Source: Calcarisporiella thermophila CBS 279.70 (lineage: Eukaryota > Fungi > Calcarisporiellomycota). Taken from it: DNA of 64,000 nt. Location of the stretch: the NCBI RefSeq assembly GCF_041956535.1, contig NW_027192191.1, forward strand, positions 193,702 to 257,701, in the 5' to 3' direction. Made by a program: the position numbers and the translations under genes. How positions within the stretch are numbered: the first letter of the stretch is position 1; every line of letters begins with the position of its first letter. A model generated the notes under the pieces. The model was given only the letters and a program-made list of their open reading frames with translations, searched no databases and was not told where the DNA came from. Of the stretch, positions 1 through 64,000 are shown piece after piece.

Positions 1-448
1 GTGAACCACCTATGGATAAAAATGAGGCGTATCCAATATTAACCAGAGACGGGAGCTAGGCATGAGCAATCGTGATGAATTACCGCATCCCACACCAAAA
101 TGAATTGGAAAACCTGTGAAAACACGAATATAATCAGGTAGACCGGAATGCCCCTGCCGGGTGAGTAAGGAATGTATTGGGATATTCTATTGAGGGTTGA
201 GGCGTTATCAGTGAGTAAAAATAAGTGGGGAAAATGGAAGCGGAAGAATCGTGTTTACACTGCTCGTTGATAATCGGTGTAAATGAGAGACTCCAAAACG
301 ATAACTATTAAAGCTTCACAAAACACTATGCCTAATGTTAGGCGTGAGAAGAACGAAGATGGTAAAAACTAGAGCGAAAATAAATTCAAGTCATGGAGAG
401 CCGATCAGTAAGAATGCCAAAAGATAGGCCTACCCGTCTTAGTTGCAT
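1..448 (-). CDS. UPF0658-family multi-pass membrane protein, 5' part (runs off the left edge)
   Basis: Hand-spliced exons 448-434, 368-259, 186-84 and 9-1, all GT-AG and in phase, give MQLRRFLPSSFFSRLTLGIVFCEALIVIVLESLIYTDYQRAVISQYIPYSPGRGIPVYLIIFVFSQVFQFILVWDAVVH. The GIPVYLxIFxFxQxFQxxLxWDA motif is typical of this fungal family. Not in the ORF track. Confidence 0.7.
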
Positions 449-1520
449 CACCAGCGAGTTCTGCGAATGGATATGCAGGCGGAAACAAAGAAGAGAAGAA
501 GCACCAATGCTTCCTAAACGATGATATGATAAAGCGAATGGGAGGAGAGTTGCGATCAATAAAGACTGAAAACCCTGTGCTTCTTTTTTTAAAATATTCT
601 AATGACGGCTTCTGCCATAGAGGCTTAAAATGGCTTCTTATTCGTGCGAAGCCAAATTCTTTGATCCGGCGGAGATTGGGCCGCCTAATGGATCCTGCTG
701 ACAGCTTTTTGAGCCCAACTTTCTCTCACCAAACTCTATCCCCTCCTCCCTGCTTTCCCCGCAAAGAGCTTAGAGAGAGCGGTGTGACTGCCGTCCCCTC
801 GACTCCCTCTCACCGTTAGAGCTTGTTGCTGAATGATTCAGCCAACCCGTTCTTTCATGAATTTCGTCTTGGATTCTGACAGCTGTCAGCCTGGTTCTCG
901 TGAGTTGGAATAGGAGGCATCAAAGAGGGTGGCGAGGATATGGGGTCCCAGCCTTGCCGCGCTGATGGCTGATAACGGCATTTTGGAAAAAATTTGGCCG
1001 GTGTAGAGAGGCTTGGAAAACCTGCCGTCTTCCGGATACATTCCGATGCAATTCAATTTTGTATTTGTCAAATTGCAGAGCAGAAGGACAGTTCTCTGTG
1101 GCAAGTCCCTTTCTTTCAATATGGGACTAAGGGCCGAGAGCCTTGATTTTAACAAGGTAAAGCCACCGCAATATTTGTTTACCTAGCTGCATTGCTATCT
1201 GGCACTGTAATGAAAGTATCTCAAGCATTTTGATTTGAACTATCACACTTGAAACATTTAGTGCGGGCCAGAAACATGGTTGCAAACGCGTAGACAAGAC
1301 CTCTTTATATAAAGGGGAAAGGGAAATATAAAAGTAAGGAAACCAAATGGGGGGGGGGGGAGATATAGTATTTAAATAATGCAACGAGAAAAAAAAATAA
1401 CAACAAAATGTAACACCTCGTTAGAAGAATACAAAGGGGGGATAACGAGAAATTAAATAATTTTACATATGTAGAGAGAGAGCCCATCCTGACCCATCTT
1501 AATACAATTTAATCAATCTC

Positions 1521-2889
1521 CTAGTCCGTCAGCGCCAGCTCATTCTCACTGCCACTACTGCTGGCGCCACAACAGCCACCACCAATGACGGCCAGAGCCG
1601 GGAAGAGGTGCTGCGGAATTCCACTCTTTCCGTGGGCCTCTTGCTCTAGACCCACTCGCAGTTCCATTGTCGCCACCTTGTCTCGTAGTGCTGCGGTTTG
1701 CTTCTCTAGCTGCTTGATATAACCGACCGCCTTGCTCAGCACCACGCTTTTGGAGTAGTTTGCGTCCCGCAAAGCGGGGACGATCTCGGTCAGTTCTGAA
1801 TAGCCTAGGCGAATGGCATTCCGCCGCTTCTGTTCGGAGGCTATGTGGTTGGCGCGTTTTTCGTCTTCCGTGAGAAGCTCCCGAGCCATGCCTTGGCTGC
1901 TGTTCTTTCTTGTGGACGCGGACGGTCTTCTCTTGGAGTGTTCGGCAGGAGGGTTGGCTTCTGGGGACTGTCGTGAGTTGAGCGAGAGCTTGCGAGCGCG
2001 AGTTGGAGAGGTGGGCATGGTCGAGCCACCTTTACGCTTTGCACAGGATTGTGTTCTTGACTGTGTTCTTGTAAGGTTGCAGTCCTCTCGCGCCGCCTCC
2101 ACGCTTCCCAGTTGCAGCATTTCTACTTCTTCTTCCTCTGCTTCCTCCTCCTCCTCCTCCTCTTCCTCCACTTCCTTCTCCTCCTCCTTCCCGCCTACCT
2201 CTCCTGGATATAGGCACGTCTCTCCAAGCGATATTACAGAGGGTAATCCAAACAAGTTTTCGAATTCTTCTCCCAGCGGCGACACTTCCAACCCGGGCGA
2301 ATTCATATTCGGAGGGGTAGGCAGTAGGGAGGATGCGGAATTCGACAGTTCTGAGGTTAGGGGGGAGGGGGCGAGGGGGGCGAAATCGGGAGAACAGGCA
2401 TATCCGGGAGTGAGAAATCGAACACAAAGTCTTGGTCCACGTCAACCTGGTTGAGAAATTCGGAGAACCAGCGCTGCTCGCTGTCGTTCAGAAGTTCGTT
2501 GTTGGGATGCTGGGGATCGGGTGCTAGTGAGGGGGAGTTGGGGATGACCATGAAATTGTCGGAGGAGAAATTGGAAGGCATCTTTGATTCTAATGAGAGG
2601 AGAAAGAGATAAGAGAAAAGGTTTAGCCCGTGGGAGCTTTCGGCAAGACAATGGTTGGCAGTCTGGAGAGCTCACCATCGATTTCCATGGCCTCCGCCGA
2701 ATTCGAGAATCCAGCACTCGAATCGATTGTGGCATTTTTGGTGAAGTCCTTCAGCATGTCGGAGACCGGGGACGGCGGCCGCATGGAGGCGAGGGAGAGC
2801 GACCATGTGCTGTCGCCCATAATGGGTCTGTGATCGGATGGGGTATCGTGGGGAATGGTGATGCTTGCAACGGATGCTGACGGAGACAT
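1521..2889 (-). CDS. bHLH-ZIP transcription factor (Ino4/MLX-like), with an apparent 1-nt frameshift near 2360-2380
   Basis: C-terminal bHLH EKRANHIASEQKRRNAIRLGYSELTEIVPAL...SKSVVLSKAVGYIKQLE followed by a coiled coil; poly-Glu tract. ATG at 2889; intron 2675-2590 (GTGAG...TAG) joins MEIDE to SKMPSNF in frame. Confidence 0.8.
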
Positions 2890-3637
2890 CGTACAGCTAT
2901 GTGTGAGACCGCAATGCGAATGGAAAGAGGAGCCGGGGTTGTTCTGAGACAAGCGCTATAGTCGGGGAAGGAGGCTTCGAATAACCATACACAATTTAGA
3001 AATAGAGGGACAATGGCGAGCGAGGCCGAGTTTGTAATGCGGATAGCAGGCGCGAGGGGGAGGGGGGAAAGCAAGCGAACAGGCGTAGTGAGAAAAGACG
3101 AGCGGGGGGGGGAAAGAGAGAGAGGGGAAGGGGGCGGTTTAAGAATAGGAAAAAGGAAAAAGCGAAATAAGGTGGAGTTTGGAAAAGGACAAGAAATAGA
3201 AGGAGGAAAGACGCAAGGCGATTGGAGGAAAAAAATTGGAGTAATGAGAGAAACAGGCGGCTGTCTCCACAGTTTAGCATGCACCGTGTGCGACGGCCAT
3301 CCAAGGGAAGGAACCCCGCCCCCCTCCTCCTCAGTGCAGAAGCTTGCGGCCCAAAACGGCAAAGTGATGTTCCTCGTGAACGGGGAAAACTGTATCCAAA
3401 ATCGGTCGCAACAAGCGAATTTATCATGAGTTTGTCAAACTATGTTATTCACCCGAATTTCCAAATTAACCGCGATTCCATTGCTCGCTGCGCTGCGCGG
3501 CATCACAAGCCACCACGCTTTCCTCTCAGCAGGGCCTGTGGATCCGCCGTCGGGCTTCCCCGCCCGTCCCGAGAGCCGTTCCGCACGATCAATCTGACTC
3601 CCGGCCTTTCTCCACATTCTCGCCTGGGATTCTGGGC

Positions 3638-3660
3638 CCGCCGCCGCCGCCGCCGCCGCC
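3638..3660. repeat. (CCG)7 microsatellite
   Basis: Direct reading: ccgccgccg... in the intergenic region between the bHLH gene and RPL31. Confidence 0.9.
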
Positions 3661-4161
3661 CCCGCCGACGCCCTCCCCTTCCTCCCCCTCGGTTTCAGAC
3701 GCCCTTGCCTCTATCGTGTAAAACTCCCCTAAGCAGGAGTTGGGGGCCCCGCGGAATCGTTCGGAACCGTGCGTCTTGAGTCTTTAGGGCCAAACACAAG
3801 GTGGTCATCATCATGCCGTAGCTGCTAGCCCCCATTGGAATTTGATTCAATCCCAAGACAGAGGTGCGCAGAGGAACTGACATTTTTAATTTTGCAAAAG
3901 CGTGCACCGCTATCCCTCCTTTAGTCATTTTGTTTCAGGGCAGAATTAAAATCCAATCTTAGTCATGGGCCCCTCTAGATCCATTTCGAATCGGCCAAGC
4001 CACGGGTTTCAGAAGCGTCTGATCCGCACAGTCTCGCCTTCATCATCAACAAAGAAAATTGGGAGGGGCGGAGGAAGAGATTCCTCCTCTTTTCGCGTTT
4101 GCCTTGTAGCATCCCCTTGTTTTTAGATTCTTTTTGAAGAATTAAAACATCACGTAAGTAG

Positions 4162-4190
4162 TCCATCCATCCATCCGTCCATCCATCCAT
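4162..4190. repeat. Imperfect (TCCA)n microsatellite
   Basis: tccatccatccatccgtccatccatccat upstream of RPL31. Confidence 0.85.
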
Positions 4191-4384
4191 GCGCCCGCCC
4201 AGAGTGGATGCCCGTTACTCTGCCCGATGCCGCTGGGGCAGGAGCTTGTCCTGGGGCAGCCGTGAGATGAGATGGGGGGATCTGCAGAGAATGGCATCCT
4301 GCGAGGCGCCTTTGGGGCTATTGGCCCAATCCCGAACTGTTTTCTCTAGAATAGATCGCTGATCGCTGTTCCCCTTTATGTAGA

Positions 4385-4958
4385 ATGGCCAAGGACAAGA
4401 AGACCACGCAAAAGCGCTCGACCATCGCTGACGTTGTCACTCGCGAATACACCATCCATCTGCACAAGCACCTCCATGGCAGGTGAGCTCTCGATTTCCT
4501 CCATTCTTCTGCATGCGCCGCTGCTTTTGCTCCCCCCCCCGTTTTCTGCGATGGCCATGGCGCGCAACCAGTTCCTTATTTAATGCCGATCTGTCTTGAT
4601 TTTTGTAGGAGCTTCAAGAAACGCGCTCCCGCCGCCGTCAAGGCCATCAAGCAGTTCGCCTCCAAGACGATGGGCACCAACGATGTCCGCCTGGATCCCT
4701 CGCTCAACAAGGAGCTCTGGTCGCACGGTGTTCGCAATGTCCAGCACCGCATTCGTGTGCGCATCTCTCGCAAGCGCAATGACGAAGAGGACGCCAAGGA
4801 GAAACTCTACTCGTATGTTACCTATGTGCCAGTGACGTCCTTCAAGGGTAAGCATCTTTGGGATTAGGTTTTCGCCAAACAAAAAAAAACATTCGGCCGG
4901 TACTAATATGGTTCTTTTGGCGTGGTTAGGTCTTCAAACTGAGGTTGTTGAGGATTAG
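4385..4958 (+). CDS. RPL31: 60S ribosomal protein L31 (eL31)
   Basis: Exons 4385-4482, 4609-4847 and 4930-4958 give [50 protein letters not shown]...[42 protein letters not shown]. Confidence 0.98.
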
Positions 4959-5637
4959 GTTCTTTTTATTTTGCTTTTTGTGTTGCTTTATATTGCTTTT
5001 ATTTTATAAAAAAAGAGATACAATCCATAATGCTAGGATGCAAGCAAGAAAACAAGGGATGGGTTTATCGCCCCAATCCTTTGGTTCAAAGTTTTTTTTT
5101 TCCCAAACGTTAAAAGTGCCCGAATTGGAGGCGGCCTCCAGAGCTGCGCTGAGGGGGGAAGAGAAGCGGCGATTAGGTTGGGGGATTGCACAGTGAGTCA
5201 GATCTAGAACAAGAAATAAAGCTCTTCTCTGGCTCCGTCACTCTGTGCCGAGCGACCTAAAAAGCCCAAGCTCGGGCCACCTCTATTCCGCCTTATTTGG
5301 GGCAGCGCACAGCAAAATTTAGTCAGTTTGCGGAGGTGAGGAGCGCAGGAAAAAAAATTCAATAAAGCCACGACTCTACTTTTTGTTCTCCCGTTCTCCC
5401 GTTCTCCCGTGCTCCTCCTCTCCTCCGGTCTTGATCTCTCGTTAATCCTCTCCTGCTTTTATGCTTCTTCCCCTCTCCGCTGCGCCCTCCTCGTTCTCGG
5501 AACCCCCTGCTTTGCATCCACGCCTCACAGCCTCTCTCAGCTACTCTAGTGTAGGTCGGCTAGGAAGATCTACAAAGACTCCCGAGTATCCCCTAGCTAC
5601 GCATCATTAGTTCGCGCCAAACCCTCAGTCAGGCATC

Positions 5638-7083
5638 ATGTCTATCACACTCCTCCCTGCGCGGGTCCAGCTACTCTCTGTTCCCACCTCCGATCTCCCG
5701 CTTCTTGTCCGCAGCATTATAAAGCATGTGTTTCCGCATCACTTCGGATCCTCTTGCTCCGGCTCATCGCCCGATGCCTTCTTCAGCTACACCGACACAG
5801 GGACTGAGGTCTCCATTATCGCCGAAGTGGAGGCCATGCAGGCCGATTTCGCACCCCTTGTGGGCAGAGTCGCGGCACGTATAACAGAGGATGTGTTCAG
5901 AGTGTTGCAGGTGGAGGACACATCGGGCATTGGTAAGTGGCCATGGCGCTTAGTTGTGTTTATCATTAATTGGAATGAAGTACCCCCCCCCCCTTTTTTC
6001 CGCCAAAGCCTTGGATTGCCCTCTTTCTTTTCTCACCTGTTGCCTTGATATATTTTTAGAGGCTTCGGGGAGCCGCATTGATGATCTATCTCGGATACTT
6101 TCACAAGCTGCCATTACCATGGTGTACACGAGTACACACCAATCCGACTTTATCTTGGTAAGAATGAAGCCTAAGCAGAGGAATTGCATTGGTCTCATGG
6201 GTGCCAACGCATTATGTAGGTCAAGGAATCTCGCGTCGATTTTGTGCTTCAGACCCTCAACCAGAGTGGCTTCTCGATATCGAATACCCCGCCTTACTTC
6301 CACGAACAAACTCGGGCGTCCGCATCGCTTGCTTCCTCTCCTGGCAGGTAAATCGCTTTCCCCTTACCCCCATTGCCTTCCCCTATCTCTTTAATCCTTA
6401 ACTTATTGGCGCTTTCCAGCTTCGACTACTCTGACCGCTTGATGCATCCAAATCCCCCTGAGCCAGATGATCAGCGCGAGCTGGTTTCCCGGAGCATGAC
6501 GTTGCGCGCACTCAACTGCCGGTTGCGTCAAGTCGGCCTGAATCACGAGTACGTGGACGAGTGCGCATTGAAACTGATCAAGATCATGTTTTATCCCCAA
6601 GAGGGGCTCGATGCGACCCGAGAGTAAGTTAGCCGGCTTCATCCATTGGTCCCTGGGATCCTAACCCCCCCCCCCCCTCTCCCTTAGGCAAGACCGCTTC
6701 TTTTCCTTCACCTCCTCCATCGAAGGAATCTCGTTGCTTCTTGACGAACGTCACCTCTCCGAGTTCGAGCCGCATATGCTGCAATCCCTGGTCATACCCA
6801 TCACGCTGCGATGCATCCAATTGGTGTTTGCGGAGAATTATTATCTTGGTACGTATCTTCCTGCTCCTTGGAAAGCATCTGGGTTTGCCTCACCCATCCT
6901 GGCCTCTCTTCCCACTCCCTAGACAAATACGGAGTGGTCTACAGTGTGTCGCATCCTTTGGTTGCTTCTGGAATCAACTTGCTCTACGTGTCCACCTATT
7001 GCTCCGCGAATGTGGTGGTAGAGGAGGAGGACATGGACCGCACCCTCGCCCTGCTAAGTGACGTGGTGCCCGCAAGTGATTAG
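5638..7083 (+). CDS. CASTOR/GATS-like tandem ACT-domain protein
   Basis: Multi-exon. Two internally repeated units: FFSYTDTGTEVSII...LSQAAITMVYTSTHQSDFILV and FFSFTSSIEGISLLLD...PLVASGINLLYVSTYCSANVVV, typical of CASTOR-type ACT repeats. Confidence 0.8.
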
Positions 7084-7441
7084 GGTGGGATTTGAAGAAT
7101 TCTGGACCTTCCGAAACAAAAAAAAAATTCCGATTTTTATTATCTTTATTGACACTATATATTTTCTCTTCTCTTCTCTCCTCTTCTCTTCTCCACTTAT
7201 TTCTTTACTCCATACCACTTAAAACTTATTTTGGCTTCTCTCTCTCCCTCCTCTCTATAGTCGCGATATTTCCTTCTCCTCCATCCTCTCTTTTTTGATG
7301 TTACTGTTAAACACTGTTGTTACTGTTTTATGTCTTTTATTTTTGCTGCGCTGTATTTGAAAAAAGCTATTTCATATATAAATATATATATTCTTTAACA
7401 GAGGGATTCTCAAGTTGTTGAAGCGAGACGGTCCACGGACG

Positions 7442-8208
7442 TTATTGGCGGGGGGTCACGCTTGGTGAGCGGTGAACTTCGTAATAGAGTATTGCAGAAT
7501 CTGGGGCCACTATGGCAAGAGTGATGCTATCATAGGCAGGGGAAGTTGGTCAGAGTGAACTTGGAAAGGTTAGCCGGTCTATTCAATGGGTTACCATTGG
7601 GCCTCCACAACTCCCTCTAGTGCTGCAAAGAGCTCTGCGAATCTAAATGGACACACACTCGATATAGATGGGTACTAAACAATAAAGATGAGGGAGAGGA
7701 GACTCACCTGGCCATGCTCCACTTTTCTGAGGCCAGGGTCGGCACGAATATCCGACGCTCTTCCCCCGCTTCCTCCCCCTCCTCCTATTGTCAAGTCAAA
7801 ACATTCAGGGATCAGCGATTCCGGAGTAACCAGACACCCGGTGAATCAAGCAAGCCCCACTCTGCTTCTAGTCCCAATTAGGACACTTCGACCCAACGCT
7901 GGCAATTCCATCGCCTGCACTTGCTGCCATGCCTTGCCTTATGGATTTGGACTTGAGCCATTAGAGACACGGGAAAGCAGCAGAAATGCATCAGAATGCT
8001 TATGCTTACGCAGGGTTAAATCGTTCTTGATATGCGAGAGAATATTGGAATCGGTGGAACTGCTCTCGAGTTTCTCCCTCTCCTTTAAGGAGGGTGCCAA
8101 TAATGGGTTTGCGCAAGAAAAACAAATTTAATGGTGGGAAAGCGTGCTGTGGTTCCAGCAGTGCAAAAAGCATCGTCGATAGCTCACCTCTTCTCGTGCA
8201 TTCTTCAT
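7442..8208 (-). CDS. SEN15: tRNA-splicing endonuclease subunit Sen15
   Basis: Six in-phase exons (8208-8188, 8082-8010, 7937-7861, 7784-7708, 7642-7595, 7526-7442), 126 aa: ...IKNDLTLRKAWQQVQAMELPALGRSVLIG...IFVPTLASEKWSMARFAELFAAL...CITLAIVAPDSAILYYEVH. The LAIVxxDSxIxYY C-terminus is the Sen15 signature. Not in the ORF track. Confidence 0.85.
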
Positions 8209-8536
8209 CAAGGTATTTTACACTGATAGAAATACCGTGCAAACAATAGGTTCACGAGCAGTGCAATTCACACTAGTAGACAACAGTACGATTAGCAATT
8301 GAGGACAAGTAGTAGGCCTTTCTCATGCTATCGCACGCCACGACTTCAAACACGAGACTGGGCCGAGTGATGGACAGCTCAAAAGGTTTGTAAAAATAGC
8401 AGAAGATTAAGGTGAGCACCAATCTTTGATGCAAGCAACTATGATTAAAAAAAGGAAAATCCAATAACAAGAGTAAAATTAAGAAAGCACCTGTGACGCT
8501 TTTTTTTTTTTTCATGCTCCATTTCTTCGGTTCGCA

Positions 8537-10011
8537 ATGAACACGTACAAAAAGGAGAAGGAGGAATGGGTCACCGGGCATAATGGTGGCCCCCTTTGGG
8601 AAATCTCCCTGGTGATAGCTACTCTGCTTGTTCGTTACCCATTTTACTGTATCGAGATGCGTTTCCTCAACTGATGCCCTCCTTTTTTTGTGTAGACATC
8701 CCAGCTCCTCTGGTATTCCTTGTATCATCGGCAGCACGCCCCTTCTTCCTTTTTCATCGAGTTTCTTATCTTCGCGATCCCCCAGCTCTTAGCACAAACC
8801 ATTCTTGCCGATCATACCTTGGCCATCAACCTTTCCCACATTCTTGCCTCCGGTCTTGTATTTGCGCTCTCCACTTCTTCACGCGCTCAGGCCCCAAAGA
8901 AAGAATCGAAACGCACTGACCCCAGCATTGGGCTGCGTAGGGATTACATTTCCGTGTATCGTGCCGGAATGATGTTAATGACATGCGCCGCCATTCTTGC
9001 GGTTGATTTTACCATCTTCCCCCGGCGATTTGCCAAAACGGAAACTTGGGGAGTCTCATTGATGGATCTGGGGGTTGGCTCATTCGTGTTCTCCTCGGGG
9101 GTCGTGTCCGCACGTGTGTATCTCAAACCACAATCCTTTGGCAAAAGGATGTGGAAGGCCATCCAGAGCGGACTGGCCTTGTTGGGAATGGGGGCCGCAA
9201 GACTGGCCATGGTCAAGGGGGTGGAATACCAAGAGCACGTGACGGAGTATGGCGTCCACTGGAACTTCTTTTTCACGCTGGGTTTTCTCCCTCCGTTTGT
9301 GACAGGTTTCGCCGCCATCCGTCGGTACGTGAGGTTCGCCGTCGTTGGGCTGCTGGTGGCTGTTGGGTATCAATACGCGCTCTCCAAAGGTCTGCAAGCA
9401 TTTGTGCTCGATGCCCCGCGAACCGACCTGATCAGTATGAACAAGGAGGGTATCTGCAGTTTTACTGGCTATTTGGCCATCTTTCTCATCGCGCTAGAAG
9501 TGGGCACCCTGGTGTTCGAGAATCAAGGCAGCGGAGATCTCAAGCCAGTGTGGGCCATGGCGGTGGGGTTATGGATCTTGTTTGGAGGGAGCTGGAGAGT
9601 GCTCCACATAGATATATCTCGGAGAATGGTAGGCCTGCCTCTCCCCTCGCTGGGGAAAAGGGAAAAAACCAGCAAGCCATGCTAACCGGCTCTTTTCGCC
9701 TGTAGGCCAACCTATCGTATGTGCTCTGTACAGCCGCCCTTAATACCACCATGATTCTTCTCTTTGCGCAGGTCGAGAGGCTCTCTCCCCACGCACTTCA
9801 AAAGACACCTCGGCTGCTCTCGGCCCTGAACGCCAACGGGCTTGCGGTGTTTCTGGTGGCCAATGTGATGACGGGCCTGGTGAATTTCTCCATCCATACC
9901 CTCCGCACCCCTCCGCTGCAGGCCTACTGGGTCCTCGTTGGGTATTTGGGGGCGGTGTGTGGACTGGCGTGGTGGTGGCAACAGAAGGGGTGGAGATTAC
10001 GGATTGGTTAA
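8537..10011 (+). CDS. GWT1: GPI inositol acyltransferase (GWT1/PIG-W)
   Basis: N-terminus MNTYKKEKEEWVTGHNGG; motifs AILAVDFTIFPRRFAKTETWGVSLMDLGVGSFVFSSG, YQEHVTEYGVHWNFFFTLG, SRRMANLSYVL and NGLAVFLVANVMTGLVN; two introns. Confidence 0.96.
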
Positions 10012-10386
10012 CTGTTTTGTACTCGCGCATCCCCTAGAAATACATCTTCACTCTTGGTTTGTGCCTCCGGCGCAAACACTCGCCTTCACCCCCTTCCTGT
10101 GTCTCAGCTGCTTTGTGTGTGAGGAATAAGAGAGAGCAAGCGGGGTCCATTGGTCATGTATAAATAGAAACAGGATAAAAAAAAAGAAATACAGTCATCC
10201 AAAAAGAAAAGTTAAAAATAAAAAGAACCAGAATGGGCTTTTGATAGAAAAAAAAAAGGTAGCATCAGAATATATGGCGAATGTGGCGAATATAGTCTAT
10301 ACAAACGAATCCATGGAAGAGAAAAAAAGTAATCAAAGCTCTAAAAGAAAAAAAAAACAATACAATGAACAATAAATTACAGATGC

Positions 10387-12373
10387 TCATATCCGACCCT
10401 GCGTCGTGTCCACCACGACTTCATCGCCCCCCTCATCTTCCACCACGTCCCGGGCAGGCCCCTCCAACAGGTCGCTGTCGCGCACCTTGTGGCCGTTGAT
10501 CATCACCCACGCGTGGTCCCGCGAGAGCGGAACCACCATCAGATAGCCAAGCAGCACCATATAGGCCATCCCGAACCCCAGGCCCATCCAACGATTGGGT
10601 AACTCCTCGAGGAACACCCCCAGCAAATAGATATTGGACGCGGTTAGCAGGGCAGCCACCAGCCACGCAATGATCTTGACAAGCGGCCGCATGCGGAAAT
10701 CTCCCATCACCTCGGAGTCGGAGATGCGAAGCAGCGGGATCAGCGTGACGGGAAGGCAGACGCTCTGCAGCACGTTGAGAAGTTCGCCCATCATGTCCAT
10801 GTGCTGAACGGCAAGAACGGCCACGAGCATCGACGGTACTAGGGCAATGGAGCGCGTTACGGCAAGCCGCTGCCACGCGCTGCTGAAGATGCGCCCAAAG
10901 AACCCTTCCATCACGTACCTAAATGAATGCACAGACAAGACGTCAGTGGTCGCGCAGATTATCTAGGCTTGACGGGGGGAAGGGGGGAGTAGTGGACGGC
11001 TGCTGATGCCCCTCCCCCATTCTCCCAGAATTAGGATGCATTTACCCTCCTGCTATGGTGCCCGCCATGGTCGAGCTCTGCCCTGCGGCCAAGAGGCCCA
11101 GCGCAAAAAGATAGCGTGCCCAACCCCCAAGCGTGCGGGTCAGCACGTCCGACGCATCGTACAGGCCGGGCATGGGCTTCTCCTCGTCCGGGGAGTAGTA
11201 CACCTGCGCGAACACCACCACCAGGGCCAGGTTGATGAGGAACGAGGCGAGGAGGGCGAGGGCCGACTCGATGAAGAAGTAGAAGTTCGCCTCCTTGATC
11301 TTGGGGATGCTGCGGGCCGAACGGTCTCCGACCCGGCGCGACATCACCAGCGCGCTGTGGAGATAGGACGAGTGCGGCATGATCACGGCACCCAGCATGG
11401 CAACCGCCTGCACGATGGACTTGTCGGGAAGCGTGGGCTTGAGGGTGCCCTCCAGAATGGCCCCCAGATTCGGGCGACTCTGCACCATCTCCACCCAGAA
11501 GCACGTCGCCATCACGCTAATCAAAAGCATGAAGAATGCTTCGAGCTTTCGTACGCCAAAATGCTGCAGCATCATGAAGACGCAGCTGTCCAGTGCCGTG
11601 AGCAGAGTGCCGACCCAGAGTGGAAGCCCGAAGATAATGCGAAGCGCGATGGCCGTTCCAATGATCTCCTGTATATCCGAGCCAATAATGGCAATTTCGG
11701 CGATGAACCAGAGGAGCGGCGAGATAAATGGGTAGTGCGCACGCATTTGCTGAGCAAGATGCTTGCCAGTCACGACGCCAAGGCGCGCCGAGAGGCATTG
11801 AATAAGCAATCCTGCAGCGTGAGCCCAAAATAGCAGCCATAGCTAATAGCAAGAGTTAGGCGGGATCGACACTCCATGGTGGGGTGGATGGCATCATGAG
11901 GGGAAACATACCAGTTTATATCCAGCCGATGCTCCGGATTGTAAATCTGCTTCGAGATTGCTGTTAGATAGACATATTGGTATGAGTCACCAAATAGGCA
12001 ATCGAATGTGGCTATTGAAAATGTAAAAAGAAGGCGCTGGACAGCAACACTCACCCAGGATCGATGTAGGCAATGCTCATTAACCAGCCTAATGGAGGAT
12101 TCATGCATTCATCTCATAAGCCTTACGAATTGGAATGCTTCACCAAAAATCGCAAATCATCTACTCACCGGGGCCAGTGTACTTGATCAGCTTGCGTAGG
12201 GAAAATCCCGACTCCACCTCACCCGTGTCCACCTCGGCATAGACAGCGGCATGGCCCTCATCGAGAGTAATCCGCAAATCCTTGTTGGCAGGCCGGTCAT
12301 TGCTACTCCCATAAGTATTGTTGATATGGGCCTGCAGTAGAGGGCTCCGAGCATTATTGGTAGAATCCTCCAT
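10387..12373 (-). CDS. Nramp (SLC11/Smf-type) divalent metal transporter
   Basis: Spliced [27 protein letters not shown] (TM1 DPGN), LSARLGVVTGKHLAQ, GAVIMPHSSYLHSAL (TM6) and GLLAAGQSSTMAGT. Confidence 0.95.
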
Positions 12374-12616
12374 AATCTTCAAAGCTAGAGGGGAGAGAGG
12401 GGGGGGGGGGATCTCTCAGTAGATGGGGGACAGGAGGGAAATACGGACAAAAATGGAGTCTCCCCCGATTAGTCCCGATTTTGTAAATGCAGGGTCCAAT
12501 TTGGGGATAGGTTTTATTACAATCTTGAAAGGCCAACATGTATCTCTCCCAAGGTTGGGTTCACATTCAGCCCTGAAATTGAAAGGGCTGGAGGCCATGG
12601 AAAAGTCTGAAGTTGA

Positions 12617-13801
12617 TCAAGGAGCTTTGGTAGGGTCCCATCTACACACATAAAGAGGTTCGTGTTAAGGAGAAGGTGGCCATTTCCGATTTCATCAAGC
12701 ATCGATCACCTACCCAGTGATGAAATACTCGTCCCACGTAGCCATCTCTCGGACATCCTCGGCCGACAGCTCAAAGTCAAAGACGGACGCATTCTCCACA
12801 ATACGACTCTGCTTGGTGCTCTTAGGAATACACACGTAGCCGCACTGCAGCGACCAGCGAATCAGAATCTGACCAGGGGTCTTGTTGTACTTTTTGGCCA
12901 AAGCCTGCAACCGCGGGTCGCCCATCTTGTGCGCTTTGGCGAGGGGAGAGTAGGCCTCCACGACAATGTTGTTGGCCTTGCAGAACTCCACAAGCTCGGT
13001 GCGCGTCAGCCACGGATGCACTTCCTGTTTGGAGAAGAGGATGCATCAGCGGGAGCTTCACGGGAACAAGAAGAGGAAACACCAGAAAATAAGCCCACCA
13101 GCTGGTTGACTGCGGGAACAAACTCCGGGTTCGTGGCCATGAGTTCCTTGAGATGGTGCACACCGTAGTTGGAGACTCCGATGTTCTTCACTATGCCCCG
13201 TTTCTTAAGTTCCTGGAGGGCGCGCCAGCTATCAAGACGCTTGTGTTGCTTGTTGGGAGAGTGGATAAGGTACAAATCAATGTAGTCAAGACCAAGCTTC
13301 TTGAGAGATTTTTCACAGGCGGCAATAGCCGACTCATAGCCTTGATCAGCATCCTACGGGGTAAAGGGTGGCTATTAAGTCATCGGCTGAAGAATAGAAT
13401 AGGACACCGGGGGGGGGGGGGAGATACCAACCCACAGTTTGGTGGTCACGTAGATGTCCTTCCTCGGGATACCACTGAAAGCATTCCGTGTCAGTGAACA
13501 GCTCATAGAAAAACCCAATGCATTGGTGTTACCTCTTCTTGATGGCACGCCCCACATCCGCTTCATTTTGGTAAATAGCAGCCGTGTCTATGTGTCTATA
13601 GCCAGCCTATGGGGGCGGGCAAGTCAATGTATCAGCCATAGGAGAGGAATCCCGTGAGGTTACAATTCTTCTGCCGCATACCTGGAGAGCCCACAGCACC
13701 GCTTGCTCGGCCTCCTCCCCAGGAGCAGACTGGTACACGCCCAAACCAAACTGGGGAATGAAGCTTCCGTCATTCAGCGGGATATTCGTGTGGAGATTCA
13801 T
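12617..13801 (-). CDS. Aldo-keto reductase
   Basis: IPQFGLGVYQ, GYRHIDTAAIYQNEADVG, IYVTTKLW, DLYLIHSP, IGVSNY, PAVNQ, EAYSPLA and IPKS motifs; last exon WDPTKAP-stop at 12617. Confidence 0.95.
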
Positions 13802-14360
13802 GGTGTCCTAATGCTCTTGGCTTCTCGGAGATAGGCTCGATACACACCTGTAGGGCGAACGCTCGGATGCGAAGGAAGACCTGGCTCGTATACGCGCCCG
13901 GAAAACTGCTTTTCTTGCGCAAGGTTTCAGAAAGGAGCGCGGGCGAGGCCAGCTCATGCTGACGTAGGGCCGGGGTGACTAACATTGGGTGGCTGATGAG
14001 CCAAGGCGAACGGGGCAAATCCGGGAAGCGTAGGACATAGGCCCAGAGCAATTGAAGTGAAACATGCTCGCATGAGGATCCAGACGCACCATTTATTTCC
14101 GGCCGTCCAGGTTGGAAGGGCTGCATTCCTAAAAGAGCCGCCGCACCACCAGTCGACCGGCCCGCGCCTGATCCACCGCCTCTTCCGGATTTTGTAGGCC
14201 TCGCGCGGCCTTGCGCTTCATGCATTGCTAAATCGATCGGGCTCGGAGTCCGTAATTGGTGCGTTCCCAAATACCAGAAAGAACCTGATAATTTTGTCTA
14301 TATTTACTCCATCCGGTGCAAGCGTGCGCTTCTTTTTCCCGAGTTTCGTTTCAAGCTCGA

Positions 14361-16353
14361 ATGTTCAGGGAATCAAGCTCCTGGGACGACATCCACAGCT
14401 ATGCCGCAAAGGGTATCTATTCTGATGCTGCGCCCACACACACCCCCCCGCCTTCGTCTGACTGACCCCTCTTTGCTTCTAGGTGGCCTAGGCACATGCA
14501 TTGGGAAGCTACACGTTCTTGCAGAAAAGGATGATGACCTGATGTTCCTTCAAGGTAAGCACACCGACCAGCCCTCCCCCTCCCAGCTCAGCCCCATTGA
14601 CCATAATGTCCTCCCCCATCCCCCTTTGTGCTCAGGTGACCGCATTATAATCTTTAAGCACATCAAGGATGACATCTTCTTGGTATGCTCTCTTCCCTGA
14701 CCATGATGGTTGCTACTCCACTAACGTCATTTTCAATGTGAATGACAGGGCTATTGTGAGGGTGTTCTGGGATTCTTTTCAGGGACCAATGTCGAATTTC
14801 TCGAACTGGACCCCTCGGTACTAGACGCACTACGCCCCATTGATAGACGAGGATCACTGAAAATACAAAAGAATGTAGCATCAAGGAACAGCAGCTCTCG
14901 ACAATCAAAAGCATCCATTTCCTCTACCCCGCCAACCCCAATCTCCTCAACCAGATCTTCCAAGTGCTCCTCCTATGGCATTTCCGCCCGAACCCCTTCC
15001 CGAGTCAAGCCTCATCCCCGCCCGACATCCCCCCCCACCCCGCCGCCCTCCACCTCTAGCCGCCAGAGCACCGATTCAACCATGGGCGAGAGAATCACAT
15101 TCGAGGAGTTCATTCTCTCGCCGCATTGTGCTGATGTGGAGGTGTCGTCCATCAAATCCTTCGGACCCTTTCCCAGCTCCAACATCAACAAAATCGACGA
15201 GCCGCTCCCCGCAAGGGCAGCCGCTCAAGAGGCGAGTGACAAGCTCGACGGCAACGGCTCCCTTCGGCACATGGACTCATCCAGCACACTGAACTCCACC
15301 AAGTCGGCAGTAACTTTTAAAACTAACTCCGGCAAGTTGGCATCTGAAATCCCAAGACGGGGAAAAAGATCGCGTTCATTTGGAGCCCTCTCAAGCGCTA
15401 CCAACCTCCTCCTAGGCACGCTCCTGCAGGGCAACATCGCGGGCTCGAAGCAGCTCAAGAAGCCACCGCCCCTCCCGGGAGCTTCGCATTCTGCCCCTAA
15501 GCCGGACTCGCCTGCTAATAAACGGTCGGCCAAACCACCCGTCAGCGCTCGAGCATTTCCAAGACCCACCGACCCCTCATCCCAGTCGGCGCACAGCCAT
15601 GTATGGAGCATCCTTGCTCATGCTCCCCCCCTCTCTCAGGGGGTGCGAGCCCTGGACAGAGTGTGGAGAGGCGGGCGCCTCGAGAGTTACGATGCGATTG
15701 AGCGGTGCCTGTGCGTCTTCCAACACCTACACACGGAAGCGCTGGACGAGCAGAAACTCGAAAAGGTGCTAAAGGCCCTGGCCCATCAGGACCCATCGCT
15801 TTTGCCCAACTTGGCCCTTGCCCATCTAGCCGCCATGATGCTGGAACGAATGCCTGCCGAAGAGGCCTACTGTCTGCTGGTGGCCACGGTTGGGCGCCAT
15901 CTCTCTCCTTACCATCACGCCTCTTCCCAGCCGGTAGTGGATGTGGCCGTGTTTGAGTATCTCTTATCGCGAAGACACCCAAGACTTCTCTCCCATCTTA
16001 CCCAGAACCGCGCCTCTCCCACCGCCTTCCTGCCGCTATGGTTTGGGAGCGCCTTTGCCGGCGTGCTACCTCGCAATTGCGTCACGCAAATATGGGATCG
16101 GATGTATATGGAGGACGAGCATGGGGAGGCGGGCGTGCGCCGTCTGCTTCATCGAGTTGGACTGGCAATGCTAGAATTGTTGGCCCCGCAACTGATCTGC
16201 ATGACGAAGCAGGAGATGCTGATGAGATGGCTCATGGGCCCTCTCCCCGAGGATGCCATTCTTCCATTGGATCTATCCAAGCAGATGAGAAGCATCAAGA
16301 TTGGCATGAAAGAACTCAAGAAGCTGGAGGCGAAGATGAGCGAAGGCATTTGA
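14361..16353 (+). CDS. SH3-like N-terminal domain plus Rab-GAP TBC-domain protein (catalytic fingers degenerate)
   Basis: Spliced N-terminus MFRESSSWDDIHSYAAKGGLGTCIGKLHVLAEKDDDLMFLQGDRIIIFKHIKDDIFLGYCEGVLGFF, then a Ser/Pro-rich linker and TBC-like helices (HSHVWSIL, EEAYCLL, HPRLLSHL, WFGSAF, QIWD, LHRVGLAML). Confidence 0.85.
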
Positions 16354-17266
16354 TTTATTTTTTGTTCCATTTAATTTATTGTTTCATAACCGATGTTTAT
16401 GCATGTAATTTCTCTCTCTCTCTCTCTCTCTCTTACTATCTATCTACCTATTCTTTCAATCACCCTTCTCTAATTTATTGTTCCCCTCTTGGCTCATTGT
16501 TAATTTTTTCTGTATGTTTGGAATTCTCTTTTCATGTTAAATAGTCGCCATAATACTATGCTACATACAATTTTGCTCTATAAATTTGATGATCTGTTTT
16601 TTCAGCATTTTCTCTGTTTGCTAATGCTCAAGAATATAGGATAAGAAGATGGATACAATCAGTAGTTAGCATCGGATCCTATGGATAGCTGTGAAAAGCA
16701 CGCCGGCCCATCTCAAGATTCTCTGATTGAAATAATCGGGTGCACAGTCCTCGGCTTGCAGTCGCAAATATGAATAGTCACCGATGCTAGAGCCTCCTCG
16801 GCCCACTTGGATCCGTTTTCCCACTAAGGCCGGCTAGGCTCTGTGCTCGTGTCGGTTTGCGATGCCGGGTGCAGCGGCCTGCAAGGGTAAACACGCTGGC
16901 ATATGAAATTTCTCCAGCATCAAACTTAAAAATTTTAATCTAATCCCGGGTTGGCAATTTGGATTGACGAGGGAGAATTGACGGGGTTGGCTCTAGAAGG
17001 CGGCCGTTGGAGGCCAGATGCGTGGGCAAAGAAGGCAAGGCCGCGCCGAGCAGTTTGTACAATCCTCCTTTTCCCAGAGAAAGCGCAAGCCTCTCTATGG
17101 TGTCGGCCGGGCCTTGACGTTGTTTATTGCTGAATAAACTATTATACTCTACTTTATCCGGCCAACGGCCAATTCACACTCAGCAGCCGATATATTATCG
17201 TGAAGAGAGGTCGAATAGAATCGAAATAAAAGTTTGCCTTCGCCATAAGACAATTCTCAAGTCGGC

Positions 17267-19984
17267 ATGGAGTCATCTCTGAATAATATCTTGGTAATTT
17301 TGTGTGCTGTCTCCACCATTGCCTTGGTTGCTGGAAGAACGCGCTCAAAGCGGCCTTCAAAGGACAACCAACCACCAGTGCTTGCCGTGGAGGAGAATGT
17401 CTATCGACTCTCCAGCAGCAAAGATAAGCTCGTGGATCGCCCTGTGATTCCAAGGCTGAATGACAATGAACTCACGCTGCTGAATATGTTCCACTACAAC
17501 ACAAAGACATACGCCAACCGACCCTGCTTGGGATGGAGAGATATCACTAATGTAATTGTGCAAAGAATTCGCTACTACCCCCACGAGCCTCAACTCTATC
17601 TTTTCTACTCTACTAGATCCATACGGTGAGGCGTGACGGGAAAAACTTACAGCTGTACGAATTGACTGATTATCGGTGGATGACCTTTGGCGAGATGGGA
17701 AATTACGTGACTCGGATCGGCAATGCCCTGCTCCGCCTCGGCATTCGCCCCGGAGAGAAGATTCTATTCTATTCGAAGACAAGGTAATCTCTCCAGAAAT
17801 GGCTGGCTATTTTTTTTTGCCACGCTTGCTAACAAGGTCTGGATTTCGTTTGTCATCTCGATGTTAGTTATGAGTGGCAACTAATGGCCCAGGGTACGCA
17901 CTTTTTGTTTTCTATTAACACTTCTCATTCATCCAATTAAGTAATCCCCTCTCTTCTTAGCCTGCTTTTGTCAGAATATCGTCGTCGCAACCGCCTATGA
18001 CAGCATGGACTGTGCCTCCGTCGAGCATATCCTGAAGCAAACGAAGGCAGTCGCTATCTTCACTGACGTGGGTCTCCTCAAAACCACCAACCAAATACTG
18101 CAAAAGCGCCCTGCTCTACGTGCCGTTATTTATAGCGGGTATGAGGTGGAGGATCCTTCGGGGCTGAAGGAGTTGAAAGAGGAGGCGCACGGGTCATACG
18201 AAGTTGTAAGTGTGGAGGAGCTGCGGAAGGAAGACGTGGACGAGCACGAGGCTGCAAGGGCCCCGACGCCCCAAGACATCGCCTGCATTATGTATACGTG
18301 AGTGTCTCATTCGATCCCGCTGCTCCTTCAAAAAATATGACTAATCACTCGGCACCATGTTGCTTCTCTCTCTCCCTCTTTCTGCCCGTCCCATTTCCAG
18401 CTCTGGTAAGTACCTACGTGCTCTCTATTAGATGGACTCCCTAGCATTCTACAGTGCTAACCAAACTCTTGCCCCCACCCTTCTCAGGAACTTCGGGTTT
18501 CCCCAAGGGCGTCGTCATCACCCATGCCAATCTCGTGGCCTCAATCGCCAGCACTGAGAGGGCGGTCTCGAACTTCCTCTGCCCCGAAGAGCTCTACATC
18601 GCCTTCCTTCCCCTGGCCCATATTCTCGAGATGGTGATTGAGAATGTGGTGCTCTTCTTAGGCATGCCCATGGGGTATGGTCGCGTCCGCACCGTCCTTC
18701 CCGATGCCGTTTGCGGTCCTGGAGGAAAGGGTGCCGGCCTGGGCGACTTAGCTGCTCTGAAGCCCACCGTGATGGCCGGGGTGCCGATGGTGTGGGAGCG
18801 TATCCGTAAGGGAATGCACACCAAGGTGGCTCAGAAGGGAGCCCTGGTGGAGAGCATCTTCAACGCGAGCATTTGGCTCATGTGGCACTCGCTCACCACA
18901 TTTGGCCCGAATCCTTTGGCATCTCTCCTGAATAAAACCGTGTTTGCTCTTGGCCGCAAAATCACCGGCGGGCGCCTGAGGATTGGGATCTGCGGGGGGG
19001 CGGCGGTGTCGGACGATACCGTGAAATTCATCAGTTCCACGCTTTGCATCCTTCTGCAGGGCTATGGGTAAGTTGGCGCACCCTTTCCAAAGATTCCTCG
19101 GGCGAACACTAACGTAAACCTCCCCCGCTCCTTTTTTTGCTCTCTTCATCCCGTTCTACCTCCCCAGCATGACTGAAATTTCCGGAGTCGCCAGCGTTGT
19201 AACCCCCGATCTTGGGTATCGCACCGGGACGGTTGGGCTTCCGTTCCCTGGCTTGGATTTCCGTTTGATCGATGTTCCTGACGCCGGGTACTATGCCTCG
19301 GAAAACTGCGGTGAGCTTTGGCTACGCGGCCCCTCCGTGACCTCCCAGTACTACGAGAATGAGGCGGAGAATAAGTCGGCGTTCGCAGAGGGGGGATGGT
19401 TCAAAACGGGGGACGTGATCCGGTTCAATGAGGATGGTAATGGATGCTGGGGTTGGATTGGCAAATAAACTGACCAAGCGGAGGCTCACCTATTTTTTTC
19501 TTTTTTCCATTGCTAGGCACGATGTCCATCATCGACCGCATCCGAAACCTGGTGAAGCTTCAGAATGGCGAGTACCTTGCGGTCGAGAAGCTCGAGGCGA
19601 TGTACCGGGACTCAGGGTCCCTGAAAAACATTTGCATTATCGCAGATAGCAGTCGCGAATACTTGGTCGCGGTGGTGGAGCCTGCCGACGACAATGTAAA
19701 TCCTGGTCTTTTGAGCCGTGGGCTTGAGCTCTTCGTAATTGACCTTTTTTGCTCTCCTCTCTCTCTATTTACAGGTCACAACGGATGAAATACTCTCCTC
19801 CCTCCGCGCCATTGCCGCCAAAAACGCGCTGTCCAAGATTGAAACCGTTCGAGGAGTGTATGTGTCGCGCGGCGAGGAGTGGATGACGAACGGATACCTC
19901 ACGACCACCGGAAAGTTGAAACGGAAGGTTATCTATGAGCGTTTGCGACACGAGATCGAGGACGTGTATCGAAAGTCAAGATAA
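17267..19984 (+). CDS. Long-chain fatty acyl-CoA synthetase (Faa1/Faa4-like)
   Basis: AMP-binding motif IMYTSGTSGFPKGV (split across a 5-nt micro-exon), FLPLAHILE, QGYGMTE, GWFKTGD and IIDRIRNLVKLQNGEYLAVEKLE; hydrophobic N-terminal anchor. Confidence 0.95.
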
Positions 19985-20388
19985 GCTCCCCCCCATCCCA
20001 AAAATGGCCGTGAGATGGCCACTGAACAGCAGCACAGAAGTGTACATTTTATTTTTTTTCTGCATGTTAATCTCTAATACTCATTAAATACGATTATTTA
20101 TCAAGCACCAAGGGCGATATGCCCTCCCTCTCTCCTCTCTCTCGCTCAAGTAACCCTGACAAATAGGGAGGGTAGGCTGTCATTACCCAGTGCTCCTTTT
20201 CTATGCTTTCCCCCTCACATCAAGCACGCTCTTTGAGCGGTGCACCCTTTACATCATTAATCACCCATAGCAATTTTATGAGAGGCGAAAAAAAAGGAAA
20301 TGAAATACAAAACAAAAAAAGCTGTCCATAAACATTAAAAGAAATATATAATAAAATATTCAACCCGGCTATATGTTCTGCTTTTTAT

Positions 20389-22249
20389 TTAGAGCGTCAT
20401 CATGCCTGCAATGTCGGCCATGGAGCCCTCCTTTACAATGATCTCAAAGTACTGGAAGATGATGGTGACGGCCAGAAGAATACCTGTGCCCGACCCAATG
20501 GCCCCAAACAGATCCGCCGTCACGGACAGCACCCCAATGCAGGCTCCACCAAACGCGGCCGCCACCGGGATGACGCGCTTCAGCTCCTTGTACATGGAGG
20601 TGTCGCGGTATCCCACAATCACCATCTGCTGATCCTTCAGTTGCTTGGCGACATCGCGAGGCGATGAGCCAGAGACTTCGATCCAGGCCTTGGAGAAGAG
20701 GGCGCACGCGGTAATCATGAAGATAATGTACACCAAGGTATGGATGGGGTCGAAAATTGCAGCTTTGAGGCTATGAGGCGCGGCAAGATAATACACCAGT
20801 CCGCCACTGGCATAGAGCTGCGATGAGCCCTCCATAGGCTACAAAGGTCCAAGTGAAGAGTTAGAGATTCCACGATATGGATATTAAGAGGGAACACAAA
20901 AGGAATAAAAAAATCGGGTGCCTTACCGTCCACACGCCGAGCAATCGAATCAAGAGATTCTTAGGGAAGCGATTGTAGAGCATTTGCGAGATCAAAAACA
21001 CGTTCGAGGTGAGGGCCGACTGAAGCATAATGGGCATGTTGGAGGTGTAGAAGAGCTTGATAGGGTAGGATCCACGCTGGCCACGAAGGCGGTTTGACTT
21101 GACGGGGAGCTCCACGCGGAAACCTTGCAGATAGATCACCAGGCCGAACACCACCACGGTTGCAAACAGATTCATCACATTTGGCAGGTGGGGTCGGTAG
21201 AACGCGTCCTTGAGGGCGCGGATCTTGTCGCGACGAGTGAAGAGCAGATGGAATAGGTTGACCAGGGCGCCCTCAAACTCGGGACCGCGGCCAGTGTTGA
21301 AGGTAGAGGGAGAGAACGCTTTCCATACGATGGTTTCGCAGACGTTGGTCGCGATGAAGAGCGAGATGCCAGAGCCAAGACCGTACCCCTTTTGCAGCAA
21401 TTCATCAAGCAGGATCACAATCAATCCGGCGGCAACGAGTTGGAGGATCAGGAGAAGGCAAACACCGGCGCCAATTTCAGAAGGGCTACCGTACAATCCG
21501 CTCAAAACCGACACGGTGGCCTGTCCGAATGCAATCAGCAGGGCGAAGAATTTCTGGGCTCCGCTGAAAAGCGCGCGATCCTCCTTGAGACTATAGTCAA
21601 CCTCGATGATGTTGGCGCCCGCGAGGAGTTGCATGATCATACCGGAGGTGACGATGGGAGAGATGCCGAGTTCCATTAATGTGCCACGGTTAGACGCGAG
21701 GATGACTGGAAAAAGAGAATATCGAATTAGATGGGCCACACAAGCAACGGGAGGTAGGGTAGACTATATACCGCGCAGCCAGAGAAGCGGATCAGAGGAA
21801 TCAGAAGACATAATTCCGTAGAGGGGTACTTGGGAGCACACGAGGAAAATGAGGAGGGTGGCAGCCGTCCAAAGAATCTTTTGCTGGAATGGAACCTACA
21901 AGCCACGGACATTAAAAACACTGAAACGCGTTCCCGATGGGCTCGCCTGAATACGGGGCTACATACCTTGCGGTCAGGTGCCGCAATCTCGGGCAAAAGA
22001 AACATGAAAGGCCGCATAAGATGAAGAACACGTACTAAAATGGGGAAAGCGGGCGTTAATATTAGACGATGATGCAAAAGAATGCTATGGCTGGGCATCA
22101 AAGATCCAGCCACGGGTACAAAAGCACATCAGGAAGTGTAGCACGCTGCAACCGCCGTTTTCGATTAAACATGGAGCCAAGGGAAGGCCATCCCGCTTAA
22201 CCACGGCCCCATTTACACATTCCATGTACTGCCATTACTTACACCCCAT
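20389..22249 (-). CDS. SEC61: Protein translocon subunit Sec61 alpha
   Basis: First exon ATGGGGT at 22249-22243, then [23 protein letters not shown]; [44 protein letters not shown] and [17 protein letters not shown]. Confidence 0.98.
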
Positions 22250-22568
22250 GTCTGAAAACTGATGAACCCGCGCGTCGAAAAAGGGAGAGGGAGTGAGAGA
22301 TTCAAAGACGAATGAGGGTTGGCAAAGCCGGAGAGCAAGAACAACAAAAAGAGAAATAAAATGGAGATGAAAAAAAAAAACTACCGACGTTTTGTTGTCG
22401 AAGTACTTCGGCCCAATTGAAAGTTTACACCTCGAGGTTAGACATTTAGACAAGCCACTGGAGCACGAGATCAAACTCTTTGGAGGCGAAGAATGGAAGT
22501 TTGGCGAGTTTGTTCAAGTGAAATCATATTATTCATAATATACATATAAAGCAGGGCGGGGAAACTAG

Positions 22569-23420
22569 TTACAACTTTTTCCGGAATGCAATAGTGCAAA
22601 TGGTCTTGCCTGGGGCCCCTTTTAAGCTTGAATGAACGTGTGAATGATACTCTAGCTCTGGTAGCATGTAAGAGGGTTAGGATAAAGTCTCAATCCATGA
22701 GCAGAAGAGCTACATGCATTACCGTTGGCGAAATGTTTTTTCAGTTCGTCGACACTCCAATTGCAGCTTGTGATAAGCAGAACACCGCTATCCTCCAGGA
22801 GCTCGCCCACGCGATGAGAGTACTGCCTTGCAAGTCCATTGCCAGTGCTCGATACGCTCTCTGAGTTCAATGAGATAGTATCGTAGGTCCCTTTGTCTAT
22901 GATTAATCCAAAGCTTCCCTCCAATTCATCCCGCATAAAGTCGATCCTACGATACGCTATCACACCATCGAGGCCACGCTCGCGTGCAATGGCCGACGCG
23001 AGATCGATCGCGTGTTGGCTGTAGTCTACGCCGAGTAGGGAGGTAAACGCCATGGTCGCAAGTTCGAGCAGAAGATGGCCATTGCCACAGCCAACCTCGA
23101 GGATGTTCGTACCATGGTCGGTGATATTACTATTAATCCACTCGAAAATCTTCTCTTCACTTTCTGCACCAAACCAGACCTCACCAACTTGCCCAAACTC
23201 GTTGAAATAGGTCATCTCTCGCAGATAGGCATCATCCCAGCTAAATTGGAAAATATAAATAAATCATAATCTGGCCACCCTCTCTAGGAATCTACAAATG
23301 TGGCAATTGTAATTACTATTTCCGTTTGCCGAGGTCGGGAGAATTCAGCTCGGCAAGCTGAACAGATACTTTGTCATTTTCCTTTTGTGACCATTCTGAT
23401 TTCTGCTCCGCCTTCTTCAT
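22569..23420 (-). CDS. EFM4: eEF1A lysine methyltransferase (Efm4/See1/METTL10 type)
   Basis: Spliced ELNSPDLGKRKYWDDAYLREMTYFNEFGQVGEVWFG; SAM motif ILEVGCGNG; DKGTYDTISL and LLITSCNWS; ends TICTIAFRKKL. Confidence 0.92.
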
Positions 23421-24003
23421 ATCTTTTTTTTCTCGATGGATTCCCTATTAACCAGGAATTGCTCATGGTATTAATTTCGGATTGAATATTCATCACGAAA
23501 ATTCACGTGGAATAAGCCCTCTAAGGCATCTTGAGATAAGCAAGTCATAATCCGGTTTGTGGACGACATAACAAAAGCTAAACTAAACTTCCCAAAAAAA
23601 TAAAATAAGTGTGGTCCAGGTAGAGGTGCGTGCAACACTTACGCATATTATCAATTATTGAGATCGGTCGATAGGATAAATTCAGGTTGAGTCTTTGGAT
23701 TGTACAGGCGTTGAAAGACCGAAAAAGTTGATATTTTATACAATGAGGCTTTTGTTGAGATACAAGGAAGAGGGGTTCATAAGGTAAATTCACCCTTTGA
23801 TTAATGAAACTAGAGGGATGCTCCTATATACCGCGAGCTATAGATCTTAAAACGCGTCTTCAATTTTGCCTCTTCAATTTTGGCAGGACTTTTAAATTAG
23901 GTCGCACAGTATCAAAAACCACTCGTTAAAATGAAAGACGCGAAACGCTCTATCTAGCTCTTCTTGTTTTTGTGATTTCTGTTTTCCATTATTCGATTTG
24001 ACT

Positions 24004-25686
24004 ATGGCGGCTCTTGGATTCTGGGGTAATCTGTTCAAAGTTTTAATTTCAGAATTGAATGTTTCTAAATTCCTGACCAATTTCCCCGATTTTATTGTTT
24101 CCCAATAGGCCTCAAGGTGGAAGCGGACAAAACATACCGTCAATACGTGGATGTCCCGTTCCGAGTGTCAATGGTAAGTATATTGGAAATCTATACGCCA
24201 ATGACAGAATGAAGCTTATCATTTGAATTAAGGCGGCCTATGGTGATGAGATTACCGGGAATAAACGCAGTTGCGTTAAAGTGGTGGTGGGGAGTAAAGA
24301 GTATGTTCTCTGCTGCTTAACCCCGAAAAAGGTTAGTATTTTAAAATGGTAGCGACAGTATACACAATGAAACAGAAGCCACGACGAATAGCTGAACCAA
24401 ATCACAAAACCATTTAATGTCAATCTTAGCATGAGCAGCAGCAACTAGATATAGTTTTTAGCGAGGGCGAAGAAATAATTTTGTCGGTCAGCGGCGAGTG
24501 GTAAACAAGCTAACCAAAAGTCAATATGTTACAGTGTCTTGACCTATTTTTACTTGACAGTCCTGTATATTTAACTGGAAATTATGTCCCAGAGATTGAG
24601 GATCTTGGTTTGTCGGATACGGATTCTGAAGAAGAAGAGGGAGAGGAAGACGAAGGAGAAGAAGAGGAAGAGGAGGAGGAGGAGGAGGAAGAGGAAGAGA
24701 GTGAGTCAGATTCTCATTTTCTCGAGGGAGCAAGAAAAAATGCATTAAAACGATGTAGGTATCTTGACTTCTGGCAATGTAAAGGAATAATCTAATTTAT
24801 CATGGTATATTAGTCCTTGCCCGAGACTCTGCCAAAGTATCGAGGGTTATAGGCGATGAAGATGACGATGATGAGGATGACGAGGACTACGATAGCGAGG
24901 AGGATGACGGCGAGTTTGATGATTTTATTGTGGATGATGATGAGGAGATTGAATACGAGGACGAAAGCGATGAAGAAATTAGTGAAATCGAAGAAATAGT
25001 GCCGGAAGGTATCCTAGGTCTCTTGTTTCACCATGTTCCCCCCATTTCCTTATCCAACATTTGCTCAACTGTATTTCTACACTGCCCTTAAATAGTCACT
25101 CAGTCAAAAAAGCAAAACAAAAAAAGAGAGAAAGAATCGGACCGGCCTGCAAAAAAACAGAAGACGCACGAAGCTACAATCGAATCAGATGGACTCGATT
25201 TGAAGAAAAAGGTGAAAAAACCATCCAAAGAAGAGAAGCCGAAGGAGAAATCGCAGAGCACAGGCTCTGGAATTAAGGTAGTAACTCACGGATTTCAACT
25301 AAAAAGATGCACATGTGTGCTTATCTCACCGAACCCACGCTTTCTACTCCGCACAGAAGCTCGCTAATGGAATTGTTATGGAAGAAAGAGTGCTCGGGAC
25401 AGGCCCTACAGTGGCAAAGGGCCAAAAGGTGATCGTGCGCTACAAGGGCAGTTTACCCAACGGAAAGGTCTTTGATGATAATATGAACGGAAAACCCCTA
25501 TCTTTTCGCATAGGCAAGGGGAAAGCGCCCCCCGGATTGGATGCAGGCGTAGCAGGTATGGCGGTAGGTGGAGAGCGCAAACTTGTAATTCCTCCGGAAT
25601 TAACACGCAACGCTAAAGGAGTCCCCGCCAATCTTCCTAAGAATACAGCACTGACCTACGAAATTAAACTTGTAAAAATCAAATGA
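24004..25686 (+). CDS. Nucleolar FKBP (Fpr3/Fpr4/Fkbp39 type): nucleoplasmin-like domain, acidic and basic tracts, C-terminal FKBP domain
   Basis: MAALGFWGLKVEADKTY...FRVSMAA...YVLCCLTP...EQQQLDIVFSEGEEI...VYLTGNY (NPL domain); long D/E tracts; K-rich segment; RYKGSLPNGKVFDDN FKBP fold. Confidence 0.93.
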
Positions 25687-25927
25687 GTTCCTCTAAGAAT
25701 TTTTGATTTTTTTATTAGGCTTTAATTGCTTCCTCAACATTAAAAACAAAAAAAAAATAAACGAAATAGGAGAAAAATGGGCGGATGTGGAATTTAATAA
25801 TATTATGATTTCAGTCGAAAGGGAGGAGGACAGAGCATTCAGTCGAGGGGGAAAAGTTAGAGGAAACACTATATTCGTCTAAAGAAAAGGCTAGAAGGGG
25901 AAGAAAGAAGAAAAAAATAATAATAAA

Positions 25928-27201
25928 CTACAGTGCAGAGTATCTACCACGACCGCTGGAGGCAAACATGTTCCACAGACGTACCAAACCATCTCGAATG
26001 ATATAGGGTAGGTCCCTCCAAAACTCTATCGTCCATAACATAAGAGATTAGCACTGGTACAGCCAGAATAGCACCTCTATCGAGTGATACTTTACCAAGA
26101 TGTGGAATCATGTCGACGCCCCGTGCCCGATTCGTGTTATAGTTATAAAGCATACCGAGTATGATATAGGCAGCAAAAATGACCATCACGCTATGCCAAT
26201 GGAGTAGAACATATATCAAATAGAATCCCATCCTACACCCCAATATAGCTACTTACATGATCATAAAAATACTAAAACCTGATATGCCACTGGACGGATT
26301 AGGTTGAGTAACGGATTTTCTAGAAAACCAAAGGGTGAAGACGGGCTTCCATCACCTGATGACACAGAGCGATAAGCAGAGTCACTTACGGACAAGCATC
26401 CTTGGTAGACCACCGCACAGATAACAAATCATTTTCCAATGTAGCGCTTAACTCGTCTTTCTCGCCCTCGATACAGATGAATGTGATATTAGTGGAGAGG
26501 GGTTTATCATGATAAGAGCCACCGTGTAAGAGCAGACTGAGTGGGGCTAGGTATTGAAAGGCCGGTTAGATGTCGAAAGAAAAATAAAACGAGACAAAAG
26601 AAGAATCGCACCCGGCTTTCCTTGTTCTGCTGCTTCTAGCACCAGGAACTGAGGTTTTAGCTTGAAATTTTCCCTTAGCAAAAGAATATATCGTTAGTTT
26701 CTTTGCAAGTTACCCCTGATCCATTAGCCACAATGCATCATACTCGCTATAATCGCCTGCCATAGAATTCACCTGCAAGACGCGTGTTTCATTATGCTTG
26801 GTGTTGATGACCCGTCGGCACGCGTATGTATTACCCTCTGGGCACTGATCTTCGGCCTCAACGCCCTCGAGTTTGGTCAGTGGAGCGCATGGATTCAATT
26901 TGTACTCGATGTGTGTGATGGACGGTGGAGTCCTCTCCTCCTGATCTATCGTGACCTCTCTAGAGAAGATAACAAGAGGGTAAGAAAATCTAGGGAAACA
27001 GCCCGAGTCTCTCTCCTTTCTCCACACCTTCTCCTCCTCTCCCCTCCTCCTGCCTCTCCTTACTCACCTTTTTAAAGCTGTGAGATTGTAGATCCTTCCG
27101 CTTATCGAGAATTCTTCAGTGCAATGGTTTTGTGCCAACACTGCTGTAAAGAAAAGTAAAAGAATTGGGGATACCCAACGAAGGGACTTACTAGAAACCA
27201 T
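25928..27201 (-). CDS. ATG27: Autophagy-related protein 27 (MRH-domain type I membrane protein)
   Basis: Signal peptide, Cys-containing lumenal domain (ERTPPSITHIEYKLNPC...WSTKDAC), TM helix, YNYNTNRARGVDMIPH and a C-terminal YSAL sorting motif. Confidence 0.88.
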
Positions 27202-27593
27202 TTTATTTCAAGACAAGATTCCCTCTACAAAATCAGCCAAGATATGATTTATCGCCTATGGCACCTTCAATATCAGTATAAATATCCCATCCATATCCTC
27301 GGGCTATCCTATTTAGATCGAGACACATTGGATTCAAATGACAAGATATGAAAGAACGCGAAACTTCTCACTTTCAGATATCGAGACGTGCTTAAAGAAA
27401 AAAGTTTATGCACGTCTCTCTAGTTCAAGGAAAAAAAAACGCCTTCAATAAGGGATGCTACGTGAAAAGTCTCCTTATATAAGTAGAGACTTTCGTCTCT
27501 CCTTTTCCCGCACTTTTTTTCACACGTATCTTCGCTGACCTTACTGCTTCTTTCTTTTTTCAGCGCTAGTTACAAAGCACATAAAACCAAGCA

Positions 27594-28266
27594 ATGGAAA
27601 ACCAGCGAGAGCGCGCTCAAGAGCAGGCGCGTCATATGGGCGAGGTTGCACACGACCAGCTCCGGGACAAGACGCGCAAAGCCGGGGAAACCGCTCGAAA
27701 GGCAGCCGACACGGTGACCTTTTTGGGAGAGAAAGTGATGAATTGGATAAGAGACTGGTTGGCCTGGATAACAAGGACGTAAGTACCCACATGCTCTTGC
27801 CCTAATCTTCCTGTATCAACCTATTTCTTTTCCCTTTAATTTATCTACTCGCTCTGGTTTGCTCTTGGTTATCCCAATACATTTTGACTCTCTCCCTCGC
27901 CAACCCATTTATTGGTTGATGGCTTTTCACTGATATCACTTTCTTTAATTGGCGCCGTGGGCCTCTTGAAGTGAGCTCTTCGATGAATTCCTGGATACCA
28001 CCCGCTATGTCGCATCTATTCCTGGATTTGCATTTCTCGGCTACCTTTTCGCGACCTTTTTTACGACCGCTAGTGTAGGCTTGGTGATCGTGTCAATTAT
28101 AGTTGGAGTTCTTGCGGCCATTGGGGTTTTCTTTTTCGCACCAACAATTACTTTCATTGCGGCCATCTGTCTTATAGGCGTAGTGTGCTCACGAGGGTTT
28201 AGAGTGGTTTGTCGCTGGTTTATGGGCGGAGTAACCCATCAAGGCACACAGGGGAATCGGGAGTAG
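27594..28266 (+). CDS. Promethin/LDAF1-like lipid-droplet hairpin protein
   Basis: Charged helical N-terminus; intron about 27779-27971; then SIPGFAFLGYLFATFFTTASVGLVIVSIIVGVLAAIGVFFFAPTITFIAAICLIGVV, a long hydrophobic stretch with spaced prolines. Exon junction is tentative. Confidence 0.55.
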
Positions 28267-28700
28267 CTGCTCTCAAAGAAGAAATAAAGACAAGAGGATT
28301 GGCCCCTAGCGCTTCTCTCCGCTTTCTTTCTTTTTTTCCTACCATATCTTTTTGTATTCGATCTCTCTCTTTCCATTTCTGTGGATAAATACATTTGAAT
28401 GTATGTGCTCTCTCAATGTCGTTGATTTGCAAAAAAAAAAAAAGTAGTCATCGAATTTAGAGCAGGAGTCTAATGCACTAATGATGGGTATGGATTGCCG
28501 GTGCTTATGGAGTATAAATCAAAATGAAATTCAATTAATGATTAGACGGTGTAAATAGAAATAAAATAAATGAATGGAATCCTATCCAATGAATATCCAT
28601 TCTTTATGAGATTCATTTGTCTCACTACCCAGTTTGAAAAAAGATAAGGCACTTTCTGATATAAACAAATATATTTCTAAGTTAGGCCTCACCCCTTCCT

Positions 28701-29285
28701 TTAGAACATCAAAGCAGCGGCAAAGACGGCAACGCCGAGGAGGGAACCTGCTTTCACGGCAGTGGCTGAGGAGGTCTTGGGGGCACCAGAGGAGGAGGCG
28801 GCAGCCGACGAAGCGGATTTCGAGCCAGAGGCGCTAGCGGAACCAGAGGTGGCCTTGGTAGGAATGATGGAGGCGGAAGAGGAAGGCTTGGCGGTAGCGG
28901 AGGCGCTTGCCGAGGAGAGAGCCTTGGACGAGGCGGCCGAGCCGAGCGAAGAGGGGACGGCAGAAGCCTTGGAGGAACCGGTAAGGACGGTGGTGGAGGC
29001 GGCGTCAGCGGTGGAGGTAGCCTTTGGGGCGGAAGAGGTGGCAGAGCCGGTCTCCTCCTCCTCAGCATCGGAGGCAGAGGAAGTGGCCTGGGCCTCTGAG
29101 TCGGCCGAGGGCTCGGCAGCGCTCAAGTAGTGCTCCTCCACGCAGTTCTTGAAGCACTCGGTAGCGTCCTCAGGATCACACTTGGCAATGCATTCGTTGG
29201 TGTTCACGGCGTCGTCGTGGGTCTGGGCGCTGACGGCGACGGCGGCAAAGGCCACAAGAGCAAGGGTGATGGCGTTGAGCTTCAT
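28701..29285 (-). CDS. Small GPI-anchored Ser/Ala-rich cell-surface protein with a 4-Cys motif
   Basis: Signal peptide MKLNAITLALVAFAAVAVSA; CIAKC-x7-CFKNC; S/A/T-rich stalk; hydrophobic C-terminal GPI signal; single exon. Confidence 0.9.
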   Translation of the reverse strand: MKLNAITLALVAFAAVAVSAQTHDDAVNTNECIAKCDPEDATECFKNCVEEHYLSAAEPSADSEAQATSSASDAEEEETGSATSSAPKATSTADAASTTVLTGSSKASAVPSSLGSAASSKALSSASASATAKPSSSASIIPTKATSGSASASGSKSASSAAASSSGAPKTSSATAVKAGSLLGVAVFAAALMF

Positions 29286-30505
29286 GGTTGACGGTGGGAA
29301 AGGAGGTGGAGAGAGAACCGACCAAGTTAGGGGAACGGGAGAAAGCAGAGGAAGACGGGGAGAAGAGGGGAGAAAAAGCAGGGTCGGAATTCGGATTTAA
29401 AGAGATAACGAGCGCGAGCGCAATCCACTGACCGTCGCACACGAATATCATTCGACAAATGGGGGAGGAGAGGCTCATTGCAAAATATCTAAAAATACAA
29501 CGAACTTATTGTTTGTGTCGCTTGGCGACGGCGGGACGCTCGCGTAGCACAATTCTGGTTTCAGAAGGAGGGGGGGGGGGGGCCGCAGCCTAGGCAGTAT
29601 AAGTCAGGTTTGAAGGCTCGCCTCAAGCCTGACCCGCATCGAGCTCACCATAGGCCGAATCCTGGAGATTGAAATTCGAAGCCCTTCTCCACCTCCCACC
29701 CGCACTTCTTATTTCCTTTTCCCAGCTGTGTACCCATTTCTCCTCGGTTGCACATTTTCGGCCCTCTGCCTCACATAAGCCAAGGAAATCCAATGTTAAA
29801 TCATAAAAAGATTTCTCAAGCCCTCTTTTAATGGTTACGCGTAAAATATTCGTTTCTTGTGTATATTGTAAATAGATGGAATTTTATACAGTTTTATGTT
29901 TACCGGATAAACATTGGAATCTTCTAATTGCAAAAATGGTAATTAATGAAACAAAAAAGAGCTAGTGTTCTATGATGGCAGTGAATAAATACAGCTTGCA
30001 AAGTGCATGAAGGCTTTCTTCTTATTCAAGCGCACTAGCCCACTCAATCAGAAGCCTTGTTCCTCTTCAAAAGCTTAATCTCCCTAATCTTATGAAGCTT
30101 TCGATAAAAGGCTTAGGCACCGGAGAAGCCGTCCTACTAGGCAAACCTAATGCAGCCCATTGGCTTCATTCGATTCGTCCGATCCTGGACTTCGAAATGA
30201 GAAGAATGAGGGATCTACGCGGGATTCATGCTAGGTGTGCGACTTGTGCTGCGCTACGGCTGTCCATCCCGGTCTATCCTACTCCAGCTTGGGGAGGCTA
30301 AAAAATTGGGAAGCCTTATGCGGAAGGACCTGCTCTTGTTTTGAAACTTGCTTCGACTTTTTTTCCCAGACAATGACCGACGCCGCAACTAGGCTAGGGC
30401 TGGTGGGGATAGGGTAAGCGAGGAGGGAGTTAAAAATAAATCAGCTCCTTTACGCTTGCTCAGAATGAAAGAATGGCCTTGACACCTACCTTACAATTGA
30501 CCATC

Positions 30506-31795
30506 TCAAGCATCCTCAATTGGCTTGGGATTCCAGATTCGCCGTGAGTTCTCCGGATTAAACAACTCGAACTCCATCTCAAAGCTTTTACGAAAGCACT
30601 CTCTTGCCGGCTGTTCTGGCGATATCAGATGGGCTCTAACCTTTGAATGGAAATGTCCCACCGACAGTGAGGCTCGGCGTATTTGGGCGGGAGGAGTGAG
30701 GGTGGAGGAGGAATAGGAGGAAGAGGGGGGAGGATTGGAAGACGCCGGTGTCAAGAAGCTTGCAGCAATCACCGAGTTAAGAAGAGGCGTGGTAGGAGAG
30801 GGAAGAGGATCGCCCAAAAACCTTGTCTCACGAGGTATCGAGAGACTGGCCTGGTGCTGGATCAAAAAGGTGAGGGCCTGTTGGGACAGCCGGTATTCAG
30901 TGGGAGTGATGCATTCGGGATGGGAAAGCATACCGGGTTGGAATATGGATGCAAGATTGCTTGCGTTCATGCGGTTGTGGCAGCTATTCTTGGCAAAGAA
31001 GGCAAGCAAATCGAGGAGATAGAAGAGCAGATACTGGTGGGGCTGAGGGAGTTGTTCGATAAGGACCTGAAATTCCTTAATACGCTCCTCATCAGATATG
31101 TCCTTCTCTACATAGTATAGAGGGGAGAAAATAAGTAAGGCAAATGCTATTCTAAGGAAGATTCGAATAGATCTCTCAGCTAACTACCCATAGTCTCTCG
31201 GAATGCCTTGTAGTATTCATGGGTGATGACGGGCTCAGGAAGCAAGTTGCAAAAGCGCCGTAGCACACTTGATGCATCATGCACACTATATCCCATCCAA
31301 TTGATGTCGTTGCCGTAGCCTGTGTGATGGGACTCGAAGAGCTCCTGCAAGACACTTATCCGTTTGGCCGAGCCTGAGACCCGGAATATTCCCTCTACGT
31401 TCACGCCTAGGTTTGGATATAATGCAACTTCTAGTTTCTCTAAAGACAGAGTCTGAAGCAGGCTAAAATATACCTTGGCTCCTAAGAAAGGACCCACATT
31501 GGGCTACTACTATGGGGATCTGGCCACAAATCTCTTCGCGATCTTTCAAAAAGGATACCGGTTTACAAGCATAGTTGATGGATTCTATGAGGGGCGCTCC
31601 GAATATGTTGCGAACTAGGGGAAGAGAACTGGGCACCTTCATCTTGTCTGAGTTGAGGGCATGAGTGCGATGGGACTTCCTCGCTTGTGCACCATGGGAA
31701 CACCTAAGGGGAGTGTTGGTAAAGGCTCCTTCGGTTGAGTGACTCTTCCAAAACTTCCATTTGTTTGGGAGTGAGGCAGAGATTGTCATTTGCAT
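30506..31795 (-). CDS. Rho GTPase-activating protein (Sac7-like)
   Basis: IFGAPLIESINYA, IPIVVAQCGSFL, EGIFRVSGSAKRI (Arg finger), VHDASSVLRRFCNLLPEP and NRMNASNLASIFQPGML. The 3' end is uncertain (possible further exon near 30250-30390). Confidence 0.9.
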
Positions 31796-32578
31796 CGGAT
31801 GTGATGCAATGGTAATCTAGATATGATTGTGTGCAGGTATGAGATGGAGACAAGTCCGTGAGGGAAGAACAGAAAAATGAAAAAAGGGAGATTTTTTTTT
31901 AATCCTGTTCGGAGTGGCATTTGAGTTTGACAGGAAAGGGTGCATAATGAGAATTTTTTTGAAAATTAATTAAAACCTTCGAGACTCGATTTCTATTTCC
32001 TTTTTCTCTCCCCCCCATCTCCCCTTCTCTCCCCTCTTCCCCAACTCTGGTTGTCATAGCTCTGGAAAACAGCATACAGCATTGCTTTGGTCTCAAATGC
32101 TATCGCTAAAGTACTAGAGGGGTCTTAGTGCAGCCTCTCTTCCTTACAAGCTTTAGTTTGTTACCGACCTCTAAGGTCTATAATTGTCGAGAGGAGATGA
32201 GCAGGCGAATGAATACAAGACATACCCAATAGTTTCGAAAATATGTGCAATAAAGCTCAGTTTGGCATATAATATCGCGTTCATCCAATCAGCTGATGAT
32301 ACACCGAATTTAATTACCAAAAAAAAACTTCACTGGCATTTCCTTTTATTTATTTTCGTTCTCATATTTATTTTTTATCCCTTTTCCACTCTGTTCGTCG
32401 CTCTTTTCCCCTTCTAGCACATATCTCCTATATCTCTCGACTCTCTCTCTCCTCTTTCACCTTCGCACTCTGAGCCCTTCTCTCTTTCTCGTTTTTTTGA
32501 GCATTTCTCACTCCTTTACACGCACCCTCCCTCATCCTATTCCCCTTTCTATAACCAACCACTAATTCCAACCCTCCC

Positions 32579-33446
32579 ATGCATCTTCACTTTTTTGCGG
32601 CTATCTGTGTGCTGGTCACATCGGCTAGCGCTTTTACTTGGTCCTTCACCAAACCTGTTGGGAATACTGTCTACAAGGCCGGAGCGACGGCGCAACTTGA
32701 ATGGAAGACGGACCAGAAAGGTGGAGTGGATGGAAAGCTTACTGACCAGCTGCACATTCAGTTACTCAACAGCGGAGGATTCGTGGCCACTGTCGCAACG
32801 GGAGTGGACCCTAAAAAGAACTCGCTTGCATGGACCATTCCAGCCAATATGATCACGTAAGTAGAGCAACACGAATTCAATTCTGGAACACAATGAAATT
32901 TCTAAATGAACATTTTTTATGCTGTCCATTTGCAGTTCAAATCAATATCAATTGCGTATGGTATGTTGTTGATTCACCCCTCCTCACTACCCTCCTACTA
33001 ATCATCTAGCGCCCCCGCTGTTTTATATATCATCTTAAATTCGATGATACACATTCACTTACTCGTACTTTCAATATTAAAAGGGCATTGACGACACCGA
33101 TTGGTCTTACTCTTCTCGCTTCGAAATCAAAGGAGTAGACGGGACCGTGGTGCCCACGGGGGCCCCACCTCCTCCTGGTGTGGCATCCACTGTTCTCGGC
33201 AATGCTTCGATGCCCTTGGCCACCCGCAACGCATCTGCACTTCTTCCAAGCATGAATATTTCTGCGTCGGGCATGATGATAACTCCCACGAGCATGTTGC
33301 TGCATCCCACTTCTCTTAACGCATCACTTTCCATGCCAACCGCATCGCAAACCGCTGCCAAGTCTACAGCTGGACATATTTGCATTGGAGACTCACTTGT
33401 TGTTATCATCACACTGTCATTATTTAGTAGATATTTCTTAATGTGA
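32579..33446 (+). CDS. Secreted/GPI-anchored Ser/Thr-rich protein with a Kre9/Knh1-like N-terminal Ig-like domain
   Basis: Signal peptide; FTKPVGNTVYKAGATAQLEW...LAWTIP...YQLRM...WSYSSRFEI; S/T-rich stalk; hydrophobic C-terminus. Confidence 0.82.
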
Positions 33447-33739
33447 GGCTAGTTATCCTATTTTTTTATAATAATTATTGTTATTTTGTTGTAACTTTTG
33501 CGTCGAATAAATTGGAATTACAACAGAGGTCCCTGGTTGCCTCGATCAAAATCTTTATTATTCGATTTCCTGTCTTTGTTCGAAGGACACGTATATTTTT
33601 ATAGTAGAAAGTAGATAGAGAAGGGTAAGTAGAGTAGGGAGGGTGTATCATTAGCCATACAGTGATAGGAAATAATAATAATAGTAATAATAATATATAA
33701 AGCTACGATCTTAATCATGGTGGGCTTATCTGCTGACCG

Positions 33740-35285
33740 TTATTTTAAATGCTGCTGTTTGTATTCTTGCACATCCACCACGGTTCCTGTGCGTCTCGCA
33801 TGCTCTGCAGCAAACACGTAGAGATGGGATTCAAACGTTTCCTCCACCGTCGGCATTCCTGTCTGCTCCTGTCTCATGATAGCATCCAAAAACGCCTTCA
33901 GCAGCGCATAATCTCCTCCGCCATGCCCTGAAGTATTTGCCTCTGGATCTTCCTCGTAGGGGAAGAACACCTTCCGCTGCTTCGTTAAGAAATCATACCA
34001 TCTCAACTCGTTTGTCTCGGCGTCCGCTTCAAGTTGGCCAAGTGTACCAAAAATGCGAGTTTTTCGTTGGCACAGCGCCTCTGTGGTGGCTATCATAGAG
34101 AAGGATACCGTCGCACCTCCCTCAAATTCCATATTCACCACTTGTTGGTCTACTACATCATTGTCGCACTCATAAGCGCAGCGCCCGTAGGGGCCACTTG
34201 CCAATGCATGTCTAACATTCTCAATGTCCGGAATATCGGTGATGGTACTTACGGGCCAAGTACTAAGACCCCGTTCAATCACTGGATCGAGATATATTTT
34301 CTTTGCATCATAAGGGCATTGGTCGGCAGCGGGGCATTCGAGACAATGGGTTACGGAACCAGCTGCACTGGGTTTTCCCGAAGCATTGAAATGCGTCAGT
34401 GAGCCAAATGAGCTCACACGCTATATAAAGAAGTGGATGCCGATTAAGTTGGGTCCAACCGTCAAGATGATGTTCACATATTACCTTGCAGGGTAGACCC
34501 ATAAACCAGGCGACAAGATCAATATCATGGCAGCTCTTGCTCATGAGCGAGAAGGTGGTTTCCTTTTCATTCCTCCAGTTTCCTCGCACAAAGCTGTGTG
34601 CAAAATGATAGAAACCCACGGGCTCCAAGTGCTGGATATTGAGCACACGCCCGATTTTGCCTTCATCCAATATTCTCTTGATTGCTTTGTTCAATAAGGT
34701 ATATCGAAGCACGTGTGAGATAGCAAAAAGAACGCCAGCTTGTGAGACCGCTTCGGTGATCATTAAGCAATCTTCCATAGAGGTGGCCATGGGTTTTTCA
34801 AGGAGTATGTGGTATTTTTCCTTGGCGAAGGCTACACATGCTTCACAATGCAGATCATCGAGTAGACAGATTGCAATTGCATCAGAGAGACGAGGTCGTT
34901 GGGCAAGGTCGCGCCAATCACTTACAACATTCTCATGAGGAATATTGTGTTGCTAACAGCATGAACACATTAGAGCTTTTTCTTCTTAATCTTAGCCACA
35001 AACTATTTCGATTCCCTGAGATGTTCGACCGCAAAATTGCTTACCTTGGCCATTTTCTCCCTTCTAATTTTGTTTGGCTCCGCTACAGCTACAATGCGCA
35101 GCCGCTCCGGATACTTTAATGCATAAGATGCATAGACATTCCCACTATCATCCAAAAAAATCAATGAACAACAGTTTCGGATAAAAACAAAGTATCAAAT
35201 CCTAAGAAACATACCGCTGACCGGCACCGAGGATCGTTAAGGTAATGGGAAGAGTAGGTACCGATTCTGTTGGCATCTCAACCAT
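33740..35285 (-). CDS. Gfo/Idh/MocA-family NAD(P)-dependent oxidoreductase
   Basis: Spliced LGAGQRGNVYA (Rossmann motif), [51 protein letters not shown] and GHGGGD. Confidence 0.93.
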
Positions 35286-36287
35286 GTTGCTAAATTCTTT
35301 AAAAAGTGGGGATCGGAATAATGAAAATCGCTTTTCTCACTGCTACCAAGTGTGCCACAATAAGAGTTGTTCTACCCTTTTATATACCGTGTGCTACAAA
35401 CATCTATATCTCACGGGAGTCTTGCTTTATAAGGAATGTTATAAACTACCAATTTACGTGCAACACAATTGTTGGGCATGGTTGCGGTATACAAAAGGGG
35501 ATGTCGACAAAAACTGAAGAGACTAGTGAGTTACTGTGGAATCACCTCAAGTGTCAAGGATTTTTTTCATAGTAATCAAAATGGGAAATTGGAGCTCTAG
35601 CCGATGATCCGTATTAGTAAAGTCGAATCGAGCATGAAATTGCCTAATATGCTTCCTAACTCTCCCAGTGCATAAAAAAAATGCTGAATAGGGGTAGCGA
35701 GTTAAGTGTAATGTAGCGATATCTTCTGGATAGGCTTGAAAGTTTGTGAAGGTAGTTGTTCTACTTTTGATCAGACATTAATATTCCACACTGGCTTGAG
35801 ACTAGAAATATGCTCCAGGGTCAAAATAGAGACATGTTTAGGAGCAATGGTCTTAAAACCCTTTAACGAGTGAAAACTTATACATGTATAAATAGCCTAG
35901 TGGTGATCAAGGGTTAATAAAATTAAAAGGTTTTAATGAATTTAAACGCGGCTGACAGTGACTTGCACGATCTTCAATGGACCTTTGCTCGGATCAAGGT
36001 GGAATCAGAATGAATTTCAGTAGAGTTGCTGTTAGCACCACCCAAGATAGAGCTGAAGAACCTCGAGTCAAGTCTTGGAGGAGACAATCGAGATTGGAAT
36101 CAATGGCTACATTTAAGCCAATAGAGGGTTCATCCCGAGTAATAACGTGGCTTGTTGAATTGGGGAGTAAAAGTCACGCACAAGTCATTTCGGAATATAG
36201 AGCAATATACGCCTAAATGAAAAGCCAAGAGATTTTCTCTATCATTCTGCCGTTTTTCTACCATATCGAATTCATTCCTAACATCTA

Positions 36288-37958
36288 ATGTCTACCAATA
36301 CACAAGCCTCATCCTCTAAAGGCAAAGGCCATTCTTCCCAGGACCAAGCTCAACCCCAGGACGAGGAATTTGTCGAGGTTCTCTTTACCGCCACCGCAAC
36401 CTGCTCGCTCCTTGCCGCAGGCGAGCAAAAAGTAGTTGGGCGGGGAGAAATCAACATCCTACAAATCACGATGACTCACGAATGGGAAGTGAAGCAGCTT
36501 ACGTTTCTTCAGCAGGAAGGAAATGGCGCGGATTTGCCTGGTGTGATCCATCCGCTATTGCCTGAAATGAGAGCATTTAAAAGAGGAATGAATGAATTTT
36601 TATTCCCAGTTCCTGGAAGAGAAGGAACTGCCTATGTAGTTGAATTGTAAATACCTCAATTTCTCTTCTCCTCTTTATCGTATATTCGATTACTGAATGT
36701 CGATAATACTTATATTTTTATGTTCAAATTAGGGAAGGGATGGATGGAGATACTATTGAGACTCTTGAAGATCTGCTCTCCTGTCTAATTGTCTACGAAA
36801 ATCGACGCAATATTCGCAATACCTTAGCTCTGATTGACCAGAATGGCAGAGTTGTAGAAGAGCTTGCTCACAACGTACACCTTGCTTCGTCAGATGAGGA
36901 AAAAGCCACGGAAGTTCAGGGTGCAAATAGGATGCCCATTATCTTGGGGGCTGAAGAGGCGAGAGCACTCAGGGAAGGACGGCCAATTGAGCGAGTTCGT
37001 CCAGCAACAAATGGAGTTGGTGATACGCTTGTGACTTCTTCCGAGTACATTGCTTGGGCAGTGGTGAAGGGAGCAGGCCTATTAGCAAAGGGATTAACAC
37101 TGTAAGGCTCTCTTTCCTTTATAATTTCATCCATTGTAATTTTATATGTTTCTCTTACCACATTAGGGGGAGCAATGCTTTGTCGAAACGGATTACTCCC
37201 AAGGAGAAACCTGTCAATATATCACCCTCAACCCGAGAGAACATCCGAAGAGCTAAATATGTCACTGGAACTATCTATCGGGGTGAGTTAAGCAAGGATG
37301 AAGGGAACGATAGCTTGAGGTTGAACTAACTCTTTTCACCAGTTACCACAAAAGTTGTGGACACAGCCCTTAAGTACGCATTCGATGGAGCCAGCAAGGT
37401 TGCAAAGGGACTTGAGAGGCCCAAGGTAACATGGTTTTCTTATGGTGCTCTCATATAACAGGTTTATCGATTAACAACTAAAAGAGCGAGCAGGATCAGC
37501 ATTCTGCGTACACTGCGGCCAAATCTCTTGCAGTGCAATCGCTCCACGCCATTGGGATCATCGTCGAAGGTTTTCACGAGGGGGTACAGCAAGTGCTCAC
37601 GAGCGGAAAGCACGGCGCCTCCCAGATTGTCAATCGACGATATGGGCCGGAGGCAAGTGAAGTTGTGGCCGATGTCTTCGACGTTACCAATAACACAATT
37701 TGCACGCTGGTGTATATTGATGGAAGAGGCTTTACCAGGCGGGCTCTGTTAACTCGTGCGGGTGCGTATATTCTTGAGAGGCAAAGAGGCGAGAGAGAAA
37801 CAAATACCGCCATGGAAGAGAACATTGGCAGTAGGGATGAGCGTGGGAGAAACCAGGTCTTAGTTGAGACAATTCCGGATTCGGAGGAAGAGCCACAGGC
37901 TTCCAGTGCGCGCTTTATTCCATTAGAGAATATCCTGCCGGAAAAGAAGGATCAGTGA
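36288..37958 (+). CDS. Spartin/senescence-domain protein
   Basis: N-terminal beta-rich region (VGRGEINIL...HPLLP...FLFP...YVVEL), LALIDQNGRVV, then senescence-type helices: IAWAVVKGAGLLAKG, GSNALSKRITPKEKPVNISP, VNRRYGPEASEV. Confidence 0.8.
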
Positions 37959-38995
37959 TCTCCCTCTATCTTTTCATTCTAGAGGCGTGGGGGCGTGAAT
38001 TTCTTTGATCTGTGTTTTTATTGCTTTATTTTTTTTTCGCCTCGGCGTGCATGCGCGTTTGATTGTCATTAATTGTTTTATTAAGCTTGGCTGGATAGGA
38101 AGATCCGGTTGGATTAATAAGATCGTTTTAGTTGTAACTCTATTTTCTCACCTTTCGTCATTGGCATGCACCAAGGGGTGGGGCGTCCCCCCGTTTCATC
38201 CGCTATGGTGGAGCTTCGAGAGTAGACTAGAAACGCTACTAAGTTCACAATTAAGTGCATATCTCGCTCCCCTCCTAACATCGATGAGCTGTCCTGTCAG
38301 TTTCACTCGGTGAATAGTTGCTTCAAACAGAATGGAAACACCGGTGTGCAAAAATCCTATGTTAAGGATCTAATAGGTGGATGATCAAACCAAGACACCG
38401 ATATAACGTCTATGTTTGAAGGAGAAACATGTGTTGGTCACATCATTTGACGGTGACTTGGTGTTTGACATGGATAATTCTAGAAAAAATAGGATTCGCC
38501 CAAAGCGACGAAAACTTCCGGTGTTGGCACTGTGCAATTGATCAGGCTCGCTGAGGGGTAGAGAAGATGGCCTCGGCAAATGGCCACGGCTCCGGCGGCC
38601 CCTACTGTAGCTAGGCACAGCAATTTGCATTTGTCAACGGGCTGTGATTCGCTCGCCCCTTCCAAAATTGGGCCAATATAAACAAATCGAGCGAATTTCC
38701 TTTTGTTCCTCGGCAGCTAGGTCATAACTAAGTGAAACTTATAGGATCGGCCTAAACAAGTTAACACCATTAACATATGGGTATGCGTGTGTTCTGCATT
38801 AGGTTTGGGGCTAAACATGATAATTACGGTTTCTTCAGCACAAAACATAGGTTTGGCAAATCCTTCTTTATAAATGAACACCTTGCCCTTCACCCTCGAC
38901 TCTTTCTGCCCTTTGTCACCTTTTCCCGAATTTTCCCACTATTCCCGCCATCATCCACAAGCTAGTGCGACTGATGCGACTCTTCAATACATAGC

Positions 38996-39947
38996 ATGGA
39001 TTTAGATGGATCGAATAGCTCTAGCGCCACATCACCCATATCTTCTCCTCAGGAAGTTGCCTGGTTGCAACAAGCTACTATGGCCGTAGTCACCACCCAA
39101 CAGCAGGCTCAACAGTTGCTGCATTTCACAAATGAGCCTATCGACCTGTCCACCATGGCTCAGCTCCCGACCTATTGGGGAGATCCCCGTCAAATGCCAC
39201 AAGGGGAAACTTCGATTGACCGGCGAATGAGTGCGCCATCATGGCTGGCTCCTGGCGTCCCGCCCCGGTATCAGAACCAAATGCTCCACGATCCCCGATA
39301 CTCTTCCCTGCAAACCTCCGCTTCGGCCCCACCCCAGGCCGCGGTGGAAGAATACAGGCTGACCACGGGAGTCCCCCCTGGTGAGTCCTTGTTGTTTTTC
39401 CCATCTCCAATGCCAAACGTGCTAAAAATTTCTTGAATATATCTCGTTTGCTATATACCCTCTGAAAAATTGTATATAGAACCCCAGGCTAACATCACAA
39501 AAACCACTTCCCCCCAACTCCATCAAAACAAATTCCCCGCAAAAACATCTCCCCCAGCTTCTACAAGACGAATCGCCCCCGCTTATTCCGATGCACACTA
39601 TACTGTATTCTCGATATCAGAGAAGCACTCGTCCACCTCAACCCCATCGACTTCCTCGACCTCCCCCTCTACCTCGCGCCGTGCTGCCCAGAACCGGGCA
39701 GCCCAGCGCGCATTTCGGCAAAGGAAAATCCAATATGTCAAGGATCTGGAGGCAAAGGCACGAGAGCTGGAATCTATGCGGGAGGGATACCAGAAGTTGA
39801 GGGAGGAAAATCAGATCCTACGTGAGCGACTACGTCTGCTGGAGCAGGGGGTAAGTAGAGTCGAGGGACTGCGAACATTTAATGGGTTTATTTCTCACCA
39901 TTGAAGAAGCCAATAGCAAAAAGAGGTGGGGGGACGAGTATTTTTGA
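38996..39947 (+). CDS. bZIP transcription factor (AP-1/Yap/KapC-like basic region)
   Basis: RRAAQNRAAQRAFRQRKIQYVKDLE followed by a leucine zipper; intron after 39380; the final short exon (QKEVGDEYF-stop) is tentative. Confidence 0.88.
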
Positions 39948-40218
39948 TGGTGACGACAAAGACGAACCACCAGCAGAGGGTATGAGGTTCTTGGTAGGGT
40001 AAGATTCCGCTGGGCGGAATGGTACGGCACACCGCTGGTTTGATACGGAGCTGTTGTTCGCTTTTCGTTTTCTTGTTCTGCTAACTTATGTGCATTTCTT
40101 CATTTTGATTTTGATCAAAACGAATTCCGACTAAGCCTGAAATACCTTATTTCTATTTTCACTAATTTCAATACATTATTGCATATTTCCCATTTTCTTA
40201 TCTTTGTTGAATCTGAGA

Positions 40219-40822
40219 ATGGAGCCAAGATCGGCATCCCACACTCCCACACCTGTCCCGTCCTCCCCGCATCCCAGTCTGCAATCGCACAATATCCCCT
40301 CCTTCATCGCGCTTCATGATCAAACTTCGCGAACATGCCGCACTCCCATTGTCCATTTTGTTTTTTCTGGAGAGCCTGATCCAGCAGCGGATCCGGAATT
40401 TCTTTCCGGTCCTGGGTCAGACAAAGTGGTTGTGGTCCAGCTAGGCGAGGAAGGCGTGCAGGATGCCTTCAGTTTTGACCCTGATTTTGCTGTAGTGGAG
40501 GCCATGATGAAAGAGGGAATGTTGATAATTGAAGGCCGTTCGAGTGGAAGGTAAATTAATATTTACAAATACATGTATAATATATGCTATAAATCATCTT
40601 TTATTTCCTTTCGCGACCAGCGTGGATCGGCTGATGGAAGGAACAGCAGTTGAAGATCTAGATGAGTTGGTGAATGATTTCAAACAGAGGTATATATTTA
40701 ATGAGCAATTTGACAAAAATTCCTTGAACTGTATTAACATTGTTCTTTTGTTCATGTGAAGAAATGAATATATAAGAAAGAGCCTATCGTTTGGAGAGGA
40801 GTTCGATCAGGAAAAAGATAAG
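40219..40822 (+). CDS. Small protein resembling autophagy protein Atg31
   Basis: In-phase exons 40219-40550, 40621-40689 and 40762-40822 (153 aa): IALHDQ...PIVHFVFSGEPDP...KVVVVQLGEEGVQDAFSFDPDFAVV...LIIEG...LDELVNDFKQRNEYIRKSL. The gene itself is well supported; the family call is from pattern recognition. Confidence 0.6.
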
Positions 40823-41635
40823 ATGTAGTCTCCCTCCATCGTCACAATGCTGCTCGTTTCAATCTAATACATCACAATTCGACGCCCTCAACCCTCGGTT
40901 ACAATAGGAATCACCTTACTTAGACCTAGTCAATATACCAGCTGTAGGCTGCCCAGAGTTGGATTAAGCTAGGAGGGCAAGGGCTGGCTCAAGTTGGCTC
41001 TGGACATAATCCTATTTGTAAGCTTGGTGCCCGCTTTCTAACTCAAGTAAAACTTCATCCGTCTGAAGCTCTTCCAAATTTGGACATGGGCAACTCATGA
41101 CGCACTGAACTGTCAGAAAAATCTCGCAATGCTCACATGCGCTAAGGGAAAGATTGTCAGAGCATCCTTTTTTTTGTGATCGCATTTAATAGGAATTTTC
41201 GGTCTCTCTCTTCTTATTCATATTCATATTCTTAAACACAGCATATTCACCACAAAGAAAATATATAATTGAATAAAGATATTAGGACAAAAAGAAAAGA
41301 AGTTCTCACAGTAAATATCATTAATACAGAGAAGTAATGAACAAAAAAAAAAAAATAAAAGACGACGAGAGAAAAGAAGATAAAAAGTGATAAAAGTAGA
41401 AGTGATATGAGAATCTTTGGAGAGCACGGTGAAAAATAGCAGAGTAGGAAAGTAGAAAAAAAAGAGCAATAAAAAAGAAACTCTACATCAGGATTTAAGG
41501 TTAGTACTTGATCCTATTGTATAGAATGCAAAAATAAAATATTCCAAGGGCCAATAAAAAAGAATATATTCAGGGGAGAAAACGAGATACATGGCCCTTT
41601 GTTCTAATATATCCTCATTGCCATTTCCGGGCATG

Positions 41636-42196
41636 TCAATTAGGGATGTGTGTTATCAGTAGCCGCACCAACCCTGCGCCCCTTGCGCTAGTTTTCCGCG
41701 CAGCACGCAAAACTTCCGTATGTACCCCCATCCGCTTAGCTTTCTTCGGCGTCCCAGCCACTGAAGAAGTTGCGCTCGTAATCTTTCCCCCTCCAATTAT
41801 AACCGAGGTTGGGGCAGAAGTCGCAGGGCTCTCAGGCTGTACCTGTGGGTCGGAGTTGCCTTCCGCAGTGTCTGGAGAGGAGGTGTCACGCAGACACGTG
41901 GGTTCCATGATGACATGGCCCTGGAACACAGGGCGCATGCGAAATGCGAATACTAAACTCCTTTGCGCATGAGACTGGAGGAGGTTCGGAGAACGGATGG
42001 CTGCGGCTTTTCGTCGGTCTCGTTGTACCGTCACGCTAGGCGTGTGAGATTTGGTGCTGGCGTCACTGGACGATGTAGCCAGGGCGGGATGGTTGCGGGA
42101 GTTGGATTTCTTGGTAATTCCTCCCGCTGAGGCACCGTTCACTAGCGGTGATTTCGCATGCTTGCGTTTTGACGAGTTGGATTTTCGTTTGACCAT
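41636..42196 (-). CDS. Hypothetical basic, low-complexity protein with NLS-like segments
   Basis: Single ORF from ATG 42196 (MVKRKSNSSKRKHAK...PKKAKR), preceded by a pyrimidine-rich leader and followed by an AT-rich 3' region; no recognisable domain. Confidence 0.6.
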   Translation of the reverse strand: MVKRKSNSSKRKHAKSPLVNGASAGGITKKSNSRNHPALATSSSDASTKSHTPSVTVQRDRRKAAAIRSPNLLQSHAQRSLVFAFRMRPVFQGHVIMEPTCLRDTSSPDTAEGNSDPQVQPESPATSAPTSVIIGGGKITSATSSVAGTPKKAKRMGVHTEVLRAARKTSARGAGLVRLLITHIPN

Positions 42197-43254
42197 ATCG
42201 GTGGATGGAGGGGCTAAAATCGAGAAAGTTTCAGGGAAGATATGGAAGAGGGGGGGGGGGGGAGAAGAGTTGAGGGGGAGGGATTGGAAATTGGACAAGA
42301 AAAACTTGGAAGGTGAGTCTGGAAAAGATAATGGGTGCGAAGGAGGTTATTCTCTACACTCCACCGAAGACAGGGCAATTTCAGTGAAAATTTAAGTTAG
42401 TAAGGAGAGGGAAAAAATGGAATTAATACCCTTTTGAAAAATGGTGAGAAAAGAGCCGTGTGTTTGTGTGTGAGAGCGAGGAGCGCAGAGAGGGAAAAGT
42501 TCTCGCAGCAAAGAGGATCGTTCTCCCATACCCAATGATTTCCACTGCAGGATTTTCTCTCCGAAACTGAAGGCTTGTGGAACTGCTCTCATTTCTGGGG
42601 AAATATTCTAGCTAGTGTTTTTGGAATGTTGAGATGAAAATACACCAAAGAATGCCCGCAGGCTTGTTCATTCATCTAAGAGGATGGAATGTTCCTCTCG
42701 GCAAGCTTTTGCCAACACAATGATTATCATGAAATCTTTTTTTTGTGGGCCATTTCCTGTCGTTAAAATTTGTCTAAACGTGTGAAAATTGTTTTTTATC
42801 TAGATTAAAAAACCAAATTACACTGCCGAGGTGTAGGTGGATGGTTTACGTTTAAATGACTGATTGCACAAAAGTCCTTACTGCAAGGCTATCGTGACCT
42901 TTTTCCCTATGATTAACCCCATGTTTTGTTGTTAATGGAGAAATGAACTTCAAGCAATTTTCCAGATTATTTCTCCTGCATCTCGCGAACATACTAGGGA
43001 GAATTCCTATAATAATACACATGATATACCCAGCGATTCATATGATTCATCAACTTAGAAAATTCTCCTTATGCATTAGAGCAATAAGGCTGAATATGAC
43101 ACCATGCAAGTCCACCGTTGCTCTGAAACAATCTTATCGCGTCTGATATTTGGTGGCTTAGATTAAATTTGTTTATGGAGTGAAAAAGCAGTCCTAAAGG
43201 TTACGAGCCTAATATAGTTTTGAAAGGCACCGGGCTATTAAATGAGAGCGTGGA

Positions 43255-46200
43255 ATGGTTTTATTAAATCAACACAATTCGAAGGTGAACCCAATACCAA
43301 TTGATGACGCGTGGTCTCGATTGGTTGATGGTTATCTTGCTGAGCATCCCGATGACGAAATTCATCCTGCGGTCGCCCAGCTTGCTAAGTTCCTTGGGGA
43401 TGAGAAGACAACTTGGGAACAACAAAGCAGTTATCTTAAGGAAATGGGTAACTGGGCTACTCTTTAATCAATAGGTAGCACATGCCATAGCTAACCATGC
43501 GCCTTCATGCATTTTGACTTAGATAAAACCCTTCGAGGTCACCGAGACTCAAAGTCCACCTGTCCGAGTGCCACTCAAATTTCTCCCACATGCCGTGGCC
43601 AACTCGAAGCGACTCTTATGCGCACTATTTCTCCAATTTTTTTCGCGGCTGCGGAGCATCTTCCCCGTAAATATTGTATTCCCATAATAGAAATGCTTCA
43701 CTCCCTATCACCCGACATGTTTCCTCTGTTCCTCTCTGAGTACTCTCGCTACATGAGCTCCGATCCACTATATGAGTCGCATTCATATCAAGTCAAAGCC
43801 TTAACTATCCCAACGCTGCTTGGATTTTCTCTGGGTGCCCAAGCAGTACGAGAGAGATTCATGGAGGTATTAGAATACTTGACGAGTTGCTTGATGTCGT
43901 CCATGGTACGAGTGGAGGATCTATGCGCTAATCAACTGTCAAGTTTTTCGAGAGCACAACTCGTAGGCGATTGTCAAATGCTTGCCAAAACCCTACTGAT
44001 GATATTCACCTCTCACCCAGCCGAGACCCAGTCCACGTTTGGTGCGGTGCGCACCAAATGCCAAAGTTCGCAAGGGCATCTCTTCCGGCGTTTGGTATCG
44101 GCTTGTCTCAACCTGTGTACCCGTGATGATTGCTACACTAGGGAGTGTGCGCAGATTGGAGGCATGGCCTTGGGTGAACTTCTAGAAGTGGCTGGCAATG
44201 CCGAGGAATCGTGTCGCGATGTCATTGGAATCTTCTTTGGGGATCTGTCGGAGGGCAGTAGCGAGTTGATCACCACAAAAGTGGGCATAAAAATCCCGAA
44301 AACCTTGGTACAACAATCAGGCTGGAACGTGTATGATCCGCCTATGCTACCAGTTGCTAGAGGCATGATCTCGAACCTGCGGATGCAAACATTAATAGCA
44401 CCGATTCCTGCTGGAGTTGATTTCTATTCCGATTTGTTAAAGTAAATGTTGCATACTTTCTATTCTGCACAAAACCCTGTTTTCACCCATCCTCAACTTT
44501 ATGACAGGAATCTTGAAGAGACTCCAAGAACCCTCCACCATCTTCTCTACTTCGTCCTCTCTTACTTTTGCTCGTCAGTGTCAGAGCCCCAATCCCGAGT
44601 TATCGCATTTGAGGCATTGGGAATCTGGCTTCTTGTATCTAAACAAATCCTCTCCCTTCCCGAGGGCAAGCGTATCGCGCGAGAGTGTTTTACGGATGAT
44701 ATAATCCGTCGTCTTGTCGGCAATGTTTGGGATCATTGGGACGATCCCGTCGATGCTGTGCAACACAAAGTGAAAACGATCTTTGAATATCTTCTTGAGA
44801 TCGTGGCGGTCAAAGCAGAGCTAGAGGGGCGGAGAGAGGTGTACGATAAATTTTTAGAAGAGCTCCTCGAAACACTTCTGGCAATGGATTGGCATCGCAA
44901 AGTGAGTACCACAGGAGTATGTGCTTTTATTAATTTTGTTTTACAATGTTTTACTTGCTTCCATAGGTTAAATATGCACTCCTGACTCTCCTGTTACCTC
45001 ATACTGGAATCAAGGCCTTCTTGGAGATGCAGCCGAACTTCGTCGAAAACACCATGCAGGCACTCAGCAACATTATACTTGCTCCGCGTGCTACTGCTTT
45101 GCTTAACGCATTCTTCGAGCGCCAACTCATTGAAATGATGCCTGATGCAGATCACCGTAATATGAGAGCCGATGTTGCCAGCGAGGAGGCGTATAATGTG
45201 CGTAAAATGCATATTCTCCAAATATTAACGTCTTCGAACTAATCTTCACGCATTCTTTTGGGAAATAGTCATGGATCTCGCTCTGGTTCAATCCTCTTTG
45301 TCAAGCCCTCACATCCCCTGATCAACTTATCCGTAAAAATATCGCCAATCTTATTCTTCCGCGTTTATTGAAAGCCTCTCCGAAAGCATTCTGGCGATTG
45401 CTCCATACATTGCAAGATACAAAGGATTCTGAGGAGTCTGGTGCAGGTGCCGATTATCGATTGCACGCACTTGTGTCGGTAGTGAAAGTAGGGCGCTCGT
45501 TGGATATATTCGGTGGAGAGGCTTTTGCTGAAGGTAGATCAGTGTTTTTTTTAGGAATCTTTTCAGAAAACATGTTAACTAACTTTCTATATTTGTAGGA
45601 AACGTGACAAACAAAGAGAGACTCATCAATACCGATTTTCTCTATGATGCTATGTCGCATTCCGATACAGGTGTGCGTACAGATGCGCTTGGTATTTTGT
45701 GTGAGTCACGAAGGTCCACAGCAGAACCCACCCCCCGCGAATTTGCCCTGCTGCGTTCATTTATCCTAGCAAATATGAACATTACATCGGCTGATTTTCG
45801 TCAAAAGCTGGGCGCCTTCCTCGGCAAGTTACTCTTGCGAACTCGGACAGTATTATATACACATTGGAGAAACTACCAAGGAGCAATTAAGAAGATTCAT
45901 AAGGAAAAAAAGAACGTGCAGATGGCGGAAGAAGTAGTTAAAAAGAGAGAAAACGAGGAAAGGGACAAGTGGTTGGAGGCGATCGCTCCTTCCTGTGAAT
46001 TCCTTAACTTTCTTGTGCATGCCTGTTCTGCTTCACTACAACCTGGGGCCTCTTTCCAACGTGTATCCACTGCTCTCCGTATTCTTGGTTTGATTGTGCG
46101 AATTTTTGGCGTCGAGGGTGGAGCTTCGGCATCATTAGAGCCCAATGAGCAGTCCGCAAAGGTCCCATGGGTTTCTTCTCTACCGCCCAACTTGCGTACT

Positions 46201-49200
46201 CCACTTATTCACCCCCGTCTCACTCAACTTCTTCTAAGCGAGCTGCTTCATTCTTTTGCCGAGAATAGATTACAGGCATTCGATTTACTGATTGCCTTAC
46301 CGAACCCACTTCCAGGAGTAGAGACAGAAGCTCAGGCGCAAAATGTGATCCTTTGGGGTCTAGAGAGAATGAAGAGCACAAGAGCCGGAGAGAGCAATAG
46401 TGGAGCTACGATTTTTAGACTGATATTCAGAAAGTATATTGTGGGATTGGGATATGAGTTGGAAGTGGAGCCAGGAGTTAGTGGTCATCGAGACTCATAC
46501 GGTGTACCAGCCGGTTAGTTTACACACATTTAATCAAAATATCAAAAGCCAATATTAACCATCCAATATTTCTTCTAGCCGACTTTACAAGTAAGCTCCT
46601 CGATATGCTTGAAAAACAGACGAAAATTGCTTCGGAAAATCTCTTATTCGCTGCCCAAAGTTACCCTTTGCATGGCACACTACTTGCACTTCAGTATGCG
46701 AAGCTTAATTAAATGAACGACGGCCACGTATTAACCTGATTGCTATTCCTATTATAGATATCTTGTCCAAGAGTTAGATTACAGTGACGACCTAATTAAA
46801 ACTCACCTTTCCATTTGGCAGTCACTTCATGCAAGAGCCCTTTCACTAGTCCACAGCACCTGCTCCATAGTCCTCGATGTGCTCTCGAACCCTTCTCCTG
46901 AGGGGAATATGCCCGCCTCTTTCCAAGAGATGGAGGAGAATATTGACGAGTTAATTGCCGTTTCGCTCGAAACGCCCGAGATTATCAGCGATGCTGAAGC
47001 TGGTCCAAAGCAGCAGGTGATTTTGAGTTTTTGCTGGAGAGCAGTTAAAGAAGCAAGTGCCCTGCTGGGGACTATTGTAGCACGTGCACCTATTGCAAGT
47101 GAGAGCGGGAATAATGATGGATTCGTAGGTTATGATGACATGGTGAATGCGTGCCAGCTCTTTAGAGTTATGTTGACAAGCATCCGTCACCGCGGAGCAT
47201 TTTCTGCCGTGTATCCTGGATATGTTGAGCTCTGTACCCGTTTGCGCGCGTCGTCTCACCCCAAATTTTCCGATCTGCCTGCTCTTTGTCTTGAGGTAAG
47301 TTGTCATAAATTAAGAACTGATTTTGCCTATTATACCTGTTTAACCTTTGTCCTACTTCCCACTTAGGAACACATCCAAAGCATACTAGAGCAATCTATT
47401 TCGATCACTCGCCGTAGTGCTGGTCTTCCATTCTGTGTTCTGGCAGTTGTATCTAGTGAGCCGCATGGGCGGCATGTACTTTTACCCATGGCAATGAATC
47501 GTTTCATCGAGATCGCATCGCGTCCCACATCACCTGACGCTGACCAGACATTGGATTTACCACAAGTTCATGCTTTTAATGTATTAAGAACGATTTTCAC
47601 AGACGCGAAATTGGGGCAGGATGTTCTCCCATTTGTTGCCGAGGGGTATGAGGTCGCAATAAGAGGGTTCTCTTCACATACGTAAGTAATCTCTCATCTA
47701 GTCAGAATAGGCCCCAATGGTTAATATATTATTTTTATCAGCTGGGCTATCCGCAATTGCGCTGTTATGCTTTTTTCCACTTTATTGCAACGAACCTTTG
47801 GAGCCAAGAAGACTCGTGATGAACACCACACAATCAATACGCTTACAGGGCGCGAGTTCTTCGCCCGCTTCCCTCGGTTACACCCATTTCTCCTTGCTGA
47901 GCTGCAGGCTGCTGTCGACGATCTGCTGTCTCCCGGTCCAAAGGTTAATTCTGCACTTTACCCCGTGCTCACTCTATTATCACGGCTTCATCCTTCGTTG
48001 ATGGAGGGCACTGATACAATACTTACAACTGCACCTTTTGTGCCGCTGGTTATGTCTTGTGCTAAAAGTTCGATTTTTAAAACTCGAGAAATGGCTGCTA
48101 GAGCACTTGCGCCCCTTGTTACATCTGGAGAGTTGGTCAGCACTTGTGCAGAGTTGCTAAATATATGCTGTAGTACAACCTCTCAGAACGAAATGCACGG
48201 AAGATTGGCACAGATACAGTTGTTGCTGCGAGGGCATTTGTATAATGTCGCCTCTCCCGAGATCATGTTGGGTAAGGGCCCACCTCTATATAATTGCTTT
48301 TTTCTTTGTTTGGTTTTAACCTAACCTTCACAATGCTAATGTTTAGATCTGACCGAAAAACTGCCCGACCTCTTGCTGTCAGCTTGGACTATCCTCCTGA
48401 TGGACAATCGATGTGCCATTACGCGTGCGCTTTTCCTACAAATTGTCACAGAATTCTGTGTGGAGTCACGGTGGCTGTCCCGTACATTAGAGGATGAAGA
48501 AACCCAGGCAAAACTCTTAGCGAAAGCACATAAAGCTTTCGCTCTATTGAAGGAGAAGATGTCAGAATTCTGCCGTGAGGTGCTCTCGAAGACAGGAGAG
48601 GTGGAGGAGTTAGGCCAACATCTTGTGCGGCAACAAGCTGCGGAGGCTCTCACCTTCCTTAGCTTGGATTCGACCAATGCTGAAGTGTTCCTTAGCCTAC
48701 TTTCTGACTGCGATTATGAAGTCCGTTTCGTCACTCTCCAACGCCTCTCTTCCTCTTCCTCATTACTTGAAAATGATGAAATTCGCACAAAACTTGCGCG
48801 TATGCTTATAGAAGGCGAGCCGCATGTCTATTGCTTTGACATGGTGACGGAATTGTTGGCCAAGCTTCCGGAAGTAGGTGGCGTGGATTTGGCAGAGTTT
48901 TGGGAGGTGGTTGAGGGATATGCCACTGGGCGGAAAGGAAAAGCAAGTCCCACAAAAATGGAGGCGGTATTGCCACTGCTGGGGTCTCTTACTCTTCAGA
49001 CTTGGCGGAACCCTTCGTGCTCTGAGGAGATCCGTGCTCGTACTCTAAAAACGTGGTCGAACTTGGTTTATGAGAACAGCCATCCTGACAAGCCGCTTTC
49101 GTTGCGCGAAGCCGTCGTCTCCTCAGTTGAATATTTCGTGGAGATCTTGCCATTGAGCCGCGATATTGCGATGAAAAATGAAGATACTTCAGAGAGTTTA

Positions 49201-50146
49201 GCGAAAATCCATATGACTTTGGCGAGATTATTGCAGGATGATGATGCCGACGTTAGAGACGAAGCCGCAGAAATTGTTGGAAAATTGTCCGGCGGGAATC
49301 ATGTAACGCATTAATGAATTTTTGGCAAGGTGATATTCAACGTTGACAATTTTATGTATAGGCACAGACACGGATAACTTCTGAAAAGGCACTCAAAGAT
49401 ATATATACCCATATTCTTTCCAATTTTCCCCGTTCACCTGCATTATACCGCATGCTTTTGTCAACGCTCCTTGCTAATGAGGAACCCTGTAAGTTTGTTA
49501 TTTCTTTAATCCAATTCGAAAACCATGTGATTTCTAAGTTATGCACGGCTATTTATATGTAGTGCAAATACTGGAAGAAGAGCTCAACCCGAGCCGCGTG
49601 CTTTTCGCGGTCGAAAAAAGCAATATCTATAAAGAAGACCAGGCTGATCTCGAGATGACTTCGGTAGCTCTTTTGATGGGAGCATCTCAGCATAAAGAGG
49701 TCGTCAGAAGTGCAGTTGAGGGGCCAATAAGAGAGGCATGCAAAAAAGCATTGGACACTTTGAAGGCGGCTGCAAAATTACTCGAGAAAGAATCTCCTGA
49801 CTCTAATGTATTTTGAAAACTCGCTAAATGAATTAGACTCGAAACTGACAGTTTGTATCCTGTGTAGGTGAAAGAATACGGTGCTTTGAACTTCACCTCT
49901 CGCGAGCGCGTGTTCTTCATTCTGTGGCGAGCCATATTGGTTCTCTCTGTGGGAGTGGAGCTTCTCGGTTCGGATGGACCCGTTGGCGAAATTCAGAGCA
50001 TGCTTATCCATTTAAGTGCGATTCCAATGCACCCTCAGCTCCACGATCAGCTCTATTTTAGGGAAGAGGAACATCATGAAGGGAGAAGGGTAGGGATACT
50101 AGGGGGACAAAGTTTGTCGGAAAGGTTACGCGGGATATCCGTATAG
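43255..50146 (+). CDS. TRM732: THADA/Trm732 (DUF2428) ARM-repeat tRNA 2'-O-methylation cofactor
   Basis: Large multi-exon gene with WDHWDDPVDAV, STRAGESNSGA, SNPSPEG, CWRAVKEAS, IRHRGAFSAV, TRRSAGLPF, PQVHAFNVLR, WAIRNCAVMLFSTL and FFARFPRLHPFLL. The start codon is tentative. Confidence 0.93.
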
Positions 50147-50384
50147 AAGAGTCGTTTCCATATAATTGCTATCGGTATGCAACTTGATTTCTGGGCATGA
50201 ATATTTAATATGGTATTTTGGAATTTTGAGCAAAGGAAGGGATATATTGTAGAAAAGTGACAGCTCTATAAAAGCTGTTCCCCAACAAAATCACAGATTC
50301 TATATTCACCATAATAAAACATAGAGTTTCTATCGAGAGAGAAAAGAAAAAAGACAAAAACAAAAACGAAGCTCCGCCTCTAGT

Positions 50385-52131
50385 TTACCTCAAAAACCCA
50401 AGCATAGCGTATGGTTCTGAGAGAAGTTGCTTCCAACGGTTGCTGAAGCGAGCCATGGTAGCTCCATCCACAACACGATGGTCAGCGCTGAAGCTAACAG
50501 GCATGCTCAGCTTTCCGACCACCTTCTCCGTGCCATCCGCTCCAATTTCGAATTTCGGCACCCGCTCCACCTTGCCCACAGCGGCGATGCAGAGCTCACT
50601 CTTCACCAATACGGGAGAGGCATAGGTGCCACCGATGACGCCGATATTTGAAAGGGTGATTGTTCCGTCGCGTAAGTCGGCGGGAGCGAGGGCATTGCGT
50701 CGCCCGGCTTCTTGCAAACGGTGGAGCTCAGCAGCAATCTCGAAGATGGATTTTGCTTGGACATTTTTGATGTTGGGCACAATCAGTCCGCCGGGAGTAT
50801 CCATCGCCACCCCAATGTTATGCGATCCGCGATAGCGCAGTTTAGGGGTGGAATCTCCGTCCTCCTCAAGGCAGGCGTTTAGAAGTGGGAACTCGGCGAG
50901 CGCCATGGACATGGTTTTGATCATAATTGGCATGAAGCTAACTTTGGGGAAACTGTAACTTGTTGGGTTTCGGGCAATCAAATTATTCAGTGCGCTCCTA
51001 TACTCGTTCGTGGTGTCAAGAAGGAATTCATCGCAATAACCAAAGTGTGGAATAGTAAGGGATTGAGTCATCGACTTGAACATAGCCTTTTGGATAGTGG
51101 TAAGCGGAACCGTTGTGTCTGCGGCAGTGGGCACGTTGACAGCTGAGGATATTGTTGGCGCAGCTATCAGGGGAGGGAATAGGTCAATATGACCCATTAA
51201 ATTTTTCGACTCGAACGAAATTAAAACTTACCAGCAGCTTCTTGAGCAGTGACTCCACCGCCATTAACAAAAGCAATAACGTCCTCTTTCATCACACGAC
51301 CACCCTTTCCTGTACCTTTTACTAGAGACAAGTCAACACCATGCTCCCTAGCAATCCTCCTTACTGCTGGGGTAGCGAACACAGCCTCATTCTCTTCCGG
51401 CCTAACACCTTCCATCATAGGATGCGGTTTTGCTGGTGTAGCAACTCTGGAAGCTGCAGTGTTCGCAGACGAGGTTTCCGTTGCAGAGCTCGCTTGAGCC
51501 TCTTGCTCGGGACTAACATTTTCCGTAGCATCTGCTTCTCCCTCAACCTCTATATCCACCAAGGCTTGTCCAACTTTTGCCATATCCCCCACTTTGTAGT
51601 GGAGCTTCGCAACTTTTCCCGTGTACCGGGATGTGATCTCAACACTAGCCTTGTCGGACTGAACTTCGCAGATTTTTTCAAATTCGGCGACCTCTGATCC
51701 CGGTTCAACAAACCTTTAAGATGTCACAGGATTAGAGCACCTATAATCGATATTATCCGAAATGCTATCATCATTACCATTGTACAACCTCACACTCAGT
51801 AATTCCTTCACCAATATCTGCAAGTAAGAATGGAAGGACTTTATGCGCAGTGGGTGTGGAATGGAATAGACGTAAATTTCCACAAAGAGGATATAATGGA
51901 CGCGCACTTAGACTAGACGAAGCGAAAGGGGCCTGTACCTATTGGTATTAATGTGGAATTAATGTAATTAAACTCTTTTAGTTTATGCGATGAAAAGTGC
52001 ATTTCTACCTTGGAAATTGCAGGGAGATTTTGTTTCCGCGATGCTCTTACAAAATGAGTAGACAGAGTTCGCGATGGGATGACTCGCAATTGACTAGTGG
52101 CACTGCGTCTAAATGCAAGCGTGCGAAGCAT
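50385..52131 (-). CDS. DBT: Branched-chain alpha-ketoacid dehydrogenase E2 (dihydrolipoyl transacylase)
   Basis: Mitochondrial presequence; lipoyl motif [15 protein letters not shown]; E3-binding [11 protein letters not shown]...[12 protein letters not shown]; IPHFGYCDE; catalytic SADHRVVDG. Confidence 0.95.
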
Positions 52132-52891
52132 TTGTTTTTTTTTTCCTTTGTAAATTATAATTAGAAAGAGGAGGGAATAAAAAAAAGTATCGAAGATGGA
52201 GTGGGGAAAAGTGGTTGTTTGCTAGCAACCGTGAGAACTTTTCCAATAGAGTCAAACTAGAAAAAATATTATTAGGGGGAAATAAGGATTTTGACTCCGC
52301 ATATTGAACTTATAGAAAAATCTTAATCACGATTGAATCACCCTCCGAAATAATTACTTCACTGGCGCTTCTAGTCAATCCATTTTCTGCCGTTTAGACG
52401 AGGGCTGGCGGCCAATCGATCTTTCAGTGGAGGTATCGGGAGAGGACCTGTTTCTCAGGCTCGAGATTAAGATCCTGCCGTGGGATATATTGACAGCTGT
52501 TAGTTTATACACATAATAACAATGCAAAAATTGCAAATAATAACAATGGAAAAATAGCCCTACCCACACAATGCCAAAGGAGAGTTCAATTAAATATAGC
52601 ACTTCCAGTTATAGCCATCCAAATCATTTGCTTTCAGATCACGGATTATATCCAAAGGGATATATTCACCAAGCAGGGCGTAGTCTCATTATCCCCTCCA
52701 GGGTAAAGGGATAAAGGCATTCCATTAATTAACAATAAATAAAAGTTTAATAAGTTGGTGAAAGGGCAATGAAAGACGATGACAATAAGAAATGATACAG
52801 AAGGAGGGGGGGGGGGGGGAATAGGCAGCAGTAAAAGAGTGCTATTAGAATAATCGAAGTATATGGAAGTAATAGGCCATAGGCATGTTTA

Positions 52892-54251
52892 CTACCCTTG
52901 CCGAGGGAAAGCTTCAAAACCCAGCAGCTCATCGGTCCCAGCTAACTCATATTGCCCGATGCTCTTTCCCTCGAGGCCGTAGTCCATCTCATCCATATAC
53001 ATGATTCCATTACTATCTGCCGAAGAGGGCGAGGGGCTTGGAGGGAGTGGCGTGTTTACTGCCAATGCATGCAGGTTCAGGCTTTCTGGTGAAAAAGGCG
53101 GCTGATGCAGCATTGGCTCCACAAAAGTCTGCGCCAAGTGAACATCGATCGGAGAAGGGAGACCATCTTGACTGTGCTGTTGTTGTATGTGCTGTTGTTG
53201 TAAGTTTAAGAAGGCAGATTGTGCCTCAGCAAGGATAGACGTAGTGGGATCATTGTGCGAGTGGTTGGCATTCTGTTGGAGAGGAGACATATAGTCACGC
53301 ATCCCTGATTGTGCGCCCGGTGTTTCCGCGCTAGTAATAAAGATAGGAGGCCGCTCCAATTTTGTTTCATAAGAGTCGTAGTTGAGTTCTGGTGGTACTT
53401 CCTCTAGAATGAGTCCAAGAAATAAAAGAAAACCAATATAAGAACGTAATTCCGGACTCTGGTAAAGAAAACCATAATATTTACGGCCAGAGTGTTTGTA
53501 TTGTTTCGCCAGGTGGTCCATTAAGCGACGCATGATTTGTTGCTGCATCGCCAGTTGTCGCTGTGTCTCTTCGAGTTGATGGAGCACCTCATTCATATTG
53601 CTGCGCATCTGAGTCATTTGCTGCCCAACTTCGCCCTTAAACACCTTGAGTCCTGCAACTTCCGTTTGCAAATTTGAAGCATCGGATTCGCGTCGGGGTG
53701 CAGTTGTATCAAGCGCCTTTCGCCTTATTTCCTCAACCAGCTCGGGTCGATCGCGCTGGAACTTTTCATGAGAGAATTCCCATTGCTCCTGATCACCTTT
53801 GGTTGAGCTGCCACTGTTTCTGTTTGATTTGTTGACCTTATGGAAACCGTACCTACAAATAAGATGATAATGCTGCAAAATTATACATTAAGACGAATGA
53901 CGGATAGAGGGAAGTTGCGTACATATTCAGCTGCCGAACAAAGCTTGAGAAATTACTGTGCTTGAACATGGAAGGCAGAACCTCCTGCGAAAACCGCGGT
54001 GTATTGTGGACGAAAAAAGAATCGCCAGCGGCGCTCCAATATATCAAATCTTGGTATCTTTCATCCCCCACCATCCTGTATAGTTTTCGCACAAATGAAT
54101 TGCCTCGTGGGGCGCCAGATGTGCCTGGCGGCTGAAGCATGTCAGTGCTCGGTGGCGAGGACGATGCAGATGTGCAGTTATCTTCGAAACTTGACGCCGA
54201 AGAGGCAGAGAATGAGCGCGGCCGATTAGGCTGCCTGAAGTTAATATTCAT
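52892..54251 (-). CDS. Heat-shock-factor-type transcription factor
   Basis: FVRKLYRMV...FKHSNFSSFVRQLNMYGFHKV...WEFSHEKFQRDRPEL DNA-binding domain, then a coiled coil and a Q/P/S-rich tail. Confidence 0.93.
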
Positions 54252-54364
54252 GCTGGATATTAAATATGATCTTGGGAGAGAAGAGGAGAACCGTGTGATC
54301 TGGTGTATATCTGAATAGAAATGAGGACGATCAGAGGATCAAAGAGATTTTGCAATGAGAAAAA

Positions 54365-55441
54365 ATGGCGAGATCTCAAGTGAAAAATAGAAGTACTGCA
54401 AAACAAAAATTTTCTCTCAAAGATCCTCAGCCAACAGAATTTTTTTTGCCACTTCGGTTGTGGAAACTATACCACACCATAGAAACCCTGCCCTACATGA
54501 CAGAGCAAGCCAAACTCCCCAAGCACTTGCTGGAATACCGCTCAATTTGCGAGCGATTCTTTTATAATCAAGAATCCGACGCTGCACATTTACTCGCACT
54601 AGTGGATGCAGCCATCGCTAATAATCCATCATTACCTCTCGAGGCCAACTCAACCGCCATCCTCTCACTTGGTCTAGACCCCTCTTCGGGACTTCTGCAA
54701 AATCCTTTAGAAGCGAATCTCTATACATCCCTAAAATCCCAGATCCGTAGTCAGTTCCATGTCAGAGAGCAGGAGCGCCTGCATCAACGATTTGAAGAAA
54801 TTATTGCTGAATCTTCCAGCGAGACGAATGGAAAACTAGCATCTGAGGAAGAGGGGATGAAATCGGAAGTATCTGTAGAGCATGCACGTAACGAATTGCA
54901 CCGATTTGTATCTGCTTATCGTAGCCAGCTTGGTGCCGGCGGCTTTCTTAGAGGTTTGCGGGCTGCACTCCAAGCTCTCTTGGGCCAACCAATACCTGTA
55001 CTTTTCCGGATACACGATGATTCCCTTCTTCAGCATGGCGAGGCCTTTGCTTTTGATGCCCTTCGCCTTCTCTTCAGTGGAATTGGTGCCTATCCATCTG
55101 AAAGCACTACCGAGCTACTCTCTGACCAGAGTCCCTCTACGGCTAATTATCGATGGTGGATCATTGGCTCCCGAATATCGGACGACACTGCACGCATTCT
55201 TCTAAATGGCATTCCCTCTGATCACACACTCCCCCCTGGGAGACCAATGGGCGAAGTCAAGACGGGGGATGAGAGGATCACTCATAGACCTAAGCTATAC
55301 TATGCCAGGAAGCCATATAGCACTAGATTGACGTCTCAAGTAATAGCTCTTTCGTACTGGCTACTATGGCCAATAGAACGGATTCATTCCTGTCTTTGTT
55401 CACTTTGGGCAGTATTGACAAGAAGAAAGACTTCACTCTAG
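54365..55441 (+). CDS. Hypothetical protein (single exon; ATG 54497 is an alternative start)
   Basis: 358-codon uninterrupted ORF with globular-looking composition and a hydrophobic/basic C-terminus; no recognised domain. Confidence 0.75.
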   Translation: MARSQVKNRSTAKQKFSLKDPQPTEFFLPLRLWKLYHTIETLPYMTEQAKLPKHLLEYRSICERFFYNQESDAAHLLALVDAAIANNPSLPLEANSTAILSLGLDPSSGLLQNPLEANLYTSLKSQIRSQFHVREQERLHQRFEEIIAESSSETNGKLASEEEGMKSEVSVEHARNELHRFVSAYRSQLGAGGFLRGLRAALQALLGQPIPVLFRIHDDSLLQHGEAFAFDALRLLFSGIGAYPSESTTELLSDQSPSTANYRWWIIGSRISDDTARILLNGIPSDHTLPPGRPMGEVKTGDERITHRPKLYYARKPYSTRLTSQVIALSYWLLWPIERIHSCLCSLWAVLTRRKTSL

Positions 55442-56476
55442 GTGGACGAAGACTTCATGCATAGAGTAGATGTACCTATTCTTCTTATTCAAGTCCTTGC
55501 TTGTCCTTCATTCATCTTGATATTTATAGTATTTATTGCCTGCTCTTTAGAGTTAACAAAAGACCAACCTTTGTTCACAAATAAAAAGAGAAGGCGTTTA
55601 CTTTAGCACTCATAACCACTTCAACGCAACCCACGGATAATAAGAGTTGCGTTGTACACACGAAGTGCCTGTTGAGTTGTAAAGGGGGTATGTTTCAAAC
55701 ACTGTCTTTTATGAAATGCAAGTTTATTATCATTTATAGATTTCATGCAGAGCCTAATGAAGAAAATAAAAAGACTATTAGCTTAATTCTCTTCATTCTC
55801 TTTAAGTCTTGAAGGGTAGAGGGTCAGGACAATAAAGCGGAAAAATTTCATCAATAAATTATGACTGACGTGCAAATATGAATACGTTCATCATTCTCAT
55901 AAAAACACGGAAGAGGAAAAGGAAATAAGCAAACTTACCTTTATAAACAAAAGAAAAGAAAAATCGATGGGAAAGAGGGAGGGGGAAGAAAAGTAAATAT
56001 TTGGAATCAGGAAGATATCATAAACAAAAAATTAAGAGACAAAAGATAATAGAGAGACACGAAACTTGTTTACCAATTTTATAGATTCATTATTAGCAGT
56101 CACAATACTCTTCGAGTGAGAAAACACAGTCGTTCTTTAGCAAGGAATAGCCTAATTAGCCTGAATTAGTCCAACAACAGATATAAAGTCGGTTAAAGAG
56201 CTGAACAATCCTTTATTTGGCCTATCGATCAGAGACATCCCAAGAAATATAAACTTTATCCTATTGAAATATTAAGTCGAAAATAAAATATCAAAAATAT
56301 CAAAAATGTAGGAAAAATGGGAAAAGGAAAGAAACTAAAGTGGTATAAACTAGAATGAAAAGTTTTCACAATGCGATCCATAGCGAAATAAAAGTTACTA
56401 TAAACACAAAGAAAGAAACCATGCTTGTTTTCTTTTTCTTATTTTCCTACATTTTTTTTATTGTTTTCTCATTTAT

Positions 56477-57640
56477 TCAGCATTCACAGACAAACACTCC
56501 CTGATCCTCCTCCCGGTCTCGTTCAAATTCCACCATCTTGCGCTCGCCTTTTCCTTCAAAGGCCATGTCGAACACCGGCTTTGAGAAATCCATTTCCTCC
56601 GGCTCGTCCGCCATATCCGACCATGACCACGCTGACGACACAGAAAATGCAACCCCAGAATCCCACCCGCGCACCAGCGAATGCGCCATCATTCCGGAAC
56701 GTGCGGGAATGGCAGCTGTGGCTGGATCCACCACGGATTGTTTGTCAGCTGCTTGATCCTCTTCATTGCTCGATGAGAAACGGGAAATGCTCTGCACTCT
56801 TTTGATGGCCGCTTGTATGGTGGGCCGCTTTTCAGGATCAACGGATAATAAAGAGGTGATTAACGCGACGCATTCGTTCGTGAGCCACGGGAACATCTCG
56901 TGAATCATGGCCACTGGATTTTCGACATAGGCAGCAAATACTGGATCTCGCGATGGGGAAGCCTGCTGCCAAGCATTCTTCCCTGTCAGCATCGCAAGCA
57001 TCAGCACACCTAGAGCCCAAATATCCCCTTTGGCAGCATGGTATTCAGTGCCTGCCGCATCCTCATGCTGCTCTGGTGGAATATATTGCAAGCTCCCGAC
57101 ACCATATTCGCCGGGGAATTCCTCCGAAGTTGCAAGGCCAAAGTCTGCGAGCTTCAGCGAGCCATCGTCAAAAAGCAGGAGGTTTTCCGGCTTAATATCA
57201 CGGTGATACACCCCCTGCGAGTGGCAATGCTCTACGGCTGAGAGTACTTGTACCATAGCAGTTCGTACGTAATCATCATCCACTTCTTCACGCCCTCCAC
57301 TCAAAATATCGAATAAATCTCCACCAGCACATAATTCCATTACCATCCAAAGATCCTCTTGTGTCTCGATCACGCAATGAAGTTGAACTATGTGCGGATG
57401 ATGAAGGCGTGCGTGCAGCTGGCACTCTTGGCGGAGAAGATCGAGCTCTGAAGCATCTAGGCCAACTTTGCCAAGGCGCTTCACAGCGAAGTAGGCGTTA
57501 GACGCGGAAGGGGAAGATTGGCGAGCAAGATAAAGACATCCGTACGAACCACTGCCGATGGTGTCAATGAGCTCATACGTGTTGTCAAGTAAGGTGCCGA
57601 TCTTAGAGGTTGCGTATGTCTGAAAGGCGTCTTCTAGCAT
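56477..57640 (-). CDS. Ser/Thr protein kinase (Ran1/Pat1/Sks1-like)
   Basis: IGSGSYGCLYLA, FAVKRL, HRDIKPENLL, KLADFGLAT, GVGSLQYIPPE, DIWALGV and GKNAWQQA; ATG at 57640; intronless. Confidence 0.93.
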   Translation of the reverse strand: MLEDAFQTYATSKIGTLLDNTYELIDTIGSGSYGCLYLARQSSPSASNAYFAVKRLGKVGLDASELDLLRQECQLHARLHHPHIVQLHCVIETQEDLWMVMELCAGGDLFDILSGGREEVDDDYVRTAMVQVLSAVEHCHSQGVYHRDIKPENLLLFDDGSLKLADFGLATSEEFPGEYGVGSLQYIPPEQHEDAAGTEYHAAKGDIWALGVLMLAMLTGKNAWQQASPSRDPVFAAYVENPVAMIHEMFPWLTNECVALITSLLSVDPEKRPTIQAAIKRVQSISRFSSSNEEDQAADKQSVVDPATAAIPARSGMMAHSLVRGWDSGVAFSVSSAWSWSDMADEPEEMDFSKPVFDMAFEGKGERKMVEFERDREEDQGVFVCEC

Positions 57641-58950
57641 TTTTTGGGGTGATTTGAAGGGATTGAAATAATAATAACACAAAAAATATAATACAGAAAA
57701 GATAACAGCAATGATAAAACACACACAAAAATTGTCCTTTTTTTTTGATTTATATACTGGGGGGAGAGGAGAGATTAATTGAAATCTGGCCGATTTTAAA
57801 GAGAAATGGGATGTGGAGAGTGAGCGGGAGAAAGAATGTTTGAGCTATAGAAAGATTGTCATTATAGTATAGGGGGGGGCAAAAGGAAACATAGAAGAAA
57901 AAAAATATATAAAGAAATGAGGAGAAATGAAGAGCAGACCACAACAGAGCGAAAAGAGAAGCAAAAAGAAGGATGGAGAAAAAAAACGCTGAAACTCAGC
58001 TGATCGATGGCGAATTTGGACTGATCGCCCTGGTAAATTGAGCTCTATTGTGCATTAGAATGTTTTAGAGTTGGGTTTGCTTTCTTTTGTTCTAGTGGAT
58101 TCGGTTTTGGGCAGCTAAGAGCAGGTCCTATTCCATATTTCGCACCATCCCGGCACATTTTGGTATCGAACCCACTGGGCGTCTTCGCGATATTTCCTTG
58201 GACTTGGGTGGCCGAGCCCCATTGGCCGGCCAAATCCTGCTCGCGGTCCCCATTGCCATGTTTAAGAATCCTTGCAATATAGCAATGGTGACCCGCTCCA
58301 CAGTCAAGGATTGCCTAAACTTGCCGTTTCTATTACTAAGACGCCTCTAAGAAAAGCAGTCCTCCCTCCCAGTCTTACTCTGCTTCTACTCTTCTCCTGG
58401 CTAAATGTGGAGTCGGAAAAAAAGTGCTGGAACTGGGAATGCAAAGGATGAAAAACAACTCAACGCAAAGGAGAATGCACGCCTTGCAGGAATAGGCTAT
58501 TCTTGTATAATCGTTGTTAAAACAAATTGCAAGCTACAATAATCAAAGAGCAGCCAGAGATTGTATATATTAAATTACTGCAAACACTCTGAAATAAACA
58601 AAAAAGTAGGTTAGTTTATGATTCAGAGGAGAGGTTTGAGTTCATAGTCACGACCAAATTCAAACTTAATGACCACTAAAGATACCCTGGCAAATCTCAT
58701 ACAATTGTCATTCAATATATATAGATGCATTAGTACTATTATTGGGCATTAGACTCTTTTTGCTAGTCGAGCATGGGTTCCTGACATTATACTTTACTAG
58801 GTATAATGAGGTTGAATATGAATGGGCGTCCACAAAGAGTGAGCGCATCCTTTTGCCTTAAATAACCCCCAAATTATAACAAACTTTCAATGGTTCCAAG
58901 CAAAATAACATAGAATTTACAAGTAAAATAAAAGCATAAATCTAAATCCT

Positions 58951-59621
58951 TCAAGAACTTCCTCTTCCTCCACAGCACCCAGCCATCTGCTCTTTTGTGG
59001 CTCGCGGTTTCTTTCCTTTATTCATCCGTATGGTTTTATTATCGCCTAATTCGTGCTGGTCCTTATTTAGCCTTAACCCTACAATGACAAAACTGATGAG
59101 ATAGGCGATCCGGATGATATAGGTAGTAAGGCCTAGTATTTACGATAAATCTCTGACTGGTTGTCTCGCTTCACCGCCTGCACCACATTTCTGCGAAGAA
59201 TGGTTGCCGCCTCTTCTGCGGCCTGAATATGCTGTAACGCATAAATGATAAGTACATATGAGGAGAATTAGGGGGGGCTTGGCACAGTGGTCATGTTTAC
59301 AAATCTACCTTTTTGATAACCTCTGGATCCGATTCGTTTTTGTATTTTGAGAATTCCAAGCGTATGCGCTCTCTAGCAGCTATATTAATAAAAGGGATAA
59401 TACTCCTAAATATTTCACTTCATCAATAGCAGCATGCTTCTAGCTTACCCGAATATACAAAAGTATCCCCTTTTAGCAAATCAAGCAATAACAAAACCGA
59501 TATTGTTAACTACATTTACTTTGAAATCAAACAATTCAATATATTATCAACCTTCAAATGTCGAACGAGCCGTTTTCATTAACGTTCTAAATGCCCGCAA
59601 TACATTGTTCCTCTGAGCCAT
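58951..59621 (-). CDS. MZM1: Mitochondrial LYR-family complex III assembly factor Mzm1/LYRM7
   Basis: Five in-phase exons (59621-59552, 59469-59449, 59379-59309, 59231-59144, 59078-58951), 125 aa: MAQRNNVLRAFRTLMKTARSTFEGDTFVYSAARERIRLEF...EAATILRRNVVQAV...YRLRL...ELGDNKTI...GCCGG. Not in the ORF track. Confidence 0.92.
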
Positions 59622-59820
59622 TGTCTTTCTCTCTCTTCTTACAGTAACTCGAAGCCTCTCCAAATTTTGAATTTGTTTTTATGAATGTGGCGCAGAAATT
59701 CTTAACCAGTCATTTACGGAATTTGGAGCACTCCGTGTCAATTCCAGGAAACAAGTATAGGTGTGGTTGACAGCGATAGATGCTCGATAGCTGAATACCC
59801 TAAAATTCGATGCTATCGAC

Positions 59821-62537
59821 ATGAAGTTCTCGCATGCTTTGAAAATAAACTCGGTACCAGACTGGTCCGAACATTATGTCGCGTATCCTTTCTTTTGTCA
59901 ATCCCAGAGTGGATTTAGCTTTATGGCACCTTTATACTGCAGGGCGTTCTCTCAATGGTCATTGTTATCCTTAACATCTCTTTTTCTCCTCTTTTTTTAG
60001 ATACTCCAATCTCAAGAAGATCATATATCAACTAGAAAAAGATGTTCACAACCAGGCGCTGGCCCATACCGACGAAGAGCGTCAGGCACTAATTGCGGGT
60101 AGCGAAAGCCATGTTAATGCACTCTTTGTTCGCGCACTCGATGTGGAGCTCCAGAAATGTGTTAACTTCTACATCAAAAAAGAAAAAGAACTCTACGTGC
60201 AACTCGAAGCACTCATTATGGATGTCGAATACATCGAGGCACAGGGCGAGGCATTGGGGCGAAGGCAATCTATGGCAGCATCAAACTCTCTTGGTGAGAG
60301 AGGTGGGTTCGCTAGGTCCCAGTCACAGGGTCTAAGTAGTAGTCTAGGGTCGGAAGAACACATAGATGACACGCTATCCCTTCAACCAAAATCTGGGAAA
60401 ATTCGTAGGAGTAGTGCGGGAGGAGTAAGAATCAATTTGCCCTCAGGTTACGGGCTTGAGACATCGACAGCTTCACAAGCAGTAGACATACCTCCTAGGG
60501 TACGATATACGGAAGATTCGGACTCTGAAAATGCGCACACACCTCCGGGCGAACTTTCTTTCTATGGCCGCAATCTCTGGGACGATTACGAACGCTATCA
60601 GCAGCGCCTAACATTCAAGCATCGGATCGTAGACCTATTTGTTCTTCTCTCCGAGCTCAAATCGTTTGTCAATCTGAACCTCCAAGCATTTTCCAAGATC
60701 CTTAAAAAATTCGACAAAATCACCGGCTCGAAACTCAAGTCCGTTTATTTAGAACAATCTGTCAACGTTGCATATCCTTTTCGTGCTGAAACAAAAGATC
60801 GGCTGAATGGGCAGGTTCAAAGGCTGGAGCAACTATACGCCCGTATCTGCACTGATAATGACGTGGATCAGGCTATTCGCGAGTTAAAGACACACTTGCG
60901 CGAACACATTGTAATGGAAAGAAACACCGTTTGGAGGGATATGATCAGTTTAGAGCGGCGATCACAAGCCCTAACGCCTCAGGACCCACTCAGTGCCGGA
61001 GCTGCAACCACAAAATTGGTAACGCCAATGGGAATGGTGTCCGTGCCAACTCGATATTTGCGTCAAGTGTTGCTACTTATCGCGTGTACGGCGGTGTTTT
61101 CTGTACTGTTGTATGTGCCGATTTTTAAGAAGGTCGAAGAGAATAATTGCTTCGCCCTACTCGTATTTGCATCGATCCTGTGGGCAACCGAGGTGATACC
61201 TCTCTTTGTTACCTCCCTCCTGATCCCATTCCTCGTAGTCATTCTTCGTGTTATGCGCGATGTAGACGGCAAACACCACTATCGTCTCGACGCGCCAGAA
61301 GCAACAAGGCGCATTTTTGGAGCCATGTTTTCGCCTGTCATTATGTTGCTCTTGGGTGGCTTCGCAATTGCAGCAGCACTGAGCAAACACCACCTCGCCA
61401 AAATGCTAGCCACCTTTGTATTATCGAAAGCAGGGACACGACCCGGGAGTGTTCTCTTTGCAACGATGTTGGTCGCCACATTTTTGAGCATGTGGATTAG
61501 TAACGTTGCGGCCCCTGTTTTGTGCTTTTCAATTATTCAAGTATGGCTTAGAATGCTTCTAAATCTATAATTCCACGTTGGTTTACTAACCGCATCGTTT
61601 CTTTTAATTTTCACAGCCCATATTAAGAACGCTCCCCCCCAACAGTTCCTTTGCCAAGTGTCTTATTCTAGGAATTGCTCTCGCCTCTAATGTCGGCGGA
61701 ATGGCATCTCCAATCAGCTCTCCGCAGAATATAGTTGCCATTGCAAACATGAATCCCCCACCAGGGTGGTTGGAATGGTTCTTTGTCTCAATTCCGCTCT
61801 GTATCACAACTAACCTTTTGATATGGATGCTTCTTTTGTGGAGCTACCGCATCTCGGCGTCCACATCTGTGCACACCGTTCGGCCCACTCAAGATCCGAT
61901 TAATCGGACTCAAGTGTTTGTGATCATGGTGACAATTTTAACCATATTCCTGTGGTGTATTGCGCGAAGATTGGCCCCAGTCTTTGGAGATATGGGTGTA
62001 ATTGCTGTGGTGCCTTTGGTGTGCTTCTTTGGAACCGGTGTTCTAACGAAAGAGGACTTTAACAACTTTTTGTGGACCGTCATCATCCTTGCGATGGGAG
62101 GAATAGCCCTTGGGAAAGCAGTGGACTCGTCTGGGTTGCTGCACACCATAGCGGGCGGAATCAGTGGATTTGTCGGGGGATACGGATCCTTCGCCGTACT
62201 GAGCATTTTTGGAGCGCTTGTACTGGTGGTGGCGACATTTATCTCTCATACAGTTGCCGCACTGATTGTATTGCCTATTGTCGCCGAGGTTGGTACTCGT
62301 ATGCCGGATCCCCATGGACGTCTCCTTGTCATGGGCACCGCCCTTGTTTGCTCCGCGGCAATGGGACTCCCCGTAAGTGGGTTTCCAAATATGAACGCGA
62401 TTATGTTAGAGAATGAGATGGGAAAGGCATATTTATCGACGCGGGATTTCCTGAGAACAGGTGTTCCAGCCTCAGTTTTGGCGACTGCATTGGTCGTGAC
62501 CATGGGATATGGTTTAATGGAACTGCTGGGATTTTAG
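59821..62537 (+). CDS. PHO91: SPX-domain low-affinity phosphate transporter (Pho87/90/91 family, SLC13-like permease)
   Basis: MKFSHALKINSVPDWSEHYVAYSNLKKIIY, SPX lysine cluster FSKILKKFDK, LWATEVIPLFVT, SMWISNVAAPV, ASNVGGMASPISSPQN and SGFPNM. Introns 59883-60000 and about 61541-61616. Confidence 0.93.
59883..60000 (+). other. U12-type (minor spliceosome) GT-AG intron
   Basis: 5' splice site GTATCCTTT (59883-59891), branch site TCCTTAAC (59968-59975), AG at 59999-60000. Removal restores the conserved SPX reading frame. Confidence 0.85.
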
Positions 62538-62970
62538 TGATACATCCGCCTTGAAATTTTAAGTATCTCGTAATTCCCCATAAATCTCAGGATTTGGGTT
62601 ATTTAGATCGTTTTTCTACCACCACTATCACCTCTTCTTTTTCGTATCTCTGAAGCTGGTGAACTCACAGCTCCTAGGTTATTTTTTCATACTTCGCCTC
62701 CTCCTGTAATTATTTCATGTTGATGAAAGGAAAAAACATTGAAAACTTAATAAAAGAGAATTAATAATTCGGTAAGGTTCCACAACTATGGATGAGACTG
62801 AGCCACAGGAAATTTTTGACGTCTTCCAAGCTTGAAATTAAAGCTCCCCGAAAGGGAATTAAGACAGGCACTCTAAACACACTATTCCGGCGTTATTATA
62901 TTTGTTTTTTCTTGATTCATCTTTAAAATCTTGTGCACACCTTCTATAAAGTGAAGAGTTAATTGAATCA

Positions 62971-64000
62971 ATGTCCACTACTCGAAGACGCCCTCGGCCC
63001 ACAAACGGTTCGGTTTCACCGCTTTATGCGGCAACAACGGTGTCTGCAACTAGCACACCGACAGAGGACAGAAAACGACGGAGAAAAGAAAGTGAGGATG
63101 AGGGAGAGGGATGGAGCGGCAATGGCAATGGTAAGATTACCAATGACTTGCTTGTTCTTTCCGATGCTAACCTATGTTTGAATGATGGGGCTCTCCTTCA
63201 AGGCTTGGATTCCCCTGCTACGGATGAGAGCAGTAAGGAAGATGATGACGAGACACGTAATCTAAAACGGGTGTATAGACTCACCAGCGGGCGGATGAAA
63301 AGACTGAAGGACAAGTTCATCGATCTAAAGGACCAGTAATATCTACTATTTTTTAAGCTTCATTACTCCATCCATTGCGATAACGCCTCAAAATCTAATT
63401 TAGATTGTTCCTGGCCCAGCTGAAAGATCTCGAGCAGGAAAGCACAGAGTTGGAAAATGGGCAACACACAGGGCTAATCGAGCGACTACAAGGTGCAGAA
63501 GAACGATGTAAAAAAAGCTGCGAATTGGCAGAGGCCCGTTTTCGGGTGCGCCAGGACGCGGCTGAATCGCTGTATAAGGGTGAGGTGAAAAGGGCTCGGG
63601 ATGATTTTTTGGTCAGTGGTTTCATCAACATACAGTTTACTTTACTTTATCCCATTTACTAATGTGTGGGGGGGTATATTTTTGCCTTTTAGACTAAAAA
63701 AGAGATGCTGCGACAAGAAATGATAGAGGAGCTGTTCGCTCGAGCAACGAAAATTCGGGACGAGTTAGAGATGGAGCTGACATACGTGCCTGGTCGGCGT
63801 CGCCAGAAAATAACAACTTTGAGCACACCAACGGGTTTACAAGAGAATGAAATCGAGATGGATTTACAGATCATCCGTGGTACTGCCTTTGCAACCCCCC
63901 TCCAGACGTTGGCTAGAACTACTACTTTCGAGGCTCATGCTAAGCCAATAGCGCAGCCGGAAGCTCAAATCTCGCTCCTGCCACCCTTGCAGCACCAACT
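62971..64000 (+). CDS. Sds3/BRMS1/Dep1-like Sin3-HDAC complex subunit (runs off the right edge)
   Basis: Spliced LKDKFIDLKDQLFLAQLKDLEQESTELENGQH...ARDDFLTKKEMLRQEMIEEL...GLQENEIEMDLQII, the typical Sds3-like coiled-coil pattern. Confidence 0.82.

What the first reader, a model, noticed from the sequence alone, without database searches (positions are those of the whole stretch)
59883..60000. Minor-spliceosome (U12-type) intron interrupting the SPX inositol-phosphate sensor of the phosphate transporter
Seen: the first intron begins GTATCCTTT and carries TCCTTAAC about 25 nt before the AG. Both match the U11 and U12 consensus exactly, unlike the other introns here (GTRAG/GTAWG-type donors, CTRAC-type branches). 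It splits the codon just before the conserved Tyr-x3-Lys of the SPX phosphate-binding cluster. Retaining it reads into a TAG at the 3' splice site and removes the whole transporter. It also has a pyrimidine tract after the branch, a hybrid feature. Known: the minor spliceosome is absent from yeasts and most Dikarya but retained in some early-diverging fungi, and minor introns are often rate-limiting. Inference: phosphate transport in this fungus may be gated by minor-spliceosome activity.
Basis: partly seen in the sequence, partly recalled or inferred. Interest (0 to 1): 0.8.

Follow-up and report, generated by a model that had tools for sequence, protein, structure and literature searches.

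The report
Ancient minor-spliceosome intron in phosphate transporter
The first intron of a phosphate-transporter gene in the fungus Calcarisporiella thermophila is a true minor-spliceosome (U12-type) intron inherited from an early fungal ancestor, but nothing shows that it controls phosphate transport.

Summary
Window 59883-60000 is a 118-nt phase-2 intron. It starts with GTATCCTTT and carries TCCTTAAC at 59968-59975, 26 nt before the 3' AG. It splits codon 21 of an 840-aa SPX-CitMHS (Pho87/90/91-type) transporter, just before Tyr22/Lys26. If retained, the reading frame stops at TAG 59998-60000.

The genome is Calcarisporiella thermophila. It encodes U11 and U6atac above the Rfam thresholds, full-length U12 and U4atac candidates, and a PDCD7 (U11/U12-59K) homologue. 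At least 30 other compact introns have the same motifs and open frames on both sides.

Orthologues carry an intron at exactly this position:
- U12-type in Rhizophagus, Geosiphon and Diversispora
- U2-type in Linnemannia, Rhizopus, Phycomyces, Bifiguratus and Basidiobolus
- absent in Umbelopsis, Sorochytrium and Saitoella

So this is an old minor intron that was repeatedly converted or lost.

The "hybrid" pyrimidine tail and the long branch-to-3'ss distance are common among this genome's candidate U12-type introns. The gating idea has no support. No RNA data could be obtained, relatives manage without the U12 type, and the genome has two PHO4-type and several Pho84-type phosphate transporters.

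This is a new member of a known kind, of low to moderate interest. The scan noted this same stretch from another window, and many other U12 introns in this genome.

The parts
59821..59882 (+). Exon 1 coding part: Met1 to Val20 plus the first two bases (GC) of codon 21
   Evidence: Translation. Identical to the N-terminus of public protein P0001.
59883..60000 (+). Intron 1, 118 nt, phase 2, GT-AG, U12-type
   Evidence: The junctions restore the conserved ...HYVA|YSNLKK... sequence, and the public 840-aa model uses the same junctions.
59883..59891 (+). U12-type 5' splice site GTATCCTTT
   Evidence: The same nine bases open the orthologous intron in Rhizophagus, Geosiphon and Diversispora.
59968..59975 (+). 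U12-type branch-point sequence TCCTTAAC. The likely branch A is 59974 (or 59973).
   Evidence: It is complementary to GUAAGGA in the genome's U12 candidate. The duplex is stronger than 493 of 500 shuffles.
59976..59998 (+). Pyrimidine-rich stretch between branch motif and 3' splice site
   Evidence: the 25-nt tail 59976-60000 is 88% C+T. Similar tails occur in other candidate U12-type introns of the genome.
59998..60000 (+). TAG in the exon-1 frame if the intron is retained. Its last two bases are the 3' splice-site AG.
60001..61540 (+). Exon 2: rest of the SPX domain (Tyr22, Lys26 onward) and the start of the CitMHS/Na_sulph_symp membrane domain
   Evidence: SPX E 2.2e-27, CitMHS 2.2e-12.
61541..61616 (+). 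Intron 2, 76 nt, U2-type (GTATGG...TACTAAC...CAG), phase 0
   Evidence: The frame continues across it.
61617..62537 (+). Exon 3: rest of the transporter domain, including the stop codon

Best explanation
Window 59883-60000 is a genuine U12-type (minor-spliceosome) GT-AG intron. It is the first intron of the single-copy SPX-CitMHS (Pho87/90/91-type) phosphate transporter gene of Calcarisporiella thermophila. Inferred mechanism: the U11/U12 di-snRNP recognises GTATCCTTT and TCCTTAAC together, and U4atac/U6atac.U5 then carries out splicing at 59882/60001. That joins codon 21 and yields the 840-aa protein. The intron is old. The common ancestor of Calcarisporiella and the Glomeromycotina already had a U12-type intron at this exact site. 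Other lineages converted it to U2-type or deleted it. It most likely persists as an ordinary, constitutively spliced minor intron, one of several dozen in this genome, and not as a dedicated phosphate switch. Shown here: the motifs, the frame, the snRNA and PDCD7 genes, the sister introns and the orthologous introns. Inferred: actual U12-dependent splicing, the branch site, and the lack of regulation.
For: The motifs are exact and correctly placed. The public 840-aa protein VTP21DRAFT_121 uses the same junctions. Genome snRNAs: U11 53.1 bits (threshold 39) with a 5' AAAAAGGGC; U6atac 47.6 bits (threshold 33); U12 44.4 bits, full length, with GUAAGGA intact; U4atac 42.9 bits, full length, with an Sm site. 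U4atac and U6atac pair far better than shuffles, and by my reading they carry a compensatory change in stem II. The PDCD7 (U11/U12-59K) family matches above its cut-off. RTATCCTT...TCCTTRAC occurs 60 times in the genome versus 22 in the reversed control. Of 30 compact candidates fetched, all had at least one acceptor that keeps frames of 15 or more codons open on both sides. At the identical phase-2 position, the intron starts with GTATCCTTT in Rhizophagus irregularis, Geosiphon pyriformis and Diversispora epigaea. The first two have a U12-like branch motif 25 and 29 nt from the 3' end. The intron is U2-type in Linnemannia, Rhizopus, Phycomyces, Bifiguratus and Basidiobolus, and absent in Umbelopsis, Sorochytrium and Saitoella. 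Minor-to-major conversion is taken to be one-directional (PMC10639083).
Against: No transcript evidence exists: no RNA run was listed, so junction use and U12 dependence are inferred. The branch-to-3'ss distance of 26 nt and the pyrimidine tail depart from the mammalian rule (optimum 11-13 nt, no polypyrimidine tract; PMC3584512). The U6atac candidate lacks the canonical AAGGA box that pairs with the 5' splice site. U12 and U4atac score below the Rfam gathering thresholds. The zf-U11-48K family gave no match. TCCTTAAC also fits the loose U2 branch consensus.
Confidence: 0.85

Rival explanations
1. One reading: the U12-type intron is a regulatory gate. Slow or conditional minor splicing (for example under phosphate starvation or stress) leaves the intron in, the TAG at 59998-60000 ends translation, and the level of this SPX transporter is set by minor-spliceosome activity.
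For: Retention does give a stop after 59 residues. The gene is single-copy in this genome. The U12 type has been kept in Calcarisporiella and three Glomeromycotina genera. Slow minor splicing has been proposed as rate-limiting in animals (PMC3584512).
Against: No expression data exist. Any retained first intron would have the same effect. Five lineages run the gene with a U2-type intron at the same site and three with none, so the U12 type is dispensable for the gene. The genome has two PHO4-type and at least two Pho84-type phosphate transporters, so phosphate transport as a whole cannot hinge on this intron. In Rhizophagus, minor splicing was not linked to proliferation, and neutral persistence was proposed (PMC10639083).
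Confidence: 0.07
2. The intron looks U12-type but is in practice removed by the major spliceosome, or by either one (a 'hybrid' intron), using the pyrimidine tract and the TTAAC branch with a weak U1 site.
For: The tail is 88% pyrimidine and lies 26 nt from branch motif to AG. TCCTTAAC contains a yTnAy match. Introns with mixed features are described (PMC11347168). The U6atac candidate lacks the 5'ss-pairing box.
Against: The donor GTATCC has C at +5 and +6, where intron 2 has G at both (GTATGG) and most U2-type orthologous introns at this site have G at +5. So U1 pairing would be poor (inference). Both minor motifs are exact, and the donor is kept unchanged in four distant lineages, which only U11/U12 recognition explains. 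Lineages that did switch changed the donor to GTAAG/GTGAG. Pyrimidine tails are common in this genome's AT-AC candidates too, which U1/U2 cannot splice.
Confidence: 0.06
3. A chance motif match, or a gene-model artefact with no real intron or different junctions.
For: Each motif alone is not significantly enriched in the window. No RNA evidence exists.
Against: Without removal of exactly 59883-60000 the SPX N-terminus is broken. With it removed, the protein is colinear with more than 100 orthologues. Nine orthologous genes have an intron at the same phase and codon. My estimate of the joint chance of both motifs is about 1e-7 per intron.
Confidence: 0.02

Closest known systems
Minor (U12-type) introns of early-diverging fungi, as catalogued for Rhizophagus irregularis (205) and Basidiobolus meristosporus (249) by Larue & Roy 2023 (PMC10639083) and by Olthof et al. 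2024 (PMC11347168)
   Same: Same 5'ss and branch consensus, GT-AG subtype, a phase other than 0, and all four minor snRNAs in the genome. The Rhizophagus orthologue carries the same intron at the same site.
   Different: The papers read here do not mention Calcarisporiella (0 occurrences). They also do not describe this particular intron or its conversion and loss pattern in the Pho87/90/91 family (no paper combines 'U12-type' and 'SPX domain'). Branch-to-3'ss distances here are longer than the animal optimum.
Saccharomyces cerevisiae Pho87/Pho90 (plasma membrane) and Pho91 (vacuole) SPX-containing low-affinity phosphate transporters (PMC2710535, PMC12668673)
   Same: N-terminal SPX domain with Tyr22/Lys26, and a C-terminal CitMHS/Na_sulph_symp membrane domain. 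Sources name orthologues 'low-affinity phosphate transporter'.
   Different: The yeast genome has no minor spliceosome (my knowledge; PMC3584512). Which yeast paralogue this single-copy gene matches, and its membrane location, were not determined.
Regulated or rate-limiting minor-intron splicing in animals (model of Patel et al. cited in PMC3584512; U6atac stabilisation by stress kinases, from my own knowledge)
   Same: A U12-type intron whose retention would abolish the product.
   Different: No evidence here of slow or conditional splicing. The one fungal test (Rhizophagus, PMC10639083) found no link to cell proliferation.
'Hybrid' and 'minor-like' introns in the taxonomy of Olthof et al. 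2024 (PMC11347168)
   Same: Minor-type donor together with a pyrimidine-rich 3' end.
   Different: This intron also has a perfect minor branch motif, so I expect those criteria would bin it as plainly 'minor'. It was not scored with their matrices.

Membership tests
U12-type (minor-spliceosome) intron | 5' splice site matching /RTATCCTTT | tested here: met
   GTATCCTTT at 59883-59891.
U12-type (minor-spliceosome) intron | Branch-point sequence TCCTTRAC near the 3' end, complementary to U12 snRNA | tested here: met
   TCCTTAAC at 59968-59975. The genome's U12 candidate keeps GUAAGGA. The duplex beats 493 of 500 shuffles.
U12-type (minor-spliceosome) intron | Short branch-to-3'ss distance (optimum 11-13 nt in mammals) | tested here: inconclusive
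   The distance is 26 nt, outside the mammalian optimum (PMC3584512). It lies inside the 11-35 nt spread of 30 other candidates in this genome (3' ends assigned by open frame only) and is close to the orthologous introns (25 and 29 nt).
U12-type (minor-spliceosome) intron | No distinct polypyrimidine tract | tested here: not met
   The tail is 88% pyrimidine. The same is seen in several AT-AC and GT-AG candidates of this genome, so this looks like a lineage trait and not a feature of this intron alone.
U12-type (minor-spliceosome) intron | GT-AG or AT-AC termini | tested here: met
   GT at 59883-59884 and AG at 59999-60000.
U12-type (minor-spliceosome) intron | Genome encodes U11, U12, U4atac and U6atac | tested here: met
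   U11 53.1 bits and U6atac 47.6 bits are above threshold. U12 44.4 and U4atac 42.9 are below threshold but full length, with the functional boxes present. Caveat: U6atac lacks the AAGGA box.
U12-type (minor-spliceosome) intron | Genome encodes minor-spliceosome-specific proteins | tested here: inconclusive
   PDCD7 (59K) matches at 33.9 bits, above its cut-off of 27, but over the C-terminal 41 positions only. zf-U11-48K gave no match. 65K, 35K, 25K, 31K and 20K were not searched.
U12-type (minor-spliceosome) intron | Removal restores a conserved reading frame, and an orthologous U12-type intron exists elsewhere | tested here: met
   Rhizophagus, Geosiphon and Diversispora have the same position, phase and donor.
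U12-type (minor-spliceosome) intron | Splicing shown in RNA and dependent on U12/U6atac; lariat at the predicted A | not testable with these tools
   No RNA run was listed, so read laying could not be used.
Pho87/Pho90/Pho91-type SPX phosphate transporter | N-terminal SPX domain with phosphate-binding-cluster residues Tyr22 and Lys26 | tested here: met
   Pfam SPX E 2.2e-27 on exon 2. Y22 and K26 are in P0001. Residue numbering is from PMC9911596.
Pho87/Pho90/Pho91-type SPX phosphate transporter | C-terminal CitMHS / Na_sulph_symp membrane domain | tested here: met
   (both exons). Orthologues have the same three Pfam families.
Pho87/Pho90/Pho91-type SPX phosphate transporter | Phosphate transport activity and membrane location | not testable with these tools
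   Inferred by homology only.
Regulatory (gating) minor intron | Condition-dependent retention that changes product level | not testable with these tools
   No RNA data.
Regulatory (gating) minor intron | U12 type kept under selection wherever the gene and the minor spliceosome coexist | tested here: not met
   Basidiobolus is rich in minor introns (PMC10639083) and Phycomyces (~20 there) and Bifiguratus (minor snRNA genes, PMC11347168) still have the machinery, yet all three have a U2-type intron at this site.

The most novel reading that the evidence does not exclude
The U12-type identity of intron 1 is kept in Calcarisporiella and in the arbuscular-mycorrhizal Glomeromycotina because conditional minor splicing tunes the level of this SPX-gated phosphate transporter. 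That would be a splicing-level layer of phosphate homeostasis in fungi that trade or store phosphate. A separate possibility is that the lineage's U6atac, which lacks the AAGGA box, recognises the 5' splice site in a non-canonical way.
Probability: 0.06. Interest if true: 0.6.

Novelty: new member of a known kind. Interest (0 to 1): 0.27.

Why it matters
The finding adds Calcarisporiella thermophila to the early-diverging fungi that have a working minor spliceosome. It also gives a clean example of one intron position caught in all three fates across fungi: kept as U12-type, converted to U2-type, and deleted. That is useful for dating and modelling minor-intron loss, and for gene annotation, because two public models of this gene appear to read through intron 1. 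It does not by itself say anything new about phosphate regulation.

Tried and rejected
- **RNA evidence.** The look-up of sequencing runs listed no RNA run, so read laying was not used and retention could not be measured.
- **Rfam scan of the window.** Nothing was found. The snRNA genes lie elsewhere in the genome.
- **zf-U11-48K family.** No match. The model has only 25 positions, so this is not evidence of absence.
- **Search for a U6atac copy with the canonical AAGGAGAGA box.** There were no more hits than in the reversed control, and the best loci gave no Rfam match.
- **Literature.** No paper combines 'U12-type' with 'SPX domain'. Calcarisporiella is not mentioned in Larue & Roy 2023.
- **Second U12 intron in the window.** GTATCCTTT at 31550 (-) and ATATCCTTT at 60772 (+, inside exon 2) have no branch motif downstream, so both were rejected.
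- **Paralogue check.** The gene is single-copy.
- **Chance and artefact readings.** Rejected on colinearity and on the orthologous introns.
- **Endogone.** The contig ends inside the intron, so its type cannot be told.
- **Joined CDS.** The spliced model was searched exon by exon by reference. I did not build or submit a joined coding sequence. The full-length protein used is the database's own entry, P0001.

Full report
**Observation.**
- GTATCCTTT lies at 59883-59891, TCCTTAAC at 59968-59975 and AG at 59999-60000. The intron is 118 nt.
- Exon 1 starts at ATG 59821 and ends at 59882 with the first two bases of codon 21, so the intron is phase 2. Exon 2 supplies the third base and then Tyr22-Ser-Asn-Leu-Lys26.
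- Read through, the frame runs into TAG 59998-60000 after 59 residues.
- The 25 nt after the branch motif are 88% pyrimidine, and the second A of the motif is 26 nt from the last intron base.
- Intron 2 (61541-61616) has GTATGG, TACTAAC and CAG, which is an ordinary U2-type intron.

Each motif alone is not rare in the window: RTATCCTTT 3 versus 1.3 expected, and TCCTTRAC 9 versus 4.1. This is the only place where the two occur in intron geometry. From those frequencies I estimate the joint chance at about 1e-7 for an intron whose ends are fixed by the protein.

**The gene.** I searched the model exon by exon, by reference, and did not build a joined sequence.
- Exon 2 carries SPX (E 2.2e-27) and the start of CitMHS/Na_sulph_symp. 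Exon 3 carries the rest of CitMHS.
- The word search returned a 100%-identical 840-aa public protein, VTP21DRAFT_121 of Calcarisporiella thermophila. Its N-terminus reads ...SEHYVAYSNLKK..., which is exactly the 59882/60001 junction.
- More than 100 fungal orthologues have the same three domains, and many are named low-affinity phosphate transporter.
- Tyr22 and Lys26 are two of the three residues of the SPX phosphate-binding cluster (PMC9911596).
- The gene is single-copy in this genome.

**The machinery.** The 28-Mb genome gives one hit for each minor snRNA.
- U11 scores 53.1 bits (threshold 39). Its 5' end is AAAAAGGGC and it has an Sm site.
- U6atac scores 47.6 bits (threshold 33).
- U12 scores 44.4 bits, below 53, but it is full length with GUAAGGA, the branch-site partner, intact.
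- U4atac scores 42.9 bits, below 53, but it is full length with an Sm site.
- U12 pairs with this intron's branch motif better than 493 of 500 shuffles. U4atac and U6atac pair better than 199 of 200 shuffles.
- By my reading, stem II of U4atac/U6atac carries a compensatory change relative to the family consensus.
- The PDCD7 (U11/U12-59K) family matches above its cut-off. The short zf-U11-48K model does not match.

One oddity remains. The U6atac candidate has GUCGAGAGA where the family has AAGGAGAGA, so the usual pairing with UCCUU of the donor is missing. No copy with the canonical box exists in the genome.

**Sister introns.** RTATCCTT followed within 300 nt by TCCTTRAC occurs 60 times in the genome, against 22 for the reversed control.
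- I fetched 30 compact cases. In all of them at least one AG or AC acceptor downstream keeps frames of 15 or more codons open on both sides, as expected for real coding introns.
- Twenty of the 31 (including this one) start with AT.
- Taking the first frame-compatible end, branch-to-3'ss distances run from about 11 to 35 nt with a median near 19. T-rich tails are frequent.

So the 26-nt distance and pyrimidine tail of the phosphate-transporter intron depart from the mammalian rule (optimum 11-13 nt, no polypyrimidine tract; PMC3584512). They are normal for this genome and do not mark a special hybrid.

**Comparative evidence.** I fetched the orthologous genes from 12 other fungi and located the junction by the flanking peptides. 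Wherever an intron is present and its phase could be determined, it sits at the identical place, phase 2 in codon 21.
- **U12-type.** The intron starts with GTATCCTTT in Rhizophagus irregularis (176 nt, TCCTTAAT 25 nt from the end), Geosiphon pyriformis (126 nt, TTCCTTAG 29 nt from the end) and Diversispora epigaea (170 nt, branch motif degenerate).
- **U2-type.** Linnemannia elongata (GTAAGA, 398 nt), Rhizopus delemar (GTAAAA), Phycomyces nitens (GTAAGA), Bifiguratus adelaidae (GTGAGT) and Basidiobolus meristosporus (GTAAGG).
- **No intron.** Umbelopsis nana, Sorochytrium milnesiophthora and Saitoella complicata.
- **Undetermined.** The Endogone contig ends inside the intron.

Conversion is taken to run from minor to major only (PMC10639083). 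The simplest history is therefore a U12-type intron in the common ancestor of Calcarisporiella and the Glomeromycotina, possibly older given the shared position in Basidiobolus. Several independent conversions and deletions followed.

**Mechanism and the gating claim.** The best-supported reading is a constitutively spliced minor intron, recognised by U11/U12 through its two motifs. Retention would indeed stop translation, but that is true of any first intron. Four things argue against a dedicated switch.
- Lineages that still have minor introns or minor snRNA genes (Basidiobolus, Phycomyces, Bifiguratus) have a U2-type intron here.
- Three lineages have no intron at this site.
- The genome also holds two PHO4-type and at least two Pho84-type phosphate transporters.
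- In Rhizophagus, the only fungus tested, minor splicing was not tied to proliferation, and the authors favour neutral persistence (PMC10639083).

No RNA run could be listed for this organism, so regulation remains untested and has not been disproved. I give it about 7%.

**Comparison with what is known.** Minor introns in early-diverging fungi are established. Russell 2006 and Bartschat & Samuelsson 2010 are cited from memory. Larue & Roy 2023 and Olthof et al. 2024 were read here. Public catalogues (introns.info, MIDB) probably already list the Rhizophagus copy. New here are the species, the specific gene, and the three-fate pattern at one site. That makes it a new member of a known kind.

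**Limits.**
- There is no transcript or lariat evidence.
- The 3' ends of the sister introns were assigned by open frame only.
- U12 and U4atac are below the Rfam thresholds.
- Only one minor-specific protein family was positive.

**Earlier notes of this scan.** The same stretch was flagged from another window (s1-600881). Many AT-AC U12 introns were flagged elsewhere in this genome (for example s1-588257). My genome-wide pattern search agrees with the latter.

Noticed in passing
G000:C2:193832-193964 (+) = L002:1501-1633: The only U6atac candidate (47.6 bits) has GUCGAGAGA in place of the family's AAGGAGAGA box, so the usual pairing with the donor's UCCUU is missing. No canonical copy exists in the genome. 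Its pairing with U4atac is intact and shows a compensatory change.
   Followed up: partly
Genome-wide; loci L015-L044: Among 31 strict-motif compact U12-type candidates, 20 are AT-AC. That is a much higher share than the roughly one quarter usual in animals (my knowledge). Phases lean to 1, as expected for minor introns.
   Followed up: partly
Loci L015-L044 and window 59976-60000: Candidate U12-type introns of this genome often have T-rich tails and branch-to-3'ss distances up to about 35 nt (median about 19). This is longer than the 11-13 nt optimum reported for mammals. The 3' ends were assigned by open frame only.
   Followed up: partly
P0083 (Paraglomus occultum) and P0002 (Endogone sp.) N-termini: These public protein models lack the MKFSH start and seem to translate intron sequence. 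Possibly gene callers missed a U12-type first intron (in Endogone the contig simply ends inside the intron).
   Followed up: no
G000:C2:1286767-1290865: Two Pho84-type phosphate:H+ symporter genes lie in tandem. Further copies are on C8, C19, C3 and C4, and two PHO4-type genes are on C33 and C44.
   Followed up: no
L010:1-72 (Endogone sp.): The 3' part of the orthologous intron has TCCTAAT about 25 nt from the AG. That is the same distance as the U12 branch motif in Calcarisporiella and Rhizophagus, so it is possibly a decayed or variant minor branch site.
   Followed up: no
window 58951-59820: Another first-reader note (s1-619649) proposes an MZM1/LYRM7-like gene sharing the short upstream region with this transporter. 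I did not examine it.
   Followed up: no
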